Shown piece after piece: positions 1 through 64,000 of a stretch of DNA of 64,000 nt (within the stretch, counting starts at the first letter, position 1; each line of letters opens with the position of its first letter). The notes below the pieces were generated by a model, which ran no database searches, was not told where the DNA came from, and saw only the letters and a list, made by a program, of their open reading frames with translations. The position numbers and the translations under genes were made by a program. The stretch is from Nitrospirota bacterium (GTDB lineage: Bacteria > Nitrospirota > Nitrospiria > 2-01-FULL-66-17), in assembly GCA_049325335.1 (NCBI GenBank), contig JBMOMC010000001.1, positions 128,001-192,000 of the forward strand, given 5' to 3'.

Positions 1-54
1 CGTCGAATCTGTTCGACACGTTGAATCGCGCACGGAATCCTGACGTCCGTTCGG

Positions 55-840
55 TCAGGCATCCCTCGGCGCCCGATGGGACACCAGGCGCGCCACGATC
101 GCCGCCACCGCCAAACAGCAGCCGAAGGCCGCCACGATCGCCGAACCGGTCGGCAGGTCCCATTGGTACGAGCCCCAGAGGCCGACCACGCCGCACGAGC
201 CGGCAGTCGCCACCGCGGCGACACCCGCCCCCCGTCCGACGTTCATCAGTCGGATCACCAGCGCGGGGGCGACTAGATAGGTGAACACCATCAAGACGCC
301 CGCGCTGCGAATCGCGGCCGCGATCGCCACACCGAGCAGCAGATAAAACACGACGGTGGCGCCTCGGCGGGCCGCAGCGGGGTCCACGCGGCGGGTCGCG
401 GTCCTCCAAATCGCGACCGCGATCGCCAGCCCCGCCAAGATCGCCAGTTGGCGGTCGGTCACCCCCAAGATGTTGCCGAACAAGAGGTGAAGAAAGTCGG
501 CGTCTCCGTGCGGGGCCTTGGCCACGACCAGCACGGCGGCGGCCGCCGCCACCGCGTACACCACGCCCATCACCGCTTCCTGGGGAAGTCGGGCGCTGGA
601 GCCCGGCACGGCCAACAACCCGGCGCCGACCACGGTGAACACGACCGACGTGGCGATCGGGTCCCACTCCGCCGCGGTCCCGATCGCCACGCCCAGCGCC
701 GCGATTTGCGCCAGCGCGAGATCCACGAACACGATGCGCCGCCGGATCACCTCGGTTCCCAGCGGCGCGAGGACCACGGCCAAGAGCAGGCAGGCCACGG
801 CGGCCTGACGCATGAACGGGAGCGACAACATCTCGATCAT
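55..840 (-). CDS. Metal ABC transporter permease (ZnuB/MntB, ABC-3 family)
   Basis: Hydrophobic protein from MIEMLSLPF with IVFVDLALAQIAALG and HLLFGNILGV motifs. ATG at 840 overlaps the upstream stop (ATGA). The ORF-track extension to 1509 is a shadow of the upstream gene. Confidence 0.9.
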   Translation of the reverse strand: MIEMLSLPFMRQAAVACLLLAVVLAPLGTEVIRRRIVFVDLALAQIAALGVAIGTAAEWDPIATSVVFTVVGAGLLAVPGSSARLPQEAVMGVVYAVAAAAAVLVVAKAPHGDADFLHLLFGNILGVTDRQLAILAGLAIAVAIWRTATRRVDPAAARRGATVVFYLLLGVAIAAAIRSAGVLMVFTYLVAPALVIRLMNVGRGAGVAAVATAGSCGVVGLWGSYQWDLPTGSAIVAAFGCCLAVAAIVARLVSHRAPRDA

Positions 841-1760
841 TTCGCGGACGGGCCTCCGCCGTTGAGCGCCGCAACTAGGCGCGCCACGTTGGTCGCGAAG
901 AGCGCGACGTAGTCGTCGGTCCCCGGCGTGGCTCCCACGGTGGGCGCGAGTACGAGCACCGTGGCGCCGGTTTGCCGCGCCAAAAGGTCCGGGATGCTCC
1001 GTTCGTGATACGGTTCCATCATGATGACTTTTACCCGCTCGCGCTTCATGAGGTCCGACAACTCCGCTACGTGACTGGGTGGGGGCGGGACACCGGGCTT
1101 GGGCTCGACGTATCCGATCGTCATTAGGCCGAATCGTTTCGTGAAATAGGGCCAACTGTCGTGGTACACGACGATCTTGGCCCCCTGGTACGGCGCGAGA
1201 CGCTTCGTCCACGTGGACAAACCGGTCTCGATTCGGTTGCGAAAGGATTGCGCGTTCGACGTGAACGCGGCGCACCCGGTCGCATCGAGGCCGCACAACC
1301 GTTTCGCGATCGTTTCCGCCACGATCACGCCGTTCATCGGGTCCACAAGATAGTGGGGATTCCCCTTGCCGTGAACGTCGCCCTGGGAGCGGTCCACCGA
1401 TCCCGTGGGAACGCCGAACGCTTGGATCCCTTGCGACGCGTTGAGATGTCCGGGGGCCCCGATGCGGAGACGTGGATTTCGGGCGCTGTCGAGCAACGCG
1501 GGCAACCACCCGCTCTCCAGCTCCAGGCCACCCTCGATCAAGAGGTCGGCCTTGTTGAGTTTGACCAGGAAGCTCGGACGCGGATCCAGAAAATGCGGGT
1601 CCTGAAGTCCGGAAGCCATGCTCGTGACCTCGATTCGGTCTTGGCCGACCTCCTTGGCGATCGCGGCCAAGTCAGGGGTCGTGGTGACCACGGTCAGCGG
1701 CGCGGCGGCAACCGGACACGCCCATGCCGCAAAGAGCACCAGAGCGAGCAACCGTCTCAT
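837..1760 (-). CDS. Metal ABC transporter substrate-binding protein (TroA/ZnuA family)
   Basis: Signal peptide MRRLLALVLFAAWACPVAA; motifs QDPHF, GDVHGKGNPHY, YHDSW, VEPKPGVPP. Confidence 0.92.
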   Translation of the reverse strand: MRRLLALVLFAAWACPVAAAPLTVVTTTPDLAAIAKEVGQDRIEVTSMASGLQDPHFLDPRPSFLVKLNKADLLIEGGLELESGWLPALLDSARNPRLRIGAPGHLNASQGIQAFGVPTGSVDRSQGDVHGKGNPHYLVDPMNGVIVAETIAKRLCGLDATGCAAFTSNAQSFRNRIETGLSTWTKRLAPYQGAKIVVYHDSWPYFTKRFGLMTIGYVEPKPGVPPPPSHVAELSDLMKRERVKVIMMEPYHERSIPDLLARQTGATVLVLAPTVGATPGTDDYVALFATNVARLVAALNGGGPSAK

Positions 1761-1783
1761 GTCATGGCTCCTTGGCATTGTGG

Positions 1784-3055
1784 TTAGAACGCGTGGGCGC
1801 CGTGCGCGCCGATCAAAAACTCCCACTGCAAGAACGCCGAGTGCGCGATGTCCTCGCGGCTCTGCACATCGTCCCGGTTGTACTGCACGCGCCATTTGGA
1901 ATACTCGCTGGGGTAGAACGTCAGGTTGGGCGAGACGCGCACCCGGCGCTCGCGCAGCGGATCGGTCACGTCCCCATTCTCACCCACCACGTACTCGCCA
2001 CGAAGGCCAGCCACCCATCGCGGGGTAAATCCCCACGTGACCTGCGTGTAGCCACCCCGGTCCCTGAGCTGTTCCTCCGGAAACGTCCCGTCCGCGGCGT
2101 TCTCGTACTCGCGCCGCATCAGTTCGGTCTGCCACGCCACAAACGGCCAGCCCTTGACGGTCTGCACCGGCTTCCACTTGTAGTACAAATCGATCCCGTA
2201 GATCTGCGTTCGTGCCGACTCCCCGCTGCTGTTGGGTCCGAACGCCCCGGAAACGCCGACGAGCACGGTCTGGGCGTCGCTCGGATTGAACGACGCGGCC
2301 AACCGCGGCGTGATCGCGAGATCGCCGATCCCTTCGACCCGACGCTCGATCAACGTCCGTCCGAAGAGAATCTCATCGGGCGCGTTGCGAAAGCTGAACA
2401 TGGTCTCGCCCTGGCTGTTCTGCAGCGCGATCAAGGCTTCGGCGTACACCGGGAGCGGTAACAGATACGCCACCTGCATGCCCAGTCCCCGCATCCCGTC
2501 GCCACCGAACAGGCGGCCGTTGATCAAGGGCTGATCCACAAACGCCCACGCGTGGGGATGCTGGGGATTGAGGCGACCGAACTGGGTGAAGAACTGCCCG
2601 GCTCGAAGTTGTAGATTCGCGGGCAATGCGGTCGATGTGATGTAGGCTTCTTCGACTTCGAGGAAGCTTTCCCCTTCCCGATCGATGCCGAAGATCAGAT
2701 GACCGATCGCGGCAAAGTACGGGTCCACGTTTCCGGACAGCGTCAGCTCAAGATTTTGGGCCGTGAATCCCCGCTGGTTGGGATCGTGCGCTCCGGTTTG
2801 CAGCGTCTCCAGGTCCGGCGCTGTGGACGCGCCCGCCGCAAATAGACCGTCGAGCGACATATCCGGATTGAACCGCGGGCCTGTGCCCTGTGACGTCGGC
2901 TGTTTGGCTTCCAACGCGCGCACCGCGGCCCGTGTCTCGGCCAATTCACGCTCCACGCGTTCAAGCGCCGTTTCCTCGGCGTGAGCCGCGGCGCCCGATA
3001 CGACGATGATCCCGAACCACGCCATGACGAATCGATGACACCATGCGTGCTGCAT
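1784..3055 (-). CDS. Putative outer-membrane beta-barrel/porin associated with metal uptake
   Basis: Signal peptide, N-terminal coiled coil, FGRLNPQHPHAW motif, C-terminal IGAHGAHAF; GGAGGAG SD before ATG 3055. Confidence 0.75.
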   Translation of the reverse strand: MQHAWCHRFVMAWFGIIVVSGAAAHAEETALERVERELAETRAAVRALEAKQPTSQGTGPRFNPDMSLDGLFAAGASTAPDLETLQTGAHDPNQRGFTAQNLELTLSGNVDPYFAAIGHLIFGIDREGESFLEVEEAYITSTALPANLQLRAGQFFTQFGRLNPQHPHAWAFVDQPLINGRLFGGDGMRGLGMQVAYLLPLPVYAEALIALQNSQGETMFSFRNAPDEILFGRTLIERRVEGIGDLAITPRLAASFNPSDAQTVLVGVSGAFGPNSSGESARTQIYGIDLYYKWKPVQTVKGWPFVAWQTELMRREYENAADGTFPEEQLRDRGGYTQVTWGFTPRWVAGLRGEYVVGENGDVTDPLRERRVRVSPNLTFYPSEYSKWRVQYNRDDVQSREDIAHSAFLQWEFLIGAHGAHAF

Positions 3056-3075
3056 AGCTCCTCCGCACATGGAAT

Positions 3076-3112
3076 CACGCGCATGCGCGGACGTTGTCCG
3101 CGCATGCGCGTG
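3076..3112. repeat. Perfect 17-bp inverted repeat (hairpin) between the leader ORF and the barrel gene
   Basis: CACGCGCATGCGCGGAC-gtt-GTCCGCGCATGCGCGTG, extended by GGAAT/ATTCC; no U-tract. Confidence 0.85.
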
Positions 3113-3143
3113 GCATTCCGATCAGGTTAGGTGGCTGAGTGCG

Positions 3144-3428
3144 TTACTGCGAGGAACGCGGCGGACCGCGGGAGGAGACGACGAGAACCGACGACTCAGA
3201 AACCGCGTCATGACTCGACGGGAGGAACTCGCTGAGGCTGACAAGGGCGGCGAGCGGCGGAGCAGCGGATTCGGTCGCGTTGGCGTGTTGTACCCACGCC
3301 CCGATAAGGCATCCGTGAGGGTCAGTCAGTTCGTCCTGGGCGTATGCGTGCTGAAGGGAGAAGCCTGAAAACAGCGCCAGGTAGAGCGCAAGGCCCCAGA
3401 CCGAGGCGATAGACGTCGCGCGTTTCAT
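3144..3428 (-). CDS. Small leader protein (94 aa), DUF2946/CruR-like, with C-terminal RGPP motif
   Basis: Signal/TM segment MKRATSIASVWGLALYLALFSGFSLQHAYA, then HGC...H, ending SSRGPPRSSQ; lies directly upstream of an OM transporter gene. Confidence 0.75.
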   Translation of the reverse strand: MKRATSIASVWGLALYLALFSGFSLQHAYAQDELTDPHGCLIGAWVQHANATESAAPPLAALVSLSEFLPSSHDAVSESSVLVVSSRGPPRSSQ

Positions 3429-3438
3429 ATCGCCGCAA

Positions 3439-3468
3439 AATCTAACACAACCACGAAATTCGTGCCAA
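3439..3468 (-). promoter_or_regulatory. Putative sigma70 promoter of the RGPP leader
   Basis: TTGGCA-N18-TAGATT with extended -10 TG; -10 ends 10 nt before ATG 3428; 6-1-6 palindrome CACGAA-A-TTCGTG at 3452-3464. Confidence 0.55.
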
Positions 3469-3501
3469 GCATCGGATTGCGCGCCGACAAGGCTCCACCA
3501 G

Positions 3502-8253
<4,752 letters not shown>

Positions 8254-8257
<4 letters not shown>

Positions 8258-9636
8258 TCCTCACCTGATGCGTGATCGCTCGTCCCGTGGAGAGACTCAC
8301 CCGTAAGTCCCTCCACGTCAGCCACGGCGATTCGGTAGTTGATTAAGGCCCGGAGGTGTTGCGATCGGGCGTGAAACCATGTGCGTTGCGCATCGAACAC
8401 GTCGAGCAACCCGAACTTTCCGATCCGATACCCTTCGTTCACGGCATCGAACGCGGATTGCGCTCCGGGCAGGATCCGCTCCTCAATGGCCACCGCTTCC
8501 CGCTGCGCCGCGGAGAGTGCTCGGTAGGCCTCGGCCAACGCCAGCGAAACCCGCGCGTGTTCGGCTTGTTGCTCCGCCTCCCCTTTGGCCAGCCGGTCGC
8601 GTGCCGCCTGAATGCCCGCGCCGTTGCGGTCGAAGATCGGCAACGGGATCGACAGGCCGGCCGTGAACGTCGAGTCGCCGGTGGTGTCGTATCGCCGATA
8701 CCCACCGAGTACGGTGAGGTCCGGAATCGCCCGCGCGCGCTCCAAATCCAGCGCGGCCCGTCGTTGCGCCAGGTCCGCGGTCCAGCGCGACAGCGCGGGC
8801 GATTGATCGAGACGGCCGGCCAGATCAGACAACGGAGGAATCGGCGACGCGGGACCGAGCGAGCCCTCGGCCTTCTCAAACCGCGGGACCATGCTTCCCC
8901 AGGTGGCTGCCAATCGGCCGCGCGCCGCGTCCACCTCGTTCGCGGCGCGGCCTCGTTCGATCCGCGCGGCGGATAATGCCACCTGAGCCTTGACCTCCTC
9001 GACCGCCGCGACCTTGCCTGCGCGAACCCGTGCGGAGACGATGTCCACGACGCTCTCCGCCAAACGCAACATCTCGTCCGCGAGGGCGAGTTGTTCCTGA
9101 GCACCGAGCAACTCTGCACAAGCTTGTGAAACCTGCGTGATGACCTCGATCCGTTTGCGCTCGTACTCCCATCCGGCCAGATCGCGCGCCAGGGCCGCGG
9201 CCTCGGCTCGTCTCCCCCGCTTGCCGCCCAGTTCGATCAGTTGGCTGATGGTGAGATTGGCCTGCGGCTGAAAAACAGTGTCCGCGGACGCGTTCGAGGA
9301 GCCGATGTCTTGCAGATCCGCAGTCAGTACGGGATTGGGAAGACGACCGGCTTGGATCGCGTCAGCGTCGCGCGCTCGCGCCTCCCACGAGAAGGCTTGG
9401 AGCTCGGGATTGCGCATCAACGCGAGGGCCACCGCCTGCCGAACTGTGATCGCACCGACCGGTTCTTCGAGATCGATGGGTTCCGGACGAGCGGGTGGAC
9501 CGGCCGCAAAGGCCGGTACATCGCGACCAAGGGGACGAGGACTCGGCTCCGTCGTTGCCGTTCGAGTGGCGGCACAACTCACCAGACCAACGCAAATCGT
9601 CAGAACACCCCATACGGCAATCACTGAGACAGGCAT
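8254..9636 (-). CDS. czcC: TolC-family outer membrane factor, CzcC type (lipoprotein)
   Basis: ALMRNPEL, IELGGKR, GLSIPLPIFDRN, YRIGKFGLLDVFDAQR; lipobox LVSC; GGAGG SD at 9641-9645. Confidence 0.92.
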
Positions 9637-9717
9637 ACATCCTCCGAGTTCTTCGCAAGACATGACCGGGCGTCCCTTCCGAGTATCCGGAAGAGCGGAA
9701 CGGGAAGAACCGAGGCG

Positions 9718-10191
9718 TTAAATCAGTAAAACGGTGGTACGGTGGGAACGCAGCGAGGGACTGAGCGAGAATTGATACGGATCAGTCTGATCCGCGCGGA
9801 GTTGAGCGACAGTTACCTCGTCATTCGTGATGAACGGGAGGACGGCGATGACCTGCACGATGGGAACAGCCATTGATACACTTGGCGCCACGGCCTGTTG
9901 TCCGTGGTTCGACAGCGGCAGCTCGTGATCTGGTGGAACATTTCCAAATGTTCCAAATGAGGCGCCGTCGTGCACGTGATCGACAGCCTGGTGTTCATCC
10001 TGGTATCCGTGATGGTGCAACACCAGCCGAAGCTGGTTGTTCGTCGCGGACATGACAGCCTGATGGGAGCCGTCCGCAACCAGGGGAACCAAGAGGAGTC
10101 CTTGCAGGCTGGCGAACCACACGAACAGATAAACAGCAAGCCCCCATCGGACCATGCAGAACCGATCAGATCTCGCAGAAAGTATCTTCAT
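9718..10191 (-). CDS. His-rich membrane-anchored leader protein upstream of czcCBA (CzcI-like position)
   Basis: N-terminal TM WGLAVYLFVWFASLQGLLLVPLVA; HHHGYQDEHQAVDHVHD; C-terminal RSHRTTVLLI. Start chosen from promoter position; 10155 is an alternative. Confidence 0.65.
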   Translation of the reverse strand: MKILSARSDRFCMVRWGLAVYLFVWFASLQGLLLVPLVADGSHQAVMSATNNQLRLVLHHHGYQDEHQAVDHVHDGASFGTFGNVPPDHELPLSNHGQQAVAPSVSMAVPIVQVIAVLPFITNDEVTVAQLRADQTDPYQFSLSPSLRSHRTTVLLI

Positions 10192-10201
10192 GCCGCTGAC
10201 T

Positions 10202-10230
10202 AATCTATCAGACCCGCGGTCGCTGTGCAA
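10202..10230 (-). promoter_or_regulatory. Putative sigma70 promoter of the czc leader
   Basis: TTGCAC-N17-TAGATT with extended -10 TG; -10 ends 10 nt before ATG 10191. Confidence 0.6.
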
Positions 10231-10307
10231 CCGGATCGCCACTCGCATGACTCAGCTTCCCGGGATGGAACTCTCCAGCACCGTTGTCAGACACGCGCCA
10301 CCGGCGC

Positions 10308-11288
10308 TTAATTCCCCACATTGGCCGGATCGATCACTTTGAGCGCTGACGCGTCGCCGCCCAACACCCGCGCCATGGTTTCCACATTTTCCTTCATCAT
10401 GCCGACGTAGGTGTGCTCCACCGCGTCGATCTCGCCGGGCAAGTCATCGTCGCGAAGGGTGTCCACGAACTTGACCTTGGCTTCGCGACCGATTTGATCG
10501 AGCACTTTGCTCGGGAACACCTCGGACCCGAAGATCGCGGGCACGGCCTCGGCTCTCAGTTGTTTGATCAATGCCACCATGTCCTGGGGCGTGGGTTGGG
10601 CGAAGTCCGACGGCTGGACCGCGCCAATCACCTTACACCCATACCGCGGGCAGAAATATGCCCACGAATCATGGTAGGTGACCAATTTGCGATTTTTCTC
10701 CGGGATGGTCTTCATCGTGGCCATGATGGCCTCATCAAGCTGTTTGAGTTTGGCCAAGTAGTCGGCGGCGTTCGCGTCGTAGGCCGACTTATTGGCCGGA
10801 TCGACCTTCACCAGCGCCTCGCGCACCAGTTCCGCGTACTTCATGCCGTGCGCGACGTTGAGCCACAGATGCGGGTTCGGGTCGCCCTTGTCCTCGGGGA
10901 AGGAAAAATCAAAAACCCATTCTTTTCGGCTGATCGTCTGATCCGCCAGTTTCACCACCACGGCGGTCTTCTTTTTGTTCGCCTCGGTCAGGTGCATGGT
11001 CGGAGTTTCAAGGTGCAGGCCATTGACGATAATCAGGTCCGCTTGGGCGACGTATTTCACGTCGCTGGGGACCGGTTCGAATGTGTGCGAGTCTGAGCCT
11101 TCCGGGATAAGCCCGTGAAGATCGACGTGTAGCCCGGCCACGTTCAGCACGATGTTGGTAATCGGCGCAACCGTGGTGAGCACCTTGATCTTCTTGCCGG
11201 TTTCCGCCGCTTGCGCCGGTGCAGCAAGGATGACCGCAGTCAGCACTCCGATGCCGAGAATCCCTTGACGCTGTTTGCTCAAGAACAT
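10308..11288 (-). CDS. Metal ABC transporter substrate-binding protein (TroA/PsaA family)
   Basis: Signal peptide; SDSHTFEP, DPNPHLWL, YHDSW, LRDDD (His3-Asp type site); GGAGGT SD before ATG 11288. Confidence 0.92.
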   Translation of the reverse strand: MFLSKQRQGILGIGVLTAVILAAPAQAAETGKKIKVLTTVAPITNIVLNVAGLHVDLHGLIPEGSDSHTFEPVPSDVKYVAQADLIIVNGLHLETPTMHLTEANKKKTAVVVKLADQTISRKEWVFDFSFPEDKGDPNPHLWLNVAHGMKYAELVREALVKVDPANKSAYDANAADYLAKLKQLDEAIMATMKTIPEKNRKLVTYHDSWAYFCPRYGCKVIGAVQPSDFAQPTPQDMVALIKQLRAEAVPAIFGSEVFPSKVLDQIGREAKVKFVDTLRDDDLPGEIDAVEHTYVGMMKENVETMARVLGGDASALKVIDPANVGN

Positions 11289-11305
11289 GCTTGACCTCCC
11301 CGTCA

Positions 11306-12619
11306 TTAAAAGAACGCCTGAAATCTCACCCCGTATACCACGATCGGGTCGATCGATTGATCGCCGCCCGCGTTCGTCACGTATTGCACGTCGGGCGACA
11401 GGGCCGCGCCGATCCGCTCGCCGTCCCCGGATAACACATACCTGTAGTAGGCCTCAAGATACCCCTCGTTCGCGGCGAACTCCGGACTGCCCAGCGAGGT
11501 CTGAGCCGCCGCGTAGGGATCCCCGATCATGGTCAGGCCGTATGCCATACCGAACGCATCGAACGGCCGGTTGACGAGCCCCCCGCCGACCTCCACGCCC
11601 AGCGAGGCCGCGCGGTCAAAGTGCGCCACCTGGTCGTCCTGTGCGCCATAACGCCCCCAGATGCCGAGATGATCGGTCAACGCTTGATCAAAATTCAGTC
11701 CGACGCCGCGATTTCTCCGGTCCGGAACGAGCGAAAACGCCGGATCGTGGTGGCGATGGTTCTCCCATACGAAAAACCGGTACGTGCCTTCTCGTCCAAA
11801 TGGATCAAGATCTAAATCGATCTCCGCCATGGACCACGGCCGCGTGAACATCTCCTGATAATCCCCGTCACCCTCCATCACGCCAAGGATCAGGGTCAGC
11901 GGCTCGATCGGCCGGAGTTCGAACACGCCCCCGAACCCGTAGAAGTTGCCGGTTCCGCCGAATTCGAGCACAGCGCTCGTTCCGAAGCTCGGCGCGATGA
12001 ACTGCGTCCGCTCGCTATTGGCGTAGGCATTGGTGTCAAAAAACGCGGTGGGGTCGTATTGGCCGACCGTCACCTCCACTCGCTTATCAAGCCAGTGGTG
12101 GTGATAATACGCCTGATCCAGATGAACCGTGGTCTGCCCATCGTCGAACGTCTCGATGTCGTTGTTTGGACCGGTCGGATTGCCATTCGGCGCGGTGAAC
12201 ACCGGGAAGGACTGAAATCCATGCCCCTGGGCCACATCCAGGTGCAACAGCACCAACCCGGCGTCGCTCACCTTGTGTTCGAAAAACAGATCCACCGACA
12301 TGGTGCCTTCTGATTGCGAGCCCCCGGCGAGCGACGGCGTTGTTTGCCCGATCATTGTAATATCGCCGTCGAGCGTCGTCTTCGCAAGAGAATGGAGCGG
12401 GTGCGGCCGGTGCTTGTGACCATCTTCGTCGACCACGGACTCGCCCGGATCGCGATCCCGGTCCTCGAGCGCCTGTAGGCGCGCTTTCAATTCTTCCAAT
12501 TCCTCCCGAACATCGGCCGCGTCCGTTTCGCCCGCGGCACGCGATGGGCTCGGACCCAGCAGCACTCCCGCGATCATGATCCCTGCCCCCAACATGCCTA
12601 AAACCACCCTCCCCGACAT
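11306..12619 (-). CDS. OprB/carbohydrate-porin-like outer membrane protein with His-rich N-terminal segment
   Basis: Signal peptide, coiled coil, GHKHRPHPLH, GQYDPTAFFDTNAYANSERTQF, LSPDVQYVTNAGG, terminal Phe. Confidence 0.8.
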   Translation of the reverse strand: MSGRVVLGMLGAGIMIAGVLLGPSPSRAAGETDAADVREELEELKARLQALEDRDRDPGESVVDEDGHKHRPHPLHSLAKTTLDGDITMIGQTTPSLAGGSQSEGTMSVDLFFEHKVSDAGLVLLHLDVAQGHGFQSFPVFTAPNGNPTGPNNDIETFDDGQTTVHLDQAYYHHHWLDKRVEVTVGQYDPTAFFDTNAYANSERTQFIAPSFGTSAVLEFGGTGNFYGFGGVFELRPIEPLTLILGVMEGDGDYQEMFTRPWSMAEIDLDLDPFGREGTYRFFVWENHRHHDPAFSLVPDRRNRGVGLNFDQALTDHLGIWGRYGAQDDQVAHFDRAASLGVEVGGGLVNRPFDAFGMAYGLTMIGDPYAAAQTSLGSPEFAANEGYLEAYYRYVLSGDGERIGAALSPDVQYVTNAGGDQSIDPIVVYGVRFQAFF

Positions 12620-12652
12620 GGTGCCCCCCAGTATCGATTGTGATTCTATGAA

Positions 12653-12719
12653 GTGTTACGAACTTAACAAACATAACACATACTATATTTCGTGTCACTA
12701 TATAATTTTTTCGTGCTAT
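12653..12719. promoter_or_regulatory. Putative NikR operator(s) in the AT-rich porin promoter
   Basis: GTGTTAC-N13-ATAACAC inverted repeat (12653-12679), plus further half-sites GTGTCAC (12692) and GTGCTAT (12713); adjacent to nikR. Confidence 0.7.
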
Positions 12720-12790
12720 CTCTTCGGAAGAAAACTACGTATAGATATTAAGGACTTAGGAATGTTGTTGGTGCGTTACAGCGACTAGGC

Positions 12791-13225
12791 TTACAGGTCT
12801 TTTCCCGTGGTCGTCATCGTAAACTTGCCGTGTTTGACGCCCTTGGTTCCGATCAGGCGATCGGCCACGTGTTTGACGTCTCGGCCACGGCCCTGGACGA
12901 CCAAAACCTCGAGGCAGTTGTGCTCGTCAAGATGGATGTGGAGGGTGGAGCGAAAGAGTTTCTGGTATTGGTGCTGAAGATCGGTCAGCGTGTCCGACAG
13001 CTCACGGACTTCGTGGTCATAGACAATAGTCACGGTGCCGATGATCTCGCGGTTCTCGTCCCATTCCTGCTCAACGAGCGCGTCGCGGATCAGATCACGG
13101 AGCGCTTCGGACCGGTTGGTATACCCCTTTTGTTCGATGACCCGGTCGAACCGGGTGAGCAGGTTCGCTTCGATCGAGACCCCGAAGCGTTGCAGTTGCC
13201 CGCCGTGCTCGGCGCTCTCATGCAC
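12791..13225 (-). CDS. nikR: Nickel-responsive transcriptional regulator NikR
   Basis: RHH motif RFGVSI...[11 protein letters not shown]; Ni ligands in QHQY...[23 protein letters not shown]. Confidence 0.97.
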
Positions 13226-13238
13226 GGGAGCGGTCCCT

Positions 13239-13418
13239 AACCCGGGTTATTCATGAAGGTTCGTCGCGAACCCGCGCAGACGCCAGCGAACCGGGCGCTC
13301 GGAGCCGCGAAGGAGGGAGGAGTACTCTCTGCGGTACGCTGACCGACTGAGCGGCGAGACCGCCCGGTTCGCTGGCGTCTGCGCGGGTGCAGTAGAAGCG
13401 TCATGAATAATCCGGGTT
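13239..13418. mobile_element. MITE-like nested inverted-repeat element (180 bp)
   Basis: Terminal 18-bp IR AACCCGGGTTATTCATGA / TCATGAATAATCCGGGTT (1 mismatch); internal perfect 28-bp IR at 13270-13297 and 13361-13388; non-coding. Confidence 0.75.
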
Positions 13419-13420
13419 TA

Positions 13421-14413
13421 TCATGCGTCGGATTTGAGGTCCCCTTCGCCCTTGAGGTACTTGCGAAAGCGCGTCATCAGTTCCTCCCCTAGAACCCCGA
13501 CGTGGGGTTTCTTGGTCATGTACGCGCGGATCTCATCTAACCGACTGTCGGCCTGTTCGTTGCCCTGGAGGCGTTTGACCTCTTGTTTGGCCTTATCGAA
13601 GGCATCGAACGTCAGCTCGGTGTATCCCAACTTGCGAATCCGCATGACGGCCTTCATCATGGCCTCGTTGCGGAATTTGGTGAGCAGGTCGGACGTAATC
13701 ACCCCGGCGCCCGCCTTGCGCGCCCGCCGCTCCGCGGCTTTTTTGATCCCGCTACGCACAAAATCGGGCGACGTCTGTAACCGCGCCCAGGCCTCTTCGC
13801 TCCAGCGCACGTCGGATTGCGGCGTCTCCCACACCCGGGTCAACGCCTCCTCGGTCATCTCCGTCACGCCCAACGTGCGCGCCAAGTCCTCGGCATCGGC
13901 TTTGAGCATCTGGATCACGAACTCGGTGGCCATGGGCGGCGTGCCCTCCACCTTCTTGGCCAGCTTGGCCAATGCGCCCTCGGTCCACGACAGGGCCGAC
14001 TGCGGGTCGGCATCCTGGCCTACCCCCAGTTGCTCGACCTTTTCGAGCAGCTCGACGTTGACTTCCATGTGACCGCGCTCGCGCGCCACGTCTTCCGCGA
14101 TCCGACGGACCATGTCCTGCATGAAAGCCGGCGCAGTGGCCAATCGTTGTTTCGCGGCCTGTGTCCAGGGTAACTGCCCCTTGGCGATCTGATCCGCCGC
14201 CTCCTTGAGCCCGGCCTCGCCACCCATCCCGCCCATGGACGCATTTTTCCACTCCGCAAGCTGCTCGGCGGTGATCACCCCAATACCCAATTCTCGTGCT
14301 TTTTTCTCCGCGAGCTTCTTGACCATGCCGCGTAGGAAGATTGGCGCACGTTGGAGGCTCTCCAGCCCGGATTCGCTCCAACGGATTTCTGATACGGGGG
14401 GCGTCACAGACAT
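13421..14413 (-). CDS. Protein with four tandem PCP_red (BchB C-terminal-like) domains
   Basis: Four repeats of W-x-x-x-A-x-x-x-L...P-x-F...E-x-x-A-R-x-x-G...IT (WSESGLESL, WTQAAKQRL, WTEGALAKL, WSEEAWARL); SD before ATG 14413. Confidence 0.8.
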   Translation of the reverse strand: MSVTPPVSEIRWSESGLESLQRAPIFLRGMVKKLAEKKARELGIGVITAEQLAEWKNASMGGMGGEAGLKEAADQIAKGQLPWTQAAKQRLATAPAFMQDMVRRIAEDVARERGHMEVNVELLEKVEQLGVGQDADPQSALSWTEGALAKLAKKVEGTPPMATEFVIQMLKADAEDLARTLGVTEMTEEALTRVWETPQSDVRWSEEAWARLQTSPDFVRSGIKKAAERRARKAGAGVITSDLLTKFRNEAMMKAVMRIRKLGYTELTFDAFDKAKQEVKRLQGNEQADSRLDEIRAYMTKKPHVGVLGEELMTRFRKYLKGEGDLKSDA

Positions 14414-14426
14414 AATCCCTCGAGCG

Positions 14427-15188
14427 TTACGGCCGTGCGGCTCGCGGACCGAATACCGCACGGGTCAGTCCGTCCCAGAACAATGAGCGCCACGCCAGCG
14501 ATTTCATCGCGCCGTTCCGAATCATGGTACGCCCTTCCGCGGTGTCCGCGTGGCGGGCAATCAATTGGTTGAACACCTCGGCATGCTCCACGTCTTCCTC
14601 TACGTGCAGCGTGAAGTACTCGATCTGTTGGTCGGTCAACGAGGTATTACGGCGAATGCCCACGATCAGCGACTTGAACATGGTGGGAATCGAAAACTCA
14701 TGACCCGGACCCACCGCGCCGAGCCCCACGCGAAAGTCCTGGTCCCGCGTCAACGCTAAGTGGCCCCTGATGTACGCATCGGTCTCAGGCAACGGCCGCG
14801 TCCGCCCCCACTCCTCGTCGCGCACGCCCATCGCGGCCAGAAAGTCCCGATACAAATGGACATGGCTGCGAAAGATCGTGGCCTGGCCCACCGACGCGTC
14901 GCGTCCACTCACCGCCCCGAATTCATCGTCAAACACGTGCCGGAACAACTCCGCGGCGTCATGGTCAGGAATCTTGGGCAGCAAGTTGGTCATGTAGGTG
15001 GTGAACACCCGGACCAACTGATAGTGCTGAAGCCCGAACGCCTTGACCTGCTCTATCGAAAGCGGCTCAGACGCAAAGCGCGCGAGGAACGGATGATTAA
15101 CGGCTTCGTGCGCGAGAATCTCGGCTTCCAGCGACTTGATGAAGTTGGTTGCGTCGACAGACGGTTTACCCGACGAAACGATGCCCAT
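14427..15188 (-). CDS. Heme-oxygenase-like diiron oxidase (CADD/TenA/PqqC superfamily)
   Basis: NHPFL, DDEFG...SHVHLY and YFTLHVEEDVEHA diiron-ligand pattern; LFWDGL. Confidence 0.82.
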   Translation of the reverse strand: MGIVSSGKPSVDATNFIKSLEAEILAHEAVNHPFLARFASEPLSIEQVKAFGLQHYQLVRVFTTYMTNLLPKIPDHDAAELFRHVFDDEFGAVSGRDASVGQATIFRSHVHLYRDFLAAMGVRDEEWGRTRPLPETDAYIRGHLALTRDQDFRVGLGAVGPGHEFSIPTMFKSLIVGIRRNTSLTDQQIEYFTLHVEEDVEHAEVFNQLIARHADTAEGRTMIRNGAMKSLAWRSLFWDGLTRAVFGPRAARP

Positions 15189-15223
15189 TGAGGATGAACC
15201 TAGATTGCTCTTGTCTTCTCTTT

Positions 15224-15246
15224 AAAACCAAGCGCTACGCGCTTGG
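15224..15246 (-). terminator. Possible intrinsic terminator
   Basis: Minus-strand CCAAGCGC-gta-GCGCTTGG followed by TTTT. Confidence 0.4.
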
Positions 15247-15363
15247 AGCCCGTTAAGGTTGGTCGCAAGGCGGAGCGAGCGCCCGCACCGCAGCGTACTG
15301 GGTCGTACATGAGGAGTTGATGCGCAGCGGCAACGCCGCAGATGGCCGCTCATGGACGGGCTC
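15246..15363. mobile_element. Small MITE-like repeat (118 bp)
   Basis: Terminal IR GAGCCCGT/ACGGGCTC; central GTAC-N6-GTAC; 22-bp AGCGGCAACGCCGCAGATGGCC recurs at 49631-49652. Confidence 0.6.
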
Positions 15364-16071
15364 TCACCCGCCCATGAATTTGGCGAACGCGGTTTTGGCC
15401 TGCTCCATCACCTCAACTGTCACCTCAGTCCGTCCCGCCTCCCGCGCCATCCGCTCGATCTCTTTCTTCGCCATCGGCCGGATGAAAAACGGAATGTTCT
15501 CCAAACGCTGCTTGGCCTCCGGCGACCACCCGAACTCCTCGCCGCCGGACTTATACCGATCCAGCATCGCCTGAGTGACGAAGGTCTGACCCGTGGACTT
15601 GGCGTAGGCCTCGACTTCCATTTTCACGGTCGGCCGCACGAAGTCCGGAATCTTAGCCAACCGATCCAACGCCTCGGCCGACCACTCCAGTCCGGCGGTC
15701 TCGGTGGACCCCGTGCCCATGCCCATGCCCGCCACCATCGACGAGAAGGGGCAACTCCCGCCGCCGGTCGACTCGGACGTGGCCGGTTGCGCCGTGGCCG
15801 CGCCCGCCGCCGCAACCATCCCCGGCATCGGACACTCGGCCGCGTCCTTTAGCGTACCTCGCGTCAATTCGAACGCCTCCGGCGCCGTGGTGCGCCCGCC
15901 GATCTTCACGCCCAGGGCCTGCACCATCTGCGTTTCACCGGGATTGGTCACCATCGAAAATCGGGCGCTGCACTTGGGACAGAGAAACTCCACCCCCAAC
16001 GACCCTTCGCCAGGCTTCTCGACCTTCTGAAACAACATAAACGCTTCACAATTGAGGCACACGAACTTCAT
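15364..16071 (-). CDS. Zinc-ribbon protein with two PCP_red domains
   Basis: CLNC...CPKC at the N-terminus; low-complexity linker with ECPM and SCPF; WSAEALDRLAKIPDFVR and WSPEAKQRLENIPFFIR. Confidence 0.82.
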   Translation of the reverse strand: MKFVCLNCEAFMLFQKVEKPGEGSLGVEFLCPKCSARFSMVTNPGETQMVQALGVKIGGRTTAPEAFELTRGTLKDAAECPMPGMVAAAGAATAQPATSESTGGGSCPFSSMVAGMGMGTGSTETAGLEWSAEALDRLAKIPDFVRPTVKMEVEAYAKSTGQTFVTQAMLDRYKSGGEEFGWSPEAKQRLENIPFFIRPMAKKEIERMAREAGRTEVTVEVMEQAKTAFAKFMGG

Positions 16072-16155
16072 TACATCTCTCCTCGCTCGGGCGTATGCCA
16101 TCCGCCCCTACAGAACATTGAATACCGGCAAACCCGAAGATTCGTGGACAGGCGC

Positions 16156-17079
16156 CTATAACCGTTCCGCAACGATCTTCCGAAAGCTCAAGCAGTCCAC
16201 GATATGTTGCGCGATCTCGTCGAATCGTACGGCGATCGGATTCCCGGACTCGATCGCCGGGCGGCCGCCGTCACAGCGCGCGCTCAACTCCCGGTCGAAT
16301 GGCACTTTGCCGAGCACGGGCACGTCCAGGTCGGCAGCCATCGCGTCCACGCTGCCGGTAAACAGGTCGTTCTCGTGCCCGCAGCGCTCACAATGGTACC
16401 CGCTCATATTCTCGATGAAACCGATCACCGGGATGCCTACGTCGCGGGCGTAGACCACGGACTTTCTCACCACGTCGGTGGTGACCTCGGACGGCGTCGT
16501 GATAATGACCGCGCCGTCCAACTCAGGGATAAAGTTCGCCAACGCGGGCGGCTTGTCAGCGGCCGCGCCGGGGGGAAGGTCCGCCAGCAACAGGTCCAGT
16601 TCCCCCCACACGATGTCAGCCAGGAATTCGCGGATCACGTTCATCTCCAACATGCCTAGCCACACCGGGCTCAGTTCCATCGAGCCTTTCCAGCGAACCG
16701 GGTTGTGTTCTTCCAGGAAGAAATCCATGGACGCCACGCGAATCCCCAACGGCCCGACTGGAGGAGCCGCGCCATCCGGCGTCATCTCGAACCGCCGGCC
16801 CGACATCCCCAACATCTTGGGCACGCACGGGCCGTTCAAATCCACGTCCACCACGCCCACGCGTTCGCCACGCCGCGCGAACGCCAATGCGAGGTTGACC
16901 GTGGACATGCTCTTTCCCACGCCGCCTTTGCCGCTCATGACCACGATCTTTCGCTTGATCCGGCCCATCCGCGTCTTGACCTGCAGCGTCTGGTCCACGA
17001 TCTGGCGCATGACCTGCGCGTCATCGGGAAATTGCAGTTTATTGAGGATGGTTTTGAGGTCAGATGTGGCCATATTCAT
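16156..17079 (-). CDS. Mrp/NBP35 (ApbC) family ATPase, Fe-S carrier
   Basis: SGKGGVGKS, DVDLNGP, WGELDLLLADLPPG, IENMSGYHCERCG; start at 17079 or 17073. Confidence 0.92.
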   Translation of the reverse strand: MNMATSDLKTILNKLQFPDDAQVMRQIVDQTLQVKTRMGRIKRKIVVMSGKGGVGKSMSTVNLALAFARRGERVGVVDVDLNGPCVPKMLGMSGRRFEMTPDGAAPPVGPLGIRVASMDFFLEEHNPVRWKGSMELSPVWLGMLEMNVIREFLADIVWGELDLLLADLPPGAAADKPPALANFIPELDGAVIITTPSEVTTDVVRKSVVYARDVGIPVIGFIENMSGYHCERCGHENDLFTGSVDAMAADLDVPVLGKVPFDRELSARCDGGRPAIESGNPIAVRFDEIAQHIVDCLSFRKIVAERL

Positions 17080-17185
17080 TCCACGGCGTCTATCATCCGC
17101 GATCGACAGGAGAGATTTCAAGGGCGCACAACCGACGCGCTCCAAGGAATCGACGCGGAATAACAAGAGGCCTACTGCGGCTGAA

Positions 17186-17473
17186 TTACTTGCCTCCGAG
17201 GATGGCGTCCTTCGCGGCCTTGGCCACGCGGAACTTCACCACTCGCTTGGCCGGGATCTTGATCGCGGCGCCGGTTTGCGGGTTGCGTCCCATACGGGCT
17301 TTGCGATTGACCAGCACCAATTTCCCGAGTCCTGGCAGCGTGAACCCGTTACGCGCTTCCTTATAAGCCAGGTTGACCAACACCTCCAAGCCCTTGACCA
17401 CTTCCTTTTTCGGCAGGTCGGTTTTGGTGGCGAGGTGGTCGATAATCTGCGACTTGGTCATTGCTTTTGCCAT
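17186..17473 (-). CDS. hup: HU family DNA-binding protein
   Basis: MTKSQII...LPGLGKL...RKARMGRNPQTGAAIKIPAKRVVKFR. Confidence 0.95.
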   Translation of the reverse strand: MAKAMTKSQIIDHLATKTDLPKKEVVKGLEVLVNLAYKEARNGFTLPGLGKLVLVNRKARMGRNPQTGAAIKIPAKRVVKFRVAKAAKDAILGGK

Positions 17474-17621
17474 ACCGGGTACCTCCTTGGGTGATAAGAG
17501 TAGAATCGTTGTCCCGAGCGGCTCCGCGCCGGGTCCAAAGCGCGGCCATCATACCGGAATTCACCGGGAATGGGAAGAGCTATTGCGTCCCACGAGACCC
17601 GGTCTCCGATGAACCGCCTCG

Positions 17622-18344
17622 TTACCCGATCGTGGGCTTCCAAATGACGTACAGCATGACCCACGTCGCGGTACTGGTCAGCAGGGCGAGCACGTACAAC
17701 ACCATGGTGAAGGTGCCGATGGCGCGATGACGCCGCGCGCCGTCCGGATACAGAAACCGGCCCACGGCTTCGGCCGCCAGCACGCCGATCCCCACCAGCA
17801 GCCCGGTCGACATCCAGCCGATGAACTTCCCCACGGTGGGCGTCGTGAACATGATACGGATGCCAAACAACACCAACGGCGTAACGATCGACGCCAGCAA
17901 AATCCACCCGGAAAACGCCAGCCCCGAGCCCTTCGGAGTGCCCACCGTGAGCGTTCGACCCTCCCCTCGTCTGACCGAGGCACGGAAGCCTAGGACGATC
18001 ATGTACACCGCCATCACCAGTCCGATCGTCACCACCAAAATATGGAACGTCAGCAATGGGCCGAATACCGTGTCGTACAATTCCGGCGGACCGCCGAATC
18101 CTTCTTCGCCTTCGAACGCCAGGGCTCCGAGGCCTCGGTTCACGTAGTAGGCCACGAAGTAGGCGATCATCGCCAGCATGGCCCACAGCGTCACCACGTG
18201 GTGCGCCTGTCCCTTGTGCTGCTTCGCCTGGCGCCAGCCCACCAGAAACATGACGGTGAACCCGACGGCCAGCACGAAACTCAAATCCGCGCCCATGGTC
18301 CCATACGGACTCAGAAAGCCAGGACTTTCCAACCATGTTTTCAT
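17622..18344 (-). CDS. DUF420 family membrane protein
   Basis: Multi-TM; HH..MLAM, FGGP, LLTFHILVV, RRHRAIG. Confidence 0.75.
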   Translation of the reverse strand: MKTWLESPGFLSPYGTMGADLSFVLAVGFTVMFLVGWRQAKQHKGQAHHVVTLWAMLAMIAYFVAYYVNRGLGALAFEGEEGFGGPPELYDTVFGPLLTFHILVVTIGLVMAVYMIVLGFRASVRRGEGRTLTVGTPKGSGLAFSGWILLASIVTPLVLFGIRIMFTTPTVGKFIGWMSTGLLVGIGVLAAEAVGRFLYPDGARRHRAIGTFTMVLYVLALLTSTATWVMLYVIWKPTIG

Positions 18345-18435
18345 CCGTCGCTCCTTTCCTCGCTTGCGAAGCGCAACGCAGGCGCGCAGTCCGCGCCGAG
18401 GCTGCGAGATGTCTTTGCCCCTCGGGTCCCTTTGT

Positions 18436-19515
18436 CTATCCGAAGGTCAAGGTATACACGTCGAACCCCGGCTCATCGATCCCCAGCGTGATCGTGTGCG
18501 TCCCATACCCCGCGCGATCGTTGATGAGACGATACAGTCGATGGTCGCTCACTTCGACCACGGCGCGTCCCTGTTCGTCGCGCCGCACATCCTCGCCCCA
18601 CACGGCCTCGTCGAGCGGCCGACCGTTTCGCAGGACCTCGAGCGCAACCCGCCGTCCCGGCGCGCCCGCCACCACGTTGACCGCCTTGGCCGTGTAGCGC
18701 AGCGACACGCGGTGCGCATCCCGGCCTACCGAGGTCACTGCTTCCTCCCCGATCGTCCACCGACCGGACAGATAAAAGAGATTCGGTTCCAGCGCGTCCG
18801 GTTCCCGGTACTCGGCCTCCCCGCGCATGCCGCGTAATCCAAGCGGGTTGCCCAAAAACTGTCCGAAATACGTGCCGAAATAAATCTCGGGCGTCGCAAT
18901 GGCCTTGGCGTCAACGGCTTCCGGCGACACCGACGCGTTCCGGGCCGACAGCACGTGGCCCTGCTCCGCCAGCAACGCGCGAATGTGCGATTCCATCAGC
19001 TCGTACCCGCCCTCGCCGATCTGGGTATGCCGGATGTGCCCACCGCGGTCGATCAGATACTTGTGCGGCCAATATTGATTGGCGTACGCGGCCCACGTGC
19101 GTTTCTCGCTGTCGATCGCCACCGGGTACGCAACGCCCAGCCGACGGACTTCCGACTCCACGCGGGCGGGGTCGCGCTCGAACGCGAATTCCGGGCTGTG
19201 AATCCCGATCACCACCAAACCGTCGTCGCGATACCGATCGTACCACGCGTTGAGGTACGGAATGGTCCGCAGGCAATTGATACAGGTGTAGGTCCAGAAA
19301 TCGACGAGCACCACCTTGCCGCGCAAACCCGCGAGCGACAGCGGCTGCGATCCGACCCAGCCCTGGAGCCCGACCAACTCGGGCGCGCCGCTCGACGTCG
19401 AGGACTCGCCCAACAAGGCGATCAGGGCGAACGGCGCCGCGGCAATCCCCAGAATCGCCAGCGTCGCGGGCAGGTATCGAGCGGCGGGATGATTGCGCCA
19501 CGACGGAAGCCCCAT
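18436..19515 (-). CDS. DipZ C-terminal-like thioredoxin protein
   Basis: LRGKVVLVDFWTYTCINC, IHSPEFAFE, NQYWP, TPEIYFG, terminal YTLTFG; single N-terminal TM. Confidence 0.88.
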   Translation of the reverse strand: MGLPSWRNHPAARYLPATLAILGIAAAPFALIALLGESSTSSGAPELVGLQGWVGSQPLSLAGLRGKVVLVDFWTYTCINCLRTIPYLNAWYDRYRDDGLVVIGIHSPEFAFERDPARVESEVRRLGVAYPVAIDSEKRTWAAYANQYWPHKYLIDRGGHIRHTQIGEGGYELMESHIRALLAEQGHVLSARNASVSPEAVDAKAIATPEIYFGTYFGQFLGNPLGLRGMRGEAEYREPDALEPNLFYLSGRWTIGEEAVTSVGRDAHRVSLRYTAKAVNVVAGAPGRRVALEVLRNGRPLDEAVWGEDVRRDEQGRAVVEVSDHRLYRLINDRAGYGTHTITLGIDEPGFDVYTLTFG

Positions 19516-19517
19516 GT

Positions 19518-20096
19518 TCAGCAGGGAATCGGAGGGGTGGCGATCGCCTTCTGGCCGGGCTGAACCGGCTTGGGCTCGTACTGAAAGACCCAACCACGAT
19601 ACGAACCGGCGGAACGAAAGTGCTCGTACTCCACTGGAAAGTTATCGTGTTTGAGCGCCGGCCCCTCGCTGGAGCTCACCACGCCTTTGATACGGTCTCT
19701 ACACGGCACCGCGTGAAACGGCCCGTTCGTGATAGGATCGAGATACCCGGTCCGTAGGTGGCGTTTGGAGTTTCGCGGGTCCTTGAGTAAGTCCTCCACC
19801 CGCAGGGGGTACTGCCGCGCGCCGGGCACCGACTCCACATAGCTCGCAATCGCGCGACGGTATTGATGGCCGCGAAACAACAGTTCGGCTTCGCGCTCGC
19901 GCTGCATCATGGTCTTCCACTGCATATTCGCGCCCATCATGCTCAAGCCGACCAGCACGATGGCAAAGAGCGCAAAAAGATAGGAAAACCCGGACTGCGC
20001 CGAGGGCGCTACCGATAAACGGCCCTGTCTTCTCGGGTGACGAAACACCCCCTGATTGTAGTAGGACCCAGGAATCTTATACGTCCCATAAGACAT
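19518..20096 (-). CDS. Type II secretion pseudopilin-like protein
   Basis: GFSYLFALFAIVLVG, REREAELLFRG, YP..VEDLLKDPR, YLDPIT; start uncertain. Confidence 0.8.
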   Translation of the reverse strand: MSYGTYKIPGSYYNQGVFRHPRRQGRLSVAPSAQSGFSYLFALFAIVLVGLSMMGANMQWKTMMQREREAELLFRGHQYRRAIASYVESVPGARQYPLRVEDLLKDPRNSKRHLRTGYLDPITNGPFHAVPCRDRIKGVVSSSEGPALKHDNFPVEYEHFRSAGSYRGWVFQYEPKPVQPGQKAIATPPIPC

Positions 20097-20106
20097 CTTG
20101 AAATTC

Positions 20107-20622
20107 TCACCACTCATTATAGGCCGTGCCGTCGAGCGCCACCAAATCGCTGCCGCTGTGCAGATCAAAAACCCCCGCGGGATTGTCACCATCGCCGACG
20201 TCTTCACGTACCTCAATCCACGTGTCGCTCGTGCCCGTGAACGGATCCATGGGCAACGCGCGCAGGTACTTCTGATCCACCAGCTCCTGGAGCGCCTCCG
20301 GGTAGCGGCCCTGGTCCGCGGCGAACTGATCGAGCACATCCCGCATGACGAACAGACTTTTCTTCAGCGATGTCTCGCGGGCTTTCACAATCTGGCCGCG
20401 ATACGACGGCTCCGCGATAGTGATCAGTATCCCGACGATCGTCATCACGATCATCAGTTCAATCAAGGTAAAACCGGCCTGTCCCGAGGGGACAGCGTGT
20501 AATCCTCCACCTCCTCGCGGTTGGCGAAGCCAACCGCCTTGCGCCGAACACGGACCACTCGCCGGACGTAATCGGGGTCGTGGCCATCTCATCAATTTCC
20601 GGAGGACGGGAGGAAGAGTCAT
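20107..20622 (-). CDS. GspG-like pseudopilin (prepilin N-methylation motif)
   Basis: GFTLIELMIVMTIVGIL, KARETSLK, YLRALPMDPFT, DGTAYNEW; start uncertain. Confidence 0.87.
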   Translation of the reverse strand: MTLPPVLRKLMRWPRPRLRPASGPCSAQGGWLRQPRGGGGLHAVPSGQAGFTLIELMIVMTIVGILITIAEPSYRGQIVKARETSLKKSLFVMRDVLDQFAADQGRYPEALQELVDQKYLRALPMDPFTGTSDTWIEVREDVGDGDNPAGVFDLHSGSDLVALDGTAYNEW

Positions 20623-20656
20623 GGTGAAACGCTCCTGGACGGAGCGAACCATTGCA

Positions 20657-21229
20657 CTACCGGCGGGCGGTGGACGCGCCACGCGGCGCTCCGACCTTTC
20701 GCTTCACCCACTGGTCGATCACGGAGCGTTTGAGGCCGTCGAGATCGACGAATTCCACGCCCACCCCGACGGACGGCCGACCGGTGTTGCTGTATCGGTG
20801 TTGCCACACCACGCGACACGTGCATTGGACCACCGTGCGGTTGTCGGGAAGGACGAACTCCACCGGGAAGGTCGCGCCCACCGCTGGAGGATTCGCGGCG
20901 GAAAAAAAAAGCCCGCTGCGGCTGATGTTCTCCGCGTAGCCGACGAAAATTTTGTCGTAGGATTTGCCGCGTATTTCCAAGACCATCACCGGCGCGCGTT
21001 CCGCGATGCGCCGCTCAGCCCCGCCCTTGGCCGCCTTCGGCGTCGCGGCGCGACGCGTGGGCTTGGGCGCAGGTTTCGCGGACCGCGAGGAACGGCTGGT
21101 CGCGGACGCCTTACGTTTGCGTTCCCCGCCTGCGGATGACGATGTGCGCTTGGTCGATCGAGCCACGGCGCGGCAACTATAGCAAGTCGTCGGGACCCAT
21201 GCAAGCACTCTCCCGTCGGAGATCGTCAC
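20657..21229 (-). CDS. PilZ-domain protein with basic low-complexity N-terminus
   Basis: ERRIAER (RxxxR), NISRSG, CRVVW, GVGVEF; true start may be downstream. Confidence 0.8.
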   Translation of the reverse strand: MTISDGRVLAWVPTTCYSCRAVARSTKRTSSSAGGERKRKASATSRSSRSAKPAPKPTRRAATPKAAKGGAERRIAERAPVMVLEIRGKSYDKIFVGYAENISRSGLFFSAANPPAVGATFPVEFVLPDNRTVVQCTCRVVWQHRYSNTGRPSVGVGVEFVDLDGLKRSVIDQWVKRKVGAPRGASTARR

Positions 21230-21705
21230 GAAGGCGGAAGCGACGCGGGTTGCAGGAACGCGGTTTGCCCGATCGCCAACGAGGCCTCATCCGCGCTCCC
21301 AGGCGGGAGCAACAACGCCGAACTCGCGAAGCGCTCTGGCGTATACTCCGGACAATTCGAATCCGTGCAGGGCCCCACCCGCAGTTCCCGATCCACCACC
21401 TGCCGGGTATCGTCCAGCCACAACACATCGGCCTCGACCTGCAGGTTCTTGGACCAGATCCGCGCGCGTTCCATGTCTTCGAACACGAACCACACTCCGC
21501 GCCCGGGGGGGAAACTCGTGAGCGCCCCCAACACGAACAATCGGCGCTCCGGCGAGTCGAACCGATCGATCGTCAGCGCACCGGAAGCCGTCTTGAGGGT
21601 GAAGGTGTCCATCCGGCGAGCGGCGGGACAAAATTGGAGCAGTACCACCACCGCGAGCAGCGCGCCCGTGACGATCCAGAGCGTCTTTCTGGTGAGGCGG
21701 GCCAT
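21226..21705 (-). CDS. DUF192-like exported protein
   Basis: N-terminal TM; GVWFVF, IWSKN...DVLWLD, PCTDSNCPEY. Confidence 0.65.
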   Translation of the reverse strand: MARLTRKTLWIVTGALLAVVVLLQFCPAARRMDTFTLKTASGALTIDRFDSPERRLFVLGALTSFPPGRGVWFVFEDMERARIWSKNLQVEADVLWLDDTRQVVDRELRVGPCTDSNCPEYTPERFASSALLLPPGSADEASLAIGQTAFLQPASLPPS

Positions 21706-21797
21706 AAATTCTCAAGAGAGATACTGAGCGACGGGGGCCGCGACCGAAACCCGGTGGCCGAGTCGCCCTACAACACGGCGGCGCGGCGACCGACCGC

Positions 21798-22100
21798 TCA
21801 GCGTTCTTCGGCGAACGCGACGAGCGCGATGTTCCGGGCGCGCTTGATGGCCGTGGTCAACTCGCGTTGGTGGCGCGCGCAATTGCCGGACAACCGACGC
21901 GGCATAATTTTCCCGCGCTCGGTTAAATAGTTTCGCAACATGGACACGTCTTTATAATTGATGCCCGCCACCTTATCGGTGCAAAATCGACAGGCCTTAC
22001 GCCGTCCGAAAAATTTTCGCTCCGTCGGCGCACCGGCTCCTTGTTTGGCGTCCCCACCACGGGAGGACGCGGCGGACGATGTCATTGGCGCGGTTCTCAT
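21798..22100 (-). CDS. rpsR: 30S ribosomal protein S18 (Cys-containing, Zn-binding type)
   Basis: [40 protein letters not shown]. Confidence 0.97.
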
Positions 22101-22153
22101 GGATTCTCTCTCACCCCTCTTGGCTCGTGTTCACACACCGGGCGATCGCCCGT

Positions 22154-22585
22154 TTAAAACGGCACGTCTTGGTCCGCCAATTCTTCGCTGGACGCCGCGT
22201 CGGAGGAGACCATCAGCGTCTTGCCCGCGGCCACGCTCCCGGCGCCCGCTTGATCCTGGCGTTTGGGCAGAAAATTGATCGCCTGCGCAACGACCTCGTG
22301 TTTGCTCCGTTTCTGGCCGTCGTCCGTTTCCCACCGGCGTTGTTGCAGGCGACCGTCGACAATCACCCCGTGTCCCTTGCTCAAGTACTGTCCACAGTGC
22401 TCGGCCTGTTTACCGAACACCACGATGTCCACGAAACAGACTTCCTCTTTCAGTTCCTCCCCCTGCTTATAACGGCGATTGACCGCCAGCGACAAGGTGG
22501 CGACCGGCGTGCCGCTCGGGGTATAGCGAATCTCGGGATCCTTGGTGAGATTGCCCATCAGGATCACTTTATTAAAACTGGCCAT
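22154..22585 (-). CDS. ssb: Single-stranded DNA-binding protein
   Basis: NKVILMGNLTKDPEIRYTPSG; C-terminal DVPF. Confidence 0.97.
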   Translation of the reverse strand: MASFNKVILMGNLTKDPEIRYTPSGTPVATLSLAVNRRYKQGEELKEEVCFVDIVVFGKQAEHCGQYLSKGHGVIVDGRLQQRRWETDDGQKRSKHEVVAQAINFLPKRQDQAGAGSVAAGKTLMVSSDAASSEELADQDVPF

Positions 22586-22624
22586 ACACGCTCCTCTAGA
22601 CCGCGATGATCCGTGGTGGCGACG

Positions 22625-23011
22625 TTAGGCGGACTCCGCCGACGGGGATGCCGCCACCGCAACCGGCGTTGCGGCCCCGGTATGCGTCGCCGCGGCTTCA
22701 CGCGCGAGTTCCTCGGCCAACACCTTGGGATCACACTTGATGGTCAAAAACTTGATCACGGCGTCTTCCACACGGTACTGGCGCTCCAACTCCGACACCA
22801 ATCCCCCGGGGCCGCGGAACCGAAAAAAGACGTACGCGCCCTTTTTCTCTTTGCGCACTTCGTACGCCAGCTTCTTCTTCCCCCAGTTTTCGGTTTTGAG
22901 GATCTCGCCGCCGTGTTTTTCGATCACGCCGCGCATCTTCCCCACCAGACTGGACAACTCCTCGTCGGTCAGGGAGGTCTTGACGATAAAAATGGTCTCA
23001 TAGACCGTCAT
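22625..23011 (-). CDS. rpsF: 30S ribosomal protein S6
   Basis: YETIFI, WGKKKLAYEVRK, GAYVFF. Confidence 0.97.
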   Translation of the reverse strand: MTVYETIFIVKTSLTDEELSSLVGKMRGVIEKHGGEILKTENWGKKKLAYEVRKEKKGAYVFFRFRGPGGLVSELERQYRVEDAVIKFLTIKCDPKVLAEELAREAAATHTGAATPVAVAASPSAESA

Positions 23012-23018
23012 ACGATGG

Positions 23019-23066
23019 GACTCCTTCCGGCTCTAAAGCCCTCGCACCAGGGCGAGAGCAAGGACC
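23019..23066 (-). promoter_or_regulatory. S6:S18 ribosomal-protein leader RNA (autoregulatory)
   Basis: UCCUU pairs with the SD AAGGAG; inner hairpin GCUCUCGC/GCGAGGGC; unpaired CCG next to the SD stem. Confidence 0.7.
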
Positions 23067-23070
23067 GCGC

Positions 23071-23100
23071 TTTATAGCACAGGGCCCGACGAGAAAGCAA
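23071..23100 (-). promoter_or_regulatory. Putative sigma70 promoter of rpsF-ssb-rpsR
   Basis: TTGCTT-N18-TATAAA with extended -10 TG. Confidence 0.6.
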
Positions 23101-23220
23101 GGCGTGTTGGTCGGACCGGGCTGACGTCCGCAGTCTCCGGTCCCTTGATCGGGTCGAACCCATTCTGCTACAGTGCCCCGCCATGCACCATCACTCAATG
23201 TATTCCTATTTGGAATATCC

Positions 23221-23868
23221 ATGACCCGCGCGATCTCCGCCTGGATCGGAGTGGACGAGTCCGGCAAAGGGGACTACTTCGGGCCGTTGGTGATCGCCGC
23301 GGTCTGCGTAGACGAAGAGACCGCGGGCATGCTGCGGGGCTCCGGCGTGCGCGACAGCAAGACACTGTCGGATCGCACCATCGAGGATCTGGCCAAAGAA
23401 ATCGAAGGGTTGTGCCGAGCCAGCGTGGTGGCGATCGGCCCGGCAAAGTACAACGAACTGTATGAGAAGTTCCGCAACCTCAATCGACTCTTGGGGTGGG
23501 GCCACGCGAGGGCCATCGAAAACGTACTGGAAGCCGGGTGTCCCGCGACACGCGCCATCAGCGATCAGTTCGGCGACGAACGATTTATCACGAGCGCGTT
23601 GATGGACAAGGGCCGGACTATCCAATTGACGCAACGCCCGCGCGCCGAAGAAGACGTGGCGGTGGCCGCGGCCTCGATCATGGCGCGGGCCGAGTTCGTC
23701 AGGCGTCTGGACCGCCTCTCGGATGAGGCCGGACTCGTGTTGCCCAAGGGCGCGTCCAATCTCGTGGATGCCGCGGCCAAGCGGTTGGTCCGCGCGAAAG
23801 GGAAAGAGGCGCTTGCCCTGTTCGCCAAGGTGCACTTTAAGACCACCGCCAAAGTGCTCGCGGGATGA
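23221..23868 (+). CDS. rnhC: Ribonuclease HIII (catalytic domain only)
   Basis: IGVDESGKGDYFGPLVIAAV, GVRDSK, ISDQF, AVAAASIMAR, LPKGAS, AKVHFKT. Confidence 0.9.
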   Translation: MTRAISAWIGVDESGKGDYFGPLVIAAVCVDEETAGMLRGSGVRDSKTLSDRTIEDLAKEIEGLCRASVVAIGPAKYNELYEKFRNLNRLLGWGHARAIENVLEAGCPATRAISDQFGDERFITSALMDKGRTIQLTQRPRAEEDVAVAAASIMARAEFVRRLDRLSDEAGLVLPKGASNLVDAAAKRLVRAKGKEALALFAKVHFKTTAKVLAG

Positions 23869-23893
23869 CGGGGACGACGCGCTTACGTATAAT
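23865..23893 (+). promoter_or_regulatory. Putative sigma70 promoter
   Basis: ATGACG-N17-TATAAT ahead of ATG 23909. Confidence 0.5.
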
Positions 23894-23908
23894 GCTAATG
23901 CCGCGCCG

Positions 23909-24766
23909 ATGGTGACTCCGCGACGCAAACTCCCTGACCCCGCGACGCACGTGGAGCAGGTCAAAGCCTTCTACGCCAACATCGCGGGGCTCAACCTCGC
24001 GCAGTTCCCGTACTTCGTCCGAATCTATCAACTCTTCGACGCCTGCCAGCGCGAAATCTTCGAATGGGGACGTCACGGCGGGCCGTACGAGTCCGTGTTG
24101 GACGTCGGGTGCGGGGAGGGCTACCACACGTTGTACGCCGCGCGCTTCGCCAAACAGGTCACGGGTTTGGACGTCTCGCCGGATGCGCTCGCGCTGGCCG
24201 AGCAGCGGGCCCGCCGCGAACGCGTGAGCAACGTCCGCTTCGTGTGTTCGGACCTCACCAGCCCGCCGCTGCAGGATGCCTCGTTCGACTGCGTGATCGC
24301 GTACGGCGACGTGATCGGCCACATCCCGGAGTACGACGCCGCGCTCGCGCAACTCTCCCGCCTCTGTAAACCCGGCGCGCTGATGGTGCTGGATTACGAC
24401 AACAAATACCACCCCGGCCTGCTCTGGGACGCGGAGGAGCGGCGTCTCGCGCGGGAGACCCCGGATATCGGCCACACACACGCCTGGTCGTTTCGCGGAC
24501 GCGAACTCGCATTCAACACGTTCGGCCGCCGGGAAATGCGCGAGCTGCTCGCGCGCCACGGATTCGCGTTGGAACACGTCTACGGGTTCGATTTTTTTTC
24601 GTTCGTGATCCCGCGTCCCGAGCGCTACCAGTTCTCCGATCACATCGGACCGGGCGAACGCGCGGTGATGGCGCTCAACCGGCTGGACCTGGCCTGGCGG
24701 AATTGGTGGCCGGTCAACCGGTGGGCCTACACGCAGATCGGATTTGCGCGGAAAACCGCGGGATAA
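23909..24766 (+). CDS. Class I SAM-dependent methyltransferase
   Basis: VLDVGCGEG, GLDVSP, DASFDCV, LCKPGA. Confidence 0.88.
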   Translation: MVTPRRKLPDPATHVEQVKAFYANIAGLNLAQFPYFVRIYQLFDACQREIFEWGRHGGPYESVLDVGCGEGYHTLYAARFAKQVTGLDVSPDALALAEQRARRERVSNVRFVCSDLTSPPLQDASFDCVIAYGDVIGHIPEYDAALAQLSRLCKPGALMVLDYDNKYHPGLLWDAEERRLARETPDIGHTHAWSFRGRELAFNTFGRREMRELLARHGFALEHVYGFDFFSFVIPRPERYQFSDHIGPGERAVMALNRLDLAWRNWWPVNRWAYTQIGFARKTAG

Positions 24767-24780
24767 CCCTGCGAACGCCG

Positions 24781-25347
24781 CTAGGCCGCTCGGCGTTCGC
24801 GCTGGAGCGCCATCTGGCGCTTGAGCGCGTATTTGACCAAATGGTCGCGCTGGGATTCCTTGATGTCGCGAAACGCCACGCCGACGTCCAGAATATTGGA
24901 CTCGGTTTCCCCCTTCGCGGGACGGACTTGCACCACCTCACCTTTGACGAAGAGGTTGTGGAACGGGACCACCGGCAACACCACGTCCACCTCGATGAGG
25001 TTGCCGGCCTCCACCACCTGCGCCGTTAACAATCGCATCCCACCGCCGCTGACTTCAGACATCACGCCCGCGTGTGGAAACAGATCCGGACGGGACTCGG
25101 ACATCAAGTGTTTCACGATGAAACTGACCTTCCAATCCAGGTTCAGGAGCATGTCCATGAGTTCGGGGTGACCCGACCCATCATGGCTACCCCGCTCGCG
25201 CACTTCCGTCGGTTTCATCATCGGGAGGGACCACAACCAGTCCCGTCCCGCCGCAAGCGGCGCCGTCCCGGCCCCGCCCAACACGCGAAACGCCACCGGG
25301 CAATCCGCGGGGACCCGGACGTATTCTCGTCGTTCCGCCCCGGACAC
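24781..25347 (-). CDS. PilZ-domain protein
   Basis: ERREYVRV, EVSGGGMRL, KGEVV, VGVAF. Confidence 0.85.
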   Translation of the reverse strand: MSGAERREYVRVPADCPVAFRVLGGAGTAPLAAGRDWLWSLPMMKPTEVRERGSHDGSGHPELMDMLLNLDWKVSFIVKHLMSESRPDLFPHAGVMSEVSGGGMRLLTAQVVEAGNLIEVDVVLPVVPFHNLFVKGEVVQVRPAKGETESNILDVGVAFRDIKESQRDHLVKYALKRQMALQRERRAA

Positions 25348-25396
25348 GGCTACCCCCCGATCCTCAACGCGGAGCGCGTCTCCATCGATCCGCGGC

Positions 25397-26026
25397 TTAC
25401 GCCCCGACCGCCGTAATACGGCCCTGGAGATCGCGCTTCCACGCGGCCACCAGTTGCGCCCATTCCCCGTGGATGGCGGCGGAAAATCCCGCGGAGTCTC
25501 GCGTTTCGATCGCCTGCGCGGCGGCGCGCAACACGGCCGCGCACGCCCCCACGCGGGGATTCACCGGATCGTTCGATACGGCGTTCCCGTGCCCGGCCAG
25601 ATGATCCCAATACAGCAGCGAGCTATTGACGATGCCGATGGACTGCACGGCCCGCTTGGCGCCGTCGCCGACCGACCGAAATCGTTCGGCCGCCTCGCGA
25701 ACGCGCCCGTTCACGAACAGCGTGGCGGCTTCCGCGCTGTCCGCGTCCAGTTGATCCAATGTCGCCCGCAGCGTTTCGCCCTGCTGGGACAAAAAGGCGC
25801 GAAACGGCGTGGCCGTCACCGCGATGGCCCGGATCTGATCCGCCGCCATGTTCGCCCAGCGCTCCTCGTCGGCGCCGTCCAGCACCCGGCCGTTCATGGT
25901 GATTTCCGTGACGACCAGGCGGGCCGCCTCGGTGGTCGCGTAGATCACGTTCAAGATGTCTTGTAATGTCGTGGCCTGCCGCCCGACGCCGTCGCTGATC
26001 GGCGCCCCGTTTACCGTAATGTCCAT
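25397..26026 (-). CDS. Hypothetical flagellar-operon protein
   Basis: Strong SD AAGGAGG before MDITVNG; co-oriented downstream of fliT; frame is open upstream to at least 26251. Confidence 0.65.
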   Translation of the reverse strand: MDITVNGAPISDGVGRQATTLQDILNVIYATTEAARLVVTEITMNGRVLDGADEERWANMAADQIRAIAVTATPFRAFLSQQGETLRATLDQLDADSAEAATLFVNGRVREAAERFRSVGDGAKRAVQSIGIVNSSLLYWDHLAGHGNAVSNDPVNPRVGACAAVLRAAAQAIETRDSAGFSAAIHGEWAQLVAAWKRDLQGRITAVGA

Positions 26027-26271
26027 GCTTCCCTCCTTGGTCGTCATGTCCTGCGCATACCGATCAACCCCGCCGGGCTTCGGCGGCACGGTGGTCGGCC
26101 CTTCATCCGACGGCGCGCGGTCCTGCGGACCGTGCGCGGGGTCGGGACGCCGCCGTCGTTTGGGACGCGGATTCTGGCGCGGGTCGGGATGTTGTTGCAC
26201 CGGCCGCGACCGGCCGATGGGATCAGGCGCGTGCGGAGCGGTCGATGACATCGCGGCGGCACCGACCTCGG

Positions 26272-26616
26272 TTATCCCGTCGACGCGTCGGAGCGATCCG
26301 CATACGCTTCCAACGCGTGCCGTTGGTCCGCGGCCGCGGCGCTGATCGTGGTCATACGCGCCCGGACCAAGTCGGTCACCACGCGCTCCACCGCGAGAAT
26401 GTGGCGGATCAGCACGGTCTCCTCCGCGAGGTCTCGGTCGCCGGGATTCCGCTCCCCGCCGGCGTGTAAGCCGTCCACGACGGACTGCCGCCGGTCCAGG
26501 CACGCCTCGAACCCCTCCCAATCATCGCCCGACAAGGCCCGGACCAGTTGTTCGGACTCAGCCAACAGTCGTGCGTACGCCGACGGCGTCCGGTCCGCCA
26601 CGTCAGGCCTTTCCAT
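26272..26616 (-). CDS. fliT: FliT-like flagellar chaperone
   Basis: Follows fliS; helical; DDWEGFEACLDRRQ. Confidence 0.6.
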   Translation of the reverse strand: MERPDVADRTPSAYARLLAESEQLVRALSGDDWEGFEACLDRRQSVVDGLHAGGERNPGDRDLAEETVLIRHILAVERVVTDLVRARMTTISAAAADQRHALEAYADRSDASTG

Positions 26617-27073
26617 AGCTGATGGGATCGCGCGCCGGCGGGTCCGCCGACGGGACGGGCGGAAGCTGCGGCATCGGTGCCGTCGGGTTCGATTCGATCG
26701 TCGCCCACGCTTCCCGCAACTCACCCAGTAATCGCGACACCTCGTGTACGACGTCTTCGCGGTCGTGCAACGTCGCGTCCAAGAGGCGATTAGACATGTA
26801 GCTGTATAACGCTTCGAGGTTCGACGCGATTTCCCCACCGACTTCAAGATCCAAGCTCGCGATCAACTCATCGAAGATCGCGATGGCTTGGCCGATCCTC
26901 TCGCCTTTTTCGGCCACGCGGTGTTCCCGCATACACGCCCCGGCTAACCGCACGGCCTTGAGCGCGCCGTCCATCAACATCAGGATCAACTGGTGTCGGC
27001 TCGCGGTTTGCACCGCGGTTTCCAAACTCACAGTGGTGTAGGCGCTGACCGCACGCGAGGCGTCATAACTCAT
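26603..27073 (-). CDS. fliS: Flagellin chaperone FliS
   Basis: ASRHQLILMLMDGA, SLDLEVGGEIASNLEALYSYM, LREAW. Confidence 0.95.
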   Translation of the reverse strand: MSYDASRAVSAYTTVSLETAVQTASRHQLILMLMDGALKAVRLAGACMREHRVAEKGERIGQAIAIFDELIASLDLEVGGEIASNLEALYSYMSNRLLDATLHDREDVVHEVSRLLGELREAWATIESNPTAPMPQLPPVPSADPPARDPISYGKA

Positions 27074-27092
27074 GTGGCGCTCCCCTCCCTGG

Positions 27093-28520
27093 TCATGAAC
27101 CGTTCCCGCCGGTGATCGAGGACAGCGCGGACAGTTGTTGCGACAGAAAATCCCCGCTCTGCTGGAGTTGCCCCATCGCTTTCTCCAGCGCGATGAACCG
27201 CGCTTGATACGTTTTTTCCAATGTCGCCAGGCGACGGTTCAACGCGTCGATTTGCGCCTGTGTGCGTTTGACCGAGGCCCGCAGCCCGTCGGTCCGCGCG
27301 GGAATCATCGTGGTAATGAAATTTTTGGTCACGTCCTCCATGGCCTCAGCCATACCGTTGAACGTGTCCAGCACGCCTTGCGCATTGGTGTCGAGCGCGC
27401 CCTCCAGCACCTTGGTATCCAGGGTCAACACGCCCGAACGGTTGTGACTGAGGCCGAACCGAGCAGGCGTACTGCCGCTGTAGGACGTGGTGATGCCGGA
27501 GCGGAGGCTGTTGAGGATACCCCGCGCGGTGCTGTCGCCCGTCAACAGCACTTTTTTCCCGTCTTCAGGGACCGACAAACTCCTGGCCAACCCGGCCACC
27601 GAGTTGTACGCGCCCACGAACTCGTTGACGTTTTTGACAATCGCGCTCTTGTCCTTGGCCACGGTCAACGTGAGGGTGCTGCCCGAGGAGCCCTTGAGCA
27701 ACGTCAACGTCACGAAGGGAATCACGTCCGCAATGGTGTTGGACGATCGCGTCACGGTGAGGCCGTTGACCACCAACGAGGCATCCACCGCGGCCTGCGA
27801 CTGGGTCAGATTCGCGGTCCCGCCCGTCACCGCGCCGGCGGCGTTATACGTGGCATTTAACGCCAAGCGCGACAGCCCCGTGGTATCGGTTTCGGCCGTC
27901 GCCTCTTCAAAATTTCCATCGTGGTCTTCGTCCACCTTCACGACGAGCCGATTCGAGGCGCCCGTAGTGTTCACCGCCAGCGTGAGACGGTAGTTGGATC
28001 CGTCGTTGACCACCGCCGCGGTCACGCCGATTCCCGCGTTGTTGATCGCGTCTTTGATCCCGGTCAACGAGTTGTTGGTCGAGTTGATCGTAATATCCAC
28101 CGCGGTGCCGGTCCCCACTTGCAACCGGAGCGTTTGCACGGCATTGACGCTCAGATCCGCCACTTCGGCCGTGTCCGTCGCAAAGGTCGTGGAGTACAGG
28201 CTTTGGGCCGTGGCGATATTGGTGACGTTGATGCTGTGATTGGTCGGGGTCGCGGACGCGGTGGCGCTCGCCGTGAACACCGAGGCATCCGACGAACTCG
28301 CCGACATCTTGAGCAACGAATCGTCTTTGAGCGACGCCAACGCGGTCTTGAGCTTGGACAACGTGTCGAGCAATCCGCCATACGAGCTGATCTTGGCTTG
28401 ATCGGAGGCCTTGCGCGTGGTCAAACCCTGCAGCGGCTGCTGTTCCACCGCAACCAGTTTGGAGATGATCTCCTGGGTGTTGAACCCCGTGAACAACCCG
28501 GTGGGCGTGGTCAGCGGCAT
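27093..28520 (-). CDS. fliD: Flagellar filament cap FliD
   Basis: IISKLVAVEQ, VTNIATAQ, RSSNTIADVI, FVGAYN, YQARFIALE. Confidence 0.95.
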   Translation of the reverse strand: MPLTTPTGLFTGFNTQEIISKLVAVEQQPLQGLTTRKASDQAKISSYGGLLDTLSKLKTALASLKDDSLLKMSASSSDASVFTASATASATPTNHSINVTNIATAQSLYSTTFATDTAEVADLSVNAVQTLRLQVGTGTAVDITINSTNNSLTGIKDAINNAGIGVTAAVVNDGSNYRLTLAVNTTGASNRLVVKVDEDHDGNFEEATAETDTTGLSRLALNATYNAAGAVTGGTANLTQSQAAVDASLVVNGLTVTRSSNTIADVIPFVTLTLLKGSSGSTLTLTVAKDKSAIVKNVNEFVGAYNSVAGLARSLSVPEDGKKVLLTGDSTARGILNSLRSGITTSYSGSTPARFGLSHNRSGVLTLDTKVLEGALDTNAQGVLDTFNGMAEAMEDVTKNFITTMIPARTDGLRASVKRTQAQIDALNRRLATLEKTYQARFIALEKAMGQLQQSGDFLSQQLSALSSITGGNGS

Positions 28521-28521
28521 G

Positions 28522-28857
28522 TCACGCCCTGCGATCCAAGAGTCCCTGCGTCTGTTCCACGATCGCCCTCATGGCTTGCAACTGTTCGGCAGCGGGAATC
28601 TGCGCAATCGGATTCCCCTCACGGTCAACGATGCGAATGACGACCCGCCCATCCCCGTCAACAGCAAAAAACGCGGATCGCGCGGGACGGATCTCGACAG
28701 CGGGACCGGGATCAACCGGCACGGCTGCCCGCGGCTCGGTCGGCTCCGGCGCTGGACGCCGGCTCTTCTCCGTGGGAGCCGTGGACTTCTCTCGAATGTC
28801 GGCGGCCGGACGGGGTGTGACCCCAGCCGGACGCCAGCCGAACAGTCGAATTTCCAT
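28522..28857 (-). CDS. flaG: FlaG family protein
   Basis: Between fliC and fliD; VVIRIVDREGNPIAQIP, GLLDRRA. Confidence 0.8.
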   Translation of the reverse strand: MEIRLFGWRPAGVTPRPAADIREKSTAPTEKSRRPAPEPTEPRAAVPVDPGPAVEIRPARSAFFAVDGDGRVVIRIVDREGNPIAQIPAAEQLQAMRAIVEQTQGLLDRRA

Positions 28858-28884
28858 AGCTCGGTACTCTCTTTTAATGAAGGC

Positions 28885-28912
28885 GCGGGTGGGGGCGATC
28901 GCCCCCACCCGC
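28885..28912. repeat. Perfect 28-bp palindrome downstream of fliC
   Basis: GCGGGTGGGGGCGATCGCCCCCACCCGC; no U-tract on the minus strand. Confidence 0.8.
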
Positions 28913-28928
28913 CGGCCTTCCCTGACCG

Positions 28929-30470
28929 TTATCCGAGATTCTGTAACAGCGCCAACACGCTTTGCGGTTGCGAATTAGCCTGCGCCAAAATCGTGGTGCC
29001 CGCCTGTTGCAAGATCAACGTCTTGGTGAAGTTGGTCGTCTCCACCGCGAAATCCGCGTCCAATGTTCTGGACCGGGCTTGTGTCAGATTCAACCGGGTG
29101 CCTTCGATGTTCCGGATAGTGGATTCAAACCGGTTCAGTTTGGCGCCCAATTTCGCTTTCTCGGCCACGAACGTCTCCAGGCTCTGCTTGGCCGCCAAGA
29201 TCGCGATGTTGGAGTTGGCTACGTTGTTGACCGTGACGCTGTTGAGTGATTGGGCCGTCAACGACACGCTCGTCGCAGTCGTTGAGATGCCGAACGCGGA
29301 GAGCGTTGCGCTGCCGTCTGCGGTCACGGACGTGGTATTCAACCCCGCGTTGAAAATAATCTTGCCGTTGGCACCGGCCGCAACCGACATCACCGCCGAG
29401 CTGAGCACCCCGCTGATGATCGTGCCGCCGGACACCGCGGAATTGAGTGAGGCGGAAATCCCGGCGCCGTTGGTGTTGGCCAGCACGATGCGGGTGGTTG
29501 AGTCGATGGCCGACATGACCGCGCCCACCGAGCTGATGCCATACGCCGACACGCCCGTGGTCGTGGATTTGTTGTTGATCGCCGTGATCATATTCACGAT
29601 CGCGGCCGACGCGGCCGAACTGTTCGAGAAGCTGCCGACCTGCACCCCGTTGATGGTCAAGAAGCCCGGATCAATCGACGACGCGGTGGACGACACGTCC
29701 GCGGTTGCGATGGTCATGGCCGCCGACGCCCCGACCAGTGCGTTGCCGAAGCCGAACGCGGTCACGCTGTGGCTCGCGGTGTATTGATTGATGCGGTTAA
29801 TCAGGTTCAGGCTGTTGTTCTTGTAGTCCGTCGCCGTGGAAATGGCATCGCCGAGGTCCACGCCGCCCAAGCTCGCGCTGGCGCCCAAGCCCGCTGAGTT
29901 GTACGTCATGAACCCTGAGGCCGCCACGTCCGAAGCGCCCAGCGATGAGGAATACGAGGTCGACACACCCATGGTGGTCGGCGACACGTTGGTCGTGGAC
30001 ACGTTGATGGTCTCTTTGACTTCCACGCCGACCTGGATGTCGATGCTGAACTGCTGGTTCAAGAACTGTTCCCCATTGTACCGGGTCTGCGTCACGATAC
30101 GGTTCAACTCAGCCACCAGTTCCGTGACTTCCTGGTTCAACGAATCCCGGTCCGCCGAGGTGTTGTAGCTGGCGGACTGCTCGGCCAGCTCATAAATACG
30201 CTGCACGGCCGTGATCATTTCATCCATCGCGGCTTCCGCGGTCTGCGCCACCGAGATCCCGTCGTTGGCGTTTCGCATGGCCACGCTGAGGCCGGTGATG
30301 CTTCGCGTCATCCGGGTGGCGATAGCCAGACCCGCGGCGTCGTCCTTGGCGGAGTTAATCCGCAGGCCGGACGAGAGGCGCTGCATGGCTGTCTGCAACG
30401 GCGACTCGGTTTTGCGCAGGTTCTTCTGCGCATTCAGTGCCGCGATGTTCGTGTTAATGGTCATACCCAT
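28929..30470 (-). CDS. fliC: Flagellin
   Basis: INTNIAALNAQ, RLSSGLRINSAKDDAAGLAI, LGAKLNRF, SRTLDADFAVE, AQANSQPQSVLALL; Ser/Thr/Ala-rich core. Confidence 0.98.
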   Translation of the reverse strand: MGMTINTNIAALNAQKNLRKTESPLQTAMQRLSSGLRINSAKDDAAGLAIATRMTRSITGLSVAMRNANDGISVAQTAEAAMDEMITAVQRIYELAEQSASYNTSADRDSLNQEVTELVAELNRIVTQTRYNGEQFLNQQFSIDIQVGVEVKETINVSTTNVSPTTMGVSTSYSSSLGASDVAASGFMTYNSAGLGASASLGGVDLGDAISTATDYKNNSLNLINRINQYTASHSVTAFGFGNALVGASAAMTIATADVSSTASSIDPGFLTINGVQVGSFSNSSAASAAIVNMITAINNKSTTTGVSAYGISSVGAVMSAIDSTTRIVLANTNGAGISASLNSAVSGGTIISGVLSSAVMSVAAGANGKIIFNAGLNTTSVTADGSATLSAFGISTTATSVSLTAQSLNSVTVNNVANSNIAILAAKQSLETFVAEKAKLGAKLNRFESTIRNIEGTRLNLTQARSRTLDADFAVETTNFTKTLILQQAGTTILAQANSQPQSVLALLQNLG

Positions 30471-30572
30471 GTGCCGATCCTCCTTGAGAGAGAGTACCCG
30501 TCATCCCGCCAGGCTCTCACGCCCTTGCGACCGGGACGCTGCACCGCCACCGGCGGCGCCTTCTACCTCGCT

Positions 30573-30599
30573 TTATCGGAAGATCCGGCCGGAACTTTA
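30573..30599 (-). promoter_or_regulatory. Sigma28 (FliA) promoter of fliC
   Basis: TAAA-N15-TCCGATAA. Confidence 0.85.
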
Positions 30600-30648
30600 A
30601 CCCCCTGATATTGTTGCCATCCGAGGCCGCCCAACCGCGGCGCGGCCA

Positions 30649-32655
30649 CTACACTTTGAGCAATGGTCCGGCAAATGCAGGAAAATCGTCATTTTTGGGC
30701 AATCTCCCGACCCACTTGGCGAAAAACCCCACGCGGCCCTGCCACCCTTCATCCGGACGAGCCGCCCCGGATGTCTCCTCCCCGAGCCCCGCCGCATCCA
30801 TGACCCGGCCGGCCGCGCTCGCCACGTATCGGACGTCATAACCGTCCTGCTTGGCGGATAAACACATATCGACTTCAACCAGATGATCAGCGATACGCTC
30901 GTCGAATCCGCCCAGCGCGTCATACAGGTGGCGCGGCATGCCCAGAAATCCGCCGCCCACGGCCTCCGGCGAATGATCGGACGCCTCATGCGTGATCCGC
31001 ACCGGCACGTGGTTGAAATCGAACGCTATGCCCAGACAGTACGGCTCGGCATCCGCCCCCCACAACGGAATCCCCACCACGGCCCGACGCGCGGCGTCCG
31101 ACACCCCCACGCTCTCAACGTACTCCACCCCGGGCCGCAGGAAGATCAGGGATTCGCCGGTGGACGCCGCCGCGCCTTGGTTATACAACGCAGCCAGATT
31201 CCGCTCACGCGACTCCACGATCCGCACGTCGCCGGACAATCCCCCGACCACGCCGTGGGCGCTGTCGTGGTGGACGACGACCACCACCTCCCAATCCGGA
31301 TCCGTCACGTGGTCGGACAGCGCGGTCAGGGTCCGCACCAACGCGGATTCATCCGCGCCGCTCGGCACGATGTAACTCACCCGCCCCGTGATCCGGGACG
31401 CGGGCGACGGCGTGGCGCGCGGCGATCGCGCGCGGGATTCGACGATGTGGCGGATAACCTCCGCGCCCCGTTCAACCGACTCCGCGTTGACGCGATAAAA
31501 ATAGCGGCCCAGGAACTGCTCGACGCGCGCGCGCACCTTCTCCGGCACGCCGTCTTTGATGGTCCGATAGAGGGCCTCCCAGTTACCCGGCGGCCACACC
31601 GGCTGCGAGATCCCCCCTTTCGCGTAATGATCGACTTCGCCGTCTCGCCCCGGCAGCGAAAACAGCGGCTTGCCGAACGAGAGGGCTTCGACCGCCAACG
31701 TGGTTTTGCCCAAAGTCACGCAATAGTCGGCAATCGGCAGCAACCGATACGGATCATAATTTTGCACCACCACGCACGAGGGGAAGTGTTCGCGGAACGC
31801 GTCTTCCGTATTCTTCTTATAACTGGGATACGTCACCTTGGGATGCCACTTAAACACCTTCACCACGTCGTCGCCCAAGCCGTTCAAGAACTCCCGCCAA
31901 ATCGACACGTCTTTCACGACGCCCCACTGGAGTCCCACTAAAAACAGCACTACGGGTTTGCCCGGCGGGATGTTCAACTCGCGTTTGGTCTCCGCCACCC
32001 GGTCGGCCTGGAAATTCGCCTTGCGCAACATCGACAGGTGGGTGTTGCCGATCAACACCATCTTCTCCGAGGTGGCGCGCAATCGGACCAACCGCTCTTT
32101 GGTATCCTCCCCCCACAACATGAGGGCCGTGGAATACTCGGTATGTCCGCTAAAGCTCAACCGATCTTCGTAATAGTCTCCTTCCTGCAACGTCACCAAC
32201 GGGATGTGATATCGCGTCGCGAGATGGCCGATCAATTTCCCCCAGCGGTTTCGCTCGTGGAGCGCGACGAACACGTCGGGCTGCTCCCGGCGAATAAAGG
32301 CTTCGAGGCAAAAATACTCTTCCAAGCCGCTCGACAACAGGCTCGATTGCAGCACCATCGGCCAATGACGAAGCCCGTCCCATTGCGTACACCGCTCCGC
32401 CCACAGGTCCCAGAATTCTCGGGTCGCGCCGTCGAGGCGTTGTCGCGTCTCGTCGGTCGCGTACGCCTGGAGGATGCGACACGTTTTGCCCTTCTTGACC
32501 AAGTCCCGTTCAAACGGGAAGTCGCCCATCACCGTAAAATACAGCGGGATCGCGCCGCGGCGTTCGAGCTGATCCATCAACGGCGACAGAAACCGCGTGT
32601 GATGCGGCAACGCCACGAAACACGCGACCTTTTTCCCCTTGAGATCGCGACTCAT
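30649..32655 (-). CDS. Putative glycosyltransferase (GT-B-like N-terminal domain plus GT2-like C-terminal domain)
   Basis: LQEG, LMLWGE, KWHPK, VEALSFGKP; then VSYIVP, WEVVVV, YNQGA, LGGFDE. Confidence 0.7.
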   Translation of the reverse strand: MSRDLKGKKVACFVALPHHTRFLSPLMDQLERRGAIPLYFTVMGDFPFERDLVKKGKTCRILQAYATDETRQRLDGATREFWDLWAERCTQWDGLRHWPMVLQSSLLSSGLEEYFCLEAFIRREQPDVFVALHERNRWGKLIGHLATRYHIPLVTLQEGDYYEDRLSFSGHTEYSTALMLWGEDTKERLVRLRATSEKMVLIGNTHLSMLRKANFQADRVAETKRELNIPPGKPVVLFLVGLQWGVVKDVSIWREFLNGLGDDVVKVFKWHPKVTYPSYKKNTEDAFREHFPSCVVVQNYDPYRLLPIADYCVTLGKTTLAVEALSFGKPLFSLPGRDGEVDHYAKGGISQPVWPPGNWEALYRTIKDGVPEKVRARVEQFLGRYFYRVNAESVERGAEVIRHIVESRARSPRATPSPASRITGRVSYIVPSGADESALVRTLTALSDHVTDPDWEVVVVVHHDSAHGVVGGLSGDVRIVESRERNLAALYNQGAAASTGESLIFLRPGVEYVESVGVSDAARRAVVGIPLWGADAEPYCLGIAFDFNHVPVRITHEASDHSPEAVGGGFLGMPRHLYDALGGFDERIADHLVEVDMCLSAKQDGYDVRYVASAAGRVMDAAGLGEETSGAARPDEGWQGRVGFFAKWVGRLPKNDDFPAFAGPLLKV

Positions 32656-33845
32656 TCCGGGACCCTCGTGACGATGTTCGAGAGGGTCATCCGCCGCTGT
32701 TTGCGCTCGTAGGCCTCGAGCAACATCCGCCGCAACGCGTCCGGAGATCCCGCGAACCCCACGTCGTCGCCGCTGCCGACGGCGCGAGCCAACGGGTTGT
32801 ACACGATGCCGGTCTTGCGGTACCGCGCCCCGAAGCTCAGTTGCAACATCGGCTGGGTCGCGACCATCGCGTCGCTTAACATCAGCGCCCGAATCATGCC
32901 GGCTGAATCCACCGAGTAGTACGCCCCAATCGTCTTATCCAGGGTGGGTTTGAGCAGGTCGTCGAAGATATCTTTTTCGTGCAACTCCTTCACCGCGAAG
33001 TTCAGGAACACAAAAAACACCGTCGTGGGCACGCCCAGTTTGCCGATCACCGCGAACACTTCCAGGAGTTGTTGACGGTTTCGCACGTGGTTGACGATCA
33101 CGATCCCCAAATGGTCCGCGGGAACCGCGATCTCCTTGTCAAACGTGTGTTGCATGTACACGTCTTCGATCGTGTCGATGCAGTACCGCTCCTTGAGGTC
33201 CTCCAGCACGAACACGCGGTCCGCGGACGCGCCGTCGGCGGTCAACGCCCCCCGCTCCCGTTCATCCTTCACGATGTAGTAGTCCAAGAGCTTCGGGAAG
33301 ATCGGCGGGACGTCCGACGTCGGGTACAGCAGGAGTCCGGCCACGGGCACCCGGTGTTCCTTGGCATAGAACATCACGTTGGTATAGAACACGTCCTGAA
33401 TCGGAGACGGGTGCTCGTGAAACGACGGGATCGGGAACACCATCAAGTCGTACGACTCCGTGATCTTCGGAAACACCGAAGCGGACACGTTCCACAGGAA
33501 ATCGTCGAACCCGACCATCTTCCACAACTTCATATCGGTGCCGGGAATCACGATATCGTGCGTGAGTTTGATGAAGGTTTTGGCGAAATTATCACGCTGC
33601 GCCATGGTCCAAAACCGCTCGTCCGCCTTGGTGAGCCGGACTCGCACCTCGGGCCGCCCGTGATACGACTCGGTGGCGGCTTGCGCCAGGCCGTCGTGGC
33701 ACGTCAGGATATCCACGCGGTGCCCGGCGTCGGCCAGCGCCCCGGCCAGCTTCAGCACGCGACCGCCGGTGGACTGGTGCTCCTTTTCCCCCAGCGGGAA
33801 CAGGATGCGACGCGCGGCGTTACGAGGCGGCGCGTTCTTGGGCAT
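32652..33845 (-). CDS. Hypothetical protein, possibly GT-B-like, in the glycosylation island
   Basis: 397-aa ORF coupled to neighbours; LAGALADAGHRVDILT resembles a GT-B N-terminus. Confidence 0.55.
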   Translation of the reverse strand: MPKNAPPRNAARRILFPLGEKEHQSTGGRVLKLAGALADAGHRVDILTCHDGLAQAATESYHGRPEVRVRLTKADERFWTMAQRDNFAKTFIKLTHDIVIPGTDMKLWKMVGFDDFLWNVSASVFPKITESYDLMVFPIPSFHEHPSPIQDVFYTNVMFYAKEHRVPVAGLLLYPTSDVPPIFPKLLDYYIVKDERERGALTADGASADRVFVLEDLKERYCIDTIEDVYMQHTFDKEIAVPADHLGIVIVNHVRNRQQLLEVFAVIGKLGVPTTVFFVFLNFAVKELHEKDIFDDLLKPTLDKTIGAYYSVDSAGMIRALMLSDAMVATQPMLQLSFGARYRKTGIVYNPLARAVGSGDDVGFAGSPDALRRMLLEAYERKQRRMTLSNIVTRVPE

Positions 33846-34389
33846 TCGAGGTCCGGGGGGTATTGATGGCCGTCATCACCTGGTACGCGCGTTGCACCAA
33901 GGGATTCTTGGTGGTCTCCGCGAGTTTGCGGACCACCTCCAGCGTCTGGAGCCTGGTCGCGGACTTGGCGTAGGCCAGCGGAATCAGCGTGGCGAACATT
34001 TCCCGCACGGGGCCGTCCCCGAAAAATTCGTATTCGTAGCGGGCGCGATCGGTTGATCCGTACGAGACCAAATACGACACCGCGGCGCCGAACATGTCGT
34101 CGAACCGCTTTTCTTCCCAACAATAGAGCGTCCGGAGAAAAAGCAGGTCCGCGTGATCCGGTTTGACGCGTAAGCCCTCGACGATGTACGCGTCGGCCTC
34201 GGCGCGCGCGCCTTGTTGCAGCGCGATCTTGGCCAACACCGCCAGGATGCGGAGGTAGACCACGTTGGTTCGGACTTTTTGCGAGGCCTCCACCCCCGCG
34301 AGCGCCGCGAGGAACGATTCTTTCGCGCGGTCGGTCAGGCCCGCCATCAGATACGTCACCGCGGTGTCGTAGTTGGCCTCATACCTCAT
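33820..34389 (-). CDS. TPR-like helical protein
   Basis: AKESFLAAL, GLRVKPDHADLLF; ATGA coupling with the upstream gene. Confidence 0.55.
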   Translation of the reverse strand: MRYEANYDTAVTYLMAGLTDRAKESFLAALAGVEASQKVRTNVVYLRILAVLAKIALQQGARAEADAYIVEGLRVKPDHADLLFLRTLYCWEEKRFDDMFGAAVSYLVSYGSTDRARYEYEFFGDGPVREMFATLIPLAYAKSATRLQTLEVVRKLAETTKNPLVQRAYQVMTAINTPRTSNAQERAAS

Positions 34390-35099
34390 GCCGCCTCCTC
34401 CATCACGGTCTCAGCCAGCCGGAAATCCAACGGAGTGTTAACGTCGAGCGACTCCGTCTCGTCCATCACGAAGGGAATCACCACGTCGCCGGTGGTCGAA
34501 CGTTTCTCGATCACGGTCGAGGGCTTGAAAATGTAAATGCTCGCGTTCTGGATATACACGTCGGGCAGCCGGTGATACGGCCAGGTCTGTCGGGCCACAC
34601 CGCCGGCCTCGCGCACAAACGGGTGGAGGTACAGTCCATCCGTCGTCCACATCTTGTAGGGGTGTTCGGAACACTTGCGGACCGACCGCAGGGAGTCGGC
34701 TTCCGGATGGGCTAACATGGCCTCCACCGCGCGATCAATGGATTCGGGCCGCCGAAAGGGGGAGGTGGGATACAACAGCACCACCAAATCCGGCACGTAT
34801 CCCTCGTGCGTCTGCAGCCACTGCAACGCGTGATCCACGCACTCCAGTTCCGTGGAATCCGCGGTCGCCAACCCGGCGGGTCGGCGAAACGGCGCCTCCG
34901 CGCCCCACGCCGTGGCCACGCGCGCAATCGGCTCCGCGTCGGTGGACACGATCACGCGGGTGAGTCGCCGCGCGCGCCGCGCAGCTTCGATGGTGTACGA
35001 GAGCAACGGCCGGCCGTGCAACGGCCGGATATTTTTTTTCGGCACCCGCTGCGACCCGCCGCGGGCGGGGATCAACCCCAATATCTGCGTCTCGCCCAT
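34386..35099 (-). CDS. neuA: Acylneuraminate (nonulosonate) cytidylyltransferase
   Basis: IPARGGSQRVPKKNI, VSTD, PFRRP, PTSPFR, SLDVNT. Confidence 0.92.
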   Translation of the reverse strand: MGETQILGLIPARGGSQRVPKKNIRPLHGRPLLSYTIEAARRARRLTRVIVSTDAEPIARVATAWGAEAPFRRPAGLATADSTELECVDHALQWLQTHEGYVPDLVVLLYPTSPFRRPESIDRAVEAMLAHPEADSLRSVRKCSEHPYKMWTTDGLYLHPFVREAGGVARQTWPYHRLPDVYIQNASIYIFKPSTVIEKRSTTGDVVIPFVMDETESLDVNTPLDFRLAETVMEEAA

Positions 35100-35102
35100 C
35101 CC

Positions 35103-35975
35103 TCACCTCGCAAACAGGCAGTTCGTGACGAACGGCCCCGGATGAAACGGATTCTGATTGTGCACGTATTCCGCGCACAGCTTGAAGCCGGCCCGTTCGA
35201 GCAAACCCGTGATCAGCCCGCCGCCCGGTCGGCCGGTTTCGGTTTCCACCAAAATGGTGCGCAGCAGAGGGTTCGCCACTGTCGCGGCCGCGCCGGTCAA
35301 AATTGCGTATTCGATGCCGTCCACGTCCAACTTGATGTGCCGCGGTTGGGGAATCGCGAACTGTGCGATGAAATCATCCAAGCGGTACCCGAGAATGGGT
35401 TGGCTGTACACGGCGGCGCGCCGCGCGGGCGCCTCCGACGACACCAACTCGTGCAACGCCGCGCCGCTCTCCAGGCTGCCGTACTGCAACGAAGCCAACC
35501 CGGTGCGGTCCGCCAACGCCGCGTGGATCGGGATCACGACGCCTTGAGCCCCATTGAGCGCCACGTTGCGGCTCAGTTGCGCGAAGGTGGCGAACGACGG
35601 TTCGAACGCGTACACCGTGGTCCGCCCGGCCTTGGCGCGCGCGATCGCCAACGCGTACGCGCCCACGTTGGCGCCGATGTCGAAGACCACGTCGCCGGGT
35701 TGGATCCACTGCTCGATCCACCGCGCCATCTCGGGTTCCTTGGCCGCCGAGCGGGTGCGTTTGTCGTATTCGACCCACGACTCCACGTGCAGGAGCACGG
35801 GCCGCGCGGGGTAGTCCATGGGGCGGATCACGGTGAGCGCCTGTTTGATCGCCAACCGCCAGGCGTCGGGCAGCCCGCCCAACACGCGCCGCAGCGCCCC
35901 CACCGCGGCGACAAACGCCTTGCCCCGCCACCTGGGCGCCCACACCCACCGGTATCGCAGCGCGACGGAGCTCAT
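35103..35975 (-). CDS. FkbM family methyltransferase
   Basis: KEPE, VFDIGANVG, YAFEP, IKLDVDGIE. Confidence 0.9.
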   Translation of the reverse strand: MSSVALRYRWVWAPRWRGKAFVAAVGALRRVLGGLPDAWRLAIKQALTVIRPMDYPARPVLLHVESWVEYDKRTRSAAKEPEMARWIEQWIQPGDVVFDIGANVGAYALAIARAKAGRTTVYAFEPSFATFAQLSRNVALNGAQGVVIPIHAALADRTGLASLQYGSLESGAALHELVSSEAPARRAAVYSQPILGYRLDDFIAQFAIPQPRHIKLDVDGIEYAILTGAAATVANPLLRTILVETETGRPGGGLITGLLERAGFKLCAEYVHNQNPFHPGPFVTNCLFAR

Positions 35976-37894
35976 CCCTTGACCGGAGACAGCGCGGCCT
36001 TGACCGTCCGCGCGATGCTCTCCCCGTCCAACCCGTGAAAGTGCAACACTTCGGCCGGGGCCCCGCACACGGGCATCCCGGAGACCGCCAGTTTGCGGAA
36101 ACGCCGGTCGCGGAGCGCGTCAGACTCCAGCACCAGATTGGCCAAATGATCCCCCAGGCCGCCGACCGGCGCATGGTTGTCCATCACCGCGATCACGGCG
36201 CAGGCGCCCACCGTCTCCTCGAACCAGCGCGGGTCCACGCGATTGAGCCACGGAAGGTTCACCACTTTGAGCGAGACGCCGTCGGAGGCCAACCGCTCCG
36301 CGGCATGGAGTGCCTCGTACACCATCACGGGGCCGTATGCGAACACCACCGCGTCATGCCCCTCGCGCAGCGCCACCCCGCGCCCCTCGGTCACGCGATA
36401 GTCGTCGGGAAGGTGGATCGGCCCCGGCGAGGGAAACAACGACAGCCGCAGCATGCACGATTCGCGGGCCTCGTTCACGCACCAATCCAACAGCCACGCG
36501 GCCTCTGCGGCGTTGCACGGTTCCACCGCGACGCAACGGGGCAGCGCCCCGAACAACGAGAGGTCTCGAACCGCCTGGTGGGATTGCCCCGCCCCCGCGG
36601 GCAACACCCCGGCATAGTTGCACACGTACAGAACCTTGGTGCCTTCCGACGCGTTGTTGTAAATCTGCTCGTTGGCTCGAGCCGCGAGAAACGCCGAAAA
36701 GGAGTGCACGATCGGCAGATACCCCTGGAGCGCCAAGCCCCCGGCCATGGACACCATGTCTTGTTCCGCGATGCCGTGTTCGACGAACCGGGCGGGAAAC
36801 CGCTCCTCGAACGCCCGCAGCCCGCAATCCGCCGACAGATCCGCGTCGAGCACCACCACGTCCTTACGGCGCTCCCCGATGTCCGTCAACGCCCGGCCGT
36901 ACGCCGTCACGATGCGTTCATCCGAGACCGGGTAGGCGGGACGGCGCTCGACCGCCGGATACTCCAACGCCACGGGGGCGACGCGGCGGTCGCGCAGCCA
37001 CGCGTCGGCCCGGTCCGTTAATTCGCGCACGGCTCGGCCGAACGACTCGTCGTCCGGCGCGCCGGAGTGCCACCGGTACAAGCCGTCGGTCATGGCGGTG
37101 TGCTCCATGAACGACACCCCTTTGCCCTTAATCGTGTCGGCGATCAGGATCTGCGGACGGCCGGTGACCCCGCGCAACGTATTAAACACCTGCCGCAACA
37201 CACGGACGTCATGCCCGTTGCAGCGCTCCACGTGCCATCCGAACGCGCGCAGTTTAGCTTCCAGATCCCCTAGATCCGAAATCTCTTTGACCGGCCGGTC
37301 GGTCTGAATGGTGTTCGCGTCCACGATCACGGTCAACGCGTCCATGCGCTGGTGGGCGGTCGCGCGCAACGCTTCCCAGATCTGCCCCTCTTGGAATTCG
37401 CCGTCCCCGGTGAGCACGAACACTTTGCCACCGCGACCGGACAACCGCTTGGCGTACGCGATGCCCCGCGCCTTGGAGATCCCCATGCCCAACGACCCGC
37501 AGTTGGCCTCGATACCCGGCGTGGTGATCTCCGGGTGCCCCTCCAACCCGCCCAACCGCCGCAACGTGAGCAACGCCCGCGCATCCAACACCCCGGCCGC
37601 GCACAACACCGCGTACTGCGCGGGCGCATCGTGGCCTTTGGACGAGAAAAAAATGTCCCGATTCGGATTGTCGAGCCCCAACTTCGTGGTGTTGAGTTCT
37701 TCGAAATAGAGGTAGGTGAAGAGGTCCATCGAACTCAGGCTGCTGCCGATATGGCCGGATCCCGCGCGTTTGATCGCGGACAAGGCGTTGAGGCGACACA
37801 GGTCGCTGACGATCGTGAGACGATCAAAGCGATCCAGCCCCGCTTCCATGAGCCGGCGGAACTCCGACGCCGGAACAAACGGAATCCCGTTCAT
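35972..37894 (-). CDS. Transketolase-like TPP enzyme (N- and C-terminal parts fused)
   Basis: GSGHIGSSLS, SKGH, GSLGMG, GDGEFQEGQIWE, TIKGKG, GIAEQDM, SHQ. Confidence 0.9.
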   Translation of the reverse strand: MNGIPFVPASEFRRLMEAGLDRFDRLTIVSDLCRLNALSAIKRAGSGHIGSSLSSMDLFTYLYFEELNTTKLGLDNPNRDIFFSSKGHDAPAQYAVLCAAGVLDARALLTLRRLGGLEGHPEITTPGIEANCGSLGMGISKARGIAYAKRLSGRGGKVFVLTGDGEFQEGQIWEALRATAHQRMDALTVIVDANTIQTDRPVKEISDLGDLEAKLRAFGWHVERCNGHDVRVLRQVFNTLRGVTGRPQILIADTIKGKGVSFMEHTAMTDGLYRWHSGAPDDESFGRAVRELTDRADAWLRDRRVAPVALEYPAVERRPAYPVSDERIVTAYGRALTDIGERRKDVVVLDADLSADCGLRAFEERFPARFVEHGIAEQDMVSMAGGLALQGYLPIVHSFSAFLAARANEQIYNNASEGTKVLYVCNYAGVLPAGAGQSHQAVRDLSLFGALPRCVAVEPCNAAEAAWLLDWCVNEARESCMLRLSLFPSPGPIHLPDDYRVTEGRGVALREGHDAVVFAYGPVMVYEALHAAERLASDGVSLKVVNLPWLNRVDPRWFEETVGACAVIAVMDNHAPVGGLGDHLANLVLESDALRDRRFRKLAVSGMPVCGAPAEVLHFHGLDGESIARTVKAALSPVKG

Positions 37895-39396
37895 GACGCT
37901 CTCCTTTCACCGTCCGCCACGAATTGCACGTTCTGAATCCTCGCGCTGTAATCCACGTACAAGGTTTTGACCTCGGAAAAGGCTTCGATAGCGGCCCACC
38001 CGGCCTCGCGATGGCCGAGCCCCGACTGTTTCAGCCCGCCGAACGGAAGGTGGGCTTCGGACCCGAACGTGGGCGCGTTGACGTAACACACGCCCGCTTC
38101 CGCGTCGGCGAAAAACGCGAACGCCTGGTTCACGTCCGCGGTAAACACCGACGCGGCCAGCCCGTACAAGGACGTGTTGTGAATGCGGATCGCGTCTTCA
38201 TAGGATTCGGCCGGGAACACGGTCAACACCGGGCCGAACACCTCCTCGCGCGCGATCTCCATATCCGGCGACACCTGATCCACGATCGTAGGCGCCACGT
38301 AATACCCCTGGTCGTACACGCCGCCTTTCAACCGCTCTCCGCCCACGACGATGCGGCCGCCTTCGGCGCGGCAGCGCGCGAGATACCCCATCACGCGATC
38401 ACACTGCGCGCGGCTGATCAGCGGGGTCACATCCGACAGCGCGTCCGAGCCCGGGCCCACGCGAAGCGCGGACGTGCGCCGAATCACCCGGTCCAACACC
38501 GCCGTGTACACGGATCGGTGCACGATCACCCGGCTGGTCGCGGTGCACCGCTGTCCGGACAGGGAAAACGCCCCGGAGACCACGCCCTCCGCGGCCAAGT
38601 CCAGATCCGCGTCCGGCATCACGATCACGGCGTTTTTCCCGCCAAGCTCCAGGGACACTTTGGCGAGCCGGGCCGCGCAGTTGGCGGCCACGATCCGACC
38701 GACCGCGCTGGAGCCGGTGAACGAAATCATGGCCACCTGCGGATGCCGGGTCAGCGCCTCGCCCGCTTCGGGGCCCTCGCCGTGCACCACGTTGAACACG
38801 CCGGGCGGCAACCCCGCGTCGTGGAGAATTTCGGCCAACCGCACCGCGGTCTCGGGCGTGCGTTCCTCCGACTTGAGCACCACGGTGTTGCCGCACACCA
38901 GCGCCGGAAACGCCTTCCAGCACGTAATGGCCATCGGAAAATTCCACGACGTGATGATGCCGACCACCCCGATCGGCGCGCGCGTGGTCATGGCGAACCG
39001 CCGCCGCAATCCCGAGTGCGTGGTGCGCCCGTACCAGCGTTTGCCCTCGCCGGCCGCGAACTTGGCCATCTCAACCCCGGACTGTACATCGCCCACCGCG
39101 GCTTTGACGGTTTTCCCGTTTTCCCGCGAGATCACTTCCGCCAGGTCGTTGCGCCGCGCGGCAAGCGCGCGACCCGCCTCGGCGATCAGGTCCGCCCGGT
39201 CGGACGGCGATACCGCCGCCCACTCGCCGCGCGCCTTCACCGCGGCCGCGACCGCGCGGTCCACGTCGCGCGCGGTTGAGCGCGGATACACGCCCAAGAC
39301 GGACGCGATGTCCGACGGGTTGACGTTCTCGAAGGTCCGCCCCGACTCGGAGGGCGCCCATTGGCCGCCGATGTAATTGTGATAGGTCTGCGCCAT
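37891..39396 (-). CDS. Aldehyde dehydrogenase
   Basis: SWNFP, FTGS, LELGGKN, GQRCTA, EEVFGP, PFGG. Confidence 0.95.
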   Translation of the reverse strand: MAQTYHNYIGGQWAPSESGRTFENVNPSDIASVLGVYPRSTARDVDRAVAAAVKARGEWAAVSPSDRADLIAEAGRALAARRNDLAEVISRENGKTVKAAVGDVQSGVEMAKFAAGEGKRWYGRTTHSGLRRRFAMTTRAPIGVVGIITSWNFPMAITCWKAFPALVCGNTVVLKSEERTPETAVRLAEILHDAGLPPGVFNVVHGEGPEAGEALTRHPQVAMISFTGSSAVGRIVAANCAARLAKVSLELGGKNAVIVMPDADLDLAAEGVVSGAFSLSGQRCTATSRVIVHRSVYTAVLDRVIRRTSALRVGPGSDALSDVTPLISRAQCDRVMGYLARCRAEGGRIVVGGERLKGGVYDQGYYVAPTIVDQVSPDMEIAREEVFGPVLTVFPAESYEDAIRIHNTSLYGLAASVFTADVNQAFAFFADAEAGVCYVNAPTFGSEAHLPFGGLKQSGLGHREAGWAAIEAFSEVKTLYVDYSARIQNVQFVADGERRAS

Positions 39397-39407
39397 GCGG
39401 AGCCTCC

Positions 39408-40235
39408 TCACCAACAGCTATAACCGCCGTCCACCACCAGGTTCGCGCCGGTCATGTAGGACGACGCGTCCGAACAGAGAAAGAGCACCGCCGCGTTGTA
39501 TTCGTCGGGACGCGCCATCCGCCCCAGCGGCACCTTCTGGCTGTATCGTTTCACGAACAGGTCGTCCTGTCGGTTGTAGACGCCGCCCAACGTGAGCGTG
39601 TTGACCCGCACGTTGCGGGCGGCCCAATAGGTGGCCAAATACCGCGTCAGATTGAGGATTCCGGCTTTGGTCGCTGAATACGCCGCGGGCTTTACGAACG
39701 GCGTGTCCCGACGCTGATCCTCGTAGATGCGCTGATCCGGCGACAACAGCCCGTAGATCGAGGAGATGTTAATGATGCTGCCGCCCCGGCCCGCGGCCAT
39801 CGCGCCGCCAACCACTTGGCAACACAAAAACACCCCGGTCAGGTTCACGTCCACCATCGCGCGCCACGAGGCTTCCTGGTAGGTCTCAAACGGCCCGGTG
39901 TCGTTCCGGCCGGCATTGGGCGGAGCGTCGATCGCCGCGTTGTTGATCAAGATCGACGGTTCGCCGAATCGCGCGCGCACCGCGGCCAACCCCTCCTCGA
40001 TCGACGCCTTGCGGCTCACGTCCACGGCCGCGGTCATGACGCGATCCGTGGGCAGGTTCGCGAGCGCGGACTTGGGGTTCTCCGGCGCCACGTCGAACGC
40101 GGCCACGCGCGCGCCCGCGTCCGCCAACGCCGCGGCGTACTGGCCGCCCAGTTGGCCCGCCGCACCGGTGACCACCGCGATCCGGTCCGACAGATCGAAC
40201 CGGACGCGCGTGCGGACCTCGCACTCGGGTGTCAT
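39408..40235 (-). CDS. Short-chain dehydrogenase/reductase
   Basis: VTGAAGQLG, NNAA, ISSIYG..SPDQRIY, YSATK, YMTGANLVVDGG; ATGA coupling. Confidence 0.93.
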   Translation of the reverse strand: MTPECEVRTRVRFDLSDRIAVVTGAAGQLGGQYAAALADAGARVAAFDVAPENPKSALANLPTDRVMTAAVDVSRKASIEEGLAAVRARFGEPSILINNAAIDAPPNAGRNDTGPFETYQEASWRAMVDVNLTGVFLCCQVVGGAMAAGRGGSIINISSIYGLLSPDQRIYEDQRRDTPFVKPAAYSATKAGILNLTRYLATYWAARNVRVNTLTLGGVYNRQDDLFVKRYSQKVPLGRMARPDEYNAAVLFLCSDASSYMTGANLVVDGGYSCW

Positions 40236-42469
40236 GCCGCCACCGCCTGGCGGACGCGCGCCGTGTCGCAATACCGCCGCCACATCGTCCGATACGCCTC
40301 CTCCAGCGCGCGAGTAAACGCGGCGCCGCCGCACAACGGGGATGCCGCCATGCGCCCGCGCAACTCGGAGCGCACCGCGGCCAACCGGCCCGGATCGCGC
40401 GCCCACGCGGTGGCGATCCGTACGTACGCGTCCGAATCCCCCGCCACCAGATCCGCCAGGCCCACCCGCGAGACCAGGCTCGCCGACATGCGCCCCGCGT
40501 GGCGCGCGCCGAGGAGGGTCACCACCGGCACGCCCATCCACAAGGCCTCGCAGGTGGTGGTGTGTCCGTTCCACGGAAACGCGTCCAACGCCACGTCGAT
40601 CTGGTGGTACACGGAGAGAAAACTCGCGCCGACCGACCGCGTGTTGAACAGGTCCACGCGCGACGGGTCGATCCCGCGCGCGACGAATGCCGCGCGATAC
40701 CGCTCTTGCACCGCGCCCTTGAGCGTGTTGCGAAACACCAGCAGCCGCGACGAGGGAGTGGCGTCCAACACGCGGCACCACAGGGCGATCACCTCGTCGT
40801 TGAGTTTGGCCAAATCATTGAGGGACCCGAACGTCACCGCGCCGCGCGAACCCGCGGGTGACGCCGACACCGGCGGCGCGTCGTGGTCGGGCTCATAACA
40901 CGCGAAGCCGTTGGGCAGGCGGACCAGCGCTTCGCTGTAGTACGCCTCCTGCCCCGGCGGATCCGCGATCGCGTCGGTGAGACGGTAGTCCACCGTGTTC
41001 AGCCCGGTGGTGTTGGGGTATCCGAGATACGTCGCTTGGATCGGCGCGGGCTTCTGCGCCAACACCAACAACCGGTTCTTGCGCGTGTGACCGGCCAAGT
41101 CAACCAGGATGTCGATGTGATCCGACCGGATGAGGTCCGCCACCTCGCCGTCCGAACGGCCGCAGATGTCGCGCCACGAGCCGGACAACCCGCGCAAGCG
41201 CTCGGTCACCGCGTCTGTCGCGCCGACGTCCGCGTAACACGTCACCTCGACGTCGGTCCGGTTGTGGTACGACAAGATCGGCGCGAGAAAACACGCCACC
41301 GGATGACGGCGAAAATCCGGCGACAGATACCCGATACGCAGCCGCCGATCCGGGGTGCGGTCCGTCCGGTCCGACGGCGCGATCACCGCGAGGCCGGCGT
41401 GCGTCGCGGCCCATCGGCGGTGTTCGGCGAACAACTCCTCGGACGAGACCGCCGGGTGATAGTTGAGCGTGTAGACGAGGTTGCTGTGCGCCTCGACGAA
41501 CCCCGGGGCCAGACGGATCGCCTCGCGATAGTCCGCGAGCGCCCCGTCGATCTCACCCGCGTCTTTATACGCGTTTCCCCGATTGTTGTACGCCTCGGCG
41601 AACGACGGATTGGCAGCCAGCGCGCGCGCAAAACACGGCAACGCCTCATCCACCTCGCCCAACTCTTGGAGCGCCAAGCCGAGGTTATTGTGCGCCTCGG
41701 CGAGTTCGGGAACGATCGCCAGCGCCCTGCGGTAGGAGGCCATCGCCTCGTCATACCGTCCGAGATCCCGCAGCAGATTCCCCACGTTGTTGTGCGCTTC
41801 CGGAAACTCCGGGTTCAATCGCAACGCGTCGCCGTACGCGGCAACCGCCGCGTCGGATCGTCCCTGCGCGCGCAGGACGTTGCCCAGGCTGTAGTGGGCC
41901 TGCGCGAACTCGGGTTTGAGACGAATCGCGGCTCGAAAACACGCGGCCGCTTCGTCCCACCGGCCCTGCGCGCGCAACGTGTTGCCCAGGCTGTAATGGG
42001 CCTTGACGTGTTCGGGCCACTGCGTCAGCAACGCGCGAAAACAGGCCTCGGCCTCCGCCGACCGCCCCCCGCTTTTGAGCGCCGCGCCCAATCGGTACTG
42101 GATATCCGCCACCGTGGGCGCCAGGTCCCGGGCCCACCCCAATAAGTCGATCGCCGCGTCCCACCGGCCCTGGCCGTACAACAAACTCCCCAGTCCGGCG
42201 TAGAACGACGCCTCGATGGCGGCCAACGGCAACGGCAACGCGGGCCCGGCGCCTCCGTCGGAGTTCGCCCCTCGGCAATGGGCGAGCAGTCCGTTCAAAT
42301 GGAGCGCGTACGGATCATCCGGACTGGCCCGCAGGAGATTTCGACACCAAGTCTCGGCCTCCTCGATCCGTCCGGCGCGATACGCGCGCGCGGCGGACGT
42401 GAGCGTCTCGGCGCGTCCTCCGGACGCGCCGTCCCGAATCGCGACCGTATCAGGAACCGCGCGGCTCAT
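40232..42469 (-). CDS. TPR-containing GT41 (OGT/SPINDLY-like) protein glycosyltransferase
   Basis: Multiple TPRs, then LRIGYLSPDFRRHPV, DILVDLAGHT, APIQATYLGYPNTTG, FGSLNDLAK, GHTTTCEALWMGVPV. Confidence 0.92.
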   Translation of the reverse strand: MSRAVPDTVAIRDGASGGRAETLTSAARAYRAGRIEEAETWCRNLLRASPDDPYALHLNGLLAHCRGANSDGGAGPALPLPLAAIEASFYAGLGSLLYGQGRWDAAIDLLGWARDLAPTVADIQYRLGAALKSGGRSAEAEACFRALLTQWPEHVKAHYSLGNTLRAQGRWDEAAACFRAAIRLKPEFAQAHYSLGNVLRAQGRSDAAVAAYGDALRLNPEFPEAHNNVGNLLRDLGRYDEAMASYRRALAIVPELAEAHNNLGLALQELGEVDEALPCFARALAANPSFAEAYNNRGNAYKDAGEIDGALADYREAIRLAPGFVEAHSNLVYTLNYHPAVSSEELFAEHRRWAATHAGLAVIAPSDRTDRTPDRRLRIGYLSPDFRRHPVACFLAPILSYHNRTDVEVTCYADVGATDAVTERLRGLSGSWRDICGRSDGEVADLIRSDHIDILVDLAGHTRKNRLLVLAQKPAPIQATYLGYPNTTGLNTVDYRLTDAIADPPGQEAYYSEALVRLPNGFACYEPDHDAPPVSASPAGSRGAVTFGSLNDLAKLNDEVIALWCRVLDATPSSRLLVFRNTLKGAVQERYRAAFVARGIDPSRVDLFNTRSVGASFLSVYHQIDVALDAFPWNGHTTTCEALWMGVPVVTLLGARHAGRMSASLVSRVGLADLVAGDSDAYVRIATAWARDPGRLAAVRSELRGRMAASPLCGGAAFTRALEEAYRTMWRRYCDTARVRQAVAA

Positions 42470-42999
42470 GCCGGCACGTCCATCGCGACGCGATGCGACG
42501 CGAGCAGCCAATCGCACAGCTCCCGCACCGCGCCTTCCCCGCCGCGGCGCTCGGTCACCCACGCCGCGGCGCGGAGCGCGTCCGGGTGGGAATCGCGCAC
42601 GCACACCGGGACCCCGACCATAATGAGGCAGTCCACGTCATTGACGTCATTGCCCAGGTACGCCGCGTCCGACAGGGGCACGCCCAACCGTTCCGCCTCC
42701 GCGCGCAGCGTCTCGGCCTTGCGCTCGCACCCCTGAATGCAGCGCACCCCGAGTTTCTCGCACCGCACGGTCACGATCGGATTTTTCTCGGCGGAGAGCA
42801 CCAACGCGTCGATGCCCCGGCGCGCGAGGGCTTGCAACCCCAGGCCGTCCGCGCGACTGCACCAGACCGCTTCCCGACCGTCCTGAAACACCAACACGCG
42901 GTTGTCCGTGAATACGCCGTCGAAATCAAACACCGCCAGACGCACCGACCCGACGCGGACGCCCGGTGTCCGACGACGCGCCGTGGTCGCGCGCTTCAC
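42466..42999 (-). CDS. KdsC-like HAD phosphatase (nonulosonate-9-phosphate phosphatase)
   Basis: FDFDGVFTD, DGLG, YLGNDVND, GGEGAVRE. Confidence 0.9.
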   Translation of the reverse strand: MKRATTARRRTPGVRVGSVRLAVFDFDGVFTDNRVLVFQDGREAVWCSRADGLGLQALARRGIDALVLSAEKNPIVTVRCEKLGVRCIQGCERKAETLRAEAERLGVPLSDAAYLGNDVNDVDCLIMVGVPVCVRDSHPDALRAAAWVTERRGGEGAVRELCDWLLASHRVAMDVPA

Positions 43000-44075
43000 G
43001 CCGCCTTCTTCCGCGCGTCCGCGGCCGCGACTTCCACGTCATCGGCCCGAATCAACGCGTCCGGCACCAGATCCCGCTTTAACCGTTTCCCCAGCAGCTC
43101 GTGGATGCGCGAGGGCGGCAACCCGCCGTCCGGAGATTTGATCGCGATGTCCGCCTGCCCCAACACCGCGCCGCTCGCGAGCGCCCGGGCCGCGTACAGA
43201 CTCTTGCCCATCTTGGCGCGCGCGTCGCGCTCAAAGTCACGCACCACTTTGGTCCCGTCGCCGAGCGACGCGTCCACGCGCCGCAGATCGCGGATCATCT
43301 TATGGAGGCCGGTCGGCTCGAGCGAAAACTTGTGATCGGTGCCTTTCCACGCGCGGTTCAACGTAAAGTGCTTTTCCACCACCACCGCGCCCAACAAGTA
43401 GGCGACCACCGGCGCAAGGATGCCGTTGTCGTGGCCCGAGTACCCGATGATGGTGGACGGGAACTCGCGCCGCAGCGTGGAGATGGCGCGTAAGTTCAGG
43501 TTTTCGTATTCCGTGGGGTACCCCGCGGTGCAGTGCAAGAGGCAAAATTGATCGTGGTGCGCGCGGATCGCGTCATGCGCGGTGCGGACTTCCTCCAGCG
43601 ACGCCGCGCCGGTGGAGACCACCATGGGTTTGCCCAATTTCGCCACGTAGGTCAGCAGCGGCGTGTTGGTGACGTCGCCGGAGGCGATCTTGTACCCGGC
43701 AATCCCGAGTTTTTCCAGGAAATCCACGCTCGCGAAATCAAACGGCGTGACCAAGAACTCCACCTCGTTGTCCTCGGCGCACGCTTTGAGCTGGACGTAC
43801 TCGTTCCACCCGAACTCCAAAAAGTCCCGGTGCTGTCCGTAGGTGGCGCCGTAGCTGTTCTCGTTGTCGTACGGGCGATCGTACATGGCCTTGGTGTAAA
43901 GGGACTTGTTATCGCGTTTCTGAAATTTCACGGCGTTAACGCCCATGCCCGCCGCGATCTTGATCATGCTAAGCGCGGTCTTGAGATCGCCCTGATGGTT
44001 ATTGCCGATCTCGGCGATGACGTAACACGGTCCTTGTTCGGATACAGTGGTCCGTCCGAGGGTGAATCCCTTCAT
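42996..44075 (-). CDS. neuB: NeuB-family nonulosonate synthase with C-terminal SAF domain
   Basis: IAEIGNNHQGD, VKFQKR, KIASGD, LHCTAGYP, GYSGH, EKHFTL...GTDH. Confidence 0.95.
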   Translation of the reverse strand: MKGFTLGRTTVSEQGPCYVIAEIGNNHQGDLKTALSMIKIAAGMGVNAVKFQKRDNKSLYTKAMYDRPYDNENSYGATYGQHRDFLEFGWNEYVQLKACAEDNEVEFLVTPFDFASVDFLEKLGIAGYKIASGDVTNTPLLTYVAKLGKPMVVSTGAASLEEVRTAHDAIRAHHDQFCLLHCTAGYPTEYENLNLRAISTLRREFPSTIIGYSGHDNGILAPVVAYLLGAVVVEKHFTLNRAWKGTDHKFSLEPTGLHKMIRDLRRVDASLGDGTKVVRDFERDARAKMGKSLYAARALASGAVLGQADIAIKSPDGGLPPSRIHELLGKRLKRDLVPDALIRADDVEVAAADARKKAA

Positions 44076-44257
44076 CGGTCTCCTCCGGTTAACACCCGAC
44101 ACCGCCACTCCCGGTTCTTGCGGCTGCAATCGTGATGCCATCGACAGGTCGCGCCCATTCGCGGATTTCGGTCGAGCCGATCCTCTCGCTAGGTCGTTTT
44201 TGCCGGGTGCTAGGAAAATTGGATCAGACGCCGCTGGCGGCGTCGCTGGACAGCCTG

Positions 44258-45475
44258 CTACCGGAGGAAGTTCAGAAACGACGAGTTGAACAATCGCGAC
44301 GCCATGGTCCGCGTGGCTTGGAGCACGTTCTGCTGGAACATCAGATCCGATACCGCGCGATCCAAATCCACGTCCCCGGTCTCCGAACGGAATCGCGCGG
44401 CCACGACTTTGAGATCCTCGAACGTCGTCACGGTCGCGTCCATCCCATTGAGGCGCGCTCCCACCAGGGCTCGCTCGCTGTTGAGCTGCTCCATCGCCGT
44501 GCTCAAGTCCGTGAGCGCGGTTTCCATCCCGGGAATGTCGTCGTTCTGCAACGCGATTTGCAATCCGGCCACCGCGGATAGAACATCCACGCCTCCGGAC
44601 ACCCCCGCGCCCAGGAACAACCGATCGCCGGGCAAATTTTTCACCACGCTTTCTTGCGCGCCGGTCAACACGGACATCTCATTGGAGTCGCCCAGATAGG
44701 TCCCCGCGGGTTCGTTCGTCCCCGCAGCCAACCCCAACCCGGCGAGCGCCCCGCCCGCGGTCGGACTCACCGCCGACGCGCCGCCGGTCGCATCCGACGT
44801 GATCACCAGATGGTCCGTATCAAACGTCACGCTCACGGACCGCCCCGCGGCCGCCAAGGTGGGATCCGCGTTCACCACGCTCTCCACCATGGTCGCGAGC
44901 GACGCCCCGGTCGCGTACGCGCCGCTGGTGAGCGTCACCGTGGTCGAGACGCCGTCAACCGACAGGGTCAAGTCATCCGTCCCCGGGGCGACGGTCACGG
45001 GAAACGCGAGCGCGGTCCCGGTGTACCGCCCGTTGACCACAAACGGTTGGGTGGACGTTTCGTACCCGGAGAACACGTACCGCCCGTCGTGGACCGTATT
45101 GCCCACCGCCACCATGTGATCGAAGATTTCACTGACCTCGCGAGCCGCGTTGGCGCGATCTTCCGGCGTGTTGGTGCCGTTGATCATCTGCAGCGCCAGT
45201 TCGCGGGCGCGGATCAACTGGTCCTGCGCGGACGATAACGCGCCCTCGCTGGTGGATATCCAGGCCTCCGCGTCCGCGATATTGCGCAGGTACTGGTCGG
45301 CCGAGGCCAGCGTGGTCTCGTAGTTGAGCAGTTGCGCGTGTTTGATCGGATCATCGGAGGGCTGATTGATTTTCTTCCCGCTCGACACCTGATCTTCCAA
45401 ACGCAGCACCGCCGCGGATTGACGCTGCATGTGCCCCACCAAGGACTCGAAGATCATGCGTTCCGAAACGCGCAT
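44258..45475 (-). CDS. flgL: Hook-associated protein FlgL
   Basis: SSGKKINQPSDDP, GRYVFSG, VGARLN, SFLNFLR. Confidence 0.95.
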   Translation of the reverse strand: MRVSERMIFESLVGHMQRQSAAVLRLEDQVSSGKKINQPSDDPIKHAQLLNYETTLASADQYLRNIADAEAWISTSEGALSSAQDQLIRARELALQMINGTNTPEDRANAAREVSEIFDHMVAVGNTVHDGRYVFSGYETSTQPFVVNGRYTGTALAFPVTVAPGTDDLTLSVDGVSTTVTLTSGAYATGASLATMVESVVNADPTLAAAGRSVSVTFDTDHLVITSDATGGASAVSPTAGGALAGLGLAAGTNEPAGTYLGDSNEMSVLTGAQESVVKNLPGDRLFLGAGVSGGVDVLSAVAGLQIALQNDDIPGMETALTDLSTAMEQLNSERALVGARLNGMDATVTTFEDLKVVAARFRSETGDVDLDRAVSDLMFQQNVLQATRTMASRLFNSSFLNFLR

Positions 45476-45523
45476 CCCCCTACCTCGCCGCCCCGCGCCC
45501 GACCGCCCGGCTCACCGGGCCGC

Positions 45524-47173
45524 TCATCGTTTGATCTCCAGCAGGGTCTGCAACAGCTCATCGGCCATCGTGATCAACCGCGCCGAGGCCTCAAACGCTC
45601 GTTGGAAGCGGATCAAGTTGGTCATCTCCTCGTCCAACGACACCCCGGAGGTTTCCTCGCGCATACGGCCCAGTTGTTCCTCGATGATCTGTTGCGCGGA
45701 CAAGCTCCGCTGCGCGGCTTGCGCGTCGGTGCCGACGTCGCTGGTCAACCCGCTGTAAAACGCGTGCATCGTCACCGATCCCAGGGCCGTGACCGCCTGG
45801 TCCTGGATGCGCGCCAACAACACCGCGTTGCCGTTGTCCCCGGGAACACCCGCGGCCGACGACGAGGCCGCGACCTCGTCCGGGTCGCTGAGCGCGACCG
45901 ACATCGCGGCGGCCGTGCCCGCGTGCGCGCTGAGTGTAAACACGTCGCCCGCCGCCGGCGCGCCCGTGACCGCCACGGACAGCCCTTCAAAACCGATGGT
46001 GGTCGGATCGCTGTAGGCGGCGGTGGCGCTCGCCCCGGTGGCCGTGTTGGTGATGGTGTAGTTTCCGCCCGCGAAACTCAGTTGGTACGCGTCGAAGGTC
46101 AGCGCCGACGGGGTGGCGACCGTCACGGTCACGGCCCCGGATCCCGTATTCGCGCTCAGCGCCCGCGCGGTCGGCGCCAGCGGACCGAAAAAGTCGTTGC
46201 CGGTTGATCCGTCGAGCCCGAAACCCGCCCGATGTTGCTGGTTGATTTCGTTCACCAGGCCCGCGGCCAGTTGATCGAGTTGATCGAGATAGCCGGGAAT
46301 CGTGCTGTCGCGAAGATCGAGCAGACCTTTGAGGCGTCCGTCGGTGATCGAGGACATCATGTCAAACGTGGTCCCGGTCCCCGGATCGAAGACGACATCC
46401 AGAAATCCCGCGTTGTCGGGGTCCGCCGCGCCGCGCAAGGGGAACGCTTGGTTCCCTTCGACCAAGGGTTTGCCCCCGCCTACCATCACGGTCATCTGCC
46501 CGCCCGCGTCCTCGAAGGTGTTGATGTCGATCTGTTCGGCCAATTGGTTGATCAACACGCCGCGCGCGTCGCGCAGGTCATTGGCGTGTTGCCCGCGCAG
46601 TTCCGCGCGGTTGATTTCTTCGTTGAGCGACGCGATTCGTGACGCCATCGCGTTGATGTCGGCGATGGTGCCCGCCACGTCCCGGTTGACGTCGGCCTGG
46701 ATCTGACGCAATTGCGAGTTCGCCGCGGTGATGCGCTGCGCCAACGTATCCGCCCGCGCCAACAGCGCCACCCGTTCGGCCCGGCCCTGCGGATTATTCG
46801 AGACGTCCTGCACCGCGGCGAAAAAGTCGGTCAACGCTTGATGCACCCCGGTCCCCCGCGAATCCGCGAACACCGATTCCACGCGGCTCAGAATGCTGCG
46901 CGTGACGTCGAACCGCCCCAAACTCGACTGTTCCGAGGTGAGTTGGTCTTCGACGAACTGATCCACCAACCGACGGATCTCGCCGACTTGCACGCCGGTT
47001 CCGATTTGGCCCGGGCGATCATCGGCCGGGGTGGTGGTTTCAAACACCGGGTTTTGCCGCGAGTAGCCGGGCGTGTTGACGTTGGCGATATTGTGCGAGG
47101 TCACGGACAAGGCGCGCTGCTGGGCGAACAAACTCAGCTTCCCGGTGTTGAAGATGCTGAAAATGCTCGACAC
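45524..47173 (-). CDS. flgK: Hook-associated protein FlgK
   Basis: SHNIANVNTPGYSRQ, SGVSLDEEMTNL..FQRAFEASA. Confidence 0.97.
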   Translation of the reverse strand: MSSIFSIFNTGKLSLFAQQRALSVTSHNIANVNTPGYSRQNPVFETTTPADDRPGQIGTGVQVGEIRRLVDQFVEDQLTSEQSSLGRFDVTRSILSRVESVFADSRGTGVHQALTDFFAAVQDVSNNPQGRAERVALLARADTLAQRITAANSQLRQIQADVNRDVAGTIADINAMASRIASLNEEINRAELRGQHANDLRDARGVLINQLAEQIDINTFEDAGGQMTVMVGGGKPLVEGNQAFPLRGAADPDNAGFLDVVFDPGTGTTFDMMSSITDGRLKGLLDLRDSTIPGYLDQLDQLAAGLVNEINQQHRAGFGLDGSTGNDFFGPLAPTARALSANTGSGAVTVTVATPSALTFDAYQLSFAGGNYTITNTATGASATAAYSDPTTIGFEGLSVAVTGAPAAGDVFTLSAHAGTAAAMSVALSDPDEVAASSSAAGVPGDNGNAVLLARIQDQAVTALGSVTMHAFYSGLTSDVGTDAQAAQRSLSAQQIIEEQLGRMREETSGVSLDEEMTNLIRFQRAFEASARLITMADELLQTLLEIKR

Positions 47174-47175
47174 GC

Positions 47176-47721
47176 CTACCCTCGCCCGAGCGAGCGACCG
47201 CTCACCGTCGTCTCATGGAGCGCGCCGCTGGGCTGGTAGATCGCGCCGGCGCTGGTGAGCCGACGCAGCAGCCCGATCAGCCCGTTGACCCGCGTGAGGA
47301 GCCGATCCGCCACCAGGCCGTTGAGCTGATTGAGTTCGATGATGCCGGCGGTCAACGATTCCAGGCGCGCCTGACAGGATTGCAGTCTGCTCGCGTACGC
47401 CGGAGGGGCGCACGCGATGAGCTCGGATAACGTCCACTCCCGCGAGGCCCGGCCCGCGGACGCGGCCCACGCGGCCACAGCGTCCCGCCGACGCCCCTCC
47501 GCCTCGCGGAGGCGATGCAGCAGGCGCTCCTTCTCGTTCAGGCAGGGCACCACCTCGTCCACCTCGCCTTCCACCATCAGTCGCTTTTCCGCCTGGAGCA
47601 CGGGCAGCAACTGCTGGTGCAGGGCGATCTGCCCCTCCAGGACGACCGTCAAGGTTTCCAACTCCAGGTCCAGCGACCGGCCCTGGGATTCATGTCCATC
47701 GGTTGCGGCTCTCGGCTCCAT
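47176..47721 (-). CDS. flgN: Flagellar chaperone FlgN
   Basis: Between flgM and flgK; TLSELI, ELNQLNG, YQPSG. Confidence 0.75.
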   Translation of the reverse strand: MEPRAATDGHESQGRSLDLELETLTVVLEGQIALHQQLLPVLQAEKRLMVEGEVDEVVPCLNEKERLLHRLREAEGRRRDAVAAWAASAGRASREWTLSELIACAPPAYASRLQSCQARLESLTAGIIELNQLNGLVADRLLTRVNGLIGLLRRLTSAGAIYQPSGALHETTVSGRSLGRG

Positions 47722-47755
47722 GCGTGTCTCGTGGGGTCCCTTCGTGCGTGGGTGA

Positions 47756-48061
47756 TTAGAGCAGGCGGTCGAAAATCGCGGCGCGAACCAAGCCGTCCGC
47801 AATGTCCTCGTTCGTTGCCGCATAGGAGCCGTCCGCCACCCGTTGGGCAATGGCGTCCACGCGTTCGACGCGCGGGTCCGACGCCGCCGCGTCGAGACGA
47901 TGCGTCGAGCCCTCCTTGGCTTGCACGGAGAGATCAATGCGGTCGCCCGCGTCCGGCCGGTGACCGACCGGTTCTTCGTATTGTCCTTTTTTGGCCACTC
48001 CCTTGTTCCCGGGGAGCGACGTTTCCACCACTCGAAATGGGTTCTGGCCGGGTATTCTCAT
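47756..48061 (-). CDS. flgM: Anti-sigma28 factor FlgM
   Basis: DRIDLS, RVERVDAIAQRVADGSY..IADGL. Confidence 0.85.
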   Translation of the reverse strand: MRIPGQNPFRVVETSLPGNKGVAKKGQYEEPVGHRPDAGDRIDLSVQAKEGSTHRLDAAASDPRVERVDAIAQRVADGSYAATNEDIADGLVRAAIFDRLL

Positions 48062-48117
48062 GGCTGCCCCCTCATGCTCGCGCGCACCGATGCCTCCCTA
48101 AACCAAGGCTTATCTGC

Positions 48118-48144
48118 GTATCGGACGGTCCGACTCAAAACTTA
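48118..48144 (-). promoter_or_regulatory. Sigma28 promoter of flgM
   Basis: TAAG-N15-TCCGATAC. Confidence 0.7.
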
Positions 48145-48432
48145 AGGCCCATTTTCGCCCGTGCCCCGATCCAGCAGGGCCTGGGTGAGCCCGATGCCCC
48201 CGGCTTTGGCCACGGCATCGGCCAGGGCCTGGTCGGTCAAGGACTGAAACACCCCCCCGCCGAGGCCTTCGCCCCCCATACCGCCGCCGGGAATGGTCTC
48301 GCGCATTTCCTGTAAGAGGAGCTGGACCAAATAGGCTTCAAACTCGTGCGCCGCGCGGGCCAGGGCGCGGCCGCTCTCCGGAGGCTGCGCCCCGCCGAAC
48401 GCGCCCACGCCGGGTACCCCAGGGATCATCAT
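48142..48432 (-). CDS. flgJ: FlgJ, rod-binding domain only
   Basis: AAHEFEAYLVQLLLQEMR, GGIGL. Confidence 0.85.
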   Translation of the reverse strand: MMIPGVPGVGAFGGAQPPESGRALARAAHEFEAYLVQLLLQEMRETIPGGGMGGEGLGGGVFQSLTDQALADAVAKAGGIGLTQALLDRGTGENGP

Positions 48433-49553
48433 AAGATCTCCAGATCCGCGTGCAATGCGCCGGCCGCCTGCATCGCTTGTAAGATGGCGATCAAGTCCCG
48501 CGGGCTGACCCCGATGGCGTTTAACCCCCGCACCACGTCCCCGATGCTGGTGCCTTCCGGCAACATGATGACCTGCGCGTCGTCTTCGGTCACGTCGGTT
48601 TGCCGCCTAGGCGTGACCACGGTTTGTCCGGTCTCGGAAAACGGCGAGGGCTGGGACACCGTCAACTCGGTTTTCACCCGGATCGTCAAGTTCCCGTGCG
48701 AGACCGCGACGTCCGCGATTCGGACGTGCTCCCCCATGACAATGGTGCCGGTTCGTTCGTTGACCACCACTTTGGCCGGCAGATCCACTTCGACATCCAA
48801 GTTCTCGATCTCCGCGACCAACGCCACCACCCGCCCGCGGTACGCATCCGGCACGCGCAGGCTCACCGCGCCCGAGTCCGCGGCCATCGCCGACACGCCG
48901 TCTCCGAGCCGGGTGTTGATCGCCGCGGCCATCCTGGTAGCGGTGGTGAAATCTTGTTGACGCAACAACAACGTCAGCGATGAACGGTCGCCGAGATCCA
49001 GCGGCACCGCGCGTTCTACCACCGCCCCTCCGGCAATGCGGCCCACAGTCGGATGGTTTTTCTGGACCGTGTCCCCGTCTTTGCCCCCAAGGAACCCCCC
49101 GATCGAGACCGGACCTTGCGCCACGGCATACACCTGCTGATCCGGCCCTTGCAACGGCGTCAAGAGTAGGGTCCCGCCCTGGAGACTGGTGGCGTCGCCC
49201 ACCGAGGAAACCACGATGTCCACGCGGCTCCCGGGCTTCATGAACGGCGGTAATTTGGCCGTCACCACCACCGCGGCGATGTTTTTGACTTTGATCGCGC
49301 TGGCGTCGACCGCCACGCCCATTTTATTGAGCATGCTCGACAAACTCTGAACCGTGAACAACGTCCCGGTTTTATCGCCGGTGCCGTTGAGCCCGATCAT
49401 CAAGCCGTACCCGATCAACGCGTTTTCCCGCACGCCGGCCACGGTGGCCAAATCCTTGATCCGCGCGGCCTCGGCCGGATGCCCCATCGAAAGGGTCAGC
49501 AGCGCGCCGATGGCCATCGTCAGCCATCGCCCACGTGAACCACTTGAACGCAT
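48429..49553 (-). CDS. flgI: P-ring protein FlgI
   Basis: RIKDL, GYGLMIGLNGTGD, SLQGGTLLLTPL, VVVNERTGTIV; CAGGAG SD. Confidence 0.97.
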   Translation of the reverse strand: MRSSGSRGRWLTMAIGALLTLSMGHPAEAARIKDLATVAGVRENALIGYGLMIGLNGTGDKTGTLFTVQSLSSMLNKMGVAVDASAIKVKNIAAVVVTAKLPPFMKPGSRVDIVVSSVGDATSLQGGTLLLTPLQGPDQQVYAVAQGPVSIGGFLGGKDGDTVQKNHPTVGRIAGGAVVERAVPLDLGDRSSLTLLLRQQDFTTATRMAAAINTRLGDGVSAMAADSGAVSLRVPDAYRGRVVALVAEIENLDVEVDLPAKVVVNERTGTIVMGEHVRIADVAVSHGNLTIRVKTELTVSQPSPFSETGQTVVTPRRQTDVTEDDAQVIMLPEGTSIGDVVRGLNAIGVSPRDLIAILQAMQAAGALHADLEIL

Positions 49554-49578
49554 TGAACTCCTGTTGTCTTGCGCGCCT

Positions 49579-49606
49579 GTAGGGACGTATAGCCATACGC
49601 CCCTAC
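49579..49606. repeat. GTAG-type REP-like palindrome
   Basis: GTAGGGACGTAT-agcc-ATACGCCCCTAC. Confidence 0.6.
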
Positions 49607-49630
49607 GAAAACCGTGAGCACGCAAAGCCG

Positions 49631-49668
49631 AGCGGCAACGCCGCAGATGGCCCGTCATGAACAGGCTC
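49631..49668. repeat. Right-end fragment of the repeat family seen at 15246-15363
   Basis: Identical 22-mer plus TCATGAACAGGCTC versus TCATGGACGGGCTC. Confidence 0.6.
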
Positions 49669-49674
49669 CTACCC

Positions 49675-50379
49675 CTAGAACGGCCATATCCAATCCAAGA
49701 TTCGCACCAGCCATCCCGGACGTTGCGTATCGCTGACCACGCCGGCGCCGGTGTATTCGATGCGCGCGTCCGCGATCACGGTGGACAACACGCGGTTGCG
49801 CGGCCCGATGTCTTGCGGCCGAATCACGCCGCTCACCCAAATGCGTTCGCGTTCATCGTTGATCAACACTTCGCGCCAGCCTTCGATGGCCATATTCCCG
49901 TTCGGCAGCACCTGGGTCACCGTGGCGGTCACGTCCGCGGTGAGCGCGCCGCTTCGGCTGGTGGCGCCCGACCCGTCGAACGCGCCCGCAAAACTCGCGT
50001 CGGCCTGGAGCCGATTCGCCGTGCCAGCGGGGATTCCCAGAAACGAGTCGGTGCCCGCCGTCACCGTGGACGAGCGCTCGGCCGCGGTTTTCGCACCCTT
50101 GGAGCCCTGAGCGTTTTCCACGATCCGGACCGTCACCACGTCGCCCACGCGACCGGCCTTGGTGTCTTGAAACAAAAACAACGGCGCGCCCGCGCCGGGC
50201 CACAAGGACCCGTCGGTTGCGGGCGCCGCCGCCGTGGTCTGTTGCTGGGAAAACACCCGCGGCTGTGCCGTAGGCGCTGGCCTCGCGGACGGCGCGGCCG
50301 CGCACCCGCCGACCACCGCGGCCAGCGCGAGGCTCGCCGCGATCCGGGTGATGCGTTCGGCGTCCGTCCGCGGTGTCAT
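49675..50379 (-). CDS. flgH: L-ring protein FlgH
   Basis: Lipobox VGGC, GSLW, VGDVVTV, VLPNGN, GVIRPQDI, IADARIEY, PGWL...WPF. Confidence 0.96.
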   Translation of the reverse strand: MTPRTDAERITRIAASLALAAVVGGCAAAPSARPAPTAQPRVFSQQQTTAAAPATDGSLWPGAGAPLFLFQDTKAGRVGDVVTVRIVENAQGSKGAKTAAERSSTVTAGTDSFLGIPAGTANRLQADASFAGAFDGSGATSRSGALTADVTATVTQVLPNGNMAIEGWREVLINDERERIWVSGVIRPQDIGPRNRVLSTVIADARIEYTGAGVVSDTQRPGWLVRILDWIWPF

Positions 50380-51101
50380 TCCCCAAACGCCTCCACCAAC
50401 ACGGTCCCGGGGTCCACCACGCGACCGTACACGACTTTGCGGGACTCCTCATTGGCGACCGGAATGTGCGCGCCCAGTCGCCCATCCTCCTTGGCCCGCC
50501 CGATCGCCAGGATCGTCAAATTCCCGCTCCGGACCCTGACCGTCACGCGGTCGCCCCGTTGGATCACCGGGGGGTCCTCCACCGCGTCCACGGTGATCGG
50601 ACGGTTCTTGCCGATTGACCGCGTCAACCGCTTGCCGATCAACGCGTCCGGCGAATCCGTCACCGCGTCAACGCCCGGTTGCACCAAGGCGGTGTGCACC
50701 TCCAGGTCCTCGGCGCCGATCACATGGAACCGATTCAGGCGCCGCGCCGCCATCACCACCCGTCCCACGCGCTCCACGTCCACGCTGAGCACTCGCGATG
50801 CCGCGCGACCATTGTCCGCGGCCGTGCGCACCACAAACGCGGTCCGTCCCAGCAAAGCGCCGGGTTTGGCTTCTTGCACGCCAATGACCTTCGCCCCGGA
50901 TGACGCCGCGTTCGCGGGGTCGGGACTCACGGTCCGGACGCGAATCTCCGACGCGTCCACGTCGAGTTGCTCCGCCACGTACGCGGCGATCGCGGACGTG
51001 GGGTCGGACGAGGCCCACGCGGCGGCAACACCCACGTTGAGGCTCGCGGCGCACACGGCCGCGGCGAGCCAACCCGGTTTCACGCGCGCGGGGCTCATCA
51101 T
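50376..51101 (-). CDS. flgA: P-ring assembly chaperone FlgA
   Basis: SAF domain, IQRGDRV, GRAKEDG, NEESRKVV. Confidence 0.88.
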   Translation of the reverse strand: MMSPARVKPGWLAAAVCAASLNVGVAAAWASSDPTSAIAAYVAEQLDVDASEIRVRTVSPDPANAASSGAKVIGVQEAKPGALLGRTAFVVRTAADNGRAASRVLSVDVERVGRVVMAARRLNRFHVIGAEDLEVHTALVQPGVDAVTDSPDALIGKRLTRSIGKNRPITVDAVEDPPVIQRGDRVTVRVRSGNLTILAIGRAKEDGRLGAHIPVANEESRKVVYGRVVDPGTVLVEAFGE

Positions 51102-51883
51102 CGCTTCAGGTTGTTGACCATCCCCAACATCTCGTCGGTGGTCTGGATGGCCTTGGCGTTGACCTCGTACGCGCGTTGGGCAATGATCATGTTGACCATC
51201 TCCTCCGCGATGTTCACGTTCGATCCCTCGATCGCGCCCTGGAGCACGGTCCCCAGTCCGCTCTGACCCGGCGCGCCTGTCACCGCTTCTCCGGACGCCG
51301 GGGTCACCTCAAACAGATTTTTCCCCATGCTACTGAGCCCGGCCGGATTCGTGAACCGAGCCAATTCCAGCACGCCGACCTGCGTGGGCGCGGCGCCGCC
51401 CGACTGCACCACGGAGATCACCCCGCCGGTTGAAATGGTGATGGTCTTGGTATCCGCCGGGATCGTGATATTGGGCAGGATGGCGTACCCGTCCGCCGTG
51501 ACCAGCCGTCCGTCCGAATCAACCTTGAGCGAGCCGGCCCGCGTGTACCCGGTGGACCCGTCCGGCATCGTGACCTGAAACAGGCCGTCGCCTTCAATGG
51601 CCAGATCCAACGGGCTATCGGTCTGTTGCAGCTCGCCTTGCCCGAACCGGCGATGCACCGCCACCGGGCGAACCCCGGAGCCCACCTGGATGCCGACCGG
51701 CAAGGTCCCGCTCTCGGTCACGCTTCCCGGCGCCTTGAACGTTTGATAAAACAGGTCCTGGAACTCCCCGGTGCTTTTCTTAAATCCCACCGTGGACATG
51801 TTCGCCAGGTTGTTGGCGATCACTTCCACCTGCAACTGCTGCGCGGTCATGCCCGTACTGGCGATGGTGAGTGCTCGTAACAT
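51098..51883 (-). CDS. flgG: Distal rod protein FlgG
   Basis: IANNLANMSTVGFKK, FQDLFYQ, EGSNVNIAEEMVNMIIAQRAYE. Confidence 0.97.
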   Translation of the reverse strand: MLRALTIASTGMTAQQLQVEVIANNLANMSTVGFKKSTGEFQDLFYQTFKAPGSVTESGTLPVGIQVGSGVRPVAVHRRFGQGELQQTDSPLDLAIEGDGLFQVTMPDGSTGYTRAGSLKVDSDGRLVTADGYAILPNITIPADTKTITISTGGVISVVQSGGAAPTQVGVLELARFTNPAGLSSMGKNLFEVTPASGEAVTGAPGQSGLGTVLQGAIEGSNVNIAEEMVNMIIAQRAYEVNAKAIQTTDEMLGMVNNLKR

Positions 51884-51893
51884 GTGCTCTCCT

Positions 51894-52628
51894 TTACGCG
51901 GTGCGACCGACTTCGTTCACGGCCTTGCCCACCACTGCGTCGGTGGTCTGTATCGCCCGTTGCGCGGCCTCGTACAACCTCATGACTTCGATCATGGCGG
52001 TCATTTCCGCCACGGGATTGACGTTCGACGACTCCAACGCGCCCGGACGGATCCGGCCGACCACCTCGGTTTCGCTTTGGCCCCCGCCCTCGAACACATT
52101 GTCCCCCACCTTGCGCAGGCGCGTCGGATCACTCACTTCCACCACCCGCACCGTATCCACCTCGGCGCCGTCCACCGTCATGCGCCCGTCCGAGTCCACC
52201 GCGACGGTCCCGACCGGCAAGGTGATCGCGCCGCCGCTTCCCAACACGGGATACCCGCTCATGGTCACGACACGTCCTTCGGTGTCGAGCGTGAAGTGAC
52301 CGTCCCGCGTGTACCGCGGACCATTCGGCGTCTCCACCACGAAGAACCCCTCCCCGTCGATCGCCAGATCCAGCGGATCGCCGGTGGTGCGTATGGCGCC
52401 GGGCCCAAAATCCGTGGCGACCATCGCCAACGCGTTGAAGACCGGCGGCACCTCGGCGGATGGCGTCTCCGCGCCGACCAACCCGGCGCCGGCAGCTTGC
52501 ACCACGCCGAACACCGCGTGGTCGCGCTTAAACCCGGTCGTGTTCAGATTGGCCAGGTTGTTCGTGATGAGTTCCAGTCGCTTCTCCTGGGCCATGGCCC
52601 CGGACAGGACCGGATACGCGCCTTCCAT
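51894..52628 (-). CDS. flgF: Proximal rod protein FlgF
   Basis: NNLANLNTTGFKRD, TGDPLDLAIDGEGFF, YTRDGHF, LESSNVNPV. Confidence 0.93.
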   Translation of the reverse strand: MEGAYPVLSGAMAQEKRLELITNNLANLNTTGFKRDHAVFGVVQAAGAGLVGAETPSAEVPPVFNALAMVATDFGPGAIRTTGDPLDLAIDGEGFFVVETPNGPRYTRDGHFTLDTEGRVVTMSGYPVLGSGGAITLPVGTVAVDSDGRMTVDGAEVDTVRVVEVSDPTRLRKVGDNVFEGGGQSETEVVGRIRPGALESSNVNPVAEMTAMIEVMRLYEAAQRAIQTTDAVVGKAVNEVGRTA

Positions 52629-52669
52629 CGAAGCCTCCTCGCAACGCCCGAGCAACCGGTCGGAGCTAG

Positions 52670-52685
52670 AGCAACTTCAATGCCA
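52670..52685 (-). promoter_or_regulatory. Sigma54 -24/-12 promoter of the flgF operon
   Basis: TGGCATTGAAGTTGCT (GG-N10-GC). Confidence 0.75.
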
Positions 52686-52784
52686 GGAATACACGCGCGG
52701 GAGGAGGTCCTGGATGCGCGTCGCGAACGGCGCGTGTGCACCGCTCGGCAGATTTTGCCGATCAGCCCGGTAGGCCCTGCCGGG

Positions 52785-53642
52785 CTACGGTTTTAAGATA
52801 TCCGCAAACGGGTCGTCGATCGGAAGTCCGGCGCCGGGAAGACGTTCCGTGGGGTTCGACGCGGCGCTTTGAGCCCCGCCCTCCGCGGCCGGTTGAGCGC
52901 TGGGATCACCCACGGCTTGCGCGTCGAGCGTGTCGCCTTCATCCGGCTGCACCCGCGGCGTCTGGAGCACCACGATATCCACCCGACGGTTCTTGGCCCG
53001 ACCCTCCGGCGTATCGTTCCATGCAATGGGTCGGAACTCGCCGTAGCCCCCGATCGCGATGCGCTGCGGGTCGATGGTCCGGTGCTCCACAAAGTACCGG
53101 ACGATCGTGGTGGCACGCGCCACCGCCAGCTCCCAGTTGGAGGGGAACTGCGGCGTGCGGATCGGCACGTTGTCGGTGTGCCCTTCGACGATAATCTGAT
53201 TCGGAATCTCCGCAAGCAACGCCGCCACGCGATCCAGCAACTCGCTGTTCTGGGGAAGGATGTCGGCTCGCCCCGGCTCGAACACCAACGTGTCGGAAAT
53301 CCGAATGACCAGGCCGCGGCTGTCCTTGGCCACGGTGATGTTACTTTTGCCGGCGTCGATCAGCCGCACCGTTTCCTGAATCTTAAAATACCGCTTCATG
53401 TCCACGTCGAACATCTCGGTGCCGATCCGGGATTCCATCAGCCGGATATTGGTCGCGGACAGCGTCACGAACGGGTTAAACGCGGAGTTCATGGCATCCG
53501 CGACCGCGCGCAACTTTCCCGCGTTCACCGACGAGGTGGAATACATCACCACGAAAAACGCGAACAGTAAGGTAATGAAGTCGGCGTACGAGATCAGCCA
53601 CCGTTCGTGATTTTCCGGTTCTTCGGGTTTCTGCTTCTTCAC
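52785..53642 (-). CDS. motB: Flagellar stator MotB
   Basis: ERWLISYADFITLLFAFFVVMY; OmpA domain VEGHTDN, SNWEL, NRRVDI. Confidence 0.96.
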   Translation of the reverse strand: MKKQKPEEPENHERWLISYADFITLLFAFFVVMYSTSSVNAGKLRAVADAMNSAFNPFVTLSATNIRLMESRIGTEMFDVDMKRYFKIQETVRLIDAGKSNITVAKDSRGLVIRISDTLVFEPGRADILPQNSELLDRVAALLAEIPNQIIVEGHTDNVPIRTPQFPSNWELAVARATTIVRYFVEHRTIDPQRIAIGGYGEFRPIAWNDTPEGRAKNRRVDIVVLQTPRVQPDEGDTLDAQAVGDPSAQPAAEGGAQSAASNPTERLPGAGLPIDDPFADILKP

Positions 53643-53649
53643 GGCGGCC

Positions 53650-54420
53650 TTAAATCTTCTTCAACCCTGCCCGTTGGTGGCGATCCAAGAACCCCGCGAG
53701 TTTTTCTTGAAGCAGGCGCGGGTTTTCCCCGGAGGCGATCGAGATCAAGCCCTCGATGACCAATTCATGGCTCACCGCCTCCATGCGCGTGCGCATTTTC
53801 AACTTATTGGCCACGGGCAGAAAGATTAGGTTGGCGGACAGCACGCCGTAGATCGTGGCGACGAATGCCACCGCGATCCCGGACCCCAACATGCTCGGGT
53901 CCGCGAGGTTTTCCATCACGTGAATGAGCCCCATCACCGCGCCGATGATCCCGAACGTAGGCGCGTACCCGCCAAAGGCCTCGTACATCTTGATCGACAT
54001 GTGGCGAAATTCTTCTGCATACGAGACCTCCAATTCCAGGATCTCCCGGATGGCTTTGGGCTCAGTGCCGTCCAGCAACAACTGCAAGCCCTTTTTCAGA
54101 AAGTGATCTTCGGCGTCCTTCATTTTGGCTTCCAACGCCAGGATGCCTTGCTTGCGGACCAGGTTCGCATAGTCCACCAAAGTTTCGATCAACTTGGGGC
54201 CGTTGTTGGGCGGGGCCTTGAGCACGTCGAGGCCCATCAGCAGGCCTTCAATGAACTTGGGTAATGGAAACTGCACCATCACCGCGCCGAACGTCCCCCC
54301 CAACACGATCAACGCGGCCGTGAGCTGCATGATCGAGCCCACGTGCCCGCCCTCCAGGGCTTGGCCGCCCAACAGCGCGGCCAGCCCGACCACCACGCCG
54401 ATGATGGTGAGAATATCCAT
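53650..54420 (-). CDS. motA: Flagellar stator MotA
   Basis: AALIVLGGT, RKQGILALE, GGYAPTFGIIGAVMGLI, IAVAFVATIYG. Confidence 0.96.
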   Translation of the reverse strand: MDILTIIGVVVGLAALLGGQALEGGHVGSIMQLTAALIVLGGTFGAVMVQFPLPKFIEGLLMGLDVLKAPPNNGPKLIETLVDYANLVRKQGILALEAKMKDAEDHFLKKGLQLLLDGTEPKAIREILELEVSYAEEFRHMSIKMYEAFGGYAPTFGIIGAVMGLIHVMENLADPSMLGSGIAVAFVATIYGVLSANLIFLPVANKLKMRTRMEAVSHELVIEGLISIASGENPRLLQEKLAGFLDRHQRAGLKKI

Positions 54421-54423
54421 CCC

Positions 54424-54768
54424 TCAGCGGGCCGACGACCAGATGCGCAAAACTTTGTGGTCCGCCAACTCAGGCAAGACACGCGCGCGCAAGACCTGAC
54501 AATACGCGGGTTCGCGGAAACAATCCGTCTTGTTGGTGGACATTAGGTCGAGCAGCGCGGTGACTTCGGACCCGCCGGGTTTCTCCCCCTCCAGATCGTC
54601 GTACGCTTGAAACGACTGCAGATTCAGATCGCGCAGCCGACACATAAGGCGGTTGACCAACAGATCCTTCTGGTGCGAGGGCAGGAGAATTTCGCTTTCG
54701 CGGTAGACCAAGGCGCTGAACTGCTGGACCCCGTGAGCGGTAATCGCGAGGTCGATGGCGGTCTCCAT
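54424..54768 (-). pseudogene. cheR: Truncated, degenerate cheR fragment
   Basis: LVYRESEI, NRLMCRLR, MSTNKTDCFREP, ends RIWSSAR-stop exactly where RIWSAACSTGEE is expected. Confidence 0.8.
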
Positions 54769-54791
54769 GAGGGCGGCCCGTTGCTCATCAG

Positions 54792-55256
54792 TTACGACGC
54801 GGGGAACCACACAAACAGCATGACATACACCAGATAAGCGGTGACCATAGTTCCACTGAACGTCCCCACCAACAGCAGGCCGATCAGCCGGTGACGCGCC
54901 GCCCCGGCCGCCATGGCGCCGACGCTGCCGCGTTGCAGCCGACGCAGCCCGGTATACAAGTTGTACGAGCCCAACCCGATCGTGCTCACGGCCAACACGG
55001 TATGAGTCAGCAACAACGGCACGTACCATCGCCAATACTGTTCGGGGGTTCCGCCGAACGCATCGCGGCCGAACACCACTTGTTTGGACACGTACGCCAC
55101 TAACCACAGGCCCACCACCGAACACGAGGCGACCATAAGCCGCGAGTGACGGGACACGTCGTGGCGGCGCGCGGACCTCACGCCGGCCATGGCAATGACG
55201 TACGCGCCGGTGACGCTGAGCAATACGCCGTACCACAACAGGCTTTTTACGTCCAT
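54792..55256 (-). CDS. DUF420 family membrane protein
   Basis: RHSRLM, FGG, LLLTHTVLA, RHRLIG, AYLVYVMLF; GAGGAGG SD. Confidence 0.8.
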   Translation of the reverse strand: MDVKSLLWYGVLLSVTGAYVIAMAGVRSARRHDVSRHSRLMVASCSVVGLWLVAYVSKQVVFGRDAFGGTPEQYWRWYVPLLLTHTVLAVSTIGLGSYNLYTGLRRLQRGSVGAMAAGAARHRLIGLLLVGTFSGTMVTAYLVYVMLFVWFPAS

Positions 55257-55611
55257 GACGCCTCCTCAACCGACGCGTCGCGAACGCGCGCCGCCCCGAC
55301 CATCACGACAACCAAAACGCCTTTCTTAAAACTCGTCAAATCCATCCGGGCTGAGCACGTCGTCATGCACTACGGATTCCTCCCAAGGTCTCCCATACGC
55401 GTACGCCTCTAAGAAGACGCACCAACCCTTTTTCGGCGAGTATGACGAAAAACTTGACCGCACCCGCGCCCGAGGCTCAGAACACTTCCGTCGCTCCCAC
55501 CGCCATCTAGTGCTGGCGCACCGCGCGATGTTGCGCGTCGGCCTCGACCCGTCGCGCCGCGTCAAGTTGCGCGCGCAGCGAGGACGCATTGCCGGACGTG
55601 TCGCGCGCGAC

Positions 55612-55839
55612 CTAAAGGACCGCCGTCGCGACCTGGAACACCATGTCCTCGAATCGTAATCCCGTGACTGCCTGGGCCACCCGGTCCCTGACCTCGCGCG
55701 CCGTCTGTTCCACCTCGTTTAAACGTCGTACACGCGCGCGTTCAGGGTGCCCATTTCCGCCATCATGGTGTCCACGCGTCGTTTGGCGTTGAACGCCGTG
55801 GCCATATCTTTGGAGGCGATCCGCCACCCCCGGAGACAA
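55612..55839 (-). pseudogene. Possible remnant of a chemoreceptor C-terminus
   Basis: VRDRVAQAVTGLRFEDMVFQV resembles the AVxxLQFEDxxxQ motif; no intact upstream part. Confidence 0.45.
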
Positions 55840-55987
55840 TGAACTTGCTCGCTTTTATCGGCAATTCAAAGCAGGCTGCTTCTCTGTGGTTCTTCAGAAA
55901 GGTAGCCTGAGCTACCCCTCTTTTCCTTCCCATTCCGAGCGGCGTCGGCACAGCCGCTTGTCCCCGCTTCTTCCCGGTCCGCCATGG

Positions 55988-56662
55988 CTAGAATCCGAAC
56001 TCCTTGAGCATGTCGTCCACCACGTCCTGTTTGACAGTGGTTCTCGACGTGGCTTCCAGTTTGGCCAACAGCGCTTCCTGCCGACACGAGTCCGCGTCGC
56101 TCCCGCACTCTTTCATCCCGAAGATGATCAGCAGCTTGAGAATCCGAGACTGCACGCCCTGGAGACCCGACGCGATCTTCTTGAGGCGCTGGCCTGTTAA
56201 ATCCTGAAACTCCAGACTCGTGAACAGATCCATCAGGACTTTGCGGTTTTCCTGAACGAGGGATTCGAGCTTGACCGCGACGCGCTCGAGCGCGGCGCGG
56301 TCCTGGGGCAAACCGAACGCGGCGCGCAACGACGCCAATTCCTCGGCCATCACGTCGTGATTACCCATCACCTGTTCGGTGTATCCCAGGATGCGGTGCG
56401 TGGCCTCTTCGGTAAATTTAGTCAAATCCGTCAACTGGTCAGCGGCCTTCGGCAGTTCACTCGCCGTGAGGTGCATCGGGCACTCGATGGACTGCAATGC
56501 CTTCATCATCTTGTTCAGGTGCTGGGCCAATCCCCCAAGTTCACCGTAAATCCGGCCGTTGACCTTAGTGACGAATTCGTTTTCCGAGGTCATGGACGAG
56601 GCTTCGCGGACGAGTCGGAGTAGATCGTCGTCTTCAGGCTGCACTTCCGCCGGCAATCCCAT
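55988..56662 (-). CDS. cheZ: CheY-P phosphatase CheZ
   Basis: TEEATHRIL, LEFQDLTGQRLKK (DxxxQ), C-terminal QDVVDDMLKEFGF. Confidence 0.9.
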   Translation of the reverse strand: MGLPAEVQPEDDDLLRLVREASSMTSENEFVTKVNGRIYGELGGLAQHLNKMMKALQSIECPMHLTASELPKAADQLTDLTKFTEEATHRILGYTEQVMGNHDVMAEELASLRAAFGLPQDRAALERVAVKLESLVQENRKVLMDLFTSLEFQDLTGQRLKKIASGLQGVQSRILKLLIIFGMKECGSDADSCRQEALLAKLEATSRTTVKQDVVDDMLKEFGF

Positions 56663-56679
56663 TGCGTGCTCCTTCTCGG

Positions 56680-57069
56680 TTAGGCCGCTTTTTTGTCGAA
56701 AATCTTGTCCACCTTTTCCTTCAACGTCTCGGCGGTGAACGGTTTGACGATGTAGTTGCTGACCCCGGCCTGGAGCGCTTCCATGATGTTTTCCTTTTGC
56801 GCCTCGGCCGTCACCATCAACACCGGGATGGCTTTAAGCGCCGCGTCCTTCCGAATTTCCTTGAGCAGGTCCAGCCCCGTCATATTGGGCATGTTCCAGT
56901 CGCTCACCACGAAGTCGAACCCGCCTTGGCGCAGCTTGGCGAGCGCGCCGTTGCCGTCTTCGGCCTCCTCAAAGTTCTGAAACCCGATTTGTTTCAGGCT
57001 GTTTTTGACGATCCGCCGCATGGTGGACATATCGTCGACAATCAAGATTTTCATTTGCAGATCAGCCAT
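56680..57069 (-). CDS. cheY: Chemotaxis response regulator CheY
   Basis: [39 protein letters not shown]. Confidence 0.96.
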
Positions 57070-57118
57070 CGTTGCGCCTCCCTCTTCGTGACGTCCCGTA
57101 CCGGTTCACCGCGCGCGC

Positions 57119-57949
57119 TCACGTCGGCGCGTCGCGGCGCTTGTAGATCACCCCTTGATCCAACTTCACCCGCACCCACTGATCCGTGATGCCGATCGGC
57201 GTCTCCGTGCCGCCCAAGAACAACACACCGCTCGGAGACACCGCGCGCGCCATGCGATCGAGAATGTTCTTCTTGGTCGCGGTGTCGAAATAGATCAAAA
57301 TATTGCGAAAGAAGATCACGTCGAACACCCCGAGGCTTGAAAAGTCCCCCAAAATATTCAACTGCCGGAACTGCATGCATTTTCTGAGTTCGGGTTTGGC
57401 GGCCCAATCCGTGCCCTGCTGCGTAAAATAGCGAACCAGGTGCGCCACGCCCAACCCGCGCTGGACCTCGTGTTGCGTGTACACGCCCGCGCGCGCGCGA
57501 TCGAGGACTTTCTCCGCGATGTCCGTGCCCACAATCTTGACGTCCCAGCCCGCGAGGTCGGCGACGTCCGACACGGTCAGCGCGATCGAGTAGGCTTCCT
57601 GGCCCGTGGAACACGCGCCGCTCCAGATCCGGATGCGTTTGGTTTTGGCGTTGGTTTTGGCCAGGCCCGGCAACACGGTGTTCTTCAACACCGCAAACGG
57701 CGTGAGATCCCGGAAAAACGACGTTTCGTTGGTGGTCATCGCCTCGATGACCTTCTTGCGCAACGCCGCGGCGTCGTTGAGTTGCAGCCGCCGGACCAAC
57801 TCGTCGATCGAGCCGCACCCCTCGGCCTTGGCGATCGGCTCCAACCGGGTCTCCACCAGATACGTCTTGGATTCGTCCAAGATCAGACCGCTCTCCTTTT
57901 TGAGGAACGCGAAGAGGAACTTGAGGGTGTCGGTGGGGACCATTCCCAT
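57119..57949 (-). CDS. cheR: Chemotaxis methyltransferase CheR
   Basis: TTNETSFFRD, RIWSGACSTGQEAYSIA, GTDI, FDVIFFRNILIYFD. Confidence 0.95.
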   Translation of the reverse strand: MGMVPTDTLKFLFAFLKKESGLILDESKTYLVETRLEPIAKAEGCGSIDELVRRLQLNDAAALRKKVIEAMTTNETSFFRDLTPFAVLKNTVLPGLAKTNAKTKRIRIWSGACSTGQEAYSIALTVSDVADLAGWDVKIVGTDIAEKVLDRARAGVYTQHEVQRGLGVAHLVRYFTQQGTDWAAKPELRKCMQFRQLNILGDFSSLGVFDVIFFRNILIYFDTATKKNILDRMARAVSPSGVLFLGGTETPIGITDQWVRVKLDQGVIYKRRDAPT

Positions 57950-57983
57950 CACTCGCGGCCGCGTGTCGGCACATCCCCACCGC

Positions 57984-59066
57984 TCATCGGACCGCGCCGG
58001 CCGGGTGAGAGGACACCGCCGCGTCGATCGCCGCGGCCAATTCATCGACCGAGAGCACGGCGTCCACCAGCCCTTCGCGGACCGGGAACGACGGCATGCC
58101 CCACACCACGCTGGTGGCTTGGTCTTGGGCGTACACCCCGGCGCCCTTGGCCCGCATGGCCCGAAGTCCGATGAGCCCGTCTTGTCCCATGCCGGTCATA
58201 ATCACGCCCAACGCGTGCGCGCCATACACCTCCGCGACCGACCGAAACAACGGGTCCGCGGCGGGACGGCACGAATTTTCCGGCGCGGCCTGGTTGAGCG
58301 AAATCGCGACGCGCCCGTCGCGTCGCCCCACCACCATGTGATGATCGCCGGGCGCAAGATACGCCGTCCCGGGCTGCGGCGTCATCCCGGCCTCGGCTTC
58401 CACCACCTTGATCTTCGAACTCAGCGCGAGCCGCTCGGCCAGCAACTTGGTGAACACGGGGGGCATGTGCTGCACGATCAGAATCGGCGTCGGGAACGTC
58501 TCCGGCAACCGCGGGAGCACTTTCGCCAGCGCTTCGGGCCCGCCGGTTGACACGCCGATCGCCACCACCTGCGGGGTCCCGGCCTCGCGGGCAGACGGAC
58601 ATCTGGGCGCGCCGGCCGGCGCCGCAAATGGCGGCGGAGCGGCCGGCCAGAGGTCGGGACGAAATTGTTTGATCTTGGGAATGAGCTCTTTGGCGACCTG
58701 TTTGAGCGTATCGCCGTATCCCAATCCCGTGCTGGCGGGTTTGAGCGCGTAATCGCTCGCGCCCAACGCGAGGGCTTCGACGGTCTGCGACGCGCCGCGC
58801 TGCGTGAGCGTGCTGAACATGATGGTCCGCGCGGTCGCGTGTTGGGCGCGCAAACCGCGCAGCACGTCGAAGCCGTTCGCCTCCGGCATCTCGATGTCCA
58901 GAATCACCACGTCGGGTTTGAGGTGCGCTGCCCGCTCCAGTCCGATCTTGCCGTTCGCTGCGGTCCCCACCACGGTAATGTCGGGTTCGGACGCCAGCGC
59001 GTCGGACACGGCCCGACGTACCACCGCCGAATCATCCACCACCAAGACCCGAATGGGATCAGCCAC
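57984..59066 (-). CDS. cheB: Chemotaxis methylesterase CheB
   Basis: Receiver domain plus GVSTGGP, VQHMP, RPAADPLF, MTGMGQDG. Confidence 0.97.
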   Translation of the reverse strand: MADPIRVLVVDDSAVVRRAVSDALASEPDITVVGTAANGKIGLERAAHLKPDVVILDIEMPEANGFDVLRGLRAQHATARTIMFSTLTQRGASQTVEALALGASDYALKPASTGLGYGDTLKQVAKELIPKIKQFRPDLWPAAPPPFAAPAGAPRCPSAREAGTPQVVAIGVSTGGPEALAKVLPRLPETFPTPILIVQHMPPVFTKLLAERLALSSKIKVVEAEAGMTPQPGTAYLAPGDHHMVVGRRDGRVAISLNQAAPENSCRPAADPLFRSVAEVYGAHALGVIMTGMGQDGLIGLRAMRAKGAGVYAQDQATSVVWGMPSFPVREGLVDAVLSVDELAAAIDAAVSSHPAGAVR

Positions 59067-59445
59067 GAGGGTGTCCCAAGAGCCCCAACAGGGCCAATTT
59101 TTCTTGGAGGATCTCCTTGGTAAACGGCTTCATGATGTACTCGTTGGCGCCCTTGGTCATGGCGTGGACGATCTTTTCCATCTGATTATTCGTAGTCACC
59201 ATCACCACGGTGGGACGTTTGGGGAATTTATCGCGCATGGTGCGCAACGCCTCCAACAACTCGATGCCGGTCATTTCTGGCATATCCCAATCCAGCATGA
59301 CGAGCTCGATATCCTGATTGGCCAGGAGCTTGTCCAAGGCGTCTTTCCCGTGGATCGCCTCCATGGTCTGAAACCCCAGGTCCTTTAACATTTGACCGAG
59401 CAGCTTCCGGATCGGACCGGAGTCGTCGACGATCAATACTTTCAC
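59059..59445 (-). CDS. Second CheY-like response regulator
   Basis: VLIVDDS, LDWDMPEMTG, MVT, YIMKPFT. Confidence 0.9.
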   Translation of the reverse strand: MKVLIVDDSGPIRKLLGQMLKDLGFQTMEAIHGKDALDKLLANQDIELVMLDWDMPEMTGIELLEALRTMRDKFPKRPTVVMVTTNNQMEKIVHAMTKGANEYIMKPFTKEILQEKLALLGLLGHPRG

Positions 59446-59529
59446 GTGAGACCTCCTACGGACAGCCCTGTTGTACGCACCGGCGCCCGCGCCGTTCGCG
59501 AACCCTCGGCATGCCTCGCGTGCTCGCGG

Positions 59530-60999
59530 TTACGCGGCGCGCCGTCGGACACCGTGCTGTTCTCCCCGCGGATCGGCCGCAGCATGACCGCGGAACTCTC
59601 CGATCAGCCCATCCAACTCCCCGGCCATCTTGGCGAGGCCTTGGCTGGCGGCCAGGACGTTCGCCGCGCCCTCGGTGGTGCCGCGCGAGGCGGTCGCTAC
59701 GCCCGCGATGTTCTCCACCACCTCGCCCGTGCCCCGCGCCGCCTCCGCCACGCTCCGGCTGATCTCCGTGGTCGTCGCCGCCTGCTCTTCCACCGCCCCC
59801 GCGATCGTGGTCGCAATTTCGTTGATCCGCCCGATGATGCCCCCGATCTCCCCGATCGCCGTCACCGCGCCCTGCGTGTCCGCTTGGATCGCGTCGATCT
59901 TGCGTTCGATCTCCTCGGTGGCCTTGGCGGTTTCCTTGGCCAACTCTTTGACCTCATTGGCCACCACCGCGAACCCCTTGCCCGCCTCGCCCGCCCGCGC
60001 CGCCTCGATCGTGGCGTTGAGCGCCAACAGGTTGGTCTGCTGCGCGATCGACGTGATCACTTTGATCACTTTCCCGATCTCCGCGCTCGATTCGCCCAAT
60101 TTCCCGATCGTGCGGTTGGTGCTTTCGCTGACCTGCACGGCTTGCGCGGTGACGCGGGTCGCGTCCTGCACGTTTTTGGAGATCTCTTTGATCGTCGCGG
60201 TCATCTCTTCCGCCGCGGTCGCCACGCTCTGTACGTTCTGGTTGGTCTGCTCGCTCGCCGTGGAGACCGTGCTCGCCTTCGCCGTCGCGTCCTCCGAACT
60301 AAGGCGCAACTGCTGGCTGGAGGCCGAGAGTTCTTCCGACGCGGCCGCGAGATGCCCGGCCACCTCGGTGATCCGTGTGAGCAGGCGTTTGAAATCGGCC
60401 TGCTCCTCCTGCAGTTTGTGTTGCTCAGCGAGTTGCTGTGAGACGACGTTCGCGATGTAGGTGTCGATCGCCAACTCCATGTCGAAGAAAACGACCTTCA
60501 TCACCGACTGAAGCGCCTGGAGGAGTTCCCCCTCTCCGCGAGCGCTCCTGCGCCACCCGCTCGCGCCGAATTCCTCGAACAACGCTTGCGTGACCAACCG
60601 CAGATAGAGGTTGTACGCGCCGAGGTACCACTGGGGCGTGATGTTTTCCCGAACGTGGGTCAGGCCGATCTTGACCCGATCCTCCACGTAGTCGCGATCG
60701 TATCGTCCGTCAAAGAGTTGCGAGAAATACGCTTTCTGGACGCCTTTGAGCCGACGCACCGTCGCCTCATTCGGCAGATGCGCCGCCGTATCCTGAAATC
60801 GCAGAAAGTGCTCGTACATCGTGTCGATGATGTGATCGACCTTGGAGGCCAACTTCGGGCCGATGCGCTGCAGGCGCTCCGCGTCGGCCGAACCGAATTC
60901 CAGAAAGTCCTTGCGGGTCTGCACCCCCCGCTGGTCGTGGAGATCGGACAACCCGCCCGTCCCGGCCGTCTCGGCCCCATCATCGTGTGTGGCTCTCAT
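59530..60999 (-). CDS. Soluble globin-coupled chemoreceptor (HemAT-like)
   Basis: Sensor globin ([37 protein letters not shown]) plus MCP hairpin [27 protein letters not shown]. Confidence 0.92.
59642..60350. repeat. 709-bp direct repeat, copy 1 (MCP signalling domain)
   Basis: No difference from 61226-61934 seen by eye; antisense ORF translations over both copies are identical. Confidence 0.9.
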
Positions 61000-61149
61000 G
61001 TCGCCTCCCTGGCTCCTGGTCTTCCAATGGACATTCCCTCCTCCGTGAGCCGCGGCCCGCTCGTTCAGGCCGCCATTCACCGTCGGGCATGCCCGCCATG
61101 GTCTCGGTCGCCTCGCGGGCGCCCCGCGAGGGTCACAACCTCATGCCGC

Positions 61150-63126
61150 CTACGCGGCCTTGCGTTGCAAATCGTTGATGTCCGCCACCATGGTGCGGAG
61201 CGCGCCGGCCATTTGGGCGAGGCTCTGGCTGGCGGCCAGGACGTTCGCCGCGCCCTCGGTGGTGCCGCGCGAGGCGGTCGCTACGCCCGCGATGTTCTCC
61301 ACCACCTCGCCCGTGCCCCGCGCCGCCTCCGCCACGCTCCGGCTGATCTCCGTGGTCGTCGCCGCCTGCTCTTCCACCGCCCCCGCGATCGTGGTCGCAA
61401 TTTCGTTGATCCGCCCGATGATGCCCCCGATCTCCCCGATCGCCGTCACCGCGCCCTGCGTGTCCGCTTGGATCGCGTCGATCTTGCGTTCGATCTCCTC
61501 GGTGGCCTTGGCGGTTTCCTTGGCCAACTCTTTGACCTCATTGGCCACCACCGCGAACCCCTTGCCCGCCTCGCCCGCCCGCGCCGCCTCGATCGTGGCG
61601 TTGAGCGCCAACAGGTTGGTCTGCTGCGCGATCGACGTGATCACTTTGATCACTTTCCCGATCTCCGCGCTCGATTCGCCCAATTTCCCGATCGTGCGGT
61701 TGGTGCTTTCGCTGACCTGCACGGCTTGCGCGGTGACGCGGGTCGCGTCCTGCACGTTTTTGGAGATCTCTTTGATCGTCGCGGTCATCTCTTCCGCCGC
61801 GGTCGCCACGCTCTGTACGTTCTGGTTGGTCTGCTCGCTCGCCGTGGAGACCGTGCTCGCCTTCGCCGTCGCGTCCTCCGAACTAAGGCGCAACTGCTGG
61901 CTGGAGGCCGAGAGTTCTTCCGACGCGGCCGCGACCGACTCGGCCATTTGCGACATACTCTCCTTGAGACGCGCCTCGGCCGTGGCCACGGTCCACGACG
62001 CCATGGTGCCGATACGCTGGTGTTTGTCGTCCATGATCGCGTTGACGGTGATCTCGAGCACCTCGCCGCCCACCCGAATCGTGGCGCTGTGCGGGAGGTT
62101 CTTGGGATCGGCCAGGATCCGGCGCGCCCGCGCCGGATCCTGGTGAAACACGTCGATGTTCTGGCCCAAGAGTTTCTCCGGCGGCACCGGCAGCGAACTC
62201 GCCAACGCCCGGAACGTTTTCGCGGCCGCGGGGTTCATGTACGTGAGTTTCATTTCCCGGTCGGCCAGCATCAGATTGATCGGCGCGTTTTCCACCAAGG
62301 CCGTGAGTTGCGCCATCCGCGTGCGTTGCGCGTCGGCTTGCCGCAACCCGCCCACCATCGACGCGAAGCTGCGCGCCAAGACCCCGGCTTCGTCCGTGCT
62401 TTCGGCCGTAATGTCCACCGACAAGTCGCCGGTCGCGATTTGTTTCGCCGCCTCGGCCATCCGGTGCAACGGCCTGGCAATGGCGTTCCCCAGAAATACC
62501 GCCAAACTGACACCGATGACGATTGCCCCGATAGTTATCGCCATGAATACTGTCACAACACGTGCGTAGTCGCGTCGGGATTGTACGACGAGGTTGGCGG
62601 CCTGCTTCTCCTGCAACGCCATCAGTTCACCCAGGAGGTTATCCATGGCCGCAGCCCGTTGCTCATTCTTCGCGAACGCTTCACCCTCCGAGCGCGACGC
62701 CGCCTTACCCGAGGTCAAGCCTGGGAGTATCTTTGTCCCGCGGTCGGCGTGGAATTCGCGCCACAGCGCTTGCCACTCGACGACCTTCTTGCCGATGTCG
62801 GTTCCGGCGCCGTTCCCGGCCTTCAATTCTTCAAACGCGGCGTCAACCTTGTCGCTCGATTCCTTAATGGCTTGTACCATCTGCTGCTGGACTTCACGAT
62901 CCGACCCGACCATCGTCGACATGAGTTGCGCTTGGGCGTGGAGTTCGGTCTGAATTGCAAGACCGGTGGTCAAGGTCAAGAGGCTATTATGCAACTCCCC
63001 TTGTGAACGGTTCAGTCGGAGAATCTGGCCATAGGCCACCGCCACGACCACCAAAATCACGGCGATCAATAGGCCGAACCCCACGAACAACTTGCTCTTG
63101 GTCTGTAAGTTACGAAACCATCGCAT
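61150..63126 (-). CDS. Transmembrane chemoreceptor (periplasmic helical sensor, HAMP, PAS, MCP signalling domain)
   Basis: Two TMs; HAMP IARPL...GDLS...DEAGVL; PAS with YMNPAA and [12 protein letters not shown] hairpin. Confidence 0.94.
61226..61934. repeat. 709-bp direct repeat, copy 2
   Basis: Offset 1584 bp from copy 1, with matching boundaries. Confidence 0.9.
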
Positions 63127-63170
63127 CGCGTCCTCCTGGCGTCATCCCGCCCTGTCAAGCCATCAGGTTC

Positions 63171-63671
63171 TCACGCGCCGACCGCGATCCGCGTGGCCGC
63201 GTCGGTATTGAGCGCGAGCAACAAACAATCCTTGAGTTTGTACACGCCGTCGATCACCTCCCGCAGCCGCTCATCCACGGTTTCCGGCGGCGGGGTAAAC
63301 AGATCCGGAGGTACTTCGATGACGTCTCCGATTTTGTCCACCAGCAAACTGACTCGGCCGCCCGCGGTCTGGACCACCAGGTTCATGGACGCGCTCCCGT
63401 CCGGCAACGCAGGAAATCCCAACCGCGTCCGCAGATCGAGGGCCATGACGATCTGTCCGCGCAAATTGATGAGCCCGGACACCACGGGCGAGGACAACGG
63501 CACGCGGGTCATCTCCTGGGCGGTGAGCACTTCCTGGACCTCCAACACCGGAACCCCCAGCACATGGCGGTCCAACACAAACGTCGCGTACTGCAGGGTG
63601 CGACCGCGCCGGCGATCCGGGCCGCGCGCCTTGTCGTTCGAGGGAATCATCGGTGACGCCTGCGCCTCCAT
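63171..63671 (-). CDS. cheW: Chemotaxis coupling protein CheW
   Basis: VQEVL, TRVP, GLINLRGQIV, LLVDKIGDV. Confidence 0.95.
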   Translation of the reverse strand: MEAQASPMIPSNDKARGPDRRRGRTLQYATFVLDRHVLGVPVLEVQEVLTAQEMTRVPLSSPVVSGLINLRGQIVMALDLRTRLGFPALPDGSASMNLVVQTAGGRVSLLVDKIGDVIEVPPDLFTPPPETVDERLREVIDGVYKLKDCLLLALNTDAATRIAVGA

Positions 63672-63707
63672 GCGTGCTCTCCTACTCCCCGTTGCGCAGC
63701 GGGTTCA

Positions 63708-64000
63708 TCATGCCGCGAGCGGCTGCTCGATCCAGCCCGGCTCCACCCCGTCGATGACTTGATCGATATCCAATAGGTCGGTGGTCAGCCCATCGATCAC
63801 CATCGACCCGCGGACCCCGGTTTTCCCGGACGGGGGCGTGTAGAGCGTCAGATGCACGTCCACCACGTCCAGAATCCGTCCCACGACCAGCCCGATACTC
63901 TTGCCCCGACGAGAAAATACGATCGCGGGCACGCGATCGCCGGGCTCGCTCGCGCCAGACACGCCGATCGCGTGATCAAGCCGCACCAACGGCATGAGAT
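63708..64000 (-). CDS. cheA: C-terminal CheW-like (P5) domain, probably of CheA; partial at the window edge
   Basis: MPLVRL, IGLVVGRILDVV, GSMVIDG...LLDI; lies upstream of cheW. Confidence 0.75.
   Translation of the reverse strand, partial: LMPLVRLDHAIGVSGASEPGDRVPAIVFSRRGKSIGLVVGRILDVVDVHLTLYTPPSGKTGVRGSMVIDGLTTDLLDIDQVIDGVEPGWIEQPLAA

Follow-up and report, generated by a model that had tools for sequence, protein, structure and literature searches.

An open reading frame (ORF) of 94 amino acids (aa), located 88 nt upstream of a gene for an outer-membrane barrel protein, very probably encodes an arrest leader that controls the following operon in cis. In the full model, a ribosome stalled at the RGPP motif near the end of this leader would cover an anti-Shine-Dalgarno (anti-SD) sequence, and a zinc-type importer would be on until a metal, most likely zinc, releases the stall; we hold this model to be just on the probable side. 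Stalling, the identity of the metal and the direction of the switch are predictions drawn from sequence, modelling and analogy with characterized leaders. The coordinates below are those of the window, that is, the whole stretch of 64,000 nucleotides that was analysed. The features of the locus, identified from the sequence itself where no other basis is given, are as follows.

3468-3439, minus strand: sigma-70-like promoter, with TTGGCA at 3468-3463, an interval of 18 nt and TG-TAGATT at 3444-3439
3428-3144, minus strand: leader ORF, 94 aa, with a basic and hydrophobic N-terminus, a candidate ligand segment, a variable spacer, RGPP and four more codons
3428-3354, minus strand: putative N-terminal export segment, residues 1-25, with a predicted helix at 3-30
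3350-3285, minus strand: candidate metal-ligand segment H27-x-Y29...E33...D36-x-H38-G-C40-x-x-G43...H48 (alignment)
3177-3171, minus strand: candidate anti-SD site A, CUCCUCC, extendable over a bulge to 3168 (complementarity, folds)
3170-3159, minus strand: RGPP codons, residues 87-90
3156-3151, minus strand: alternative candidate anti-SD, UUCCUC, codons R91-S93 (several single-sequence folds; inside the footprint)
3130-3116, minus strand: invariant C-rich intergenic block of 15 nt (seven closest loci)
3119-3071, minus strand: intergenic hairpin with a 17-bp perfect inner stem at 3112-3076, closed by GGAAU:AUUCC (folds)
3064-3053, minus strand: barrel SD GGAGGAG (3064-3058) and start codon (3055-3053)
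3055-1784, minus strand: outer-membrane barrel gene, 423 aa
1760-837, minus strand: gene for a ZnuA/AztC-type substrate-binding protein (family matches; three conserved His positions)
840-55, minus strand: gene for an ABC-3 (ZnuB/AztB-type) permease (family match)

The leader gene is genuine and conserved. A search at the protein level yielded 31 matches, the query included, among 35 candidates, and a profile search of 1.84 billion representatives returned 46, 42 of them with E<=1e-10; the leader profile matched 41/401 genomes of the class (five weakly) and 21/401 genomes of the phylum. The leader belongs to a conserved Nitrospirota family; Pfam and NCBIfam gave no family for it, and an Rfam search of positions 2900-3700 gave sub-threshold chance matches only, and hence no known riboswitch. 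The 34 aligned members have a mean identity of 40%, and H27, Y29, E33, C40, G43, R87, P89 and P90 are invariant in all of them. R[GA]PP is present in 34/34, and the Arg and both Pro residues are likewise invariant in the 31 aligned proteins of the first set, so that the RGPP motif described as arrest-like in the preliminary description of this DNA turns out to be part of a conserved leader. The C-terminal end of the ORF reads VVSSRGPPRSSQ on the minus strand. The spacer ahead of the motif varies freely in sequence but is fixed in length, with 60-61 residues from HxY to Arg in 24/24 family loci examined. AlphaFold predicts residues 1-30 as a helix at pLDDT 85-97, with a mean pLDDT of 63.6 and a pTM of 0.35 for the whole chain; this helix is the only confident part, and no metal site can be read from the model. 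Residues 1-25 may form an export segment, as predicted from sequence and model, being either a signal peptide or an uncleaved anchor. Cleavage after HAYA, if it occurs, would place H27 and Y29 inside the signal peptide.

The family comparisons rest on a curated set of loci. Excluded were a duplicate fragment (L037) and a near-duplicate (L105), three loci of the first set without the barrel (L065, L066, L068), five whose downstream genes are absent or truncated (L077, L106, L109, L110, L118), and five profile matches without the RxPP tail (L045, L062, L063, L101, L103); one cluster with a 274-nt spacer was also kept out of the stall-model and synonymous-shuffle sets. Start codons were picked by SD strength and N-terminal appearance, in part by hand, and the p-values given below overstate significance because related genomes are not independent. 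The L103 homologue carries RGTP where others have RGPP. It corresponds to a second leader copy in one genome (from L103:1524 onward in a minus-strand frame), has a longer tail and is possibly a decayed leader. Two further R[AG]PP leaders occur in the same genome as the leader studied here, C2 near 214381 (minus strand) and C6 near 106596 (plus strand); the latter is very His-rich and precedes paralogous genes for a barrel, ZnuA and an ABC ATPase. Distant relatives with the pattern HEHSDQDVCxWLDH...RGPP (L108, L109, L110, L118) occur in another family of the class.

The barrel gene lies downstream at 52/56 leader loci, and at 28/32 of those found by leader queries alone. Of 30 barrel loci, two lack upstream DNA, and 26 of the remaining 28 have an R[AG]PP ORF just upstream, 24 of these ORFs belonging to the HxY/CxxG family and two being His-rich paralogues. 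ZnuA-type genes follow in the neighbours scanned (L100, L112, L113, L117); at L105, the leader precedes a gene for a TonB-dependent receptor instead of the barrel. The closest solved relatives of the binding protein include several named zinc-binding proteins, and MntC also matches; a His at its third ligand position is what we take to be the zinc-type ligand set. The genome has two Fur-family genes, which leaves room for control of the operon by Zur.

Several neighbouring regions deserve mention in their own right. At 13225-10308 (minus strand), a NikR-family gene is followed by genes for an OprB-like porin and for another binding protein of ZnuA type, and an inverted motif GTGTTA...TAACAC upstream of the porin presumably has the form of a NikR box. 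This porin unit probably serves as another uptake unit, controlled by a repressor, next to the leader-controlled one. At 17166-13421 (minus strand) lie genes for an Mrp/ApbC-like ATPase (by eye), a PCP_red repeat protein and a haem-oxygenase-like iron-redox enzyme, and at L008 a C-terminus homologous to part of this cluster is found directly before the leader. At L108, the gene after the leader begins with a P-loop motif, for which we assume a likeness to COG0523/CobW metallochaperones, and an 11-bp helix can form between the leader's end and that gene. At L100 (3919-6894), a lipoprotein-like gene is located between the leader and a divergent barrel gene, again with an 11-bp helix from the leader's end to its ribosome-binding site (RBS). 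Directly before czcC in the window, a small His-rich ORF (10155-9718, minus strand) with a hydrophobic N-terminus ends in LRSHRTTVLLI, without Pro-Pro. It has no Pfam or NCBIfam match, and its position is like that of CzcI as described in the part of bioRxiv 2022.11.11.516240 considered here.

Transcription of the leader is predicted from sequence to start at its own promoter and to yield a leaderless or nearly leaderless mRNA, because the ATG follows the -10 element closely, at 10 nt, and no SD precedes it. Promoter-like sites were found in 43/56 homologous loci against 5.8 expected from shuffles, with an in-frame start 5-12 nt after the -10 element in 32 of the 43 leader loci vs 0/56 at the downstream gene. 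A perfect palindrome in the promoter spacer (3464-3452) was considered as an operator and rejected, as it is not intact in the closest relative, and inspection by eye upstream of 38 homologues revealed no shared operator motif.

The ancestry of the leader bears on its candidate ligands. It is read here, on sequence grounds, as a CxxC-to-CxxG offshoot of leaders of the DUF2946/CruR/CutF kind. Profile comparison of the CxxG and CxxC groups gave a 97.6% match, in which C40 and G43 align with the two cysteines, and weaker matches elsewhere in the phylum carry HxH...CxxC, with the same barrel downstream in 6/8. The distance from CxxG to Arg is 43-45 residues in 47/56 loci, the motif not being parsed in the other nine, and that from CxxC to Arg is 45 residues in 7/8 CxxC relatives, as is the distance from the Cys motif to RAPP reported for CruR in the part of PMC9426467 covered here; with 43 residues, the present leader falls within a CruR-type spacing of 45 plus or minus 2. 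The DUF2946 model (PF11162) matched 0/34 leader members at E<=1, and two of four tested CxxC relatives from the same phylum weakly, below the cut-off, while the nearest named cluster to the leader in the Atlas is 54% DUF2946 (score 0.94). That the leader lacks CxxC, as had been noticed before, is borne out by the presence of CxxG in 34/34 members. The ligands then proposed, QH, HGC and QH, fared unevenly: H27 and C40 are invariant (34/34) and H38 and H48 are each found in 26/34, as is D36 in 29/34, but Q26 occurs in only 2/34, and the list omitted the invariant Y29, E33 and G43. A metal other than copper is plausible, since Gly stands in place of the second Cys and the operon carries cargo of ZnuA type; this type of cargo also makes zinc the likeliest metal.

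How stalling might be relayed to the barrel gene depends on the pairing of its SD. The minus strand reads GCGGAGGAG at 3066-3058, and the 16S-tail-like GGATCACCTCCT occurs in the genome. The preliminary description had placed an anti-SD in the V-S-S-R codons before the motif, and 3177-3168 indeed reads CTCCTCCCGC, that is, the last base of Val84 followed by Ser85, Ser86 and Arg87. The claimed pairing stands as a straight 7-bp complement, CUCCUCC:GGAGGAG, but its extension needs a 1-nt bulge at C3065, past which CGC pairs with GUG 3068-3066, the whole duplex amounting to -16.5 kcal/mol. CTCCTCC occurs 19 times in the window vs 7.9 expected from shuffles, a frequency at which a match inside a given 40-nt footprint is uncommon. 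Among the SD-complementary sites in 3450-3076, site A ranks second at -17.4, the others scoring -19.1 at 3263, -16.3 at 3230 and -15.0 at 3158. Single-sequence folds mostly favour 3156-3151 or a site near 3262, and over five folding windows the ensemble probability was 0.03-0.55 for site A vs 0.01-0.87 for 3156-3151. Site A as the sole anti-SD of this locus was therefore not borne out, since 3156-3151 competes with it.

Comparison with the seven closest loci gives site A a firmer place. The RNAalifold consensus of these loci pairs it with the SD, through CCUCC just before the Arg codon, and a 4-bp hairpin that ties up the Pro codons (3169-3158) is conserved in 7/7. The intergenic hairpin, which places the leader's end next to the SD, is conserved in outline, with 88-98% of cells paired. 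The C-rich block at 3130-3116 is conserved more than the neighbouring codons and is missing from 110/121 loci. The covariation check on the anti-SD helix did not turn out in its favour: four of five pairs are invariant and the remaining one shows a mismatch, with no compensatory change; invariant pairs as those of site A lend no covariation support, and the anti-SD structure does not beat column shuffles.

In the expected stall register, Pro89 (3164-3162) occupies the P site and Pro90 the A site, as for R[AG]PP motifs in the parts of PMC10951233 and PMC12992588 drawn on here. For an assumed footprint size, the stalled ribosome would cover about 3176-3149, which includes most of site A, located 7-13 nt 5' of the expected P-site codon, as well as 3156-3151. 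The earlier idea that the stall frees the SD holds in folds with and without a ribosome for the SD core, whose opening energy falls from 8.6 to 4.2 kcal/mol, but the whole initiation region gains almost nothing (13.1 to 12.2 and 17.8 to 18.1 kcal/mol). With synonymously shuffled codons at this locus, SD opening is 4.3 vs 8.6 for the native free and 4.2 for the stalled state, and of three upstream segments, two come close to or exceed the native end in SD sequestration (10.4 and 7.9 vs 8.6).

Across the family, the modelled stall lowers the SD opening energy in 26/29 clusters when compared with a modelled ribosome at codon -12, the mean falling from 7.0 to 4.9 kcal/mol. Between a ribosome at codon -6 and one at the first Pro, the SD opening energy drops by 2.07 kcal/mol on average, vs 0.0-0.3 for other steps. 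SD sequestration by the native motif-region codons exceeds that of synonymous shuffles in 21/29 clusters and that of upstream segments in 22/29; about half of the modelled effect (0.96/1.87 kcal/mol) arises from the amino-acid sequence alone, and several clusters (e.g., L012, L019, L020, L060) show no modelled effect. Among representatives, the duplex energy with the locus's own RBS has its minimum at the G/A-P-P codons, -9.9 vs about -6 upstream; CCU serves as the first Pro codon in 15/28 vs 3.0 expected from the barrel genes, one of the 28 being a fragment that duplicates another locus. In each of the three footprint windows, pairing is better with the synonymous codons in use (z -2.3 to -5.0); of the three upstream controls, two were flat against the two usage-based nulls, and the nearest one scored too. 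When own and permuted RBSs were compared, a first run gave p=0.14, and the other run 22/30 (p=0.001), with one of three control regions also scoring (p=0.04, 0.01).

The position of the anti-SD moves between lineages. Site A is absent from L002, L003 and L034, of the own lineage and its sister, which have CCUCC at the Pro-Pro codons, whereas the present locus and L031-L033 have no Pro-Pro site and carry the upstream site A. In a second lineage (six loci), a 16-pair consensus helix lays the codons after Pro-Pro over the SD and start codon, and in a third the stop-codon region pairs with the SD and AUG, clearly in 3/5 loci. The consensus folds of three lineages thus all pair the SD with the end of the leader, each at a position of its own, so that site A as a conserved, family-wide anti-SD is not upheld. 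The Pro-Pro codons as a universal anti-SD were also considered and rejected, because CCG CCG stands there in this locus and the pairing of two lineages lies elsewhere. By lineage, the sites lie at the Pro-Pro codons, in later codons or in the stop region, in every case beneath or beside the stalled ribosome. An anti-SD:SD structure opened by stalling is predicted and enriched in models, without covariation; anti-SDs that move about under the ribosome would escape standard position-by-position covariation screens.

The following sequence of events would fit these observations. A ribosome translating the leader would stall at RGPP with Pro89 in the P site, as expected from RAPP/RGPP biochemistry and from CruR, while the N-terminal part of the leader is likely under export. 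Because the spacing is fixed, the stalled chain would put the H27-H48 segment just outside the membrane, at its outer face. Without metal, the stall would persist, the anti-SD would remain covered and the importer would be made, with the SD partially released, by 2-4 kcal/mol; when no ribosome is stalled, the partner of the SD, across the intergenic hairpin, would be 3177-3171 or 3156-3151. Metal-induced folding might pull the chain free and let the ribosome finish the leader, after which the anti-SD would pair again and the barrel, ZnuA and permease genes would be translated less, with Rho polarity probably adding to the effect. A more specific form of this scheme is possible, but we regard it as somewhat doubtful. 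It would be a leaderless nascent-chain zinc sensor derived from CruR by loss of one Cys, with a His/Glu/Cys site at the outer membrane face reading periplasmic zinc, a porin-ZnuA operon switched by translation alone, and an anti-SD re-invented per lineage in the arrest codons and their neighbours. If it were true, a stalled ribosome would govern zinc uptake, in place of a repressor or a riboswitch.

The same arrest leader might instead act through Rho-dependent termination, the mechanism shown for CruR, which had been left aside in the preliminary description. The stalled ribosome would then shield a C-rich Rho loading site, and SD complementarity would be a by-product of pyrimidine richness. 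A C>G bubble extends from about 3420 to 3063 in the transcript (C 0.35-0.42, G 0.22-0.28), in 30 representatives the C-G skew climbs towards the leader's end, from 0.02 to 0.24-0.54 within the last 30 codons, third positions are G-poor near the leader's end, the genome has a rho gene, and the strong intergenic hairpin could serve as a pause site; termination at such a bubble is the CruR mechanism in section 7 of PMC9426467, the part relevant here. However, the G content of the bubble is not very low, and composition alone can hardly account for lineage-specific helices of 11-12 bp to the exact local RBS (L004, L059, L060, L095, L112), nor for the 16-pair consensus of one lineage over the SD and start codon. 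We consider this alternative unlikely, though with a real chance of being right. The two outputs are compatible and act in the same direction, and as both predict that the stall means on, the direction of the switch is independent of which of them is right.

Other alternatives touch the ligand or the very existence of the switch. Metal might prolong the stall and turn the operon on, in the manner of CutF, whose Cu-dependent stall opens an SD hairpin (bioRxiv 2025.02.05.636593 and 2022.11.11.516240, in the parts considered), or the ligand might be Mn, Ni or Co in place of Zn. The gene adjoins czcCBA and the NikR-linked second uptake operon, MntC also matches the binding protein, and His-only CutF-like clusters neighbour Ni/Co genes in the same part of bioRxiv 2022.11.11.516240; nevertheless, the controlled genes encode an importer, whose induction by its own metal makes little sense. 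The best matches of the binding protein are of zinc type. Its third ligand position is His, in what we take to be the zinc-type ligand set, and we judge this alternative improbable. It appears more improbable still that the leader senses export or disulfide status through a SecM-like pulling force, with a merely structural role for His, Glu and Cys. Sec/YidC monitoring is the best-known role of RAPP/RGPP peptides (PMC7897499, as far as covered), one invariant Cys is left and the downstream product is itself exported, but the homology to CxxC/DUF2946-like leaders, the fixed ligand-to-arrest distance and the constant metal-uptake context argue against this. Finally, the ORF might encode a small secreted metal-binding peptide without any regulatory role, RGPP and SD complementarity being incidental: Pro codons start with CC and pair with G-rich SDs anyway, and the transcript has several further SD-complementary sites. 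Since RGPP/RAPP is strongly avoided in proteomes, those of Nitrospirota included (PMC12992588 source data, in part), and RGPP is invariant at the end of an otherwise variable, fixed-length spacer, we give this explanation hardly any weight.

The preferred reading, an RGPP stall that exposes the SD of a zinc-type importer operon, can be set beside what has been published, insofar as the sections of the sources used here describe it. It is already known that RAPP/RGPP uORFs precede metal-homeostasis genes and that stalling is coupled to an SD hairpin in CutF; in several contexts, arrest was most robust with RGPP (PMC12992588). In the source data of that paper, nine RAPP ORFs of 95-132 aa precede roughly 400-aa 'zinc-regulated TonB-dependent' genes, which is also the Atlas name of the barrel's nearest structural cluster; these nine are table rows only, several with CxxC. 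The main text, as covered, makes no mention of zinc, ZnuA, Shine-Dalgarno, stem-loop or leaderless. No member of the HxY/CxxG family was found by five motif strings in the part of the source data considered, the corresponding part of the supplements of PMC9973294 gave no matches, and the literature covered, with few subscription papers and supplementary tables in part, yielded no CxxG family, zinc-sensing arrest leader or footprint-shifting anti-SD.

The closest parallel is CruR (Bp2923) of Bordetella pertussis, whose arrest was shown in PMC12992588, in the sections relevant here. CruR, like the present leader, opens a metal-uptake operon whose second gene is for an outer-membrane transporter, and it has an export signal, as is predicted for the leader, a C-terminal R[AG]PP, a fixed distance from the Cys motif, 45 residues in CruR and 43-44 here, a C>G bubble and a long intergenic region. 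In contrast to CruR, the present leader, of 94 aa, lacks CxxC, its second Cys being Gly in 34/34, and has an invariant HxY and Glu. The cargo is barrel-ZnuA-ABC-3 here and a Cu TonB receptor with PepSY there, the start site of CruR lies 45 nt upstream while a leaderless transcript is predicted here, and the output of CruR is Rho (PMC9426467, in part) in place of the predicted anti-SD.

CutF of Rhodobacter capsulatus is exported, as is predicted for the leader, and is likewise shorter than 150 aa, with Pro-Pro near its C-terminus and a same-strand gene downstream (PMC9973294, in the parts used). The rules of length, Pro-Pro and gene distance for such proteins apply to the present leader, with 94 aa (<150), Pro-Pro at 89-90 (within the last 15 residues) and a same-strand gene at 88 nt (<1000). 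As proposed here, stalling was proposed to open an anti-SD:SD structure (bioRxiv 2022.11.11.516240, in part). CutF has CxxxC and an EF-P-sensitive PPP, stalls with Cu and switches on a detoxifying oxidase, according to the same sections, whereas the present leader has an RGPP motif, an importer as its target and an anti-SD that shifts between lineages within the footprint. The class of the arrest motif and the stall register are shared with SecM and with ApdA, ApdP and ApcA, and SecM also opens an SD hairpin (PMC7897499 and PMC10951233, as far as covered); unlike the leader, these proteins monitor protein export and precede sec or yidC genes, and for ApcA, ApdA and ApdP no SD-sequestering hairpins were predicted in the portion of PMC7897499 considered.

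The two characterized metal-sensing arrest leaders that were found, CruR and CutF, thus both sense copper, via different outputs. Next to them, the present family constitutes a test case for the reach of such leaders to zinc-type import and for SD exposure vs Rho as their output, as it offers a natural ligand swap, from CxxC to CxxG before the same barrel, together with a spacer of fixed length and anti-SD sites that can be mutated synonymously.
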